A program made the position numbers and the translations under genes. The notes beneath the pieces were generated by a model. That model did no database searches and was not told where the DNA came from. It saw only the letters and a program-made list of their open reading frames with translations. A stretch of DNA of 63,746 nt, counting the filler, from Lenisia limosa (lineage: Eukaryota; Protista; Breviatea), in the NCBI GenBank assembly GCA_001655205.1. It is 16 parts of 16 records of this genome, joined end to end, with 100 filler letters (N's around TTAATTAATTAA, not from the genome) between each part and the next. Parts side by side here need not be neighbours in the genome. Positions count along the whole stretch, not along the records: positions 9,558 to 18,430 come from LPNZ01003935.1; 15 more parts are not named here. One strand, written 5' to 3'. Within the stretch, counting starts at the first letter, position 1. Each line of letters opens with the position of its first letter. Shown here piece after piece: positions 1 through 63,746 of this stretch.

Positions 1-750
1 GCAATATCTTGTCCCCCCCCCCACATCCGAAACCAAAAGAGCCGAAGCCTCAATCTTCTGTGCGGTTTGGAGGTTCCCAGCGAGGTTTACAGAAACTGCG
101 AAGTGGGTGAGTCTCTTCGGAATAGACGGTAACAATGGAGTCTTGACCGATTATTTTTGTTTCGACTTTATACGTTTATGTGGGAAAAACATCCGAGTCT
201 ATTCCCATGGTATGTGAGAAATATTGTTGATATTATTAAGTTGTTTACCTCTTTAAAAATATAAATAGTAAATTAAGAACAGTGAGTAAGCCTGTATTTC
301 TGTATACGTTTATCGGGCCCAAAAGTCAATTGAATAAAGGGCCACATAGCCAAGGTTACGATAATACGATAATGCCTGGGTTCTAAAGCGTAACAGGTTT
401 CTTTATCCTCATTGCAGTTAATGGAATTTAAGTGGTTATTTGGGAACAAAAATTGAACCTCCATCATGATTGGTTTAGAGAATTGAAAGGTGATCAAGAA
501 CCCACGTCCAAAGGAGGCCGCAAGCAGGCTGGCTGCAAAGAAGAGCCACGTGATTGACATGATAGGCGTTGGCAATGAAGAGATGGAAGAAACTCTTGCT
601 GCACTTGCGGGCGGGATCAGCCGGTTCGTTGCAGTGTGGTACTTTTTTCGTCTTCCTAAGTTAAATATAATATCATCAACTGTTCAACTGCTATTTAATG
701 GATAATAAGAGAAAGAAGAGAAGAAGAAGAAGCAGTTGAAAAAGCCAAAG
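1..750 (+). CDS. Exons of an unidentified spliced gene (partial)
   Basis: Open segments bounded by AG/GT: ~1-106 (ends at GTGAGT donor), ~489-638 (VIKNPRPKEAASRLAAKKSHVIDMIGVGNEEMEETLAALAGGISRF) and ~708-750 (KKEEKKKKQLKKPK, GTAGG donor). No recognisable domain. Confidence 0.35.
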
Positions 751-1216
751 GTAGGAATTCGAAATTCAATTCACTGAATTGGTGGTGCCCGCTTTTTGGA
801 TCTTGTCGGCCGGACTTTCCCATATTATCATGTGGAGAGGTGTATGTTAATATTTTGCTATCTACCCCAAGGCGGATCTACCAGTAAGACAGGATAATGG
901 TGCATCCACATCAATCGTTGCAAAAAAGGAGGCGGGAAAACAAAATCATAAATAACAAGAAACAGGTGCGGAAAAAGACTATTTGGTGATGGTCACCTTG
1001 TCAATATTGATTGACTCCACGTCCTACAAATGGTGAGAGCGAAAAAAAGGGTCAAATACTTCTGTTGATTTGATAGAACACAATATTGGTCTGAAAACAT
1101 AATAAAAATAAATATATAGAGGTTTATTTGAAATGACAAAACAAAAGAGTCCCACTATCGAGGTTGGGTTCCTAACAGTTCGGATTGAAATAACAAACCA
1201 AATAAAGTGCAAAGTT

Positions 1217-1310
1217 AGGGCACTTCAGTTCGAAAAAGATTGAATATCTCGATAAATCCTCGAAAACTAACGATATTTCCCCGAATTTTTTCGAACCGAA
1301 GTGAAGCCCT
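1217..1310. mobile_element. MITE family A (~95-bp palindromic element), full copy
   Basis: Ends AGGGC(TT)CACTTCRGTTCGAAAAAGA ... TTTTTCGAACCGAAGTGAAGCCCT with core CTCGATAAATCCTCGAAAAC; TA on both flanks. Confidence 0.85.
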
Positions 1311-1653
1311 ATGCAAAGTACCCCCCCCCCCCNNNNNNNNNNNNNNNNNNNNNNNNNNNNNNNNNNNNNNNNNNNNNNNNNNNNNNNNNNNNNNNNNNNN
1401 NNNNNNNNNNNNNNNNNNNNNNNNNNNNNNNNNNNNNNNNNNNNNNNNNNNNNNNNNNNNNNNNNNNNNNNNNNNNNNNNNNNNNNNNNNNNNNNNNNNN
1501 NNNNNNNNNNNNNNNNNNNNNNNNNNNNNNNNNNNNNNNNNNNNNNNNNNNNNNNNNGCTGCACGCAAGGGCTGATAAGTTTATGAGAAAAAACCCCAAA
1601 ATCAACTCTCAATATTTGAAAAAGTCATTATTGCGACGCTCATTCGCCAACCT

Positions 1654-4172
<2,519 letters not shown>

Positions 4173-4272
4173 NNNNNNNNNNNNNNNNNNNNNNNNNNNN
4201 NNNNNNNNNNNNNNNNTTAATTAATTAANNNNNNNNNNNNNNNNNNNNNNNNNNNNNNNNNNNNNNNNNNNN
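4173..4272. other. Synthetic scaffold-joining spacer (N44-TTAATTAATTAA-N44); first of 15
   Basis: The same 12-mer, giving stops in all six frames and flanked by 44 N each side, occurs at 4217, 5949, 8126, 9502, 18475, 19659, 22925, 26184, 37535, 42543, 48680, 50136, 56629, 58854 and 60215. Adjacency across these points is artificial. Confidence 0.97.
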
Positions 4273-6560
4273 ATAAGTAAGAATAAAGCAACAAAATTTC
4301 AATGTTTGTTCTCAATCGAAAAGAACCCCCTGTTGCAAATATCAAGAGCGAGTGTAAATATATTCAGTAAGTTTGCTTTATTCATGAAGTGCACGTATAG
4401 AGGAGTAGCTATCCAAAACCAATCAAAACCACAAAAAAAAACAAAAATTCCCCTAATATATTTATAATATATACAAATAGCCCCCCCCCNNNNNNNNNNN
4501 NNNNNNNNNNNNNNNNNNNNNNNNNNNNNNNNNNNNNNNNNNNNNNNNNNNNNNNNNNNNNNNNNNNNNNNNNNNNNNNNNNNNNNNGGCGCTACAGGGG
4601 AATCCGAATCCAAAGTCAGGTCACATGCACCGAGGAGCTGAGGAAAAAAAAGGGAGGGAGGGTAAACAAAGAGAATTCTGAAGGGAGGAGAATGTAATGG
4701 AAAAATAAAACGCAACAAAATCAACTAAGAGGGGTGCACACCTGGTTTGAGTTCCTCAGATGGCTGCTGGAGAATCGGAGGGAAGATGATATAGACGGCA
4801 AAGGACTTAGACTGATCTGTTGAGGTCAGCCTTGGATAGGTTGAATGCCACTTCGGCATCCAGGAATTTCTTTAAATAAAGTCCATTTGTTGAAAGATTC
4901 TTTGATTTTGGATGCATCATTGGTATTGCTCTTCTTCTACCACTGGTTTTTGTATAACATATCAAAAAAAAAAAATACTTTTTATTAAACCACGATATAT
5001 CAGGGAATTTTACTTGAAAAGATGATAAAACCAGATTATTTCTCTTTTATTCATTTAACCATTATATCATATTATGTACATATATTTTTAACGATTTGTA
5101 ATACGAACCTGGCTGTGGATTTCTTGACACAGAGCGGGAGTGGGTGTGTCAGGCCAATCGAAGAGAGTCTATGAAATGAAAAGACAAACTCTACATTATG
5201 GGATACGAGAATACACAGTTTTTCTCCTATCATAATAAAGTGCTTGTAATAATATCCCAAGCAATCCATTGATGTCATATGACGTGTAATAATAAACACA
5301 TAGCTAGTATTAGCCTGGTGATCCCCTTGTGGGCAGGCAAACCACAACAACCCCTGTCCCTTGAATGATACGGACCAGATTTTCAGAACTATTGGCCAGA
5401 TTTTCAGAAATATCTTACATCCCTCCATCAAACCGAGAGAAGGATTGGTGCCGGGTTCCAAGGAACAGTTGTCAGGAGGGGAAGCGGGTAGGCTAAACAA
5501 GTGAAAATAAGAAAATTTACGTCTGACATGAATATTATCTAGCCGAAGCTGTCATTAAACATATATTGGATTAATGGTGAATACAAATCATGCATTTTTC
5601 TTTGACATCCGACTTCCGAACGTGCCAGCTTAAGGGCTCCGTGCAATTGATTTTTTGAGGAAATTAATTAACAAAACAGGAAAGTAAAGTGTCTGGACAA
5701 CAATATGTCCGACTTCAAATTTTGAAATTAAAATATTAATTAATTGTACGGAGCTCTAGTATCAGCCATTCATACCAGGGGGCTTAGCCAGGCCAGAGGG
5801 AGGGATGGGTTTGGGCGAAGGGGCCGGGCCGGGAATCACGAATGTCATTCTGTCTGGACCAATGGAGGCGAGAATGCCACCTGGGGGAGCCTGGGGGGGG
5901 GGGGNNNNNNNNNNNNNNNNNNNNNNNNNNNNNNNNNNNNNNNNNNNNTTAATTAATTAANNNNNNNNNNNNNNNNNNNNNNNNNNNNNNNNNNNNNNNN
6001 NNNNGACGTCTTCACTGGTTCCAATGCAAGTCTTAATGACTCCGCTGATTCGGACACTTTGCAGAGCTCTTTCTCTGCGGTATGCACTGTGACCGAATTA
6101 TAATCGATATTCATAATCGAGAAATTAACGAGGATTTATCCAGGATTCAGTCTTTTTTGAACTGAAAGTGAAGCTCTACTCATTACCCACAGATGCAAAA
6201 CCCGCGTACGAGTACAGATTCCCCAAAATTACGGCGAAGGCTTTCCTTTACCTCTCAAGTGGGGGGGGGGGTAGCAATGAGAAATATTTGTATCTGATCG
6301 AAGCCGCCCACACCATCACGCTTATGAGATATTGGATTCTAGTAAAAAAAAATTAGTTCACCCAATCATTTGCCTTATTAAAATATTTTTCCAAGCTCTT
6401 AATTTTTGCTAGTCACACTCTCACCATCATGTCTATCATCGTGGTGTTTATTTTTTCCATCACGTCTAGGATCATCACACCTTTATGTTGTCCATCATAT
6501 CCCTTTTTGGATCATTTTCCCACGTGTGATATGTCATTGTCCGCAGTGATCTGATACCCA

Positions 6561-6657
6561 GGGCTTCACTTCGATTCGAAAAAAACCCGATAAAATATCG
6601 ATAGCTTTCGCTGATTTATTGAGAAATTCAGTCTTTTTTCGAACCAAAGTGAAGCGC
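6561..6657. mobile_element. MITE family A copy nested in a family D repeat
   Basis: GGGCTTCACTTCGATTCGAAAAAA ... TTTTTTCGAACCAAAGTGAAGCGC. Confidence 0.85.
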
Positions 6658-7058
6658 AACAGATATTACATCATATCAACTCGAATGATAATTGACCAAC
6701 AAGTCTCAATGATACTCTGATACCGTGTTATCTTTCTTCATCATTTCGATCGAAAGTCGGTCAAAAAGTCATATTTTAGTGAATATGGGTAAACATATGG
6801 ATAATAACCTCGTAGACGCCAATCATCCAAATGGCATCCCAGGAACAAAGCGGGGTCAATATTGCTGCTGCTCGATTGGTTGCGCGGAATGTGAGCTGGG
6901 CTTTGCTTCAATAAGACTTAATCGATTGTTTTTATTTATTTATATATTGGTTGTTGTTTTATTATACATGTATATATTATTGATTCATCTAGGATAATTT
7001 TTAAACATTTTCTGAGTTTCTACCTTTGAATTTTTTTTATTTCAACATTCCTTCGTGC

Positions 7059-7154
7059 GGAGCGTCACTTCGATTCAAAAAATAAGACAATTACTCGATA
7101 AATCCCCGAAAACTATCGATGTTTACCGGTCTTTTTCTACCAAAGTGAAGCCCT
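7059..7154. mobile_element. MITE family A copy
   Basis: GGAGCGTCACTTCGATTCAAAAA ... CCAAAGTGAAGCCCT with the shared core. Confidence 0.8.
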
Positions 7155-7329
7155 AATCATTAGCTATGAAACAAATAGAAGGCGATCACAGCGTTGGTGT
7201 CATAAGATGTTAACTGCTCAGGTATTGGCTGCTTTACAGGACGGCTCGGTCGTACTGAACACGGAGGTCACAACACAAGTTGTTAAATTCGTCTCAAAAG
7301 CCCTTGTGAACCATGTGCGGAGGGGGCTT

Positions 7330-7396
7330 ATATATTTATTATTATTATTTTTATTATTTTTATTATTTTTATTATTTTTATTATTTTTATTATTTT
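7330..7396. repeat. 9-bp microsatellite (ATTATTTTT)n
   Basis: About seven direct copies; explains the FYYFYY and LLFLLF runs in the ORF track. Confidence 0.85.
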
Positions 7397-10300
7397 CGGG
7401 TAGTTGTTTTTATTTACAACAGAGTTATTTTTGTCTTTTTTTTGTATGTGTTTTCAACAGAGTTGTTTTTGTCTTATCCCAACTCCCCCCCCAAAAAAAC
7501 AGATGACCAGCACTTCCCCCTCAAACACGGCCTTTTCAGACCTGGTGTCCGACATTAGCCCCACTTNNNNNNNNNNNNNNNNNNNNNNNNNNNNNNNNNN
7601 NNNNNNNNNNNNNNNNNNNNNNNNNNNNNNNNNNNNNNNNNNNNNNNNNNNNNNNNNNNNNNNNNNNNNNNNNNNNNNNNNNNNNNNNNNNNNNNNNNNN
7701 NNNNNNNNNNNNNNNNNNNNNNNNNNNNNNNNNNNNNNNNNNNNNNNNNNNNNNNNNNNNNNNNNNNNNNNNNNNNNNNNAACTAACTCATAGAAGTCAA
7801 AAAATTCAATTGGAATTCCGGTTTGGTCATACTCACACCCGCAGGTATTAACGTGGTTAAAGTCTAGCTGTATGGCGTCCGAAGGGTCGCAAAACCCTGG
7901 GTTGGTGGGGTGGACTGATGCTCCAGGATCGGGTGAAAACATATACAATATTATATTTTGACTGGTGATGGGATGCGGTGCTGCAGAAGCGACTAGCATA
8001 GGATTTGCTTGTTGGAGTGATGAGAAGCGGTGCAGAAGCGACTGGCCCTGGGCTTTTTTTTTTTGTTTTGTTGCTATTAGCNNNNNNNNNNNNNNNNNNN
8101 NNNNNNNNNNNNNNNNNNNNNNNNNTTAATTAATTAANNNNNNNNNNNNNNNNNNNNNNNNNNNNNNNNNNNNNNNNNNNNCCCCCCCCCCCCAGTTCAA
8201 TTCCGACTCTATTCGTTACGGTTATGAGTGTAACACTTTGGACAGCCTAACATCTCGCAAAACATCGGACGCTGGAGGTGGTGAGTGGGGGTGAGGTGAT
8301 TTGTGAACACATCTGAAATATTGACTTGATCATGGTTACATCTTCAGGAGTGTCCTTTGTCGTGAACGTGGCTTGTAATGGATCTGGTAATGGTTTGGAC
8401 GCGTACAGGACTGCTGACACACACGGTTGTTGTGTAGGGTACTGCAACACCTACCATAACCCTTGCCCGTTGAAGTTCGTTGGAATGTGAATAGTGTTTT
8501 TATAAAGCATACTACTGAATTGATACCTTGTTTTTTTTGAGCGCTTATTACCTAGGTCATTTGTAACGGGATCCAATGGACAGAACCACTTTTCGGCCTT
8601 ATATTCCGAGCATGATTTGGCAGACGGTCCAGACCCGACTATTTTGGGGGAAAGGAGTGTTTGGCTGGCTCTTAGATAAATGAAGAATTTCATTTTCTCT
8701 CACACTGTCTTTAAAGGGATGTGTACTGTTTGGTGGTATAACCCCGTAAAACATTCAATTGAATAAAACTCCCGGGAAGGGCCTCGAGAGGTCACGAAAC
8801 GAAGACCCAATGGGACACATTCCTGATTCATCAACAATGTTCACTAACAAGGAGACAATTATTAGACACCCAAAAAAAACTTCGACATCTTTGAAGGACT
8901 ACTCTATCTCCACACCCAGAATTCAGTGGTGGTGCATTGCGACATTTCGCCAAAAGTTTGGTGCACATCTCACTTTCATGTAGGCGGATATGTAAAAATC
9001 AGAGTTACTTTCGATATTTAAAGATTGTATTTCCGAAGCCTCGATACTTAAAGATTAATGAAAAAAATAAATCAACAAGATTCTACAAAAAATTTGACAT
9101 ACTACTATCGAAACACGAATCAAAAAAGAAAAACAAATAAACAGACAAATCTACCTCTTTTTAGAGTAGTATTTGGTATATGGGTGGCCTTGATGAATGC
9201 CCTACAAGTGTGAGAGAGTGTATTTTTTTCATGCGATTTATTTGTTCAAAAAAAGTGACTTTGGTGCGGGGAAATACAGTAGAGGAAAGGGTTTTCTCCC
9301 CAACCCACCTGGTGAAGACCCTGGTGATGAAGTACTGCTGCTTGTTGCGAACTATGATGGCCACTGTCCCCATGGCGCCTGGACAAAGTTGAGTTCTCCG
9401 TTCTTAAATTTGATTTAATGATAATTTGATTTCACTCGTTCTCTACCCCCCCCCCCCNNNNNNNNNNNNNNNNNNNNNNNNNNNNNNNNNNNNNNNNNNN
9501 NTTAATTAATTAANNNNNNNNNNNNNNNNNNNNNNNNNNNNNNNNNNNNNNNNNNNNCTAGACTATGTAAACTTTTTTTTTTTTTTCCTACTCCTTTTTT
9601 CAAAGCTTAACGCTTATTAAGTGATTCAAGTATGCTCATTTACGGACAAAAGGATAAAGGGGGTAAGAAGGGTGGGGGACACATCATCGGAATGTCAATA
9701 ATATGATGAATATGATAGAAAAAAAAATATGACATTTACCATATTGTTTTTACCCGCGGGAGCATAAAATATGAGATTTGTCATATTTATTTACCCGCGG
9801 GAATAGGATATGACATATTTTGATCATTTTTCCTCATTTGTTTGAGAGAATAGTCATTTTTGCGTTGTTCAGACACAAAGAAAATGGCAGCCTTTTGGCT
9901 GCACAGAAAGGAATGATCATAAACCCCAATTTCTTCTACAAAATCGACACAAAAAAAACGTATCACTTTTATTCGAGATATGGAACAACAAATATTGAAC
10001 AAACAACCTCGGTGTCAATGTCCCAATTCCTCCTTATTACGTAATAAGGGGTGAGAAAATGACACCCACAACAAAGAACAAGCATATCCAAAAAATGGTT
10101 ATGCATGAAATGGTCAGCTGACCATATTCTATCATAATTCTAACAGATTCTATCAGGATTCTATGAAGAATAAGAGAGACTCTTTTCAAGTTCAGTTCAC
10201 TTGTTTTTAAGTGAAACCCCCCTTTTACAAAAACCTCTAAACCCATTGTCAGCACTACTTACATATTGCCTGGTCGCTAGTACGCGTAATACTAGTGCTA

Positions 10301-11412
10301 GGAAGCGTGCTGCTACCACCCCCAAGCCCATTGCCTCCCATCTTCGGATGGTAAAGACCCCTCTCGACAATAAGAAGGTGTCGATTCCGATATTGATCTT
10401 GGGCTTGAAGGGGAGTTCGCCTTCACTCCGATCCCAAAAAGATCAGGTTTGCTTCGAACATATTTACGAGTATTAGTGTTTTATAAAACCCTCTTGATTC
10501 TGGTCATATTTGTAATGATGTAATCAGAAAAGAGGTTATCCTGCTTCCAAGAGAAGTGATACAATAATGGATGCGATTCACGCTTAACCAACCAATTTAT
10601 CTTCTCTCATTGGTTTAGAACGCGTCGAGAAGGCAGCCGAGTCTGCTCCTTCTCAGAAGCAACAACAACCTCCTGCTCCTGCCTCCTCAAGCAGCGACTT
10701 CACCTTGGCCTTTATCAAGGAGTTAAAGGTTCGCCAATATTGTCAGATAAAGACTACGAGATGATGTTCCAAGCAAGCATTGTACCCCATGCAAATCAAT
10801 AATGCCGAAATCATTCTCACCTTTCAGAACAACTCCGAGCTCCGTGAGGTTTTGGGGAACTCTACAAGTCTTCTGACACTTCATCCTCGGGAACACAGCT
10901 CTTGACTTGCGTTCCGGCAGGCGAACTTAAGCGTGCCAACGAGGTTATCCAGCCTATCCTGAGGTATGTTACTGTAAGGTATCATATATTTGATTAAAAG
11001 GCATGAATAAGGCTGATACGTTAATCAGTCTGTTTATTTTAATACCAAAGCAAGAACTTTCCTTATAAGGAAGGTATGTTCCTCAGATGATTAGTGTGGG
11101 TTACCCTTAATTTTCCAAAAAAATTTGTGAACCAAACTCACCCACACAGAACTATCAACGACATTCTCCCCGACATCGAGTCCCTCCACATCCAGCAGGT
11201 CTTGTCGACAATCTTCCGCGCCTTGGGCCAGGCCCCCATCCTCGGTGACGCCAACATCTCCGCTATCGGTGCCCTAATCGACGGGTTCGTCTCCCAGGCC
11301 GCCAACAAGATCAATGCCGCTCCTTCGGTCGATTACTCCCTCGAGGCCAACCCCTTTTTCGTGGCCGTTCCAGTTCTGGCGCCCATCTCCTCTAACAAGA
11401 AGAAGTATGTGG
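10301..11412 (+). CDS. Spliced ORF upstream of the RT remnant; candidate gag-like ORF1 or adjacent host gene
   Basis: Exons 10619-10728, 10828-10848, 10899-10963 and 11150-~11404 join in phase through GT-AG introns to give ERVEKAAESAP...DFTLAFIKELK/NNSELRE/LLTCVPAGELKRANEVIQPILR/TINDILPDIESLHIQQVLSTIFRALGQAPILGD. No family recognised; start uncertain. Confidence 0.55.
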
Positions 11413-11489
11413 GTATTATATTATTTCACATATCAATATACAATATGTACGTATGCGTCATTGAAATGTCGTTGCTATGGAAATGTCAG

Positions 11490-11760
11490 ACTATGGCAAG
11501 TCAAGTCACATCCTAAATGGTGACTTCGATCTCAAGTATCACGGCATTTCTCAACACGAACGACAAGCACTCCAATCTAACCTCACGATTGCGTCATCTC
11601 CATTTACTTCGACGATGTTTTCGGTGCCGCAACGACCTCCCTTCTCTCCTCATCACCTGGAAAGAGTTAGGCTTCGGCTATGGTGAGCATAAGGTTCTCT
11701 CCCACAAGGAGACCATCGTCTTTGGTGTTCTCCTTGACACTGTATCAATGACCGCAAGCC
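11490..11760 (+). pseudogene. Reverse transcriptase remnant, DIRS/Ngaro-like
   Basis: VISIYFDDVFGA (YxDD motif, ~11593-11628), then in another frame LITWKELGFGYGEHKVLSHKETIVFGVLLDTVSMTAS, matching the post-YxDD pattern LGF...K...FLG..ID...MT.S of YR-retroelement RTs. Frameshifted and missing motifs. Confidence 0.7.
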
Positions 11761-11811
11761 GTGAAATCTCATACCTTAGTTAAATTGAGAAGGCGCGTCA
11801 AGCGTGTCAAA

Positions 11812-12335
11812 AAGGACCTTCTGGAATCCGCCGTCAGCAAGATCTCGGTGAAAACATACAAGTCCGGCATCAAGTCGTACTTGGACTGCTGCGAGGAAGT
11901 GAAAAAGAAACCACTTCCCATTACAGAAGTGAAAGTTATCATTGTTTAACATTATAAAAAAAAAATTAGGTTGAATTATGGTTGGCTTACATCTCCCCGC
12001 GCATGAAGACTTACTCAGGCTATGTTTCCGCTCTCGCCCATTATGTAGCCAGAAATGGCCAGCCCCACCCCATCAAGGGACGTCCAAAGGTATAATGATT
12101 ACGAGTCCATACCTTCCTTAGTATCCAGAATGATCCTGAGCATCAATAAGGCCAACAAGTGTCCACGCACCCGCCCCCCAACTGGCCAACAAGAAAAAGA
12201 ACATCCTCATCCGAGCTATTTACCTCGCAGGCTACTACGGAATCTGCCGCACGAGCGATTTCCTCCCCCTAACACCAAGGACCTTGAGAGAGGCTCCACC
12301 CATTGACAACATCGAGTTTGACGGCAATGAGGCCA
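11812..12335 (+). pseudogene. Tyrosine recombinase, N-terminal part, intron-containing
   Basis: LLESAVSKISVKTYKSGIKSYLDCCEEVKKKPLPITEVK / VELWLAYISPRMKTYSGYVSALAHYVARNGQPHP resembles the YR N-terminal helical domain. IRAIYLAGYYGICRTSDFL is a box I match with Arg at 12248-12250. Box II was not found. Confidence 0.75.
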
Positions 12336-12739
12336 GTATGTTAAAGTTAATCAGCACGGTAAATACACTAACAAACCTTCTTGTTAAACAAGACCTTGCT
12401 CCAAAAAACGCCAGTTCTTGGAAACCATCGCTTAACTTTTGAAAGCAGAAAAAAGAAAAAAAAAAAAAAAAAAAAAANNNNNNNNNNNNNNNNNNNNNNN
12501 NNNNNNNNNNNNNNNNNNNNNNNNNNNNNNNNNAGAAGCAACAAAACCTGACATCGACTTTTAGAAAGAAATCTATAACATAATTACATTGAATTGAGCA
12601 AAATGCTTCACTTTTTTTAAGGTCGCGTTTACTATGAAAACTGAAAATATTGGACATCTTCTTGGCTCTGCTTCACTGAATTTTGTCTTTAGAAAAGTTT
12701 TTTATAGGACGAATTTCGACCTTTTTGCTTGAGAGCACT

Positions 12740-12890
12740 CACAATATGACATTTCTCATATTTCATCGTGTATATGATAGCTCATATCCCCTCGGGAACT
12801 CACTTTTTGGATCATTTTCACACGTGTCATATGATCCCGTGTTATCTTGATTCATCATTTCGACTTGAAAGTCGTTCATATGATCATATC
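12740..12890 (+). repeat. Dispersed repeat family D
   Basis: TTTTTGGATCATTTTC.CACGTGT.ATATG and GTTATC...CATCATTTCGACTTGAAAGT recur at ~6505-6770 and ~47435-47485, with a weaker match at ~9770-9830. Confidence 0.6.
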
Positions 12891-13151
12891 ACTTGTGGAT
12901 CCCGAAAGGCTCTTGAGTTAGCTGAATTTTACTTAAAAAATGAAGTTTTGAAAAACAAAATACGAAAAAAATGAAAAAATTGATCAAATCCACTGTAAAA
13001 AATGACGTTCCAAAAATTCCCATGTGTATAATTAATTATATGTACAATATACTATATCAGAAAAATTCTGTGATATCAGCGAATCAAGGAAACTCCTTGA
13101 ATCCAAATTATAACAAAACCAAGAAAATTTAATGTAAAATAGGTACATATA

Positions 13152-13229
13152 CAGCGACCTCAATAAGTCCTGATATGATTGACAAAAGATAAAGCTCAAT
13201 ATCCGTGTCAGGACTTATCGCGGTCAGTG
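13152..13229. mobile_element. MITE family B (~75 bp), Tc1/mariner-like
   Basis: TA|CAGCGACCTCAATAAGTCCTGA ... TCAGGACTTATCGCGGTCAGTG|TA. Relatives at 20340-20368, 46507-46583 and 49088-49155. Confidence 0.7.
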
Positions 13230-13283
13230 TACATTTATATATGATACATACATCAACATAGAAGGATACATTTTTGAAATTCA

Positions 13284-16200
13284 TTAACTTGCGTCCACCT
13301 CCATTTTAAAGGGAAAACAAAAAATATGAAACGCACTATTAAGGTATCCATACTTCATCACACCATCGCTATTAAAATATACTCACCTGCCTGAGATCGA
13401 TGCAATTGTTCAAACAACGAAATTTCTTTCTAAAAAATATTAAGTAACCAAAAAACCTTACTTCAAGTTGGACAATTTTCTTTAAACCCAGCATGTAGTC
13501 TTCCTAGGAAAAATAAAAAGCAACTGTCAAACCTTCGTTTTAGAATTAATACTTTCCTTCGCTGAGAGAATTAGCTAAGATTGAAACAAACCAAACCCTT
13601 TTCCGCTTCAACTCGACTGCTTAACAGAGAAACCTTTTTATTTAAGTCAGCTATATCTGATTCTAATAGGAATGAAGAGTAACACTTGTCCAAAAAAAAA
13701 ACTAACCAAGCTCTGAGTTAGAAGCTTCTAAAGCTGCAACATACTCTGACATTTCGACCAAATCTGATTCTAATTGTTTGTTTTTGGATTTGAAAATATC
13801 TGATGTTTCAGCTTGAAGTGATGTATCTAGAGTTTTAAAAAAACCCCACAATACACCCACTGTCCACTTTCCGCTTGATAAACTCAATAACTTGTTGGTA
13901 AAGATCCCTTCTGAAAGGAATAAAAAACGATCATTCCCATACCCATTTTCACCATCAGGGATAGAGTGACATTCAATTAACAACTGCCTCAACAAAGACT
14001 CTTGACCTCTCTCAGAAGTTATGTCCTTCGCAACACGTGCCACATCCATTGTATTGCTATATGTATCAGATTGGCTCCTTGTAATTAACAGTAACCGCGT
14101 TAAAAAGTGACCAATATGTTTTTTCTGCAGGGAAATCGGATTTTGAATCTTTTTTTTATACGCTCAGGCCGCGTTCGACCACCCTTAGATTTTCTTAGAT
14201 TTTAGATTTTGTGTTCAACAATCTAATTGTTTTCTTAAATATTTGACTTCAAAAGACCACACATCTCGAGCCCGCTAATAAATCTAAACTTTGCACGTGA
14301 CTCTCAGTGACCATTACTAGCTTGTGCTTAAACACATTTATCGGCCTCAAAGAGTAATATAATTTGTTTCCAATTTTCTCAACAAAAGCATCTTCTAGTT
14401 GGTTCCCCTTTCCTAAATAGAGCAAATCTTTTTTTCTTCTTCTTAAAACCTCCTTTCTATCCTAAAATTAGGGTCTTAACCTAAAGTGGAAGCTGTAGGA
14501 ACAAATAATAGTTGGTTTTGCGTTAACTTTGACCATCTTTCTTTAACTATACTTTTGCTATTCTTGATCAGTTACAGAAAACTTTCTTTACCTGTGAAAT
14601 TGTCATTTACATGGCTAGGAAGCTAGAAACTCATTCAGCAAACTCTAGCCATATATACTGGTACAAGATAAGCTTAGATTTGTGGTCGAACACACGTGCC
14701 TAAATTCTTTAGTATCTAAACTTTCAAATTTGAAAAATATATATACTATCCAAGCAGTCGAACGCGGAATCAAGGCCCTACATTTATGATTCCAGGGGAA
14801 AAAAAAAATTTCACATGAATTTACTGAATGGATTCATTAAAATAAGTGAAAATGTGTATCTGTTGGAAAAATTGGGAGAAAACAATGAATTTTGTGAATA
14901 ATGCAGAGCATATAGTCTACATTCGGGCTCATAATGAAATGAAATTACGTCAATTTACTACTCTTTCATTTTCCTTGATTTTACTCCGTTTTACAATATT
15001 AAGAAATATGGATAACTCATCTTTTCAAAAGCACGAATATATACATGTGGTATATATATTATACGATATCGATATGTATTGTTTTTTTAGATCAAAACTC
15101 TACTCCGCTTGTTCAAAATTCCTCTAAAATTGTATATTTTTACCTAACGTTCACCAAATTAATGAAAATTCGAAATTTCTTACATTATAAACGTCTTCTA
15201 AAATCAAAAAAGTTGTAGAATCCGATTTCCCTGCAGAAAAGACATACCGGTCACTATATATAGAGTATTTATACTGGGGTGGTGGTAATGTCAAGATTAA
15301 CAACTGTCTATCAAAATCTATTTTCGTGCTGTTACTAAATGTACGATTTGCCAAAAGTCTCCAGTGTTTCTCACTTTGGCTTTTGAAAAACAGTGTAACA
15401 GATCATATTTTTATTTTTATCAAAAATAAATATTTTCAGATTATGTGTTTGCACTTAAGGAAACCAACAAAACTCTTAAAAAATTTTCACTTACTGCCTG
15501 CCTTCCCAGCAAACCTAGAAGGATAAGATTCATGAGAAAGGACATATGACCCTCTACATAACCCAAGTAAGCAACCCTGAACCCGTTTTGTGTCAGGGAT
15601 TCAGGAGTTGCCAAAGAATTATCAAAGGCTTGTGATACTAAAAATTAGCCTACTCTAATCTGCAGTTATTGTAAAAAACGTCATCTTCATCGAATTCTAG
15701 TTCTTCACGATATAAATCTATTTGTTGGATAACATCTGAACTGTTGCTTTCAGCAGCTTTCTAAAACAGTAAATAATAAAACAGAAGCAAAACCTCTAAT
15801 AGGTGGTCAAGTCCTGCACTAATAAATTCCGTTCGTAGTTGACAACGCATTGTAACATTATTAGGTTTTAAAATCAGAGCATTAATTAACGCTAAACATG
15901 ATTCCTAAAAGTTTATGAAGAGGTAACTAAACAAACCCAAGTTTCAGATGTACAACTATGATTTACAGATTTAATAATACTTGAAAATCTTGATCGTTGA
16001 TGTAATAATGATCCCCGTTCAGCAAATCCTTGCAAAACCAGACTAAGTGTGTAAACTATTTAAAACTAACGAGTGTCCTTTAAATGAAAACATGGCAAAA
16101 ACAGCAAGCAGCCGAAGAATCAATGGCTGGATTGACTAAAAGTGGATTAATCCAATTGAACTAACAGTGATATGACAGTCAACACATGAAAGTAGAACTG

Positions 16201-17341
16201 CAACACAATGATCTATCAATAAAACTGCTTCCATTCCAACCTAGGCTTGGTAAGTCAAAATGAAACAAACTCGATAGTTCATGAGAATTCCGATGATTGC
16301 AACAGAAGATTCCACAATCTTTTTATCTGTGACATTTCTATTAATAATAAAAAGGCTATTACCTGCTAACATTAACCACAGCTGGTTTCATTGTTGAGAA
16401 AACGGCAGATGGGCCTTCTTCTTCAATGAAAGAGATCATCCAATCTGGGCTAATTGGGTTAAATAACACAAATGTGTTCAAACCCTTGCTCTTCAAGACT
16501 TGACCGAATTAACGCAAGTGAATCAGGTGTAACTTCCCCTGTTAAAAGAGAAACAGCCTAGTATAATACATTTTTCCTAAAAAAACCTCAAGAGGAGATA
16601 AACTCTCAGAATCATTCATTTCCAACACATCTGCCTTTGTTGATGGGTTTTGAATCCGTAATTCTTCAGGTAGAAACTAAGAATAAATACAAAACACTAC
16701 ATTCGCTGGGAGGATCATTGTGGCTCCACGTTTAAGATTTGGACTATAAAAGATATGAGAAAGGTCTTGAAAAAGAAACCCATAAGACGCTTGGTCAGAA
16801 AAATCAGTTAACATTTTGTAAAGTTTTTATCTGTTGATGAAGGAACACAAAAAGTGACCTCATCTCCGTTGGAAATTTGGAGTTGACAATTCTTTCCAAC
16901 AAGTTTACCATTCACAAACGTTCCATTTGCACAAAGTCACAACTAAAAAACCATACCTCCCATCCTCAATCCAGAAATCAAGAACAGAATTCATCATCTT
17001 GAAACTTACAATACAATGAACTGAGGAAACTGTTCGGTCAGGGATTCGCACAACACATTCCTTTGCTCGTCCTATTGAAACTGAAAGGGTGAGCCTTCTC
17101 TCTTCGTGTAACCTTAACTAACCTTGCTGCTCTTCTAAAGCAAATGACTGAAATGAATCTTGAATTGATACCTGAAAGCATGAAACAGAAAATCCCTTAC
17201 CATTCTCCCCCATAGTTTCTTCTTCGGGTGTGGATGTGGATTGTTTTTCATTCTTGTCAGCTTGGCAGTGGTTGGCAAGTGGTTGGCAAGTTGGTTGGGC
17301 AGGTGGCAAGGGCAAGGCAGTGGTGGACAAGTGGGGTCCAT
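13284..17341 (-). CDS. FHA + formin-type GBD/FH3 + coiled-coil protein; many short introns; 3' end uncertain
   Basis: From ATG 17341: LWGRM/VSIQDSFQSFALEEQQ/VSIGRAKECVVRIPDRTVSSVHCI...WIEDGS/ANGTFVNGKLVGKN...NGDEVTF (FHA). Then LALIRSSLEEQGPDWMISF, ILRLLAVFAMFSFKGHS/LVLQGF...RFSSII and CLALINALILKPNNVTMRCQLRTEFISAGLDHLLE (GBD/FH3). Coiled-coil exons at ~14050-13390. Confidence 0.8.
14106..15255. mobile_element. ~1.15-kb segment bounded by 37-bp inverted repeats (putative non-autonomous DNA transposon)
   Basis: 14106-14142 AGTGACCAATATGTTTTTTCTGCAGGGAAATCGGATT against the reverse complement of 15219-15255 AGTGACCGGTATGTCTTTTCTGCAGGGAAATCGGATT (3 mismatches). No clear target-site duplication. 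Confidence 0.6.
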
Positions 17342-17761
17342 GGGGCCGGCGGCGATGAGGGTACCAGGGGCATGATCTCGGATCTCTGAAGATTATAGTG
17401 ATGCCCTAAGGGTAACAGAATTTTATCGTTTACGGTTTCAAAGTCTCTATCATCGGTTTTAGTTAGTCAGTGTATTTATTATTGTAAATTCGGTAAGCGG
17501 TAGGCAATTCACCATCACAGTCTCGAGATCAACGCACTTTGGTTCACCCCCTCAAGAGTTCCGCTCTATTCCGGCATAAAAACACTTTAGTTTGCTTTAA
17601 AAACTCTTGTAAGCGGCGTCAGACCTTCATATTTATGGGACTCTTTCAGGAGTCTTGTCCTCCTCAATTCTTCTCTCTCCAGACTGCCCGTTTTCATGTA
17701 CATCTTACCATTACAAATGCATATAGAGCCCATATAAAACGCATTCCTGTAGATGATTTAA

Positions 17762-18360
17762 TTATTGGGGTTATGACCGTTGTAGCTCGTTTGCTTGGGG
17801 TTATTACGGCTGCAGCTCATTTGCTTGGGGTTATTACGGCTGCAACTCATTTGCTTGGGGTTATTACGGCTGCAACTCATTTGCTTGGGGTTATTATGAT
17901 TGTGGCTCGTTTGCTTGCGTTTATTACGATTGTAGCTCGTTTGTTTGGGTTTATTACGGTTGCAGCTCATTTGCTTGGGGTTATAACGGTTCGGTTGCAG
18001 ATCATTTGCTTGGGTTTATTACAGTTGTAGCTCATNNNNNNNNNNNNNNNNNNNNNNNNNNNNNNNNNNNNNNNNNNNNNNNNNNNNNNNNNNNNNNNNN
18101 NNNNNNNNNNNNNNNNNNNNNNNNNNNNNNNNNNNNNNNNNNNNNNNNNNNNNNNNTGCAGCTCATTTGCTTGGGTTACAACGGTTGCAGGACATTTGCT
18201 TGGGGTTATTTTTGTGGTAGCTGATTAGCATGGTGTTATTACGGTTGCGGCTCATTTGCTTGAGGTAATGACGGTTTCAGATCATTTGCTTTAGGTTATT
18301 ACGTTTGCATATCATTTGCTTGGGATTATTTCGGTTACAGCTCATTTGTTTGGCGTTATT
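17762..18360. repeat. 30-bp minisatellite (TTGCTTGGGGTTATTACGGCTGCAGCTCAT)
   Basis: Head-to-tail degenerate copies without unique spacers, interrupted by an N gap. Confidence 0.92.
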
Positions 18361-18931
18361 ATTTTAGACTACGATTCTAACTACCCTTTTGGTGGTTTAT
18401 TGGGGACATGCTCCTAGCAAGCTTTGTAATNNNNNNNNNNNNNNNNNNNNNNNNNNNNNNNNNNNNNNNNNNNNTTAATTAATTAANNNNNNNNNNNNNN
18501 NNNNNNNNNNNNNNNNNNNNNNNNNNNNNNAAAGACCGGTAAAATATCGATAGTTTTCGAGGATATATCGAGAAATTCAGTCTTTTTTCGAACCGAAGTA
18601 AAGCTCTAGGTTTTAAAAGAAAGTGTATTAAATACAAGACAAGGGAAATACATACACATTAAGACCATATGTCGGGGAAGCTTCCTGAAGCGTTTTGGGT
18701 CCTCTTCCTCTCCATGCAGGGGCCAGACTTCTTTGATGTCTGTAGTTAAATAATAAAAAGTGATAAAAGTGGTCAAAATTAAAAATAAAAAATTATTTAT
18801 TGCAACTACAAACGTTTTTTTGAAAAGCCACCCAATTTTTGAAAAACGGGGGGGGGGGTGTTGTTGCTGTGCACGGAGTTGCAAGGCAAATGATTGATTA
18901 ATTAATATGATACTACAATTCTACATCTCTT

Positions 18932-18980
18932 ATAAGCATGATGGTGTGGACGGCTTCGGCCTGATACTACCTTGTTTTAC
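18932..18980 (+). repeat. Dispersed repeat family C (~50 bp, ATAAGCRTGATGGTGTGGACGGCTTCGGCCWGATACAACCTT)
   Basis: Copies at ~3017-3056(-), 6290-6325(-), 20863-20890, 20953-20985(-), 21596-21627(-), 30377-30432, 34311-34363 and 46387-46425. Confidence 0.75.
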
Positions 18981-18993
18981 CTTTTCTTAATTA

Positions 18994-19087
18994 TAGCTTC
19001 ACTTTCGATTCCAAAAGATCAGAAAAATATCGATATTTATCGAGAATTTATCGAGGACTCAGTCTTTTTGGAACCGAAAGTGAAGCT
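18994..19087. mobile_element. MITE family A copy; partial copies nearby at 18531-18607 and 19291-19375
   Basis: AGCTTCACTTTCGATTCCAAAAGA ... TCTTTTTGGAACCGAAAGTGAAGCT. Confidence 0.8.
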
Positions 19088-20100
19088 TTAATGCAAATAG
19101 TAGGTGAGCGTGTCTTTAGGTTATTGATAATTGTCCATTTACCACCACTATGTCTTGAAGAAACATTATGTCGTGCTGTAGAACCTAACCCTCCAGACGC
19201 GCAGTTAGCGACAGCGCATATTGCTGCGGCCGCCTTCGTGGCTCACTCCTGGGATGGCCCGGCGTGGGGGGGGGGTGTATTATGAAATTTGGGCTTCTCT
19301 ATGGCCAGAAAAAGACCGTCAAAATATCGATATCTTTTTATCGAGAATTTCCCAGGAAATTCGGTCTTTTTGGGTTTCATATTGTTTAGGTTACTTTGAT
19401 TACCCCCTCCTTTTCGCTCACCACTGTAGCCTGTTCGAACGTCTTCCTATAATCCCAGCAAACAACGCAGTAGTTTTACTTGCTCTTTTCCCCAATCTTC
19501 AAAAAGTATCTTGGCTACACTCTGATTAGGGCAGTTTTTTTATTTGTTTTGGGGGTCCAACTCTCGTGTGCTACAAGCCAACAGGGTTGATTTTGGACTT
19601 GTTTTTATTTTATCNNNNNNNNNNNNNNNNNNNNNNNNNNNNNNNNNNNNNNNNNNNNTTAATTAATTAANNNNNNNNNNNNNNNNNNNNNNNNNNNNNN
19701 NNNNNNNNNNNNNNCACTCACAAGCCCCCCTCCTCACGATGCCTTTGTCTTCATCATTAAGCGTCTCAAGCGTCTTCGAGAGATGATTCCTGAAATGGTC
19801 ATGAAAACACAGGAATATGAGAAAGTAGCGTATGACCATGAAAAGACGGGAAAATGTTATTTTTTTATTATTATTATGCAGTAAAGTCTCTGTTGAAACT
19901 AGGATCATAGAGATCTGGCGGTTGACTGTCTGGGGGAGGGGGCAAAGAAACATAGTGGGAGCGGTCGTCATACACTATACCTAGGGTAAGGGGGCGGAGG
20001 TATACGTTTATATTTTGATTTCGTAGTCTTGGCATTGTGGTACTTATCGGCTGGCCTTAGCAGTGTTCTTCATGGGGTAGCAAATATTATACTCACCAAG

Positions 20101-20185
20101 AGGGCTTCCCAAAGAGTGATTTTCTCGATAAATCCTCGAAAAATATTGAGATTTTACCGATCTTTTTTGGACCGTAGTGAAGCCC
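20101..20185. mobile_element. MITE family A copy with left-arm deletion; another partial copy at 21761-21848
   Basis: Shared core TCTCGATAAATCCTCGAAAA and right end GTGAAGCCC. Confidence 0.7.
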
Positions 20186-23100
20186 AACTCACTACATTGC
20201 CCCCCCCCCAGCATACCAGGTTCCCTCAGTACTTAGCCGCTGAGCCTCCTTCCTCATTTCTGACGTGATTTCAACACCGTCCAGCTGCCACGCGTAAAAA
20301 CAGAGAGAACGGGATAGTGTAGTTATTTATTTAAGAGTAAAGTCAAGACTTATCCCGGTCACTGTGTACTGTACGATATCTTTTTAATTTTAAAAATCCA
20401 AATGAACAGAGCACAAAAAAAGAACTCAAATATAGGACATTCAAATTGGCCTGGAGCTATAAGAATGGTAACAAATGTTTATGCAATCTCAATAGATATG
20501 AGATATGAGAAAGAGATGATGTATTCTAAGACTTTATTTAATGTATGTTATCTTATTCTCAAAAAAATCAGAAGGGGAAGTAACTGCAAAGTTATACCTA
20601 TTGTCAAAATTATATTTCCCTCGGCTGCCCCCCCCCCNNNNNNNNNNNNNNNNNNNNNNNNNNNNNNNNNNNNNNNNNNNNNNNNNNNNNNNNNNNNNNN
20701 NNNNNNNNNNAACCCCCCCCTCTGCAACATCCTACCGTTTTCAGTTTCGGCAGACAGTGCACGATGAAGTGCTGAAAAGAGAGAATTGACGAGGCCGAAG
20801 GATTGTCTGTTGCAGTTAAAGAAATACAGAGTTTTAAGAAAGAAAATGATAAATACATAAACAAGTGGACGGCTTTGGTCAGATATTTTATTTCTTTTTG
20901 AGTAGAATGTAGAAGATTACTATAAGAAAAGATAACACAAATCAAGAAGTAGAACCTGGCCGAAGTCGTCCACACAATCACGCTATCAGAGATACTAAAT
21001 TGATATTCTTACATTCCAGGAATAAACTGGAATAAAAAACACACAACAATCCCCACCAGCAAGGTTGAGGCTTTTGAGACTTGGGACCTTTAGAAGGGNN
21101 NNNNNNNNNNNNNNNNNNNNNNNNNNNNNNNNNNNNNNNNNNNNNNNNNNNNNNNNNNNNNNNNNNNNNNNNNNNNNNNNNNNNNNNNNNNNNNNNNNNN
21201 NNNNNNNNNNNNNNNNNNNNNNNNNNNNNNNNNNNNNNNNNNNNNNNNNNNNNNNNNNNNNNNNNNNNNNNNNNNNNNNNNNNNNNNNNNNNNNNNNNNN
21301 NNNNNNNNNNNNNNNNNNNNNNTGAATTAATAGACAAAAGAGAGAAATAAAACCCTGAGATAACACAAAGTATCAAACAGTTACGAACCAGAGAGGGGGG
21401 GTGGTGTAGTAGAGAGGGTGGAAAGCGAAGAAAATTGCATTGAAGAATATTGGCTCAGTATTGGGGAAATACACAAGGTTAAAACTACAAAACAAACAAG
21501 CTAGGCAAGTTACTTTTGTGTAAGAAATCATATGAGATGATGGTATTTTGAAACTGAAAATCATCATGCGCGGTATAAGATACAGATATATCAATGAGAA
21601 ATAAAAAATAAGGTTGTACCTGGCCGANNNNNNNNNNNNNNNNNNNNNNNNNNNNNNNNNNNNNNNNNNNNNNNNNNNNNNNNNNNNNNNNNNNNNNNNN
21701 NNNNNNNNNNNNNNNNNNNNNNNNNNNNNNNNNNNNNNNNNNNNNNNNNNNNNNNNNNNTTCTGTTCAAAAAAAAAGACCGAATTTCTCGATAAATCCTC
21801 GAAAACTACCGATATTGTGACGGTCATTTGCGAACCGAAGTGAAGTCTTAATATTCCACTCACCTAGACAAATCGAGGTAGGACAGCGACGGGTACATTT
21901 GGAGGTTTTCCAGCCCGGTCCGAATCTGATTATTTGACAGAATCAAGGCCTGGATCACATTCGCTGAGGTATTAGTATTGTGGGGTAAGGGATAAAATTG
22001 GAGAATTAAGGTAAAACAAAATTATCCATGAACAAGCGTAGTTGCACAGTTGGGGGATTACGTTGTTTCGATCTCATAATACATGTTATTGACGTAGGCC
22101 ATGGAGGTAAAGTAATTTTGTAAATGGGGATCTGAAGTACTTGACTGGATATTGAAATAGGCGGCTATTTTTTACCGTGAATTGATGACTTTTCGCGACA
22201 ACTCGTGAGAATATACGAAACAAAGGGGGTAAATTGGAAATTTGAAATAAAAAAGCCCAAAATTAACTCAGGGGGTGGGGTAAGGAAGGAGGATGGGGTG
22301 ACTGGATGTACTAGTTGGGTATTGACGTGACTGGTGTTACTAGTTTCGCAAAAAAAGGCTGTTTCAATGCTACTTTCAGTATCAATACCCCCCCCCCCNN
22401 NNNNNNNNNNNNNNNNNNNNNNNNNNNNNNNNNNNNNNNNNNNNNNNNNNNNNNNNNNNNNNNNNNNNNNNNNNNNNNNNNTCAGTGAAGCGATTTTGTG
22501 ACAGGTTCAGAACTAGCAAACTGGTATATCTGAAACGCGTGATGAGAAGGAATGGTACACAGTTGCCTTTGATCAGGGACATCAACATCCCCACGTTTAA
22601 GAATAATATTAACCACAATGAAAAAACACAACAAAAAAAAAAAACTCCCATACTATCGTAAAAGAAGAATTATGTAATAAATCTTGATAAATACTGCTGT
22701 AATTAATACCAATGTCACTCCTGGCACTCCTATCACCCCCTTGTAAGCCCCCAAAGCAATCCTCACCCCTATTCTTATCACCCCCACGTCAAACGCCCCT
22801 GATAAACCATCCTATGACCCACATCATAAACCATCCTATTACCCCCTTATCAACTCCCCCATATCAACCAGAGTAACCCCNNNNNNNNNNNNNNNNNNNN
22901 NNNNNNNNNNNNNNNNNNNNNNNNTTAATTAATTAANNNNNNNNNNNNNNNNNNNNNNNNNNNNNNNNNNNNNNNNNNNNCCCCCCCCCCATCCAAAACA
23001 TGGAACGTTTCATTGATGCGAATAATGAGCCCAAAAGTTGATATGAAGCGACACATCTTTCACAGGTATTTTTGTAGTTTTTACAAGTAGAGTATTCGCT

Positions 23101-24779
23101 TACCGTTATGTGGAGGCTCATCAAACGACCAGTGGCACCAGGGCAACGAATCAATGTCCGAGAGGGGAGCATTAGTGTCTGAATAGTGAGACAGTTGAAA
23201 AAAGAACTGCGTAATTGAAATTTATTGTTAACATACAACACAATATCTATCTGAAGTAATACGCCATAAATCGCAGTTGGGGGGGGGGGGAGAAAAATTG
23301 GAAAATTTATGAAACAAAAAACTAACAACAAAACAAACAAAACCCAAGCCAGTCGCTTCTGCAGTAAGATTTGAAAATATATGAAATGAAAAGCTCAAAA
23401 ATAACTCTGTTTGTTGACAACACATGAGGGTTGATAACGGGGTATTAGGGGGGAATTAAATTAGGAACCAATACACTTTATGCTAGGAAAATAATGATTC
23501 AATTTGGGGTAACAAATGTTGTCTTGATGTACGAAAAAAGCCTACCATCCGGGAGAAATACGCACGGGAGGATCTGGTCACGGTAGCTGACAATCCAATT
23601 AAGGGGGTTTTGTGTGACAGTCTCAAGAATAAGACCGGAATGGTTGCTTTCGTTCTAAAACCATCAAAACGGGGCCTTTGGGACAAACCTTCGGTCTGAG
23701 AAGATTGCCAATTGCGGTGTGAAGGTCTAGAACCGACCAGTCCAGGAAGGTTCCTTTGAGGCCACTACTGTAGGCGCTGGGTGCAGTACGTTCTGAAACA
23801 GTTGATCAAACATTGAACACACTTTTGTTTAAATATCCACTTATATATGTATTCCTACCTGCGAAAGAGTCCAAGACATTCAGGAACATCCGGCGGGCAG
23901 TTGCAGCGGTTCTTTCGGACGCCGCTCCGAGCTCACCAGGGACCACCCCTATCTTTGTCAGCATAAAACTGGTTGGCTTCGGTAATCCTGTCCGCCTCGA
24001 TGCAATGGTGAATGGATAGAGTCAGAACACTGATAGAAAAAGAGCCTTCAATTTTGCAGATTTTATAGTTATTATGAGAAATTAGAAGCAATATCAAGAG
24101 TTTATTTGATATTGAATAGTATCCCTCAGAACAAGTGGAGAATGGTGCGTAAGAATAAAAGTTTGGGTTGGAGAACGTTAGGTTTTTTACTCAAACTCAT
24201 ACCGAAATAAGTTGTTTTTTCAAATAATATATAACTGACCAGTGTAGGAATTGAACCCACTGGTTTCAGAAATTAATTGGCACCTAAAAGACGCATCTTT
24301 ACTCCCCATTCGTAAGAATATATTTGATCATATACGCCTACTAGACCTAAGGGGCAGCCAAGGGGAAGGTTATACATTTCGGGAAATTTGTCAAATTTTG
24401 TCTCGTATTTTATGCTAATATCATGATCCCTTACGGGACATGGAGGACAGGGGATGGGGAAAGAAAGGAAACTTTGGTGACATGTCATCGGAATGTCAAA
24501 ATTATTACTAAGGTGCTTGACGTTGGACCTATCACCGAAGGAGTACTGCAAATCGCAGATGTACCAATGGCACCTGGTGAGCAGATTGTTACAATCAAGG
24601 AGGATGAGGTTGTTGCAAAATAGGAGGACCTTAAGAAGATTCGAAAACAACAATTTGCCACAACTTTTGGAGGTCTTGGTGGTCCACAAGTTAGCTTCAA
24701 TGGTTTCAATACTCGCTCTAAAGTAGCAATAAAAAGTGTATTATCTTTCAAAATAAAATAGTGTGACAAATAACAGATA

Positions 24780-26030
24780 AAAAAAAAAACCTCACTGACC
24801 TTCTCATGAAACTCATTTAGCTCCCTTTCAATATCAGCATTTGACTTTAGAGGAAGCGCTTGGAGCTTAATAACTTCAGAATGCTTGATGACATGACCGT
24901 CATTTCCGTCTTTATACGCCTTTGTGGCAATCGGAATAGAATTTGCATGCTGAATGTAAATGGAATTCTAGGAATAATATAATACAAACATGTGGCTGGA
25001 AGCAGCTTTCCACAATAGAAGACAATAATGACGAATTATTTTTCAAAATCGTACTAGGAATAAGAAGGAATGTATTGCCAACCTTCGTTTCATATGGTGC
25101 TGAAAGGTCGGAAAGTGAGTGATAATAGAGGAACTAGAAAATCAAGTAAGTAAAAAAGCTCTGGCAAACCTCGCTCGACGAAACAGAAATCACCATCGAG
25201 TTGGTGAAATCGAAGGAGAGTGAAGTTTTATCTCCAGTATTTACTGACGCAGCTTGAACTGGCCGATTATAGTTGAAGTCGTCTGTGGTTCTCTGCCAGA
25301 TCGTCGTTCCCCCTTACTGTATTCGGGATATGCCATATTCAAATGTTTGGCCTTCATATCCAGCAGATCATCCTGAATTCGACCAATTTGCCTCAGCGAA
25401 TACCCCACCCCACTTCGAGCGAGTGCTCTTGATAACTATATATTCGTTAAAAACAATGCCAACAGCAAACCGATTTCGATCCAGTCCCAATCGCAACAAC
25501 AGAAAGGTTCTTCGTCATGGAAAATAGTTCGGGAATTCTTTAGTGCTGTCTCCTTACCAAATTCAGTGTAATGCTCTACAATTTGAATCTGTTGGCAGTT
25601 AAACGAGCTTTGGACATGGGTACGATGTGAAGTGGTTGAAAGGCAATCGAATACAATGACGGATTATCATTGGACTATTATACCATGAGCTGGAGAAAAT
25701 CTGAGTTACAGTTCCTCTGCCATCTGCTTGGAAACATTTATCATTCCTTGTAACAAGAGATCAGACTGCTCAACCACTAAAAGTTGGAAAATGACTAAAG
25801 CAAATAATATCTGCAGGTGACCTCGTAGTCCGACAGGTGGTGGGGTCTCAGGCTCTACGAAAATGACAACAAAAACGAGACTAAACCTCGCTTCAGCGCA
25901 AAACCGGTCTTTTTCTTTTTCAGAGGTGATGGGGGCAATGTGGCAGCGTCCGGATCTGAATGTAACCAGCAAAATAACCTTACAGTTACCCTTCATCTTC
26001 ATTACTGGGGCTAAATTGGAAATCACCCAG
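24780..26030 (-). CDS. Unidentified multi-exon gene with short introns
   Basis: Open AG/GT-bounded segments such as NSIYIQHANSIPIATKAYKDGNDGHVIKHSEVIKLQALPLKSNADIERELNEFHEK and NRPVQAASVNTGDKTSLSFDFTNSMVISVSSSE. No domain recognised and phases not fully resolved. Confidence 0.35.
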
Positions 26031-26919
26031 TTATAATATTATTAACAAAGAGAAGGGGACCGAAAAAAACAAGAAACCGTAAAATGCACATTTTTAACAT
26101 CTGTTTTGAAATGTATAAACCCCACATAAAAACAATATCNNNNNNNNNNNNNNNNNNNNNNNNNNNNNNNNNNNNNNNNNNNNTTAATTAATTAANNNNN
26201 NNNNNNNNNNNNNNNNNNNNNNNNNNNNNNNNNNNNNNNTAACGGTTTTTGCTTGTTTTTGACCGTTTTTGGACCGTAAATAGAGAGCTTAGGGACTTAG
26301 CCCGATAATATGTTAAATTGGGGTTTCATTATTTTGATTAAGATTGAGATTACTTTCAACAACAGAAGGGAAATAGGGTTTCTGGGTGGTTTATGGTGAT
26401 ATTGTATGAAAAACTCAAGCTGTCCGGGAGTTTTGATGTGTCCGGGAATTTTGAATGATGTCCGGAGCTTTGACTATACATATAATATATATTTGCTCAA
26501 AATGATTTTTTTTTTTGGATCCAGAACCAATTCTTTTATAAAGTCTTTGTGCCCAGTGAAAAATCATGTTTTATGACTTCTTTTATTATTATTAAGATGA
26601 TTTAATTTTCCAATTAATTAGTCCTCAATGAAACTAATTAAAAAATTAACTTATAACCAATTAATTGGTCCAATAAATTAATTGGGAAAAAGCTCTCATT
26701 AATTTGTTTCATTTGTATTTTAATTGAAGAATCTACAATCCCAAGAAGTCACAAAGCTGAGAACTTTATTCGGGGAGTCCTTTTTTTTGTTTTGTTTTCA
26801 TTTCACGAAATGTCGAAATATAGACAAACGTATTATTTGCGTGCTTTGCTTATGAATAAATATGTTTGAGTGTGTGGTTTTTTTAAAAGAATAACAACGT
26901 GTTTCTTCTTTACCAATAG

Positions 26920-29900
26920 GACGCTCACTTTCGGGTCTTATCGGTGCCTGCACAATGACTGCTACCTGGGTCGGAGGTCTGGCGGGGCGTCTGGGGCAAA
27001 AGAGTGCTTCCTTTTTCTCATGTTAATTTGCAACAGGAGGATTCATCAACGGTGCGGCTGAGTATGTTGCCTCCGGATATGGAATTGTTTGGACACAGGC
27101 CCCAATCGGCTATGCGTTATCTCTGGTTTGTTGGCAAGTTTTGTCACTTCATTTTATTCTTGAGCGAAATTGTTTGGTTTCTGTGGAGAAAGGCAGGGTT
27201 CAGTTTTGTATCTTCATGTGTTACGTAAAAACCAATTCATTACAAGAACAGTAACATGTTGAATTTATTTGATTACCAAGGTTGCTGGTGGACTCTTCTT
27301 TGCTGCCCCCATGCGCTCTCGAGGATACAAAACTCTTCTCGATCCGTTCCAGGTTTGCTTGGTTGTGATGTCATAGCACTATACTCCACATATTGTTTTG
27401 TCTTATGAATTTTTTTTGTTTCAATTTCCTTTCTACAGTTTTCGACCAACCTGATACATTAACCACTGATATCATATTTCTGGGTTTGACGAATTCAGGA
27501 GAAGCTTGGAGATCGAATGGGTGGTTTGCTTTTCCTCCCTGCTCTCTTTGGTGAAGTTTGTTGGACGTGGGTGAGGAGAGTACAGCTTATAGAATCTACG
27601 AATCGATGCGTATCTCATTGTTTTTATATTTCAGTGGCGCCATTCTTGCTGCCCTTGGTTCAACCTTGACCGTCATCATTGGTCTGGAAAATGACACAGG
27701 TGAGTGGAGTGGTGATCCAAATGAGAATAACAAATAATAAGATATGAGTTTGTATAAATTTATTTACCTTTTATAAACATGCTACAAATGGCACATGTCA
27801 TATACTACGTACATATGATATACTGCTACTATATATCGATATACTATATCGATATAGCTATGATATATTCTAACAACCATTAATACCCTCAACTCGTGTA
27901 ATTATTTCCATGTATGCATCTCATATCGTAGCCATTGTGATTTCTGCCATTGTCGCCGTGTCCTACACCTTCATTGGTGGACTGTGGTCAGTGGCTTACA
28001 CCGACCTTGTTCAGCTCTTCTGGATCTTCAGTAAGCTATCTGTCGTAATTGTACGGAGTTGAAATCAGGGACATAACAAATGATAAATATATTGCTGTGC
28101 TGGACAATCATACTGAAACTCTGGCTTACGCAATAGTTGGTCTTTGGATCACGGTGCCATTTGCCTGGTCACACGAGGCCGTCATGGATGCTTCCGATTA
28201 CCAGGTGAGTCGAATACAACATGGGTCTGTCTGGACAATAACTGCAATTTCGTTTTGTTATTTTGTATATTTTTTATTTTCAATGTTGTTCAACTCTGCC
28301 ACATTGCGAACACTGCCATCGCTCAGCTTCCCCCTGTCTTTGTTTTTGTTCTGTAACCACCAATAGGACACGTGGCTCGGTAAAGTTGAAGACAACCAAT
28401 GGGGACTGTGGTGGGATTCCATGCTTCTCCTCATTTTCGGTATGTACTAGGGATTGTTGTTATTTATGATTTCCCTACTCCCATCTAACCCCCAGGTGGC
28501 CTCCCATGGCAAGTGTACTTCCAGCGCGTTTTGGCTTCTAACACCACGCGCAACGCAAGGTTCCTCTCTTTCGCTGCCGCAATTGGCACGTGCTTCATGG
28601 CTATCCCCGCCATTTTGATTGGTATCATTGGTGAGTGGTGTTATGTGCATTTCTTTAACCGCTTCCCGTTCTTAGCTTGATAGCATGGTAGCTAACCAAT
28701 TAACTTTTCGCCACAAATGCTTGACTCTATTTACAGGTGCATCAACTGCGTGGAACAGAACCCCCGTCGGCGAAGTTGAGAACTACTCCCTCATTCTCCC
28801 TCTGGTTATGCATTACCTCACCCCCTCTGCCGTAAGCGCGGATTAGCTCTCCAAACAATATCAATGATCGTGACCCTTTGTCAAAATATGTTACCATATT
28901 GGCAAAATGAGTGTATACATTTACGTTTCCAGATTTCGTTTGTCGGTCTTGGTGCGGTTGCTGCTGCTGTAATGTCCTCTGCTGACTCATCTGTGCTCTC
29001 GTCAGCGTCGATGTTTGCCATTAACGTTCNNNNNNNNNNNNNNNNNNNNNNNNNNNNNNNNNNNNNNNNNNNNNNNNNNNNNNNNNNNNNNNNNNNNNNN
29101 NNNNNNNNNNNNNNNNNNNNNNNNNNNNNNNNNNNNNNNNNNNNNNNNNNNNNNNNNNNNNNNNNNNNNNNCGTCTGACCTCCTATAGATTTACAAGCCC
29201 CTCGTACGACCGAACGCATCCGAAAAAGAAATTGTTGTGGTCACTAAGATTGCAGTCATTTTTGTTGGCGGCCTCGCACTCTGGATGGCACTGACTTCCG
29301 ATTCCATTTATGCCCTTTGGTATGTTATTTTTGTGTCATCTGTTGACCAATTATTGATTTGCTTGTTTCAATTTTGAAAGACTTTCTCAATCTCAATCAG
29401 ACCCCTGCAACCACCAATGTTTGTTTACACTCCAGGTACCTCTGTAGTGACTTTGTTTATGTGATTGTGTTCCCTCAACTCGTCCTTACCCTCTTCTGGC
29501 CGTAAGCTCGGACTTGTACTGCAATTTTCAAACAAATCTTCCAAGAACCTCACCTTTTTGCTACTCTTTTTTTCACCAATATTCTCATCACAATTTCCTT
29601 CGCTTATCCCCTCCCCCAGTCTTGTCAATACCTACGGCTCATTCACCGGCTTCATTGTTGGTCTGACTCTTCGCCTCGGTGGAGGCGAGCCAACCTTCGA
29701 CCTTGAGCCCTTCATCCACTACAAGCCTGTTGATGATGACGGTGGTCGGGGGTACCATAAACCGGCATGCCATCTCTAGTTCTAGTCACTCTTTCCACAC
29801 TTCTGAACCAAATATTTCATCCCACTCCCTTTAACGCATCTTTGCAGGTACTGTTCTGTTCCCGTTCAAGTCCTTTGCCATGGTTTGCTCGTTCATCACC

Positions 29901-30709
29901 ATCGTTGTTGTGTCCTTCATCTTTGACGCTCTCAACAAGAAGGTGGGTCGAAGTATATTTGGTAGTACATAATGTGATATAATAATTCCTTTTCACAATG
30001 GTATGACCCTATGACCATTCCAGCAAGTTATTGTTGGAAAGGCCGATTTCTTCAAGTGCTTCACTGGTCATCGCCGCCTTCGTGACACCCTTATTGAGGA
30101 GCCAAAAGTAGGAGGAGGGGGCAATGGTATCGTTGGATCTCAGGATCACCACGGTCGGAAGATAGGAATTGACAATGGACAAGCTCTGATGGCTTCCTTT
30201 AATTTGGTTTTGTCTTATCCCGTTTAGGAAACCACTTTGATGCCGGTGAAGGAATCAGCCCCAGTCCCAGACGCTGCCCCCACTGACGTTGTCCCCGAGG
30301 TTGAGGTTGCTGAGAAGGTTTGGAGAGTTGAACTTCTTCTCATTATATTAGCTACCACAAGACATAGTCCTCTCTTATAAGCGTGATGGTCTGGACGGCT
30401 TCAGCCAGATACAACCTTATTTTTTATTTCTCATTGCCACAGGACATTTTTGATAATATCATAGAGAGTATGAACATCCTAACTGATGTAGACCGAGAAC
30501 TCCGAGGCTGAGGTGGTTGCTGAAGGAAGCACAGAAACAGTAGAGAAGGTTGAGACTGAAAAGAAGGTATGATGAGCCTGTTGGAATTACGGCTCTCATT
30601 CATAATAGTTATCACTCATTTTGTTCTTATTTTGTGAATAGTTAGTTAGCGTTTGACCCATTAGGTTGATGAGAAGGCTTTAGTTGAAGCCCCTACGGCA
30701 CAGGTCTAG
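26920..30709 (+). CDS. Sodium:solute symporter, high-affinity choline transporter (SLC5A7/CHT1)-like; 5' exon(s) not found
   Basis: About 17 GT-AG exons give [16 protein letters not shown]...[95 protein letters not shown] and FPFKSFAM, colinear with SLC5A7. Stop TAG at 30707-30709. Confidence 0.93.
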
Positions 30710-30971
30710 ATCGTGCTGTAGCCATATTCCATGTTATGGTATTGTTAGAGTTCATGTTTATAGGATTGTATTAGTACAGGTAAGATAGATGAGGTTGATC
30801 TGGCTCAAAGGGTTGCATGTGTTTCGACATTATCCCTCCATCCCTTCCCTCCATTCTAGAAAAAAACACTTTATTAGAATACAAGAATGCACGAGAAAAC
30901 AGGAGAACTAGTCTTTCTTGGCCTTGGGGAGCTTGTCTGGATCAATAAGAAGAGAGGACAAAGAACTCCAA

Positions 30972-32498
30972 TCATACCCAACTTGTATAAAACAACAAAG
31001 CACCGCGCCCACCGAGGGCCATTTTGAAGTACTCCTCAGCCATGTCGTAGGCCTTGGCCATTTGCTCGTCAACTTGGTCCTGAAGACTGAGAGGGGGGGG
31101 GGCAGTCCTTAGTAAATTGACTTTGTGAAATTTACTACCAAATGAGATCGCTCCCACACAAACCTGGTTCTTCTTGTAGGCAATGGGGATAGAGAAGAAC
31201 GAGAGCATCACTAATACGGTAAGAACACCAACAAAAGACTCTATTCGATAAAAAGAACACAATAAGATAAATCAAAAATAGCATCTCGTTAGTTTATATG
31301 TAGCCCTAACATTGTCACCCAGCCCAAACATAATAACCTCCTTTCCTCGCATACTCATGAACATGATGGTGAGGGCCGACATGTTGGCGGTGATGTAAGT
31401 GGAGAAGTAGGCAGCAACGAGAGCCTGGGAAGTGAGATGACCAAGGTGCCAAGGTACAGATAGTGCTGTGTGACTAAAAACTGATAATCTCATCAAATCA
31501 ACAAAAGAGTAGACAAATATCTGCGTTTCAGACAAGCCACCTACGGAAATGGAGGTTGGGATGTGCTCCAGGGAAAGGATGGAGTTCCAGACCTTAGCCT
31601 CTTGGTTGGTCAAGGAGACAACAAAGTTGATGATGCTCTCAACCTAAAGTATGAATGGTGACGAGTGGGGCTCTTATTGAATAAGAAAGGAGTCTAAACG
31701 ACCTAGCACAATCACATGAAAAGCCTACCGTTTTGGGAGCAATGGCGTTGGTCTCGGACACGAAGGTGATGTGACCGTTGAGGCCGCGGGCCTTCTGCAG
31801 GCCAGTGTAGAGCTGTAAGCGGTCAGAGGTCAACTTCGATGAAACAAATGCAAGTACTTAAAGCGGACCCCCCAAACCATGCCAGCAGCAAGGGCAGTGG
31901 TGACCATGTACATGGCAACAGTTAACATGTTGGCGTCAAAGTAGGTGATGGTGGAGAACATGGTAGTACCTAGGGAACAAACGTGAGAAAACGCCAGCAC
32001 AAATTGACAGAAATACCCATGGACCCACCAGCAGCAAGGATGCCTCCGGACATAACAGGCTTCTCCCAAAGGGCGAGGTCAACCACTGCCAAGTTAAATG
32101 CGTGAGAATACAATGGCCCTGAACAAATGCGACTATTGGAACAAGGCTCACTTTTCTGGCTCATCTTTGTAATAATATCATCCTCTTCATCGGTAGTGGT
32201 GGCCATTTGCTCTTCTTCGTGCTCCATAGTGGGCTCTTCAACAGTTTCGGTTGCTTCCTCAACATCAGAAACTTCAGTGGGTTCGTTCACTGGAAAGTTG
32301 GCAAAATGGAAACAAGAGGGATGGCTTACAGTCCTCAGCGACAGAGGTAGCAATCTTTTCAGCAACTTGGGCCTCCTAAAAATGGGTAAAAACAGTGAAA
32401 CAAGGCACCAGGTATAAGATGGCAGACCTGGGAGTTAATATCAGCTTCAGCCATCTAATGTAATAAGGGCAAAACCATTCCAAAGCGGGCCTTACCAT
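30972..32498 (-). CDS. Reticulon-domain protein
   Basis: ATG at 32498 followed directly by a GTAAGG intron; acidic N-terminus; VVDLALWEKPVMSGGILAAG; hydrophobic segments; FFSIPIAYKKNQ/DQVDEQMAKAYDMAEEY matches the reticulon C-terminal pattern. Confidence 0.75.
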
Positions 32499-32859
32499 GT
32501 TGTTAGCTGCTTAAACGCTTAAAAGTTGGGCGTAACTCAAACCTCAGAGAAGAAAATAAAGAATGCTCCGTACAATTACACTTAGATGGTATAGTTTTGT
32601 GGTTATTTACAGAAAACAGGCAAAAAAAAATTGGAAAATTAGCCAAAAGCAGGAAGTTGAGCCGGGTAGAGCCATCATCGGCTCCACTCTTCCTTTCGTG
32701 AGGATTCACGAAGAACCCATGCCCGTTTCTCCACTCAAAAATATCTCTGGGTTGCTAATATCTACTTTTAGCCTCAAACTAAAATTGTCACAAAACCTGC
32801 CCCCCCCCCCGTCNNNNNNNNNNNNNNNNNNNNNNNNNNNNNNNNNNNNNNAATCTGAA

Positions 32860-35526
32860 ATGATCTACGCCGACTTCGCCGCAACTACCCCCACCTCGGC
32901 TTCAGTCAAGACCAAAATCAAGGAGTTGCTGGACCACGATATCTTTGGCAACCCAAGCTCAAGTCACGAGTGTATGTTTGCTGTTGCGCTCCCATTTGAC
33001 TCACAGCTAATTTCTTGTAGTTGGCGAGTCGGCATGCAAAGTCATGGTTGAGGCACGAGAGAGAGTGGCTGCCCTCATCAACTGCCAGGCGTCAGAGGTG
33101 GTGTTCACGAGCTGTGCTTCAGGTACGTGAAACAATATATATCCTGGCAACCATGTGCTTGCTGTGATAATAATTGGAGGAGTTCACTGTTTTGCATTTA
33201 ATAGCGATTAACTTGATCAGAATCAAACAATTGGGTCATTAAGGCAATCTCAGAAGGCTGCAATTACAGTAAGCTTGAAAAGTTTTATGAAATTAGGAAT
33301 CAAGAAAATATCTTGAGTTTTGTTCTTTTTGTTGATGACTTACCTAATAGCTGGACACATCATCTCTAGTGCCATTGAGCATCCTTCAATTGAAGAGTCT
33401 CTCAAAGCAGTTGAAAAGAAGGGTTGGCAGAATTTGGCAAGGGAGACAAGAAATTAATAAAATGACATATAATTCAATTCTCAGGTATGGAGGTCACCCG
33501 TATCTCTCCTTGTAAATTGACTGGAGTTATCAATCCGAGTGATGTGGCTCTCAATATTCGAGATAACACAGTCTTAGTCTCAATAATTCACACCAACAAT
33601 GAAACTGTAAGGGGGAAGAAAAGCGAGAAACATATAGAAATTAATTCTGTCAAAGAGTTTACTCATATCCGTAGTTTGCAGTGTCGCGTCTGGACCAAAT
33701 TGTGGAAGCAGTCAAGAGCATCAACCCTCAGATTCTTATTCACACCGATGCGTCTCAAAGTGCAACTAAAGTTTGGGGATAGTCTTGTTTCCATAAATGT
33801 TTAACAAGGGGTGTAATAAAAACACGCTTTTACACATTTTATTTGTATTATAGTATATCATATATGTATTATTATTTACATGAAATCTGAGAATAATCTC
33901 TTTATAGCATTGGTGCCATTAAAATAGTTTTGAAGGTATCCCTCACTGTAATCCAGGTAGATATTTCTGTGAACTCAAGAGCAGTAGTCCCGGGCTCTAC
34001 TCCCCAAGTAAGTTGGCAGATGACAAAAGAAAACTGTGTTCTAATATACAATTAATTAGGATACATTTGATTGAAGCCTCCCATCACGCAAGAAGCGAAC
34101 TGAGGAACAATGATTATGTTACGCTTACTCCTTAGCCATTGAATGTGGACCTCATGACTCTGGCTGGGCATAAGGTACGGGGAATTACTGCGTGGCTGAA
34201 TCCCTCAAATCAACAATACTTTGGTTCTTCCTACATAAATATATAGATTGTAGGACAGTGTGTTGTATCTATGCAGAGAGTTTTAAGGTTAATGGTTGGG
34301 TGAATTTCTAATAAGCGTGGTTTGGACGGCTTTGGCCAGATACAACCTTGTTTTATTTCTCACCTCTATTAGATATTCGCCCCCAAAGGTGTTGGAGCAT
34401 TGTTTATTAGGACGGGTGTCGCTTTTGATAATCTGCTGCATGGAGGTGGACAAGAATGTGGAAGGAGGTAAGAAAACACCTGCACAATATTTGCTAATGG
34501 GATCGTTTCCAGATATGATTACATCATCATGTCATACGTATTTTCAGTGTGTTCTCATCTTCTTTTCCTCGTCATTATGCCCTCAGAGCCGGTACCGAAA
34601 ACCTCCTGTTAGCCGCAGCCTTGGGCCAGGCTTGCCATGATGGGCTACTTCAGCTCCGAACAAAGCCGGAAACACTGGTAAGGAGGGACTATTGCATGAA
34701 CCTCATCTGTTTTGAATTGGTTGGGTCTGAAGTGGTTTCAACAATCAGTTGTCACTTTCTGTAGAAGAAGATTAATGACGTGTTTTTCAACGAGCTGACG
34801 CTTTCATTGGGAAAAGGTGCCACGGTTGAGACTTCTGTCAGTCTTCGAGATCCTACGGTCGGCACCCTATTGTACTTATCACTACGATATGATCATAGAT
34901 TAAGAGTGTTGCCTTTCTATTAATTGGTTTCCGATCCATTATCTTTCTGATTCATTGCAGACAACCAACTACTTTGGCCTATCGATTTGCTTCCCTGGTT
35001 GCAAGGCCTCAGGGCAGGAGATTGTCGCCGCCCTCAAGGAAAAAGTCGCTATTTCCGCATCTGCTGCATGTCATTCGGGGAGTTGGAGGGGCTGGAGTAT
35101 CATCTTGTCGCGCTAATAGGTTCTCGGTCTTTTTCTTTTCTGCTTTTTTCATTCTTTGTTATTCCTGTAGACAATGGACTGTCCCGGGTGCTGAGTCTTT
35201 TGGAGAACAGCAATGGACGACTACGGTCAACAATTCGCGTGTCATTTGGGTGGGTGTAACATATATCATTTGCATATATATAGTAATGAGAAGTAAAAAA
35301 AAATACGGTTGTATCTGTTGGATTATAGTAGAAAATGAACCAAAGCATTTGCCTTACAACTCTGTGCACAGCTTTCTGCGTGCCTCAACATACGCTTCAC
35401 AGCAAAAAGGCTGATGGCCTTTAATGACATGGACAACGTTGTTCTCACGTTAACAGGTTCACTGACGAGGAAGAAATCAGAGCGATGGCCAAAATGATTG
35501 CTGCCGCTGTCAATGAACTTTACTAA
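32860..35526 (+). CDS. Class V PLP enzyme, cysteine desulfurase / selenocysteine lyase-like
   Basis: MIYADFAATTP...FGNPSSSH, EVVFTSCASESNN, IEHPSI, HTNNET, HTDASQ, LAGHK (PLP Lys), GGGQECGRRAGTEN, ISASAACHSG (catalytic Cys), TIRVSFG. Stop TAA at 35524-35526. Confidence 0.93.
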
Positions 35527-35689
35527 GATGCGGAGATATTTAATTGAATCATGATGGTTCACCAGACTGGTGATAAAGAGTGTTGAATTAAACACAACAA
35601 CCTAAGTCGAAATTGGGGGGTGGGGGTGGGGGGCGTTAAAGTCCTTTTTTAATGTACACAGAGAAACATTCATTCTACAAAGAAATACA

Positions 35690-36890
35690 CAACTACCTCG
35701 GAGCGGTACCCGGCCGCCTGACCACTTTCTTCTTGTCCTTACCGCCTTTCTTCTTTCGCCGGGCCTTCGGATTGGTGTCGGCTATGAGGCCAGAAGAGGG
35801 GTGCGGCAACGACGACATACAGTCTTCGAAGTCCATGTCAAGGGGGGCTGTCAGGGCTCTGTGGAGTCAGGGGTGTTAACAACTATCACTGATAAAGGCT
35901 GATTAGAAGTAAGGCTTCACTTCGTCTCGAAAAAAGACTGAATATATCGATAAATTCGAAAACTCTTTCTTTTGCCAGGTCATTTTGGATTCGAAGTGAA
36001 GCCCTAAATTGAAGAATCCCTGACAAACCTGAGCAGAGACTCGTCACTGACGCGAATATCATGTCGCGAAAGTGCTGTCTGCACGCGATCAACTTCCACT
36101 GACTCCCTGTTGCCTTGTTCCGAGGTCCAGAGGCGAGAGAGAAGGGGCTGTGTTGTCAAAGAGGGATTAAGTCTATTGAAAAAAAACAAAAAACAACAAC
36201 CCAAATCTGTCAAAAGTTTAACTATTGCCGTTTTTTTGTTGTACCAATAATTGTTACCTCTCCATGGTAAAGAAAGCTGAGAGAAAAGAGCACAGAAAGG
36301 AAGAAACGAAAAAAGAAGAAAGAACCCCAACCTGATTGACAGCGGTGGCAGGCCTTCTGAGTCGAGCTGTTGAGGGTCTTCCAGTGGCTGGTCGACCTGT
36401 GTGGTTAAAGGCCAAATGAACCGATTTCAATCTTGTGCAATTCTGTTTTGTGTCAAAATTAAAATCACTGTTGAAGGGAATAAAAGCAAAAGATGGGGTC
36501 TTCTCTTCCAAGAATGATTATAAAATAAGCCTTGCTGCTGTGCCCACTAGTTGAGGGTCGCGGGGCGGTAGCAGCACGGGATGTGGATTTGGATGTGCTT
36601 GGACGGAGTGATGATGATGACGCTTGGCGGCGGGTCTGTTCGGATAAGAATACGTTTTAAAGCTGGTATCTTCCACACAGTTATGGTACTCCAGCAATGG
36701 CCTTACATCCCTCAGACAACTTATTACAGAAGATGATATAGGGCCCTTAACTAAGCCTACAGAAGATGATGATAATCCCCAGTTATAAGGCTTAACTAAG
36801 CCTACAGAAGTGGACGTTGGCCTTGTGGAGCGTGTGCTTGGACGGTCTGTTTTTGCCCCTGAGGTGTGGCCTGCAGTATGAGACAATCCA
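35690..36890 (-). CDS. Exons of an unidentified low-complexity (R/S/T/P/K-rich) protein
   Basis: Open segments such as DMDFEDCMSSLPHPSSGLIADTNPKARRKKKGGKDKKKVVRRPGTAPR and TGRPATGRPSTARLRRPATA, separated by MITE-containing intervals. Confidence 0.4.
35912..36005. mobile_element. MITE family A copy
   Basis: TAA|GGCTTCACTTCG ... CGAAGTGAAGCCC|TAA. Confidence 0.8.
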
Positions 36891-36895
36891 AAATT

Positions 36896-36993
36896 AGAGC
36901 TTCACTTCTGTTCGAAAAAGACCGGGAAAATATCGATAGTTTTCGAGGATTTATCGAGAGATTCAGTTTTTTTTCGAACCGAAGTGAAGCCCT
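36896..36993. mobile_element. MITE family A copy
   Basis: AGAGCTTCACTTCTGTTCGAAAAAGAC ... TTTTTCGAACCGAAGTGAAGCCCT. Confidence 0.85.
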
Positions 36994-39806
36994 ATCCATA
37001 ATCCATGAAGGCCTTGTTTTGTCCAGTCAAGTATCATTTCGAAAAGAGGTGCCACTTGCGCTTGGTCAGCATCCCCCTACAATCAAGTACTGAGTTGGGT
37101 GGTCTGCCAGCTGTGGGGTGTATGTTCGTGTAGGGCGACAGCACATAGCCTAAGAGCCAGTAAGTTAATACCGTTACTCCAAATACTGCATCAAAACACC
37201 CCCTCCCCCCAACCAGCCACACGACAGGAGTCAACAAGACGAGGAGGTAGATTCCCTGCATATTAGAAGATACAATAGAAACTGGCGAGAAAAAGAAATG
37301 TAACAATCATGATGAATGAAGAAGAAAACAAATGCTCACGAGTGCCGGCTAATGGGTCTTCGCCGTCATCTTCGATGTCGTCATCAGTGTTACTGTCACT
37401 GGAAGTCTCGGGGTCCGGCTGCATTGTAGCACGCCTGAGTGTCACATATATAGATATAGAGGGGGATTGGAATACAGCTACAAACCCGAANNNNNNNNNN
37501 NNNNNNNNNNNNNNNNNNNNNNNNNNNNNNNNNNTTAATTAATTAANNNNNNNNNNNNNNNNNNNNNNNNNNNNNNNNNNNNNNNNNNNNAATACGATTC
37601 TATACACTGCATATAGTTGGATGTATCTGGTGATACCTACCTTCTCGTGGTATCTTGGGGGCTTGAAGTCTATCGCCTGGAAATGTCAGTTGCTATAAAT
37701 TGCAAAAGAAATACGTTGCTAAACCCACAGCAACAGCACCAAAGGAACCCAAGAGCAAAGTTATTTGATTAACAGCAGTAAATGTGGTATGCTCTTTTTT
37801 GTTATAGTCGCAAAATAGCCAGCACAAGACCCACCTTAGCGGCTGATGGGAGAATGTAGTGCGCTCCTCTCAGGACAAATATGGGCGACATCGGGGGCAG
37901 ATGGTGGGGCACCTGGGAGAATGTTAATTGTTATACTGGGGATATTACACAAAGAATAACAAGGGGGGTTGCTGTGTGGTTTTATTGAATAACTGTTGAC
38001 CACAAGACCAACGCACCTCAATGCCGATACAGACCAGAGACGACAAACTGATCGCCCATGACGCCGCCAAAATAAACGCTTGCTCTCGCTGGAGGGTGAA
38101 GGGATAGAATGCGGGATGGTTATTGAAAGTTGTCCATTAATGAAACGTCACAAATGATGTCATGTTTTATCGCTCACGGTTTCTGAGAGGTCTTGCTCAG
38201 CTGGAGTAGAGAGGGCATCTTCGAAAAATGGACGGTTCTGGTATTTGAGTGAAAAGAGTAAAACATGCCCCAATTAAGTTGTCTGAATGTGGTGGAACAT
38301 TTGGACTAACGCGACCGAATCCTCAATAGAGAGATATTGGTCGTTTCTGATTGAAGCTGATCCCTTGAATCCACCAACATACATGGAAAGTTGGAGTTCT
38401 TGGGGTGGAAGGTCGGTCTGATATTGGGGTCCCAGGTATTTTCAACTGAAAAGTTATCCAAGTGTTATGGTGACTGGATAAAGGCCTAGAACTATGCAAT
38501 GTACCAAATAAAAACACGGTTGAATTTCAATATCTTGACCAGCAGCCCCTCCCACGGGGTTGAAACCCTCAATAATTTCAGGCCTCTTCTTTTTCTCGTC
38601 TGAGACTTCCAGCTTTGACAGGGCAGATATCAGGTCCGGGTTACTGACAGCATTGATCGGATGATCGTTGACGGGCGACTACAAAAATGATGTCGGGACG
38701 GATCAGAGGAGGGGTACATAGAGGGTACATATATGTACGTTCTCTAGAACAGTCTCTTTGAAGTAGGTTTTAAAATATTTAAAACAGGGTGACAAACACA
38801 ACAAATATGTGTACCGGGATAGAGCACCGCCACATCAAAGAATACCATAATATCACACGAAGATTACCTTTGGTTGCAGGTTCGGCCTGGGGACGGAGGG
38901 GGTTTGAGGTCTTGACGTTTGGTCGGTTATCGCCACACGTTCGCGCACCCATAGCCGCAGGCCAAGTCCTGGATCAATCACTCGAGGCAATCGTGGAATA
39001 TACCATCTTCTCCTTTTTATGCCACCCATGAAACACTGTATCCCCTACCCACGAGCACAGGACTTGAGAGCGGTGCTTGCACCAGCAAAGTGACTCCATG
39101 TCGGGTTCTAAAACGTCAGTCCAGTTTGCACGTGAAATAAATGCAAAAAGGTCAGAGAAGATCACATAAAAGCCCACCAAAGCATTCTGCGACACTTCGG
39201 ATGTGAAGACTGCGGGGCTGAAAATAACCTTCCCCTCTTTTCGGCGCACTACAGTAATAAAGGCTATGAAGGGCATTTTGAACGAAGAGGCTATCATATG
39301 TTCTCTGATAAGATACAAACCCAGCAGGAAAGCACACCTTTGTGGAGGGTGAAGCAAAAGTCAAGAAGTTGCGAGGGAAGAAAGGATTGGAAGACTGAAA
39401 TATCAGAATCAATCGCTAATGGTCTTCGCAGTGCAATAGACGAGATGAGGACCGAAGAGAGGCATTCCACCTTCCTTTGATCTGGAGGAATTGTTTGGTT
39501 TCTCATTGTTTCCTCCCCATTATTTCACCATTACAACTACAATGGGGTGTTCTTTCATTCATATGTCGTATTGTCTTTTCGTTTTCAAAGTTTTTCAAAA
39601 TAACTTAAATATTGTAAGAACCCAGGGATACGATGGGTCAACAAATAAGCGGGGGGGGGGGCACCACCAAACCGCATCGAAAAACGCAAAATAAATAGAG
39701 GAAGAGTAGTAAGAGAGTAAGAGCAGAAATTTTAAGAAGAAAAGAAACCTTAAAAAGTCAATACCCTTTCGGACTTCGGAGGAATCGCCCGTCAGCAACG
39801 CCCAAC

Positions 39807-40928
39807 ATGGCTACTCGGGGAAAGTACTGGATATCCGATCCAAATGACATTTATGACGTGAAGGTGAGGAGGGGGGTAATGGATGGTGGTTTTGGTTGGA
39901 ATGTTGGAATGAGTTAACCTGGAGAGGGGGGGGGNNNNNNNNNNNNNNNNNNNNNNNNNNNNNNNNNNNNNNNNNNNNNNNNGTGCACAGTTTAATTGGA
40001 TGTTGATGGGATTATTGACCACCCAGGTGAACGAGAGTGGAGTGGGCGCCATTGAGCCCATTAATGTGTCTACCTTCATCGATAACGCCTGTGACAAATA
40101 TGGCAACATTGTGAGTCGGGCCATCTCACGTCGTGATGTTTCGTATGGATTGCTATCTTGGAGTATGTTTCCTTTGAGTGAGAAAGTTTTGCCCGGGTTC
40201 GATTCTCTGTTTATGACGGACTGCTTTATATTGAATCATCTAAAAGAAGTAACGGGGGCATTTAGGACGTTCTGCATAGCAAGAGGCAAGGCAAGTGGGA
40301 GGCGCTTGGCTTCCACGATTACAGGGAGAAGGTGAGAGCGTGAGTGCCTAGCCTGGTTTACTCTGGTTTCATGATTATACCCATGTATCTGCTGTTGTCC
40401 TACTCTCATAAGACCTGTCTAATATCGTATGGAACTGACTTGTAGATCCACCAATGCGGCAGAGCACTGGTTGCCCTCGGAATTAAAGAAAGAGAGCAGG
40501 TTGGATACTTTGGCATGATTGAGTTTTTTTTTTTTGTGTAAAACAAGGTCATTTTGAGATTTTCTTTTAGAATTTCAGTGTCAAAACTCTTTCACAATAG
40601 TTTTATTTTGTAGATGTGCATTTTGGGATTCAATAGCGAAGAGTGGATGGTTGCCAACCTTGGAGCCATTACGGCCAACATGGTCACGTCAGGCATTTAC
40701 CTCACTAATAGTACGCCACTTCCTGGGGCTTCACTGTGAGACACCTATTATATCACCGATAATTTGAGGATTGAATCATGGAATAATGTATCATTAGGAT
40801 AATAATTGTCATTACACCAATTTCACCCATTATCCTTCATTTATCACTCCACCACAGCTGTCGACTCCTGCTCTTACGTATTGGGGCACTCCAAAGCTGT
40901 TATTTGCTTCACTGACTCTCAAATCCAA
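39807..40928 (+). CDS. Long-chain acyl-CoA synthetase, bubblegum (ACSBG)-like; 5' part only
   Basis: MATRGKYWISDPNDIYDVK/VNESGVGAIEPINVSTFIDNACDKYG, KRQGKWEALGFHDYREK, RALVALGI, CILGFNSEEWMVANLGAITANMVTSGIYLTNS, CSYVLGHSKA. The rest is not seen before the scaffold end. Confidence 0.85.
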
Positions 40929-43309
40929 GTAGGGTCTTATTTAATATGACTCAGTATAGTATGATATATTACATATCATTATAATATAGGTATATGTGTT
41001 TAAAACCGTAGACATGCATAAAACCGTGGACAAATAAAAAAAAACTTACATAAAATCGCTTCAATAAGACCCTTTTTAGTATGAAAATCGACAGCTTTGA
41101 GCTCAAGATTATCAACAACATCATAATAAGGCAATTTTGACCAAAAAGAAGAGCAAAAAGAGGAGATAAAAAAATATCGAAAAACATGATCTTTTGATCA
41201 GAATTGAACCCGCCCGGGGTGACCCAGTTTCTATTACGCCAAAGTATTTTTTTGAAACCCCCCCTCTCAGAATAATAGCTTTTTGAGCATATTAAAGTGC
41301 CCCACTATAGAAACGCAGATTTTTAAGGAGAATTCGAATCTGAAGTCCANNNNNNNNNNNNNNNNNNNNNNNNNNNNNNNNNNNNNNNNNNNNNNNNNNN
41401 NNNNNNNNNNNNNNNNNNNNNNNNNNNNNNNNNNNNNNNNNNNNNNNNNNNNNNNNNNNNNNNNNNNNNNNNNNNNNNNNNNNNNNNNNNNNNNNNNNNN
41501 NNNNNNNNNNNNNNNNNNNNNNNNNNNNNNNNNNNNNNNNNNNNNNNNNNNNNNNNNNNNNNNNNNNNNNNNNNNNNNNNNNNNNNNNNNNNNNNTGGAA
41601 TTCAAAATTATTGATATAAAAACGTCTTTGCGTTATGACAAGAGCGATCTTAGACCAATAGTCCATGTTTTTGATTATCTACTACTGTGCCCAAAATTGA
41701 AAGAAAAGTCCCGGAGGTCAACAATTTTTGGGTTCTGGCACACGGACAAGAGGTGACGAAGAGATTCCGTATGAGGTGGATTATCTGGGGGGCAAAAGAT
41801 CTTTTTTTTTTGCAAGTGTAGAAACGTATATTTATAAAGAAAGAGAGAGGAAACGAAATATACAAAAATTCAAGGGCAAACAATTTGAAAGGACAAAAAA
41901 TCATTTTTGTCCACAGTTTTATACATGTCCACAGTTTTCACTTCACAAAAACTGGTGCTTTTTGGGGGTGTTTTTATGAACATAAGTTTTTGACAGACAT
42001 TTTGCTTTTTTGACTTCCAAATATGGAAANNNNNNNNNNCGTAGTCGTTTTGAGAAATTTGAATAAACTTATGGAACGGTTTTTTTTCAAGAATTTTCCA
42101 TGTTCAGCTTATAAATGGAGTCAGTGGAAGAAATACTCACTAATAAAAGTATATGCTGCATTAGTAAGGCATTTATCGTTTTGGAAAGGTCAGAAAGTGA
42201 TTGTCAAATTTGTTTGATTTATTGGCATCTTCTATCATATTTTGGGATAGTTTTTGGCTGACGTCACACTCATTTTTGCTCAATTTTTGAATATTTCTCT
42301 CTTTATATGCTCGTAGTTTACCCGAGAANNNNNNNNNNGTATTTTGAAGGAATTACTGTGCTTATTTTTGATACCCCTTATCATGTTATTGTGTGATTCT
42401 TGAGAAATACGTATTTAGTGGAATTCAAAATTATTGATATAAAAACGTCTTTGCGTTATGACAAGAGCGATCTTAGACCAATAGTCCATGTTTTTGATNN
42501 NNNNNNNNNNNNNNNNNNNNNNNNNNNNNNNNNNNNNNNNNNTTAATTAATTAANNNNNNNNNNNNNNNNNNNNNNNNNNNNNNNNNNNNNNNNNNNNTA
42601 AACAGAAAAATCAAGCACATAGCTACATACCCTTCATTCCTTCTAACTTTGCCTCAGATTGCAGAGCAACAAGCTTGTCATGGGTGCGGGCTGTGGCAAG
42701 GACATTGGCTGGAAGCGTGAATTATGGTGCCCATATCAGTGGACATGATGACTTGTGTTCAAAGGAATATGACTTTAACCAAAGCAAACCTCCAGTCTTG
42801 GCCAACCAAAGAGCCACCTCTCTTCCAATACCTAAGAGAAATTATATTTGATGTGCAGAGAGGAGAAGTAAAAATAGATTGTATTATAGCATATTGCAAT
42901 GCGGAGAACAAATCAGGATTATCATATCATAATATCATCCATATAAGGTAAAAACTCTCAAAAAGTAGCACAAGAAGAGATATGCGTTTTTGGTAGGACA
43001 ACTGCAATATTTATACATATTAAAATATCAAACCTCTTGAAGCACCAGTAACAATAACACACGACATCGCGTCAGAAAACCAAAGGAAGAAAAAAAGTCT
43101 GTAAACTGTAATGAGCAAAATGCGTCTCCAACTATACTGCAATTACTTTTCTGTGATTATAAAGCGCAAAAATGACGAAAGAAACGATTTTGTCACCATT
43201 TGGCGACTCTTTAAGCTAAACGAACCCCCAGGATATATGGATATATAGAATATTTTGTGAGAGTCGTAATAATGAATTTCAACACAGGGCTATCGGTGGT
43301 TATAACAGA

Positions 43310-45320
43310 ATGTCGCCAATACCCTCGAAAAGGGGAGGAGACAAGCGGTCGAAAATGACCGTTGAAGAAGTCAGCATTGAGACCTCCATCTTCCTTCCTC
43401 CTGGCACGCCTTACGTTAGAATGCATTCTCCAGTTCAGATGAAAACTGGACCCCGCCGTTTCATCCCTCCTTCCCCTCAGCCTGGTGATTCGAAAACCGT
43501 TACCACCATGACCAAGGAGATCCCAACTACTCCTGGCCCTGTCCATGTCACACAGTCGATCACAAAGTCCAGCTCTTCTTCCAGCAGAAATTTGAGACCG
43601 TCACGATCAAGACCGGTGACTCCAGAAGCCAAGCGTTTGTTGGGATATATTGTTGTTGATCTTTTTTTCACCCAGTACCAGTACTGAAGTGGGGTTTCGA
43701 ACACTAATACAACAATAATTAGTGATGAAATTAACTCATCTTGATTCAATGCCAGTGGGGTTCTCGCCTTTTACAATTTAGAAGTCTCTTCGTCACCAAA
43801 GTCCCAACCCGACAGAACCGTTACAGTCGCAAAGTCGTCTCTCCGCTCCTCTGGCAATGGCAAATCCCTCCGCCCAAAGCCGTTGAAACAATCTGGTTCA
43901 AAGATCCCTGTCAAGGACACCCCTGTCAAAATGGAGGCTACGCACAAGGTTTGTTTATGTGCAAGATACGAAATATCAATATCTGAAAAGAATTGCTTTT
44001 CAGAATTGCAGTGTTAGAGGGTTTTCCCAAATTTAATTGCGGCGAACATCTTCAGTTAGGAATACTTATGTATCTTTCCATACGCAACTGTTCCCCAGTA
44101 GAGTTGGAAGAAGGGATGAGGCTCTATCATACTTCCATTTTTCATTTTCTTCCTCAGGCTATCTCTGATACAGTAACAAAGAAGCCACAAAAATCACACC
44201 CCCCCTCTCCGGTTTGGGATAGTGTGTTCTGCACCATGTTCTATTCATTGTTTGATGATAACAATTTTACATAACAGCGCCTCTTTGTGAGTACTATTGT
44301 AGTCTTATTTTTGAAAACAAATAATTCCAATTTTCGACCAACGAGCTGTTGCATAATTATATGTTTGTTTTCTGATATTATACTAAATAAGATATTTTGA
44401 GTTTGTACACAAGGCAGAAACAGTTAAATATTGTTGTGATATTCTTATACCCCAAGGCTGCCTCGAAGATACCCCGAAAGAAGGAATCGCCAAAAGTGTC
44501 NNNNNNNNNNNNNNNNNNNNNNNNNNNNNNNNNNNNNNNNNNNNNNNNNNNNNNNNNNNNNNNNNNNCCTCCCAGCCAGCAGTTTTACTCCCCCTCCCCC
44601 TTAGTACCATTACGCTAATATTCTTCATCGAAATTTCCTTCGTTTTACTGATGGGATGTGGTGCTGAGAAGCGACTGACCTAGGCTTTGTTTGTTTTGTT
44701 GTTATTAACCCTCTTGTTTGTCAGCCAAACAGAGTTGATTTCGGGTTTTTTATTGTTTTATATGTATATTTTTCAATTTTACTCCCCCTCCCCCCTTAGA
44801 TACCACTTCACAACATGAAGAACCCATTTCTGAAAAGCCAGCGGAGGAAAATGTAGGAGGATATTACTTTTGATTCGGTAAATGACGCAATTTCCCTGAT
44901 ACATAACTCCATCGAGAGACATACTATAATGTATGTTTTACTTTCTCGAAAAATCCAAGAGAAAGATCAATATTCTTGTTGACGTGGTTAGATAATTTTG
45001 CTAACTTATTTTACAGTTTATTTATCATCGCATTCTATCGAACGCCAATGCTTGTATCATTGAATTATCTGATCGCGCTGTTAGGCTCAAAACCCTCCAA
45101 TCAACTGGCCGGTGGCAGAACGACCTTCTGGAAAAGAACCCTTCCATCTCCCCCCTCGCCCGGAACTCAACTTTATCAAGTACGACTATGCCACAACACA
45201 GGCTGGCCTCATTGATATCCTCGATGATTTGTCGCATTCCTTCCTTGCCACGTCGAAGCTCGAGGCCGATTTAGACGTTGATAGTCTTCCGAAGAATGTT
45301 TCAATTCGCCATGTTAGTTG
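43310..45320 (+). CDS. Exons of an unidentified S/P/K-rich protein
   Basis: Long open segments 43310-43645, ~43782-43949, 44800-44852 and ~45090-45320 with plausible splice sites. No domain recognised. Confidence 0.4.
44617..44799 (+). repeat. Dispersed repeat family E (up to ~200 bp), ending TTTTACTCCCCCTCCCCC(T/C)AG
   Basis: Shared blocks GATGGGATG(C/T)GGTGCTG..GAAGCGACT, CAACAGAGTTG, CATAAATTTTCCAATTTT and TTCTTCATCGAAATTTCCTTCGTTT at ~1727-1800(-), 7963-8080, 19555-19600, 23270-23430(-), 45860-46069, 58600-58718(-) and 59790-59860. Confidence 0.75.
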
Positions 45321-46685
45321 ACAGGGGTTACACCAGTTTTTGGGGTAGTGGGGTTTGTTTGTTGCAATTTTTCAGGTGCAACTCTAACTTAGAACCCAAA
45401 AAAAAAGAGTCAAATTACTGTTATGAGCTTACAAATTGAGAACTCATGAATGGCACGTCTGGCTTACTATCAAGCTCATAAACTGGACTTTGTGTTAATT
45501 TTAAATCAAATTTTGTTTGATTTTTCAGCGTTGTGTTGTTTTTGTTTCGTTTTCAGAAGTCACAGTTTCTTTTCTTTTTTTTTCACTTTCAACCCTCTCC
45601 ACTAGCAATCTGCTTCCTTCACCATAAAATCATATGCGTCAGTTCAAAATTCTGGTTTTTTCGCNNNNNNNNNNNNNNNNNNNNNNNNNNNNNNNNNNNN
45701 NNNNNNNNNNNNNNACGAGATTCACTCTTTTTGAGAAAAACAAGTCTAAAATGTATATACTACATATATATTGTGTTTATCTCAAAATTAGAAGTAAAAT
45801 GATCTTGTCAAGTTTAGTTGGTTGCTCCTGTTTGTTATTGCTTGTGTTTGTGTTATTTATTTGTTTGGAGTTTCAGATTATTCGGTTCATGATTAGTACC
45901 TTTACACCAATGTTCTTCATCGAAATGGATTCCGTTTTACGCACCTCAACCCTCGTGTGTTATCAGCCAACAGAGTTGTTTTGTGCTTTTTTTTTTGTCT
46001 TCATAAATTTTCCAATTTTTACGCCATATTCTTCATCGAAATTTCCTTCGTTTTACTCCCCCCCCCCAGCGCCTCATGCTAGACCACGGACTTCGTAAAG
46101 CCCATTGCAAGGCAGTGTCGGAACTAATGGCGGTATCGGCGGCTAAAACGAAAAAGGGTCCCGGGGCGNNNNNNNNNNNNNNNNNNNNNNNNNNNNNNNN
46201 NNNNNNNNNNNNNNNNNNNNNNNNNNNNNNNNNNNNNNNNNNNNNNNNNNNNNNNNNNNNNNNNNNNNNNNNNNNNNNNNNNCCGAACCGAAGTGAAGCC
46301 TTTGGTGTAAGGTATGCTGGGGAGGAATGTAGAAAGTAGTTGTATGGCAAATGATTGGGTGAATTAATATTGTACTATAATCCAATATAAGCATGATGTT
46401 GTGGACGGCTTCGGCCTGATACATCCTAATTATTATTTATCATTGCTTTTTATTAGGTGGACCCTATGAAGTCTAGCCGTTAACTCAAGTTACTATGTAT
46501 TCATTGCACCGGGAAAAAGTCTTGACAGATTTGCTATGTGATTTCCAAGGAGAATAGGTCAAGACTTATCCCGATCACTTGTATATTAGAATATAATGAG
46601 CCAAAGAGGACACTCTTGAGAAGAGAAGATTAATATCAATTTCTGAAATGTTTTATTTTCCCCTATTATATGATGTGTCTTACCT

Positions 46686-46783
46686 GGGGCTTCACTTCTG
46701 TTCGAAAAAAGATTGAATTTCTCGATAAATCCTCGAAAACTACCAATATTTTATTGGTCTTTTTTGAACCGAAGTGAAGCCCT
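46686..46783. mobile_element. MITE family A copy
   Basis: GGGGCTTCACTTCTGTTCGAAAAAAGA ... TCTTTTTTGAACCGAAGTGAAGCCCT. Confidence 0.85.
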
Positions 46784-47298
46784 AGTCTTACCTTAATTAG
46801 GGCTCAATGGGACCAGCCAGACCTGTAGCCAAGAAGTCCACTTGCACCCCCGCTGTAAAAACTGGTCGGTACTTGTATCCATGAATACATTGTCAAATAT
46901 CATATACTATATATTCATTTCTTTTTTTTCGCTTTGTATCATGAATAATCATGAGTATTCACCATTCCAGAAGCAGCCAGCACTGAGAAGCCTCGTGTCG
47001 GTGCTAGGTCTGTTCTACTGGCTTTAGCTATGCCATTTTTTTTCTCCGATTTCAAGTTTTACATTATAGCCAATTTTGTTGATTTTTTCTGAGCTGTTGA
47101 ATATTTCTCATTTTGGAATGGTTGTATATATAAGTGTCAATATTTATGGAACACAGGTCGGGTATAGTGTTTGCCCGTTTCGCTGACCGGCCACTTGTGA
47201 GCAGAGATAACCCCCCAACTGGGCTTATTCCAATTCATCCCCGCGACCTCTCCAAGATGGCTATCATGTATGGCTCGTTGTAGCACTTCACTATGATT

Positions 47299-47397
47299 AG
47301 GCCTTCACTTCTGTCTGAAAAATACCGGTAAAATATCGACAGTTTTTTTGAGGATTTGTCGAGAAATTCAGTCCCTTTTTGACCGAAGTGAAGCCCT
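47299..47397. mobile_element. MITE family A copy
   Basis: AGGCCTTCACTTCTG ... GACCGAAGTGAAGCCCT, TA flanks. Confidence 0.8.
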
Positions 47398-48387
47398 AAC
47401 TATGATACTCTGATACGTTTGGATGGACGCTCATATAATCCGCGTTATCATTTCGACTTGAAAGTTGTTCATACGATCATATCTCCTGTTGAGATGGGTC
47501 AAAACAAAAAACTGTACCTGTTTTTTCTGAAATATTTCCTACGACGAAATAGATCGAGGGTGATATCATATTTTTTGGATAATCTTCAGTATCCTCGTCT
47601 TTATTCACTTTGATTAAAAGAGCTTTATTCCAATTCTCTCATTATTAACAAATGTGTAATTTCATACTCATTTAGGCCTTCAACCTTGGTTGCGAATAAG
47701 CCTGTTCGCAAGGCCAAATCTCCAGGTATGATTACCTGAAATCTAATGCAACAATTGTTGTTTCCTGAATTAATCATAATCTTTATACCGGTTCTTCCTA
47801 AGATTGAAACTTGGTCAATATAATTCGTACATATATTGTGTGATTATGCTTATGTATGATATATGCTCAATGTTGAATCTTTTTTCCTTTCACTTTATTG
47901 CTTACAATTCCCCTTTCAATGGTTTCTCCATACATAATATGGATACGATATAGCAACATATAATAAAGTTAATATTCCCTTTCATTTCAGTGGTTTTCTT
48001 CTGAAAATTCCTCTTGATTATACTCTACAGTGCCCACGGAGCCGTCTGAGGTATTCGAATCTCCCCCCGAAACTCCGATGCAACCCACAAGGCCAATAAA
48101 GTAGGCCCAATATTGATTTCAGACAAGAGGCATCAATCACTATTACCCTAAAGTGGAGCAACAATATGCTATTGATTCACGCTGCTATTGATTCACGCTG
48201 CTCAACCATCTTATTTAGTAAAATGCATTAATTCAAGCTGATTTGAATAACGATAGCTTTCGTCGATTTTCAAATATTATTTGTTTTATCCCATCATGTC
48301 ACTGAAAAGGAGTAGCTTGTTGATAACACCATAGAACGCGTCAACAAGTGAACAGAAGTCCGCCACCTCAACAGGTAGATCATAATT

Positions 48388-48590
48388 GCTGGTTCATTAT
48401 TACTATTATTATTATTTTTATTATTATTAGTAGTAGTATTATTATTATATTATTATTATTATTATTACATTATTTTTATTATTATTATATATTTTTATTA
48501 TTAGTAACAGTAGTGGTATTTTGATTATTATTATTATTAGCAGTAGTAGTATTAGTATTATTATTATTATTATTAGTAATAATAATTTTC
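48388..48590. repeat. Compound (ATT)n/(AGT)n microsatellite
   Basis: About 200 bp of trinucleotide low-complexity sequence. Confidence 0.9.
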
Positions 48591-49167
48591 AACGGGGTAC
48601 CACAGGACATTAATTCAATTTGAAACTGCTCTGACNNNNNNNNNNNNNNNNNNNNNNNNNNNNNNNNNNNNNNNNNNNNTTAATTAATTAANNNNNNNNN
48701 NNNNNNNNNNNNNNNNNNNNNNNNNNNNNNNNNNNTAGTTTGAGATTTTCTTGCCTTGACTAAAGGTATTTCCTCAAAAGTCGGTTTAAAAAAAAAAATA
48801 GCTTTTGTCAATATTGACCTTCAGTCAAGAAATTTTCAAAAAGAATTNNNNNNNNNNGATCGGACAGTAGGGATGCCCTAAATATATTCTATTATTATGT
48901 GGATACGTCCTTCACAAATGACCAGTTTAGCGAGACGGTGGATTGAGGTCGTGGGACATAGACAGCGGCAAAGTGGTTTGCAGGGGTCTCTGGAGGGATC
49001 AATCAGAACGTGATAAGTCTTGACCGATTTTCCTTGAGAAATCATATCATAAAGCAAATCGGTCAAGGGTGGTACCAAGGGCACTGTTAGTGATCAGGAT
49101 AAGTATATTGGATTTCCCCAAGGAAAATTGGTCATAACTTATCCTGGTCACTGTAATGTAGGTGGGG

Positions 49168-49780
49168 GTGGAAACCCCGACAATTGTTCAAACAGAAGGC
49201 ATTCAGTGGTACTCGGAGGACCATATTTTATAAAATAAAGTTTTCTAGTTTGAGATTTTCTTGCCTTGACTAAAGGTATTTCCTCAAAAGTCGGTTTTTT
49301 TGAGGGTTTTGGTACATTATGCCCACTTAAACTTACTTTTGACATTTTATTTGGATTTACAGATCCTGAAAACATGTGGTTTCATGCACTTTTCGTCAAA
49401 AAATATAATGGTAGCCTTGAGTTCTAATTCCAAAATTGACTGAAATCAAGAAAAATTCAATTTTGGAAATAAAGTGATTAGAACTCAAGGCTACCATTAT
49501 CTTTTTTGACGAAAAGTGCATGAAACCATATGATGTTTTCAGGGTCTGTAAATCCAAATAAAATGTCAAAAGTAAGTTTAAGTGGGCATAATGTACCAAA
49601 ACCCTCAAAAAAAACCGACTTTTGAGGAAATAGCTTTTGTCAATATTGACCTTCAGTCAAGAAATTTTCAAAAAGAATTCTTCACTTTCAAAAATATGGT
49701 CCTCAGAGTGGTTTCCACAACTTTTTTCGGCAATTGCTATTGAATGCCTTCTGTTTGAACAATTGTCGAGGTTTCCCCAC
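49168..49780. mobile_element. ~610-bp foldback (long inverted-repeat) element
   Basis: Inner arms ~49278-49428 and ~49478-49630 are near-perfect inverted repeats around a ~50-bp loop; outer arms ~49168-49205 and 49741-49780 also pair. Confidence 0.85.
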
Positions 49781-51240
49781 TGTCGGGGTTTTCCATAATT
49801 ACGTGTATCATATGTATCATATGTATCATATGTACATGTACATCAACATACCGCCGCTATGGGTGATATTCTGACCCTTTTGTAGTCGTCAGAGCTGGTC
49901 CTCAAGTCTGCACGGCACATTGATGTCGCATATGCAGCATCACTGTCAACGTTCTTCGTTTGCTCCTGTGGGACGGATCTGAATTGAATCAGATTATTCC
50001 AACTTATTTCAGAACAGAATATCTTGTGTTGAGCGATATAACATTACAAATCATATCATTTATTACAAGACATCATTATATAGTATAAGTANNNNNNNNN
50101 NNNNNNNNNNNNNNNNNNNNNNNNNNNNNNNNNNNTTAATTAATTAANNNNNNNNNNNNNNNNNNNNNNNNNNNNNNNNNNNNNNNNNNNNGTGGACCAT
50201 CAGGTGGCAACAAACGCAAATGTCCGAACGTTTATTGTGCGGTCGTGACTGCTACTGATGCTCATGATTCAGCTGCCAAGCTATCTTTGATGCTTTGATG
50301 GTAGGTAACATGTGGACATAGGAGATTTTACGTTCTTAAATGTTCGTTGATAAACTGTAACCCCACAGTTGCGCTGCAACGACAGCAAATGCTGTGTAAT
50401 TGGAACCAAAGATGTCCTATGAAGAATCTGTCGCCTTAACTCTTTGTATGAAAAATGTATATGATTGAAATGTCAACAACTTTCATGGAATCAAGCATTT
50501 GACACTTTGTTGCTTTGTTGGTATTGGTACATTCATGATTAACCAATTAACCCAAAATTAACCTGGTAAACCAGCGAGATTTCATGGAGGGGGGGGGGGN
50601 NNNNNNNNNNNNNNNNNNNNNNNNNNNNNNNNNNNNNNNNNNNNNNNNNNNNNNNNNNNNNNNNNNNNNNNNNNNNNNNNNNNNNNNNNNNNNNNNGGAA
50701 CCCTCCTGGGGGCTGTCTTAGGGAGATGGATTAGCAGTTTATTTAATTTGTATGTTTTTATTAGTTTTTGTATCTGCGGCATTTTTTGGAACATTTTTTT
50801 GATGTAATATTGTGGGACCTAATTACAGTGTACATTCACCTACATACCATAGTATATCACATCAAATATATTAGAATTAATGGACAATTAGATTAGAGTG
50901 TCTGGAATAGGGTTCTCGTCAATCCCATTTTAAAATGGGTACTTCAAAATTGGATTATGAAACTTTTTATTTTTTTTGAAAAATGGCCTGAAAATCCAAA
51001 AAATAAGGACGCATGGGTAACATCAAAAAGTCCAAAAGCTTCTCGAACATTCGAAAAAACTATATTTTCCAGGGAGGCAAAGGCTACAGGCGATACACGT
51101 GACGTGATATGTTGTGGAGCATCGTCAACCAATTTCTCTCGAATAAGGTCCGTACCACAAATGAAATGAATGTTAATAAATAAGAAAACCATTATCAGAG
51201 GTCTTTCTAGAAACATCCTAAACAGGCTCCCTCAAAAACT

Positions 51241-54200
51241 CTACTTTTGGCTATCAAGGATATGTAGAATGAACGTCAAAGCGGAAGGAGCAAGCCCGTT
51301 ATACACATATACGTCTCGGGACTTAATCAACTCTTCAAGAGCATTATACAACTGACCTGATCCGTCAGTTGTATATTCTGATATCCAAAAGAAATAACAT
51401 TATGTGACACATTACTCCCCACACCCCCTTTATACCTCTTCTCTCCCATATTGAAAAAAAATGAAATAAGAAATGTAATGACTTCACACAACGCTCCAAT
51501 CCCGTCTACCCACAAAGCTACCTGTGGTACAGACCCCCCCCCCCCCCCCCCCCCCCNNNNNNNNNNNNNNNNNNNNNNNNNNNNNNNNNNNNNNNNNNNN
51601 NNNNNNNNNNNNNNNNNNNNNNNNNNNNNNNNNAAACTCATTTAGGGTGTCTGGATTTTCGTTGAAGAGAACAAACATCAAATTGCGTCGAGCCTTGACA
51701 GTGAAAAATGGATAAGATATCTGCAACAAAAAAAGACAGCTTCCAAATGCAAATGGGTGTATATATACACATATTATGTCACCAGTAAACCAACAACAAA
51801 AAATCCGCGCATATAAAACAAAAGCGATCGATCAATTGTGAAAAAGGAGATCAATACCCACAAACCATAGAAGCAGCCAGAAGTTGAATAATAAATTTAA
51901 GGTCGTTATCGCCACCAAAGACTCCACAGCCCCTAGAGTAGTGAGAGTAAATATTGACAAAACTACGCATCAAATTACAAGAGTCAAATAATCATAATGT
52001 TTGTTTTTAGGCTGAATGATCTACAATGGCAAAATAAACTCATGACACAAAGCGCAGACTTACCATTTTCCAGTTGCTATCGAAGGCGAGGTATTTTGGT
52101 TGTTTAAAACGAAGCCTGCAGACGCCTGCGATATTAACCCGTAAATGACGCATGATCCAAGGGTATCATCCCTACATGCCTGATATAGATCCCACCTTAG
52201 TCAATTCCCTGTGTACATCTCTCATATTCCACTGGTTTGATCCTTGGGAGCTAGACAGTTATTATTAAGCATCAAATCGCGAAAACATGTCTTGTTGAGA
52301 TTGTTTAGCCCTTTCTGAAAGAGAACACGAGATACCTTAGCAAAAGTTATTGTGATCTCAATTGGCACTTTCATGACAGTATTTTAGTTGTAACAGTGAA
52401 GGGTTCCTTTTCCCCCAAGCCCAAACCCCTAAAATATCGCTTTTAGGGAAAGCTAGAAGCCCTATACAAACATGATTCAGCTTACAAATACTCTTTTGCG
52501 TCTATTGCGATGATGGAACGTGCACGTCTGTTATTCTTATCACTGAAAAAGTCAGCAAAATTGGAGTATTTGAAAAGAGTAAAGAATCATACAGACAGAC
52601 TAATATACAAACGACTGGTACTCTCAATATTGATCGATGATATTCCAAAAATTCCCAGGGTTGAGGGCTGTGGCGACATGCATACCAAGGAGTGGGGTCA
52701 GTTGCCGGACCCTTGAATTCGAAGGTACTTGCATAACCCGCGTAGTTCGAGTACCTCGTGGCTCCTTTGGGGGTTATCGATGGTGAAATACGACAATGGA
52801 GTGGTTGAGTCTTGTTCTCCTTCATACACCTGTCCCGCAACTATAGCCTAACGCCTCTTATTGGTAAAATCACAATTTTAATAAAACAATTATTTTTTTA
52901 GAACATCGCGATCAATTTAGCTGATTTAAGAAATCAAATCCAGTCCTACTTACCAGTGATAATGACGGCATCCGGGTCCTCGAGCCCTTCACAGATGAAG
53001 CAACTGACAATACACTCCGGACAAAGGGCAAACATAATCTCCTCCTGAAACGTAAGAGCCGAGCTAAGAACCACCAACTATAATTCATGTTGAGGAGAAT
53101 GTAGAAAAACAAGAAAAGATGAAAACATTTCTTTGAATCATGAAGTTTCCTAAGTTGCCTTGGAATAACAGGCTTTTCAGTTCATGAAGGAAAATATTAA
53201 CAAATGAAGGGAAGGCCAAACGGTGTGCTCACCTGAACCATTCCTCTGCCCAGAATACCACCTCCAATACTCTTATTTGCGAAGTCAACCTAAATAAATA
53301 ACACAAAGAATTCGAATAAAAAACACAATGAATACATCCTTCCCCATTTCTTTTAAAACAAATTAATGTATTATTGCAAAAAATCCTGGCTTTACAGTCA
53401 AAACCTCCACAAACGTGTGAAGCATCCGAAATGTCTTCAATAGCCCCCGAAATAATGTCAACATCGGCAATGCTGGCGTTGGAAATCATGGATCTAAAAA
53501 AAAGTGATATTCGGTTGTAATTTGTTTTAATCTGAACACACCTATGGAATAGAGTCCACCGCCTCCCACTTGACATCTTCTAGCCAATGAATAAAGTCCA
53601 CCCGCCTCCCACTTGACATCTTCTGGTTGCATCATGCGTCTTTCGAAGGTGACTAGTTCCTGATTTTTTGGGGATTCTGTTCCATAAGTAAAGTCTTATA
53701 AGGTGTAAAATAATGTCCCTTTCATTGGAAGAAAACAAAAAAAAAACAGATTCAGAAAGATTATCTTTGATGCACCCCCCTCCCTCCATACTTAAATCGT
53801 AACAAACTGTGGAGAAGTAGCACATAAAACAAGAAATCTTCCCAAATTGGGAAGTCGTACATGGCTGGTCAAACAGGGTCCTTGAGAATAAATTTAGCGG
53901 GATAAACACTACGACGTATCAAAAATAATGACTATTAACACATTTGAAGATAATACATCGTATTATGTAGTACTATATTTGAGTATATAATTACTCAAAA
54001 TAAAGCATCAGCTGAGTATTAGTTGGTGCAAATCAAAATCAATTAACAGATTCCACTAACAAAAAATTGGCTCGGTTGAAATTTTTATAAGCTTGTCTGT
54101 TCCTATTTGGAAGGAAATTGAGAAACGCACACGCCATTAAACATGCGCACTGAGCCTGTGGTATAAGAGGCGGAAATCTATCATAATGTATGAAATAATA

Positions 54201-55751
54201 TTGTAAAACTCTTATGAAGTGAAGGTGATTACAAAAGAATCGTAAACAAACATCAAGAGTATTACGCTATCAGTTATTACATGTCCTCTCTTCATTTTCA
54301 GAGAACTCATCCTAACAGACTTTAGATAAAACAACCGTGCCCGTTGTGCCAGCTTTGAGAAGGGGAACCGGAGCAACAAAGAGTTCTGTGAAATTAGTCG
54401 ACGATGTGTGTCTATGTGTCTGTATCTGTGAACGTATTTGTATATATGTGTGTATTACGTGGAGGTGTGTGTAATATGTATATAGGTGTGTATATCATAT
54501 GATATAATATATATATGTGTGTATTGTGTATTGTGTGTTGTGTGTGTGTGTGTGTGCGAAGATTAGTCAACTCTTCCACGTTGTATCACGTAGGTTTGTC
54601 AACAAGAAGTATTTCTATCACCAGATTTGAATATTTAAAATGATAATACTAAACCAATGCCAACCTTCCATAGACAACGCAGTGTCCACGATAGCAGGCA
54701 AAAGAGCACCGAAGAAGCCCTCCTGATTATCAGGCCGTCCCTCGAAAAACTGCTTCAGGCCCATCCCATCACGAAGATCTTTGGAGTATGTTTTCATTGC
54801 GATCTGTATGTAAAACAAAATGGGTTGAAAAGAACAGAAACGTTACGAGTAAGATTAAAAATATGCATGTACGTGCAGCCATGTAACCAAGTATCAAAGA
54901 TACACATTTATATACAGCGTATATTATCGATATAGCTATAATAGTATGTATAATATAGCTATATGAATACATAGAGTATATATCATATAGTAATAAATAT
55001 CACAGATGGCCCTGTCGCCCACAATAAATTCGCTGGGATTCTGAGGCATCGGCCGAAACGCATCCCGAAGAAGATCCCATCGCTTCTGGCTGAATAGGTT
55101 AATCAAAAGAAACACAAACTTGATACTGCAAAAAAAAAAAGGAAAAAGGAACATTTATATCCTGGATGGAGCAACATAAAACATCCCACAAACTTGCCAA
55201 CAACAGAGTCTTTTGAACAGGGCATGTGCAGGTCCACCTTGGAAAGTAAATAAAGCACCCCCTAATTTTAGAGCTCAAAGCTTGATAGTGCCTTTAAGTC
55301 CAATGATAATATTGAAATGCATATGCCCCCCCCCCCNNNNNNNNNNNNNNNNNNNNNNNNNNNNNNNNNNNNNNNNNNNNNNNNNNNNNNNNNNNNNNNN
55401 NNNNNNNNNNNNNNNNNNNNNNNNNNNNNNNNNNNNNNNNNNNNGGATATTACACCGTCCCTCTTACCGAGCTAAAAGCAAAGGGGTCCTGGATAGGGTC
55501 TGGCAGCTAAAGGAGTTACACAATAGAGTTAAAGATTTGTTTTGATTGAAATAGCAGAAATTACTTTTCTTCAAAAAAGCTTCAAAGCCCACTCGAATAG
55601 TTTCATCAGAGAGGTGCGTCAACAGGCTTGTGACAGGGTATGCAATACTGTCAGATTCAGCAAGAACAGCCGGAGTTGGAGGCCATTGGCACAGTCGCTC
55701 ATATTCCTGCTTCTGAGGGTCCTCCTTAACACTGTGGTGTAAAAAAGGCAT
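51241..55751 (-). CDS. PARG: Poly(ADP-ribose) glycohydrolase; may extend further 5'
   Basis: RWDLLRDAF, FFGALLPAIVDTAL, VPLLKAG, KISCFMCYF, GLVTFERR, GAIED, VDFANKSIGGGILGRGMVQ/EEIMFALCPE (catalytic GGG-x6-8-QEE), RYSNYAGYASTF, IATGKW/GCGVFGGD. Stop TAG at 51243-51241. Confidence 0.93.
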
Positions 55752-57088
55752 TGTCTTGTTGACAAAAAGATAACATGGATGTGAGAGACATCAAGTTTTA
55801 GTCATTTATTGAGAACATAAGAAGCCCTACTTGGATAAATCACACATGATAAAAAAAACAGTGTATAACTTTTTAGTATGAAACCTAATATTACACCATC
55901 AGCCAGTAACTTTTAAACACATCACATTGACCCCCCTCCCCAATTGCACACATGTCATCATCATTGTCACTGACATCGGTAGCCGAGCACTGCGAAGAAA
56001 CGGGAGGCTCATCCTGAGGGGTGGGGTANNNNNNNNNNNNNNNNNNNNNNNNNNNNNNNNNNNNNNNNNNNNNNNNNNNNNNNNNNNNNNNNNNNNNNNN
56101 NNNNNNNNNNNNNNTCATGAATGAGTAGAGAGAGGTATCAGCCAGAAGCTGCTAACTCGATCATATTGTGGGTATGTTCACTGCAAGCCACACTTACAGT
56201 TGACTCTGAAAAGAGATCGTAATAGTTAACTTGCTAAATTGTTAGAATATACTCCATACATCTCATTAAAATGTCAAATGAAGATATAGTATATAGCTAT
56301 ATACATTATATGTAAACCCTAAATATGAGGAATAAGGAGAACATATTTTTTCAAATCATAACAACGTACATGCGGATTTTAAAATAGCATTCAGTAAGCC
56401 CACAGTTTTTGGTTTTGGTGCGGTCGTTGGGCAGATGGTGGGTTGGGCGGGGTATTTGGGGGTGGCAGGTAAACACACAGTGGAGTCACACTGGTCCAAA
56501 GGAGGGGTCTGCTGAATATGGTCAGAATATGAAGGAGACCACAATATTATCGTCTCTACAATAAATTGCTAAGCAATATATCATNNNNNNNNNNNNNNNN
56601 NNNNNNNNNNNNNNNNNNNNNNNNNNNNTTAATTAATTAANNNNNNNNNNNNNNNNNNNNNNNNNNNNNNNNNNNNNNNNNNNNTGTTGTATTTCTCATC
56701 TCTATACTTACCATACGCTCCGTGCACGCTTTCTTGAATTCGAATTCGGTCTAATGGAATATGAAGCGGAATGAGAACAGTAATGAGTATTTAGCTTGTA
56801 TTTTAAATGAGCCACAGTTAATAATCCATATTTGGGACCCCTTTTTATGTGTATATTTAACACGGTTCAGTTGAGCTTCTTAAGAAGGTGCTATGGGAAG
56901 AGATCCGATCGCCCAAAATGGAGGGTATGTGGAATTTCCTCCAAATCTATTTGGCTTTTTCTTACTGTGTTGTATTTGATTGTGGGCTTTTTTGAACCCC
57001 CCCCCCCCNNNNNNNNNNNNNNNNNNNNNNNNNNNNNNNNNNNNNNNNNNNNNNNNNNNNNNNNNNNNNNNNNNNNNNNNNNNNNNNT

Positions 57089-57910
57089 CTGCAAGCGTTA
57101 CGGCTGCACCCCCAAAGGAGTTGTAATTCCGGAGCTCCAGAAGAAGCCCGAGGAGCCCCTGGCTCGGAAGCCGAGAAAGAAGGTTGTTGAAGACAAGGAC
57201 AACGATGAAGATGAAGAGAAGGCGAAGCCGACAGAAGAGGCTAAAACAGAAGCGGATGAACAAACAGAGACAACGGTCCAGCGCGAAACCTCAGCCTTTA
57301 CCGCTTTTGCAGAAGGCAAGGATTTTACTGAAAAAGACAAGATGCCTAAGGACCTTGTCAAGTCCCTCAATAAAGTGGTGCGTTCAAAGGGGGGCTTTTT
57401 CACTGCAAATGATTGGATCAATATGAAACTAGAAACTGACGCCCGAGTCTGCTTATTCACTCTGTTTTGGCCTTTCAATTTTAATTTACGCCATTTAAAT
57501 GTGAAGCATGCTATCTTCATCCATAAAAACTGCTCTTCGGATGAAAAATACGTTCTCATCACCAAATATAGATGGAGAATGTGCGAAACTCTGGAGTTCT
57601 GCCTGACCACCATGTCAAACACTTCACTACCCACTTCGTCTTCATCTCATTACTCCATCTTGGTGGGCTTGGGGTACAATTTCTCAAGGGGAGTGCGTGT
57701 TTCATGCTGTCGGCAGAATAGGTTTATTTCACTCATGAGCCACTATGCTTTCTAATGTCTAATTTTCAAGAATACCAGTTTTCATTGCTTTATAACATGT
57801 GGAACCTTTTAGTTCATTTTCTGCAGCGAACGAGAAAGGCCTCCATCTCCGGGAGTATACGAATGGAGACGACCTGTACATCAACCGTAGTCCGCATGGT
57901 GGGACCTGCT
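57089..57910 (+). CDS. Unidentified spliced gene fragment (charged linker plus globular C-terminal part)
   Basis: Open 57089-~57446 (CKRYGCTP...LNKVVRSKGGFFTANDWINMKLETDAR) and ~57508-57672, joined by a GT-AG interval. Confidence 0.5.
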
Positions 57911-59876
57911 AGAGCCTAACTGTCTAAGTCTAAGATTTCTATGTGTTTTTAGTTCTGTGCAATAGATCATGTCTGTTTCAAGAGCGGCAAATCCCATTGT
58001 TTACCTTAAAATGGTCTAAAAAAAACCCCCCAATTCGATCAATAAAAGGATACGAAATCACTGGGGGCATAAGGGAGTCTTGAAAATCGTGGACGCCATT
58101 ATAATAGGCGCATGGACTTAATTTCAAGACAAAACAATTATATGTCTGAAATGGGGGTCTCGTTACAGTGTGTTCCACTTCATTTTTTTTTTGTTGTTTT
58201 TCAATTAATTGCACGTGCCCCTCGTAGTCACACAGTAGACACAAACGTTTATCGACCATTGAGAATCTCCCCAGAAACTTCATCAATGGAATAATAAAAA
58301 CATCCATCAGAAAAATCAGAACATTACAAGCACACCCTCATTAAAACACAACATAGCAGTCACCATAAAAGAAGTTACAGAATACACATACAACAAACAA
58401 AACCTAAAAATCAAACTGAGCCACCTGAGATTAACAGCCAAAGCCCACGATGTCTAGCATACTTGACTATAAATTCGGATCGTCGCGAGGAGACATAACG
58501 CTGACGTCATCGCCTTCTATTGCCCACAGCATCTGTTTGATCGGCTCGGGGAGCTTGCTCATGGCCCCGCCCCATTCGTAACCTACTGTGTCATGTGGGT
58601 GATAAGGTTGGAAGACTGAAAAAACAAAAAAGCCCCAAATCAAAGCACACGAGGGTTGAAAATGATAAAACAAACAAAGCTCAGGTCAGTCGCTTCTGCA
58701 GTACCGCATCCCATCACCTGTACAATCTGTCCCTCCACCCACCCGGGAGCCTTTCCTTCCAATTTGAGGCGTCTGAGTAGGCAAGAGTTGGCCCCACTGT
58801 GATCTGACTNNNNNNNNNNNNNNNNNNNNNNNNNNNNNNNNNNNNNNNNNNNNTTAATTAATTAANNNNNNNNNNNNNNNNNNNNNNNNNNNNNNNNNNN
58901 NNNNNNNNNCGAATAATGGTTGCCTCAATCCGATCTGTGATCCACTCCTGCGGTCTACAGCTCCCGGCAGCGGAGGAATTTGATCCCTCCCCGTTGCGGC
59001 CAAACCTGTGTATTATTCCGACCGGCCCGTGCGGAGATTGGGCACGTGACGCTCTTGGTCTTCAGAGCCACGCGGTTTGCGTCAACGTGTTCGGAAGTGA
59101 TCGCTCGGATCTTGATGATGCTTCCAATGAGCATGATGACGATGATGATTTTGACGATGATTATGGTGGGGGAGGCTTTGACATTTCAATAAATATGTTA
59201 AAGCGATTAAGGCAAATAAAGTGGAACTGTACGCGCAGTGTTCAAAATGACCCTTCCGGATAATTCCGCAGGAAAGTTTTTCGTGTGAAACAATCTTTTT
59301 TTGGTTCCAACATCACCCCCCCCCCCCACCCCCGCNNNNNNNNNNNNNNNNNNNNNNNNNNNNNNNNNNNNNNNNNNNNNNNNNNNNNNNNNNNNNNNNN
59401 NNNNNNNNNNNNNNNNNNNNNNNNNNNNNNNNNNNNNNNNNNNNNNNNNNNNNNNNNNNNNNNNNNNNNNNNNNNNNNNNNNNNNNNNNNNNNNNNNNNN
59501 NNNNNNNNNNNNNNNNNNNNNNNNNNNNNNNNNNNNNNNNNNNNNNNNTCTCAAATGTTTGGCCAAAAGAGTTTATTCGTGGGAAGGTCATAACTAATTT
59601 ATCATTCTTACCTCCACCTCCCTCCCTATAGAAGTCTGTCTTTCTTACCCCCCACCCCATAAATTGTGATTTTCTTATTCGGGCTTGCCTTTATGTCTTT
59701 TTTTTATTTGTTTTTGTCTAGTTTTAACGTAGGTTGCTAGTGTTTATTATTGCTTTTTTTTGTGTGTTTTTTTGATAGTTTGGAGTTTTAGATTGTTGAA
59801 TTCGTAATTAGCTTACCCCCAATCCCAATATTCGTCATCGAAATTTCCTTCGTTTCACCCATTCTCACCGTCATAG

Positions 59877-60170
59877 AACTGCAACATCGAAGGACTTCAA
59901 CCGTCCACAGATATCCACTCTGGCTTCCTGAGGCTCGTCTTCGCCCTGACCGCTGCTAAGGGTGCTGGTGAGCGGGCGAGTTATTTATTGTGTTTGTCGA
60001 TTCTGGTGCCACTGACCACGTGCAGTTTTCGCGCAAGCTACACCCGGCACGCGCAATGAAGCCCAAATTACAGTCGCCAGCAAAAGCCTCGGATATGACG
60101 TGGTTTCGTCGGAGGGAAGCATCACGGACCGGCTTGTTGAAGCTGTGGTTCTGGCGTTGCACCCCGATAC
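59877..60170 (+). CDS. Two exons of an unidentified protein
   Basis: NCNIEGLQPSTDIHSGFLRLVFALTAAKGA (GTGAGC donor) and FAQATPGTRNEAQITVASKSLGYDVVSSEGSITDRLVEAVVLALHPD. Confidence 0.45.
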
Positions 60171-60327
60171 NNNNNNNNNNNNNNNNNNNNNNNNNNNNNN
60201 NNNNNNNNNNNNNNTTAATTAATTAANNNNNNNNNNNNNNNNNNNNNNNNNNNNNNNNNNNNNNNNNNNNGGGGGTGAAAATGGACAATTACATGAATAA
60301 ATAATAATTATAATAATAATAAACCAC

Positions 60328-60412
60328 AAAGGAAACATGAAGGAAACATCGAGTAAAACGAAGGAAACAGCGAGTAAAACGAAGGAAACAGCGAGTAAAA
60401 AGAAGGAAACAT
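60328..60412. repeat. 21-bp tandem repeat (AAGGAAACAGCGAGTAAAACG)
   Basis: About four direct copies. Confidence 0.85.
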
Positions 60413-62897
60413 CGATGGCGTGACTCACTGTTTGGACTCTTTGGATCGTAATGGGGCTCGGGTTTATTTGGATTCGGACAAGGTCCCTGAACGGTCAATG
60501 TCCGGAGGGATGTTAACATTATGTAATTAGTGCAGGGAGGGATGGTAACATTAAGTAATTATAAATGCAGATGACATTGAATAATATTGTATTCCACCAG
60601 CATTTAATCCCCCCCACGTTTTGACGAAATCAACAGCAATGACAACGAAAACAGTGCCTGCACGGGTACTGCTAATGTCGAGGGTAAGGGTCCCTGACGC
60701 TGCAGGGGTGAATGGATGCAATGGATTGAGGGAGGCATTAATTCGGTACAAAAAAGACCGGTACAATATCGGTAGTTATCGAATATTTTTATTTCAAAGT
60801 TTTTTTTTTTCTCTCCTTTTTGGAGATTTCAATCATTTATCCCAAGAACCCACCAGAGGACTGGACAGTGGGGGGTGAAAACGCATTTATCATAGAGCTG
60901 TCGTCATGCTTCCTAAACAGACATTAGTCATGGTTCTTAAACACGCATTAATCATGGAGCTGTCGTCGTGTTTCCTAAACGACATAAAGGCATGGAGCAC
61001 TTCTTTCCAATCAATTACCTATCGATATTATGTGTGATATATCATATTACATAAAATGAAATAATGTATNNNNNNNNNNNNNNNNNNNNNNNNNNNNNNN
61101 NNNNNNNNNNNNNNNNNNNNNNNNNNNNNNNNNNNNNNNNNNNNNNNNNNNNNNCCAAGGACATAGTGGTTGTTGCGAAGAGGGAGGATTTCAATGTTTT
61201 TTCCAGCGGGATGGCCAAAGCCTATATTGGTCAGTTCAGAAAGGGAAGAGTAATTAATGCAGAAGTGTGATTGAATGAGCGATTGATATTATTTGTGTAT
61301 TTATAATCTTTTTTAATTATTTTTATCTGCCCCCCCCCCTCAAAAGGGCTAAACTTTACAATACACTCGATAACACCTCGATAAATGTTTAAAATAGACA
61401 TGAAAGAAGGTGGACGCGGATCAAAAGAAGGANNNNNNNNNNNNNNNNNNNNNNNNNNNNNNNNNNNNNNNNNNNNNNNNNNNNNNNNNNNNNNNNNNNN
61501 NNNNNNNNNNNNNNNNNNNNNNNNNNNNNNNNNNNNNNNNNNNNNNNNAAAGTGTGACACATTATATTGTAATGGGCACTATCATTTCTAATTTTGTCAC
61601 TTTCCAAAAAGCTAATTGCACAGAGCCCAAGGCAAAGCCTACCAGGTTTGGGCAAAATTGTGAAGGGGATGTTCAACATGTCGCCAGCATTGCCTGGGTG
61701 TGATAAGGGGATTGGCAGAAAAGGTATAATGATATACATGTAATATACGTATACTATATATATATATTGTTATGTAAGAAATGATCCCTTACATGACTCT
61801 TCACTGTTTTAAGATTGTTTTAAGGCTATTCACTGTTTTAAGACTCTTCATTGTTTTAAGACTATTCGCTGTTTTAAGATTATTCGCTTTTATAATAATA
61901 GGCTTTCATTTAATATTCAGGTATTAAGAAAAGGTCCAATCAATTATAAATTGTCCAATAATAATGATGATACTAGACTCGACAAGTTCTGATAGCCTGC
62001 CTACCCGAGTACGACACCTGTGAAGTTTTGAACGAACCTACTTCCGTGTTGATGTCAACTCGTTGCTTCACTAAATGCAGTCAAACTTATAGGGCTCTGT
62101 GCAATTAATGTGTAAAGCAATTAGCTGATAATTTGTGTCTGAAATTGAGATTATTCACTTCAAAACCACTCCACTCCCACTATAATCCATAACCCATCTT
62201 ACGTGCGCATTCGTTTTCCCAGAGGTTGTCTAGGTAGTATCTGGTACGTGATGACAACTCCTTTTCCGAGTACCTGAGTAGGTAAATATGGGTAAGAAAA
62301 AAATCTCGTCCACAACGATGGCATCACATTCATAAGGGATGGCAAAAGCCGAGGGATAATGTTAGAATGACAAGTCAACACACCCCCTTACAAATACACC
62401 AAGTCAAGACTAGCACCACCCTCAGCCATGGGGGAGATGTAGAAGTCCGAACTAATGTCTTCTCCCACGGCAACAGCAAATCCTGCGGGGGTTAGGGGTG
62501 AGAAGGGGAATAATAATAATAAAAATAAATATCCAAAATTCAACTCCATTTTAGTTCAATATACTTATTAAGAACTATCTCGGGTTAATGTCGCTTATAA
62601 ACCAACACATTCAGAACAGAATTTGGCCAAAAATCATATTTACTGCAAAAGCAAGTTCAATATCCCAAGCATACTCAGAAAGTAGTAAGTATATAGTAAT
62701 CATTAAGCACCCAACTCCAAATTCGAAGAACAGCATAGTATTACTCCCCAGAACAACTCACCTATAGCGTCGACTCCAAACTGATAGTTGAACACCGCTC
62801 GCCCCTGGGGTGTTAAACAATACGGAAAAAATATTTGTACACGTGACTGTGTGTAGTGCTTGTGGATTGTGTGAAAAATACGGGGGAATACATTGAC

Positions 62898-62988
62898 GGA
62901 AAGGATTAAGAAATGCTCAAGACTGGAGTAATAAGAAAGGATTAAGAAATGCTCAAGACTGGAGTAATAAGAAAGGATTAAGAAATGC
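62898..62988. repeat. 36-bp tandem repeat (GAAAGGATTAAGAAATGCTCAAGACTGGAGTAATAA)
   Basis: About 2.5 identical copies. Confidence 0.85.
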
Positions 62989-63746
62989 TGTGCTTAGAAA
63001 ATGTCAGAATTCACCCCCCCCCCCTACTGCAGCAGTGATCTGACTGCACGTGAGCGCCACGAAGCTATGCGCAATTGTGAAAGATACTTCAGTCTGATTC
63101 TGGAGAGGCTCCCTCTGGCCAAAGCAAACCTAAAAGCAGTTAATCTTTGTACACAGATAATTAAACTATGTCGTTAATTCGAATTATTGTCATTAATTCA
63201 ATTTTCTGTGACTATCCCTTTTCATGTTACGGTCAACTTCACAATTTAACTCGTAAAAAATGTATCCCTTCATTAACAATAAAGTGTGTATATCTCAGAA
63301 ATATATTACTGTTTTGAAGGGGAATAGCTGATTTGGCNNNNNNNNNNAAAAAAATTAAATTTTCGCGATAAAGTTTTCTGATTGAAAAAAATTATTTTTT
63401 TCTTTGTTTCCCTTCATAAACAACTAAAGTGTCATCTCAGAAGTAAATTACTATTTTGAAGGGGAATAGCTGATTTGGCGACCGTAAATAATTAACGACA
63501 TAATTTTGGACCTTGAGTAGATATGCTTTTCAAACATTCCCATTAAACAAACACCAAATACATGAGAGCTTCAACCAAATACATGAGAGCTTTGCTTTCA
63601 GTTACATTTACTGATTCTCAATATATTCCAATAAATAGTTTGTATGTCTTTTGGGCCCAAAATGGACCCGTACCATCTCATTCCATCGGATCCCTCTTAG
63701 CCAACCGCTCGGCAACTGGACCTCCTTCAGCATGCAAGACGGGCTC

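Follow-up and report, generated by a model that had tools for sequence, protein, structure and literature searches.

Organization of the repeat element

The window analysed here comprises 63,746 nucleotides, filler included, from the Lenisia limosa genome. Positions 9962–12441 on the plus strand contain a decayed and 3′-truncated copy of a multi-copy repeat family, and this copy carries one long plus-strand gene consisting of GC-richer coding blocks (43–58% GC) with AT-rich GT...AG intervals (14–40% GC) between them. The copies of the element are numerous and rearranged and lie amid other repeats: 290 contigs of a DNA run (X1) were placed on 9558–12477 at an identity of at least 90%, and the sequence L001 carries two further partial copies, one in the forward and one in the reverse orientation. 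The 5′ non-coding region (9962–10269, +) is conserved, matches L001 2469–2782 and outnumbers every other part of the family, with a summed X1 contig depth of 1000–2400 in the bins covering 9950–10243 versus about 40–50 per single contig. Upstream of 9962–9966 the other copies diverge, as seen from the loose ends of the X1 contigs.

The coding region begins with exon 1 (10270–10446, +), which is open in frame 1 with a GC content of 52% and whose start codon, ATG in L001 (2712–2714), has become CTG by decay. Exon 2 (10619–10728, +), also open in frame 1 (54% GC), is rich in Gln, Pro and Ser, ends in ...FIKELK and shows an 85% match to L001 2798–2871. In exon 3 (10828–10963, +), a 1-nt deletion at 10850 shifts the frame; an extra C behind 10850 in the L001 forward copy and in two X1 contigs restores the frame, and the frameshift is common to most copies at an identity of at least 90% in X1. 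Altogether, the copy at 9962–12441 contains at least five frame changes.

Exon 4 (‘region A’, 11150–11404, +) is the best-conserved coding block and is predicted to be helical. The encoded protein is 81% identical to its L001 paralogue (6804–7109), and 20 of the 33 mismatches fall at third codon positions (chi-square on counts, p about 0.004), which suggests that at least this exon diverged under past purifying selection. The only contig obtained from a polyA RNA run (X2), 165 nt in length, lies within exon 4 and originates from a diverged copy. Exon 4 matched nothing in Pfam or Atlas, an AlphaFold2 model built from two sequences had a pLDDT of 52.7, which is too low for a fold search, and a homologous-protein search for relatives of its open reading frame (ORF) returned only the query and one paralogue. 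The same type of search retrieved only itself for the ORF called in the L001 5′ region and nothing for 12182–12439, while a large representative protein search with 11761–11946 gave 0 matches. In the JGI metagenomes, a collection from which the organism is absent, the protein patterns matched nothing and a 19-nt DNA pattern gave four chance matches; a megablast search of a phage collection and an Rfam scan of L002 were likewise without a match.

The final coding stretch (12393–12441, +) contains the truncation point. Behind 12419, three X1 contigs run on differently from this copy with the frame open, and downstream of 12441 no recombinase-like reading was found. The break is followed by an A-rich tract (12442–12477) that TRF reports as a mononucleotide run, and then by an N gap (12478–12535) that represents only 40 real bases and is filled by L002 6916–6955. 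The A-tract at 12449–12477 was considered as the tail of a poly(A)-tailed retrocopy, an interpretation that was rejected because the introns are kept and other copies extend past 12419.

A tyrosine recombinase remnant at the 3′ end of the gene

Weak but consistent matches point to a remnant of a tyrosine recombinase (YR) gene, whose 3′ end would encode the N-terminal SAM-like (core-binding) domain of the YR followed by the first 50–70 residues of the catalytic domain. The first half of the putative SAM-like domain (11818–11934, +, frame 1) aligned to Pfam Phage_int_SAM_1 over profile positions 10–38 with 13.2 bits (E = 0.11; cut-off 22.3), and language-model features (Atlas) placed this part at 0.95 to Phage_int_SAM (integrase SAM-like) clusters. 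Our own XerD profile, positions 11–42 of which align to 11818–11934, gave 4.9 bits, a score equalled by 1 of 2000 shuffles, and the best of 176 six-frame fragments was one at 11752. This alignment continues into the second half of the domain (11970–12089, +), which is open in frame 0 with 53% GC.

The linker and the beginning of the catalytic domain (12122–12335, +) were assigned from Atlas features, which for 12182–12337 reached 0.94 to Tyr recombinase/DUF3435, 0.92 to DUF3504 and 0.88 to Phage_integrase. The putative first catalytic Arg is encoded by the codon at 12248–12250, in ...YYGICRTSDF..., and lies behind a 1-nt frame shift in a C-run near 12175–12181. The YR breaks off at about 12419–12441, after the first catalytic-Arg region and before the H, R and Y positions, so that about 50–70 domain residues remain; Pfam found no match on 12182–12337 or 12182–12439, and DUF3504 (PF12012) gave none at E-values up to 10. 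Searches of Pfam, PHROGs and NCBIfam with single-frame pieces yielded nothing beyond the Phage_int_SAM_1 match, a phmmer search of the PDB with four pieces returned only a chance match to MsbA, and all YR scores lie below the curated family thresholds.

These data bear on whether the locus is a host gene, or gene family, that was domesticated from a YR element and gained introns afterwards, as the original prediction had allowed. Such a history is highly improbable. It would agree with the signs of purifying selection in exon 4, and intron-bearing host genes derived from YRs exist in the form of the DUF3504 genes (PMC3212892, PMC13465315), but it is contradicted by the lost start codon, the repeated frameshifts, the truncation inside the catalytic domain and the many rearranged copies in a repeat-rich context, as well as by the 10850 frameshift that most copies at an identity of at least 90% have in common.

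RT-like motifs upstream of the recombinase

Direct reading of the sequence located reverse transcriptase (RT)-like motifs in three frames at 11522–11759 (+), namely DFDLKYHGI at 11522–11548 (frame 2), YFDD at 11605–11616 (frame 1) and LGF..K..FGVLLD at 11667–11759 (frame 0), the last of which reads LGF...FGVLLDTVSMTAS. Motif B is missing from this stretch, and none of the frames contained RNase H-like sequence. Between the end of the RT-like motif E at 11759 and the start of the SAM-like domain at about 11818, there is no space for an RNase H. No single-frame piece matched an RT profile in Pfam, PHROGs, NCBIfam or the PDB. Our own DGR-RT profile gave no signal with the X-joined RT-like pieces, a result that is uninformative since this profile is remote from the RTs of LTR and DIRS elements. 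At best, these motifs are vestigial.

Repeat searches of 9558–12477 and of L002 2500–9500, which cover a truncated copy only, revealed neither inverted terminal repeats (ITRs) with an internal complementary region nor split direct repeats, the terminal architectures of DIRS and Ngaro elements, respectively; they picked up nothing except A/T arms of low complexity and an inverted repeat of 39 nt. Two candidates for element termini were rejected, the inverted repeat at 9573–9610/12432–12469 on account of its low complexity and the 39-nt inverted repeat because it belongs to a different repeat family that is also present in L001.

The original prediction described an RT remnant followed by a YR and labelled the element a DIRS/Ngaro-like retroelement. 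The recombinase-like reading on the same strand holds, with weak YR support, and profile searches of single-frame pieces recovered Phage_int_SAM_1 below threshold; the RT part matched no profile in any library, and what speaks for the label is a set of three brief motifs, each in a different frame, with neither a profile match nor an RNase H or terminal repeats in this copy. An intron-retaining YR retroelement with a Ngaro/DIRS-like RT-then-YR pol, copied from unspliced genomic RNA and represented here by an internally deleted copy that lost most of its RT and all of its RNase H, would account for the three motifs occurring in the correct order (A-like, C, D/E) on the same strand directly upstream of the YR, for the Ngaro/DIRS order of RT then YR, and for introns common to several copies. 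We nevertheless consider this scenario distinctly unlikely, given that no RT was matched in Pfam, PHROGs, NCBIfam, the PDB or with our own DGR-RT profile, that the motifs occupy three frames within 240 nt and lack motif B and RNase H, that the upstream exon 4 is predicted, at low confidence, to be helical, and that ITRs with an internal complementary region and split direct repeats are both absent from this truncated copy. DIRS/Ngaro ancestry is possible but unproven.

Intervals between the coding blocks

All of the intervals have the form GT...AG; I2, I3/4, a 35-nt interval and I8 join their flanks in frame, and a 1-nt fix is required at three junctions (I1, I5 and a 32-nt interval). I1 (10447–10618, +; 172 nt, 34% GC) joins exon 2 with an offset of 1 nt; its 3′ part is kept in the L001 reverse copy, and its region carries differing indels in other copies (X1 joints 10339>10610 and 10320>10458). 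I2 (10729–10827, +; 99 nt, GTTCGC...TTTCAG, 40% GC) contains stops in the coding frame and retains both boundaries in the L001 forward copy and its GT in the reverse copy. I3/4 (10964–11149, +; 186 nt, GTATGT...CACAG, 33% GC) joins ...QPILR to TINDIL... and holds a second, internal GTATGT at 11074; its 5′ GTATGT is kept in three copies and its 3′ CAG in the L001 forward copy. I5 (11405–11489, +; 85 nt, GTATGT...GTCAG, 31% GC) has its GTATGT and first bases in common with the L001 forward copy, which then diverges. I8 (12336–12392, +; 57 nt, GTATGT...ACTAAC...AAG, 32% GC) displays textbook fungal-type intron signals, the branch-site A of ACTAAC being located 21 nt before the 3′ AG.

The two intervals flagged in the original prediction lie within the YR part, and both they and the YFDD and LGF... 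features agree exactly with the description given there. The 35-nt interval (11935–11969, +; GTTATC...TTAG) is AT-rich (14% GC), contains a stop and has a TTAAC 20 nt before the AG. Its excision joins ...ITEVK (frame 1) to VELWLAYIS... (frame 0), as predicted, and produces an ungapped, colinear alignment to positions 11–75 of our XerD profile; among the copies listed, about four of which cover this site, none is without it. The 32-nt interval (12090–12121, +; GTATAA...CTTAG) may alternatively use a 3′ CAG at 12126–12128, and either choice reproduces the predicted need for a 1-nt correction. Frame 1 runs through it without a stop (ORF 12055–12306). Just before 12122, two X1 contigs contain a diverged counterpart of this interval, with TTACGAGT in common and a CTGAC branch-like site of its own. 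Both intervals are shorter than the rest (57–186 nt) and have poor 5′ sites (GTTATC and GTATAA), and the best intron candidates are the other intervals rather than this pair. On the minus strand, a neighbouring gene has a similar GT...AG interval of 44 nt whose flanks join in frame.

Several observations indicate that the YR gene was very probably interrupted by ordinary spliceosomal introns. On the plus strand of the 8.9-kb piece, all four occurrences of GTATGT fall within the 2.2-kb element (probability about 0.004 under uniform placement), three of them at the ends of coding blocks (10964, 11405 and 12336) and the fourth (11074) inside 10964–11149. Comparison with other copies, as proposed in the original prediction, showed that several intervals are not private indels of this copy: the L001 copies have I2, I3/4 and the beginning of I5 at the same positions, the 32-nt interval has its counterpart in the two X1 contigs, and the splice dinucleotides of I2, I3/4 and I5 are kept in paralogous copies that are 12–30% diverged. 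Intron divergence between copies does not exceed that of the exons, and the compared copies may thus mostly be neutral duplicates of an ancestor that was already dead.

The near-equal divergence of exons and introns would also be expected if the intervals had arisen as insertions rich in AT, or as segments that decayed, within an intronless YR copy turned pseudogene, with the GT...AG ends arising from a free choice of boundaries in stop-rich filler. The several independent frameshifts and indels in the copy, and the very short length and weak 5′ sites of the two flagged intervals, point the same way, and spurious introns called by gene predictors are on record for decayed copies of YR elements (PMC13465315). 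We judge this explanation unlikely, since it does not readily account for the concentration of GTATGT in the element with three of four at block ends, the ACTAAC branch site at a canonical distance in I8, the sharp alternation of GC content between blocks and intervals, or the identical intervals and boundaries in copies up to 30% diverged; the third-position bias in exon 4 further suggests that lineages carrying the intervals were under selection.

Under the favoured reading, the intervals would be ordinary spliceosomal introns of an ancestral gene, present before the copies in the genome diverged. Introns that predate the divergence of the copies imply that the family multiplied with its introns in place, which may have occurred by DNA copying, either through Crypton-like excision and insertion by the recombinase or through plain duplication. 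Unspliced RNA could alternatively have served as the template, and a route through spliced mRNA would be excluded. Elements copied from unspliced RNA keep their introns, and the premise of the original prediction that RNA copying removes introns is too strong. We think it probable that 9962–12441 represents a mobile element that is repeated in this AT-rich genome, in the form of a dead copy truncated at its 3′ end, with a YR gene that contained ordinary introns.

Relationship to known recombinase-bearing elements

Cryptons are tyrosine-recombinase DNA transposons; the fungal ones were first described in pathogenic fungi, and their YR gene contains introns. The Lenisia element resembles them in having a single long YR gene with introns, no detected long terminal repeats and an intron-preserving mode of copying. 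It differs in the RT-like motifs upstream of the YR and in the lack of a significant DUF3435 or DUF3504 profile match, for which there is a language-model lead only, and this copy ends before the point where a GCR1_C-type C-terminal domain would lie. The demonstrable part of the element looks Crypton-like and agrees with a Crypton-type YR element that bears introns.

With Ngaro and DIRS1-like elements, it shares a YR with a SAM-like N-terminal domain and candidate RT motifs that precede the YR on its strand, in the Ngaro order. In contrast to those elements, it has no verifiable RT and neither an RNase H nor a methyltransferase, this copy shows neither split direct repeats nor ITRs paired with an internal complementary region, and its gene contains several intron-like intervals. 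Ngaro elements are abundant in some basidiomycete fungi and DIRS elements in Mucoromycota, and introns go unmentioned in that account of fungal DIRS/Ngaro elements (PMC3783388).

Glomhopper, a CryptonA DUF3504 element of Glomeromycota, is represented mostly by copies that are truncated or ‘intronised’, with intron positions that are inconsistent across copies and predicted introns in decayed copies that need RNA support (PMC13465315). The present element, too, is a YR element with multiple, mostly truncated or ‘intronised’ copies in a genome rich in AT and in repeats, and the caveat on predicted introns holds for it as well, but several of its intervals are common to copies, and DUF3504 was reached only through Atlas features (0.92), with no Pfam match at E-values up to 10. 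The element also differs from Penelope-like elements in having a tyrosine recombinase and, for the RT, candidate motifs only. Along with other intron-retaining retroelements, Penelope-like elements would be the known case of reverse transcription combined with retained introns; they belong to a different RT clade, carry a GIY-YIG endonuclease and are not known to have a tyrosine recombinase.

Implications

Intron-bearing YR elements are already known from Cryptons and Glomhoppers, and as it stands, the locus adds to them a further decayed copy of a YR element, in a genome full of repeats. Its practical value is that of a seed for mining the rest of the genome for longer copies, and it serves as a warning that introns called in decayed copies of transposons require RNA support. 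It is quite improbable that the copy descends from a true hybrid family, in which a single intron-bearing gene encoded both RT and YR, whether as a YR retroelement copied from unspliced RNA and tolerant of several spliceosomal introns or as a one-time Ngaro/DIRS-like element that moved over to DNA-level transposition of the Crypton kind while its RT decayed. If an intact RT, RNase H and YR were present in one intron-interrupted gene, this would bear on whether the template of YR retroelements is spliced or unspliced, and the existence of such a family would also bear on how Cryptons and DIRS/Ngaro elements are related in evolution. A hybrid of this kind, if real, would represent a living intermediate in the relationship that has been proposed between Cryptons and YR retroelements.

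Locus, copies and surrounding repeats

The element copy occupies window positions 9962–12441 on the + strand, and its locus is matched with 100% identity by L002, a contig from an independent ENA metagenome assembly. The N gap at 12478–12535 corresponds to only 40 real bases in this contig (L002 6916–6955), comprising the end of an A-run and then unique sequence, so the tyrosine recombinase (YR) is not interrupted by the gap. The stretch at 9558–12477 is a repeat matched at at least 90% identity by 290 contigs of X1, a DNA run of the same organism, with a summed depth over the gene of about 2–10x the single-contig value (~45). The depth rises to 25–50x that value over the 5′ region (9950–10243); with a genomic abundance 25–50x that of single-copy sequence and about 5x that of the gene body, this region may represent either the family's own terminal or solo repeat or a separate high-copy element. 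Transitions dominate the X1-contig differences over 9558–12477. With the window copy as reference, C>T or G>A changes occur at 27 places and T>C or A>G changes at 13, which hints at deamination-type decay in other copies.

Three partial copies were retrieved for comparison, all from L001, a second contig: one matches 10722–11436 (88%), one matches 10538–11024 in reversed orientation (71%) and one matches the 5′ region and exons 1–2. Other repeats surround the element, among them a Tc1/mariner-type transposase remnant upstream of the window piece (L002 1126–1640; HTH_Tnp_Tc3_2, E = 0.0017). A 39-nt inverted repeat (90% complementary) flanks the locus at L002 3809–3847 and window 12647–12685 (L002 7069–7107); it was rejected as the YR element termini because it also occurs at L001 3291–3367, with longer flanking similarity, and looks like a separate repeat family. 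A 42-nt tandem unit (9724–9816, 2.3 copies) contains AATATGACATTT and the palindrome ACCCGCGGG, and a motif related to AATATGACATTT recurs at 12730–12760; these could be subterminal repeats of a DNA transposon. A 30-nt unit is repeated in tandem in two arrays (17765–18035, 8.9 copies; 18157–18361, 6.9 copies), which an N gap breaks up; in an ORF at 17539–18030 it can be read as a peptide repeat of 10 residues. Stored gene calls at L002 4250–4720 and 5516–5956 translate TGA as Trp (code 4-like), so the 'proteins' called on the contigs of this assembly are partly artefacts.

Decay of the window copy

The window copy is dead. It has CTG at the start-codon site, where L001 has ATG, a 1-nt deletion at 10850 that neither L001 nor two other contigs share, and more frame changes near 11590, 11650, 11770 and 12180. 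Its coding reading ends in an A-tract at about 12419–12441, where three other X1 contigs run on with an open frame, and no recombinase-like reading was found downstream of 12441. This damage, together with the copy number, contradicts the suggestion of a domesticated copy that gained introns.

Intron-like intervals

The best intron candidates differ from the two short intervals of the original prediction. The 8.9-kb piece has four GTATGT sites on its + strand, all of them within the 2.2-kb element; those at 10964, 11405 and 12336 lie at the downstream ends of coding blocks and open intervals I3/4 (10964–11149), I5 (11405–11489) and I8 (12336–12392), and the fourth lies within I3/4. I8 has ACTAAC 21 nt upstream of its AG. 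The GC content is 43–58% in coding blocks versus 14–40% in the intervals, values that resemble the intergenic background. Joins are in frame for I2 (10729–10827), I3/4, I8 and the 35-nt interval, and are off by one in the damaged window copy for I1 (10447–10618), I5 and the 32-nt interval. The proposed comparison of copies showed that the L001 copies, which are 12–30% diverged, keep both the I2 and I3/4 boundaries and the I5 5′ site. Third codon positions account for 20 of the 33 exon 4 (11150–11404) mismatches between the window and L001, so part of the divergence arose under selection, in lineages carrying the intervals.

The 35-nt interval (11935–11969, + strand) is present as predicted, with GT…AG ends, 14% GC and a stop; once it is removed, …ITEVK in frame 1 continues into VELWLAYIS… in frame 0. 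Its support as a candidate intron comprises GT…AG, TTAAC 20 nt upstream of AG and a colinear XerD profile alignment; no copy without it is among the X1 matches listed. The 32-nt interval (12090–12121, + strand, GT…AG) leaves the frame off by one, as had been noted. Two other contigs have a diverged counterpart directly before 12122, with TTACGAGT in common and a CTGAC branch-like site, so the interval is ancestral, and CAG at 12126–12128 may be its true 3′ site.

Several features count against an intron reading. Both short intervals are shorter than the rest and have poor 5′ sites, the 32-nt interval can be read through in frame 1, intron divergence between copies is not above exon divergence, and gene predictors are known to create false introns in decayed YR copies (PMC13465315). 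In a neighbouring minus-strand candidate host gene (14049–13571), whose coiled-coil-like product has no Pfam family, a 44-nt GTTAGT…TTAG interval (13706–13663) links two ORFs in frame, making short introns plausible in this genome. The single contig matched in X2, a polyA metatranscriptome, is 165 nt long, has 90–95% identity to exon 4 at 11229–11281 with diverged flanks and spans none of the predicted junctions; another copy of the family may be transcribed, with DNA carry-over as the alternative.

Tyrosine recombinase and RT-like stretch

A recombinase-like reading extends on the + strand from about 11818 across four frame changes, downstream of YFDD as originally proposed. No YR piece passes curated family thresholds, and the separate sub-threshold signals concur on a probable YR. 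Phage_int_SAM_1 (Pfam) matches 11761–11946 (E = 0.11, profile positions 10–38), and Atlas language-model features group this segment with integrase SAM-like domains (0.95) and 12182–12337 with Tyr-recombinase clusters (DUF3435, 0.94; DUF3504, 0.92; Phage_integrase, 0.88). Against a custom profile built from 80 XerD sequences, the frame-joined translation, with an X per break, scored 4.9 bits, equalled by 1 of 2000 shuffles, and profile positions 11–75 align gap-free over the 35-nt junction. The fragment containing 11761–11946 was the top match among the 176 six-frame fragments of the piece. The sequence …YYGICRTSDF… fits a candidate first catalytic Arg site, and the catalytic H, R and Y positions are missing through truncation.

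The reverse transcriptase (RT) remnant proposed upstream is a putative one. YFDD (11605–11616, + strand, frame 1) and LGF…FGVLLDTVSMTAS (11667–11759, + strand, frame 0) are where they had been placed, and by eye DFDLKYHGI, YFDD and LGF..K..FGVLLD follow the correct order. These motifs occupy three different frames inside 240 nt, lack motif B and, searched as separate pieces, have no match in Pfam, PHROGs, NCBIfam or PDB. A custom DGR-RT profile also gave no match, but is too remote to count against RT. Exon 4, upstream of the motifs, has no known domain and is predicted, at low confidence, to be helical. The odds that the stretch is a genuine RT vestige are roughly even, and it is improbable that one intron-bearing gene encodes both RT and YR.

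Discussion

DIRS/Ngaro membership is improbable, with no space for RNase H between the RT-like motifs and YR and no terminal repeats of the kind in this copy; an RT may have been present. 'Intronised' YR copies are described in Glomeromycota in the Glomhopper paper (PMC13465315). Judged from sequence, the window most likely holds the decayed remains of one member of an intron-bearing family of YR elements, which retained its introns as it was copied. Cryptons are copied with their introns kept. The element family would resemble them in having multiplied without losing its intron-like intervals.
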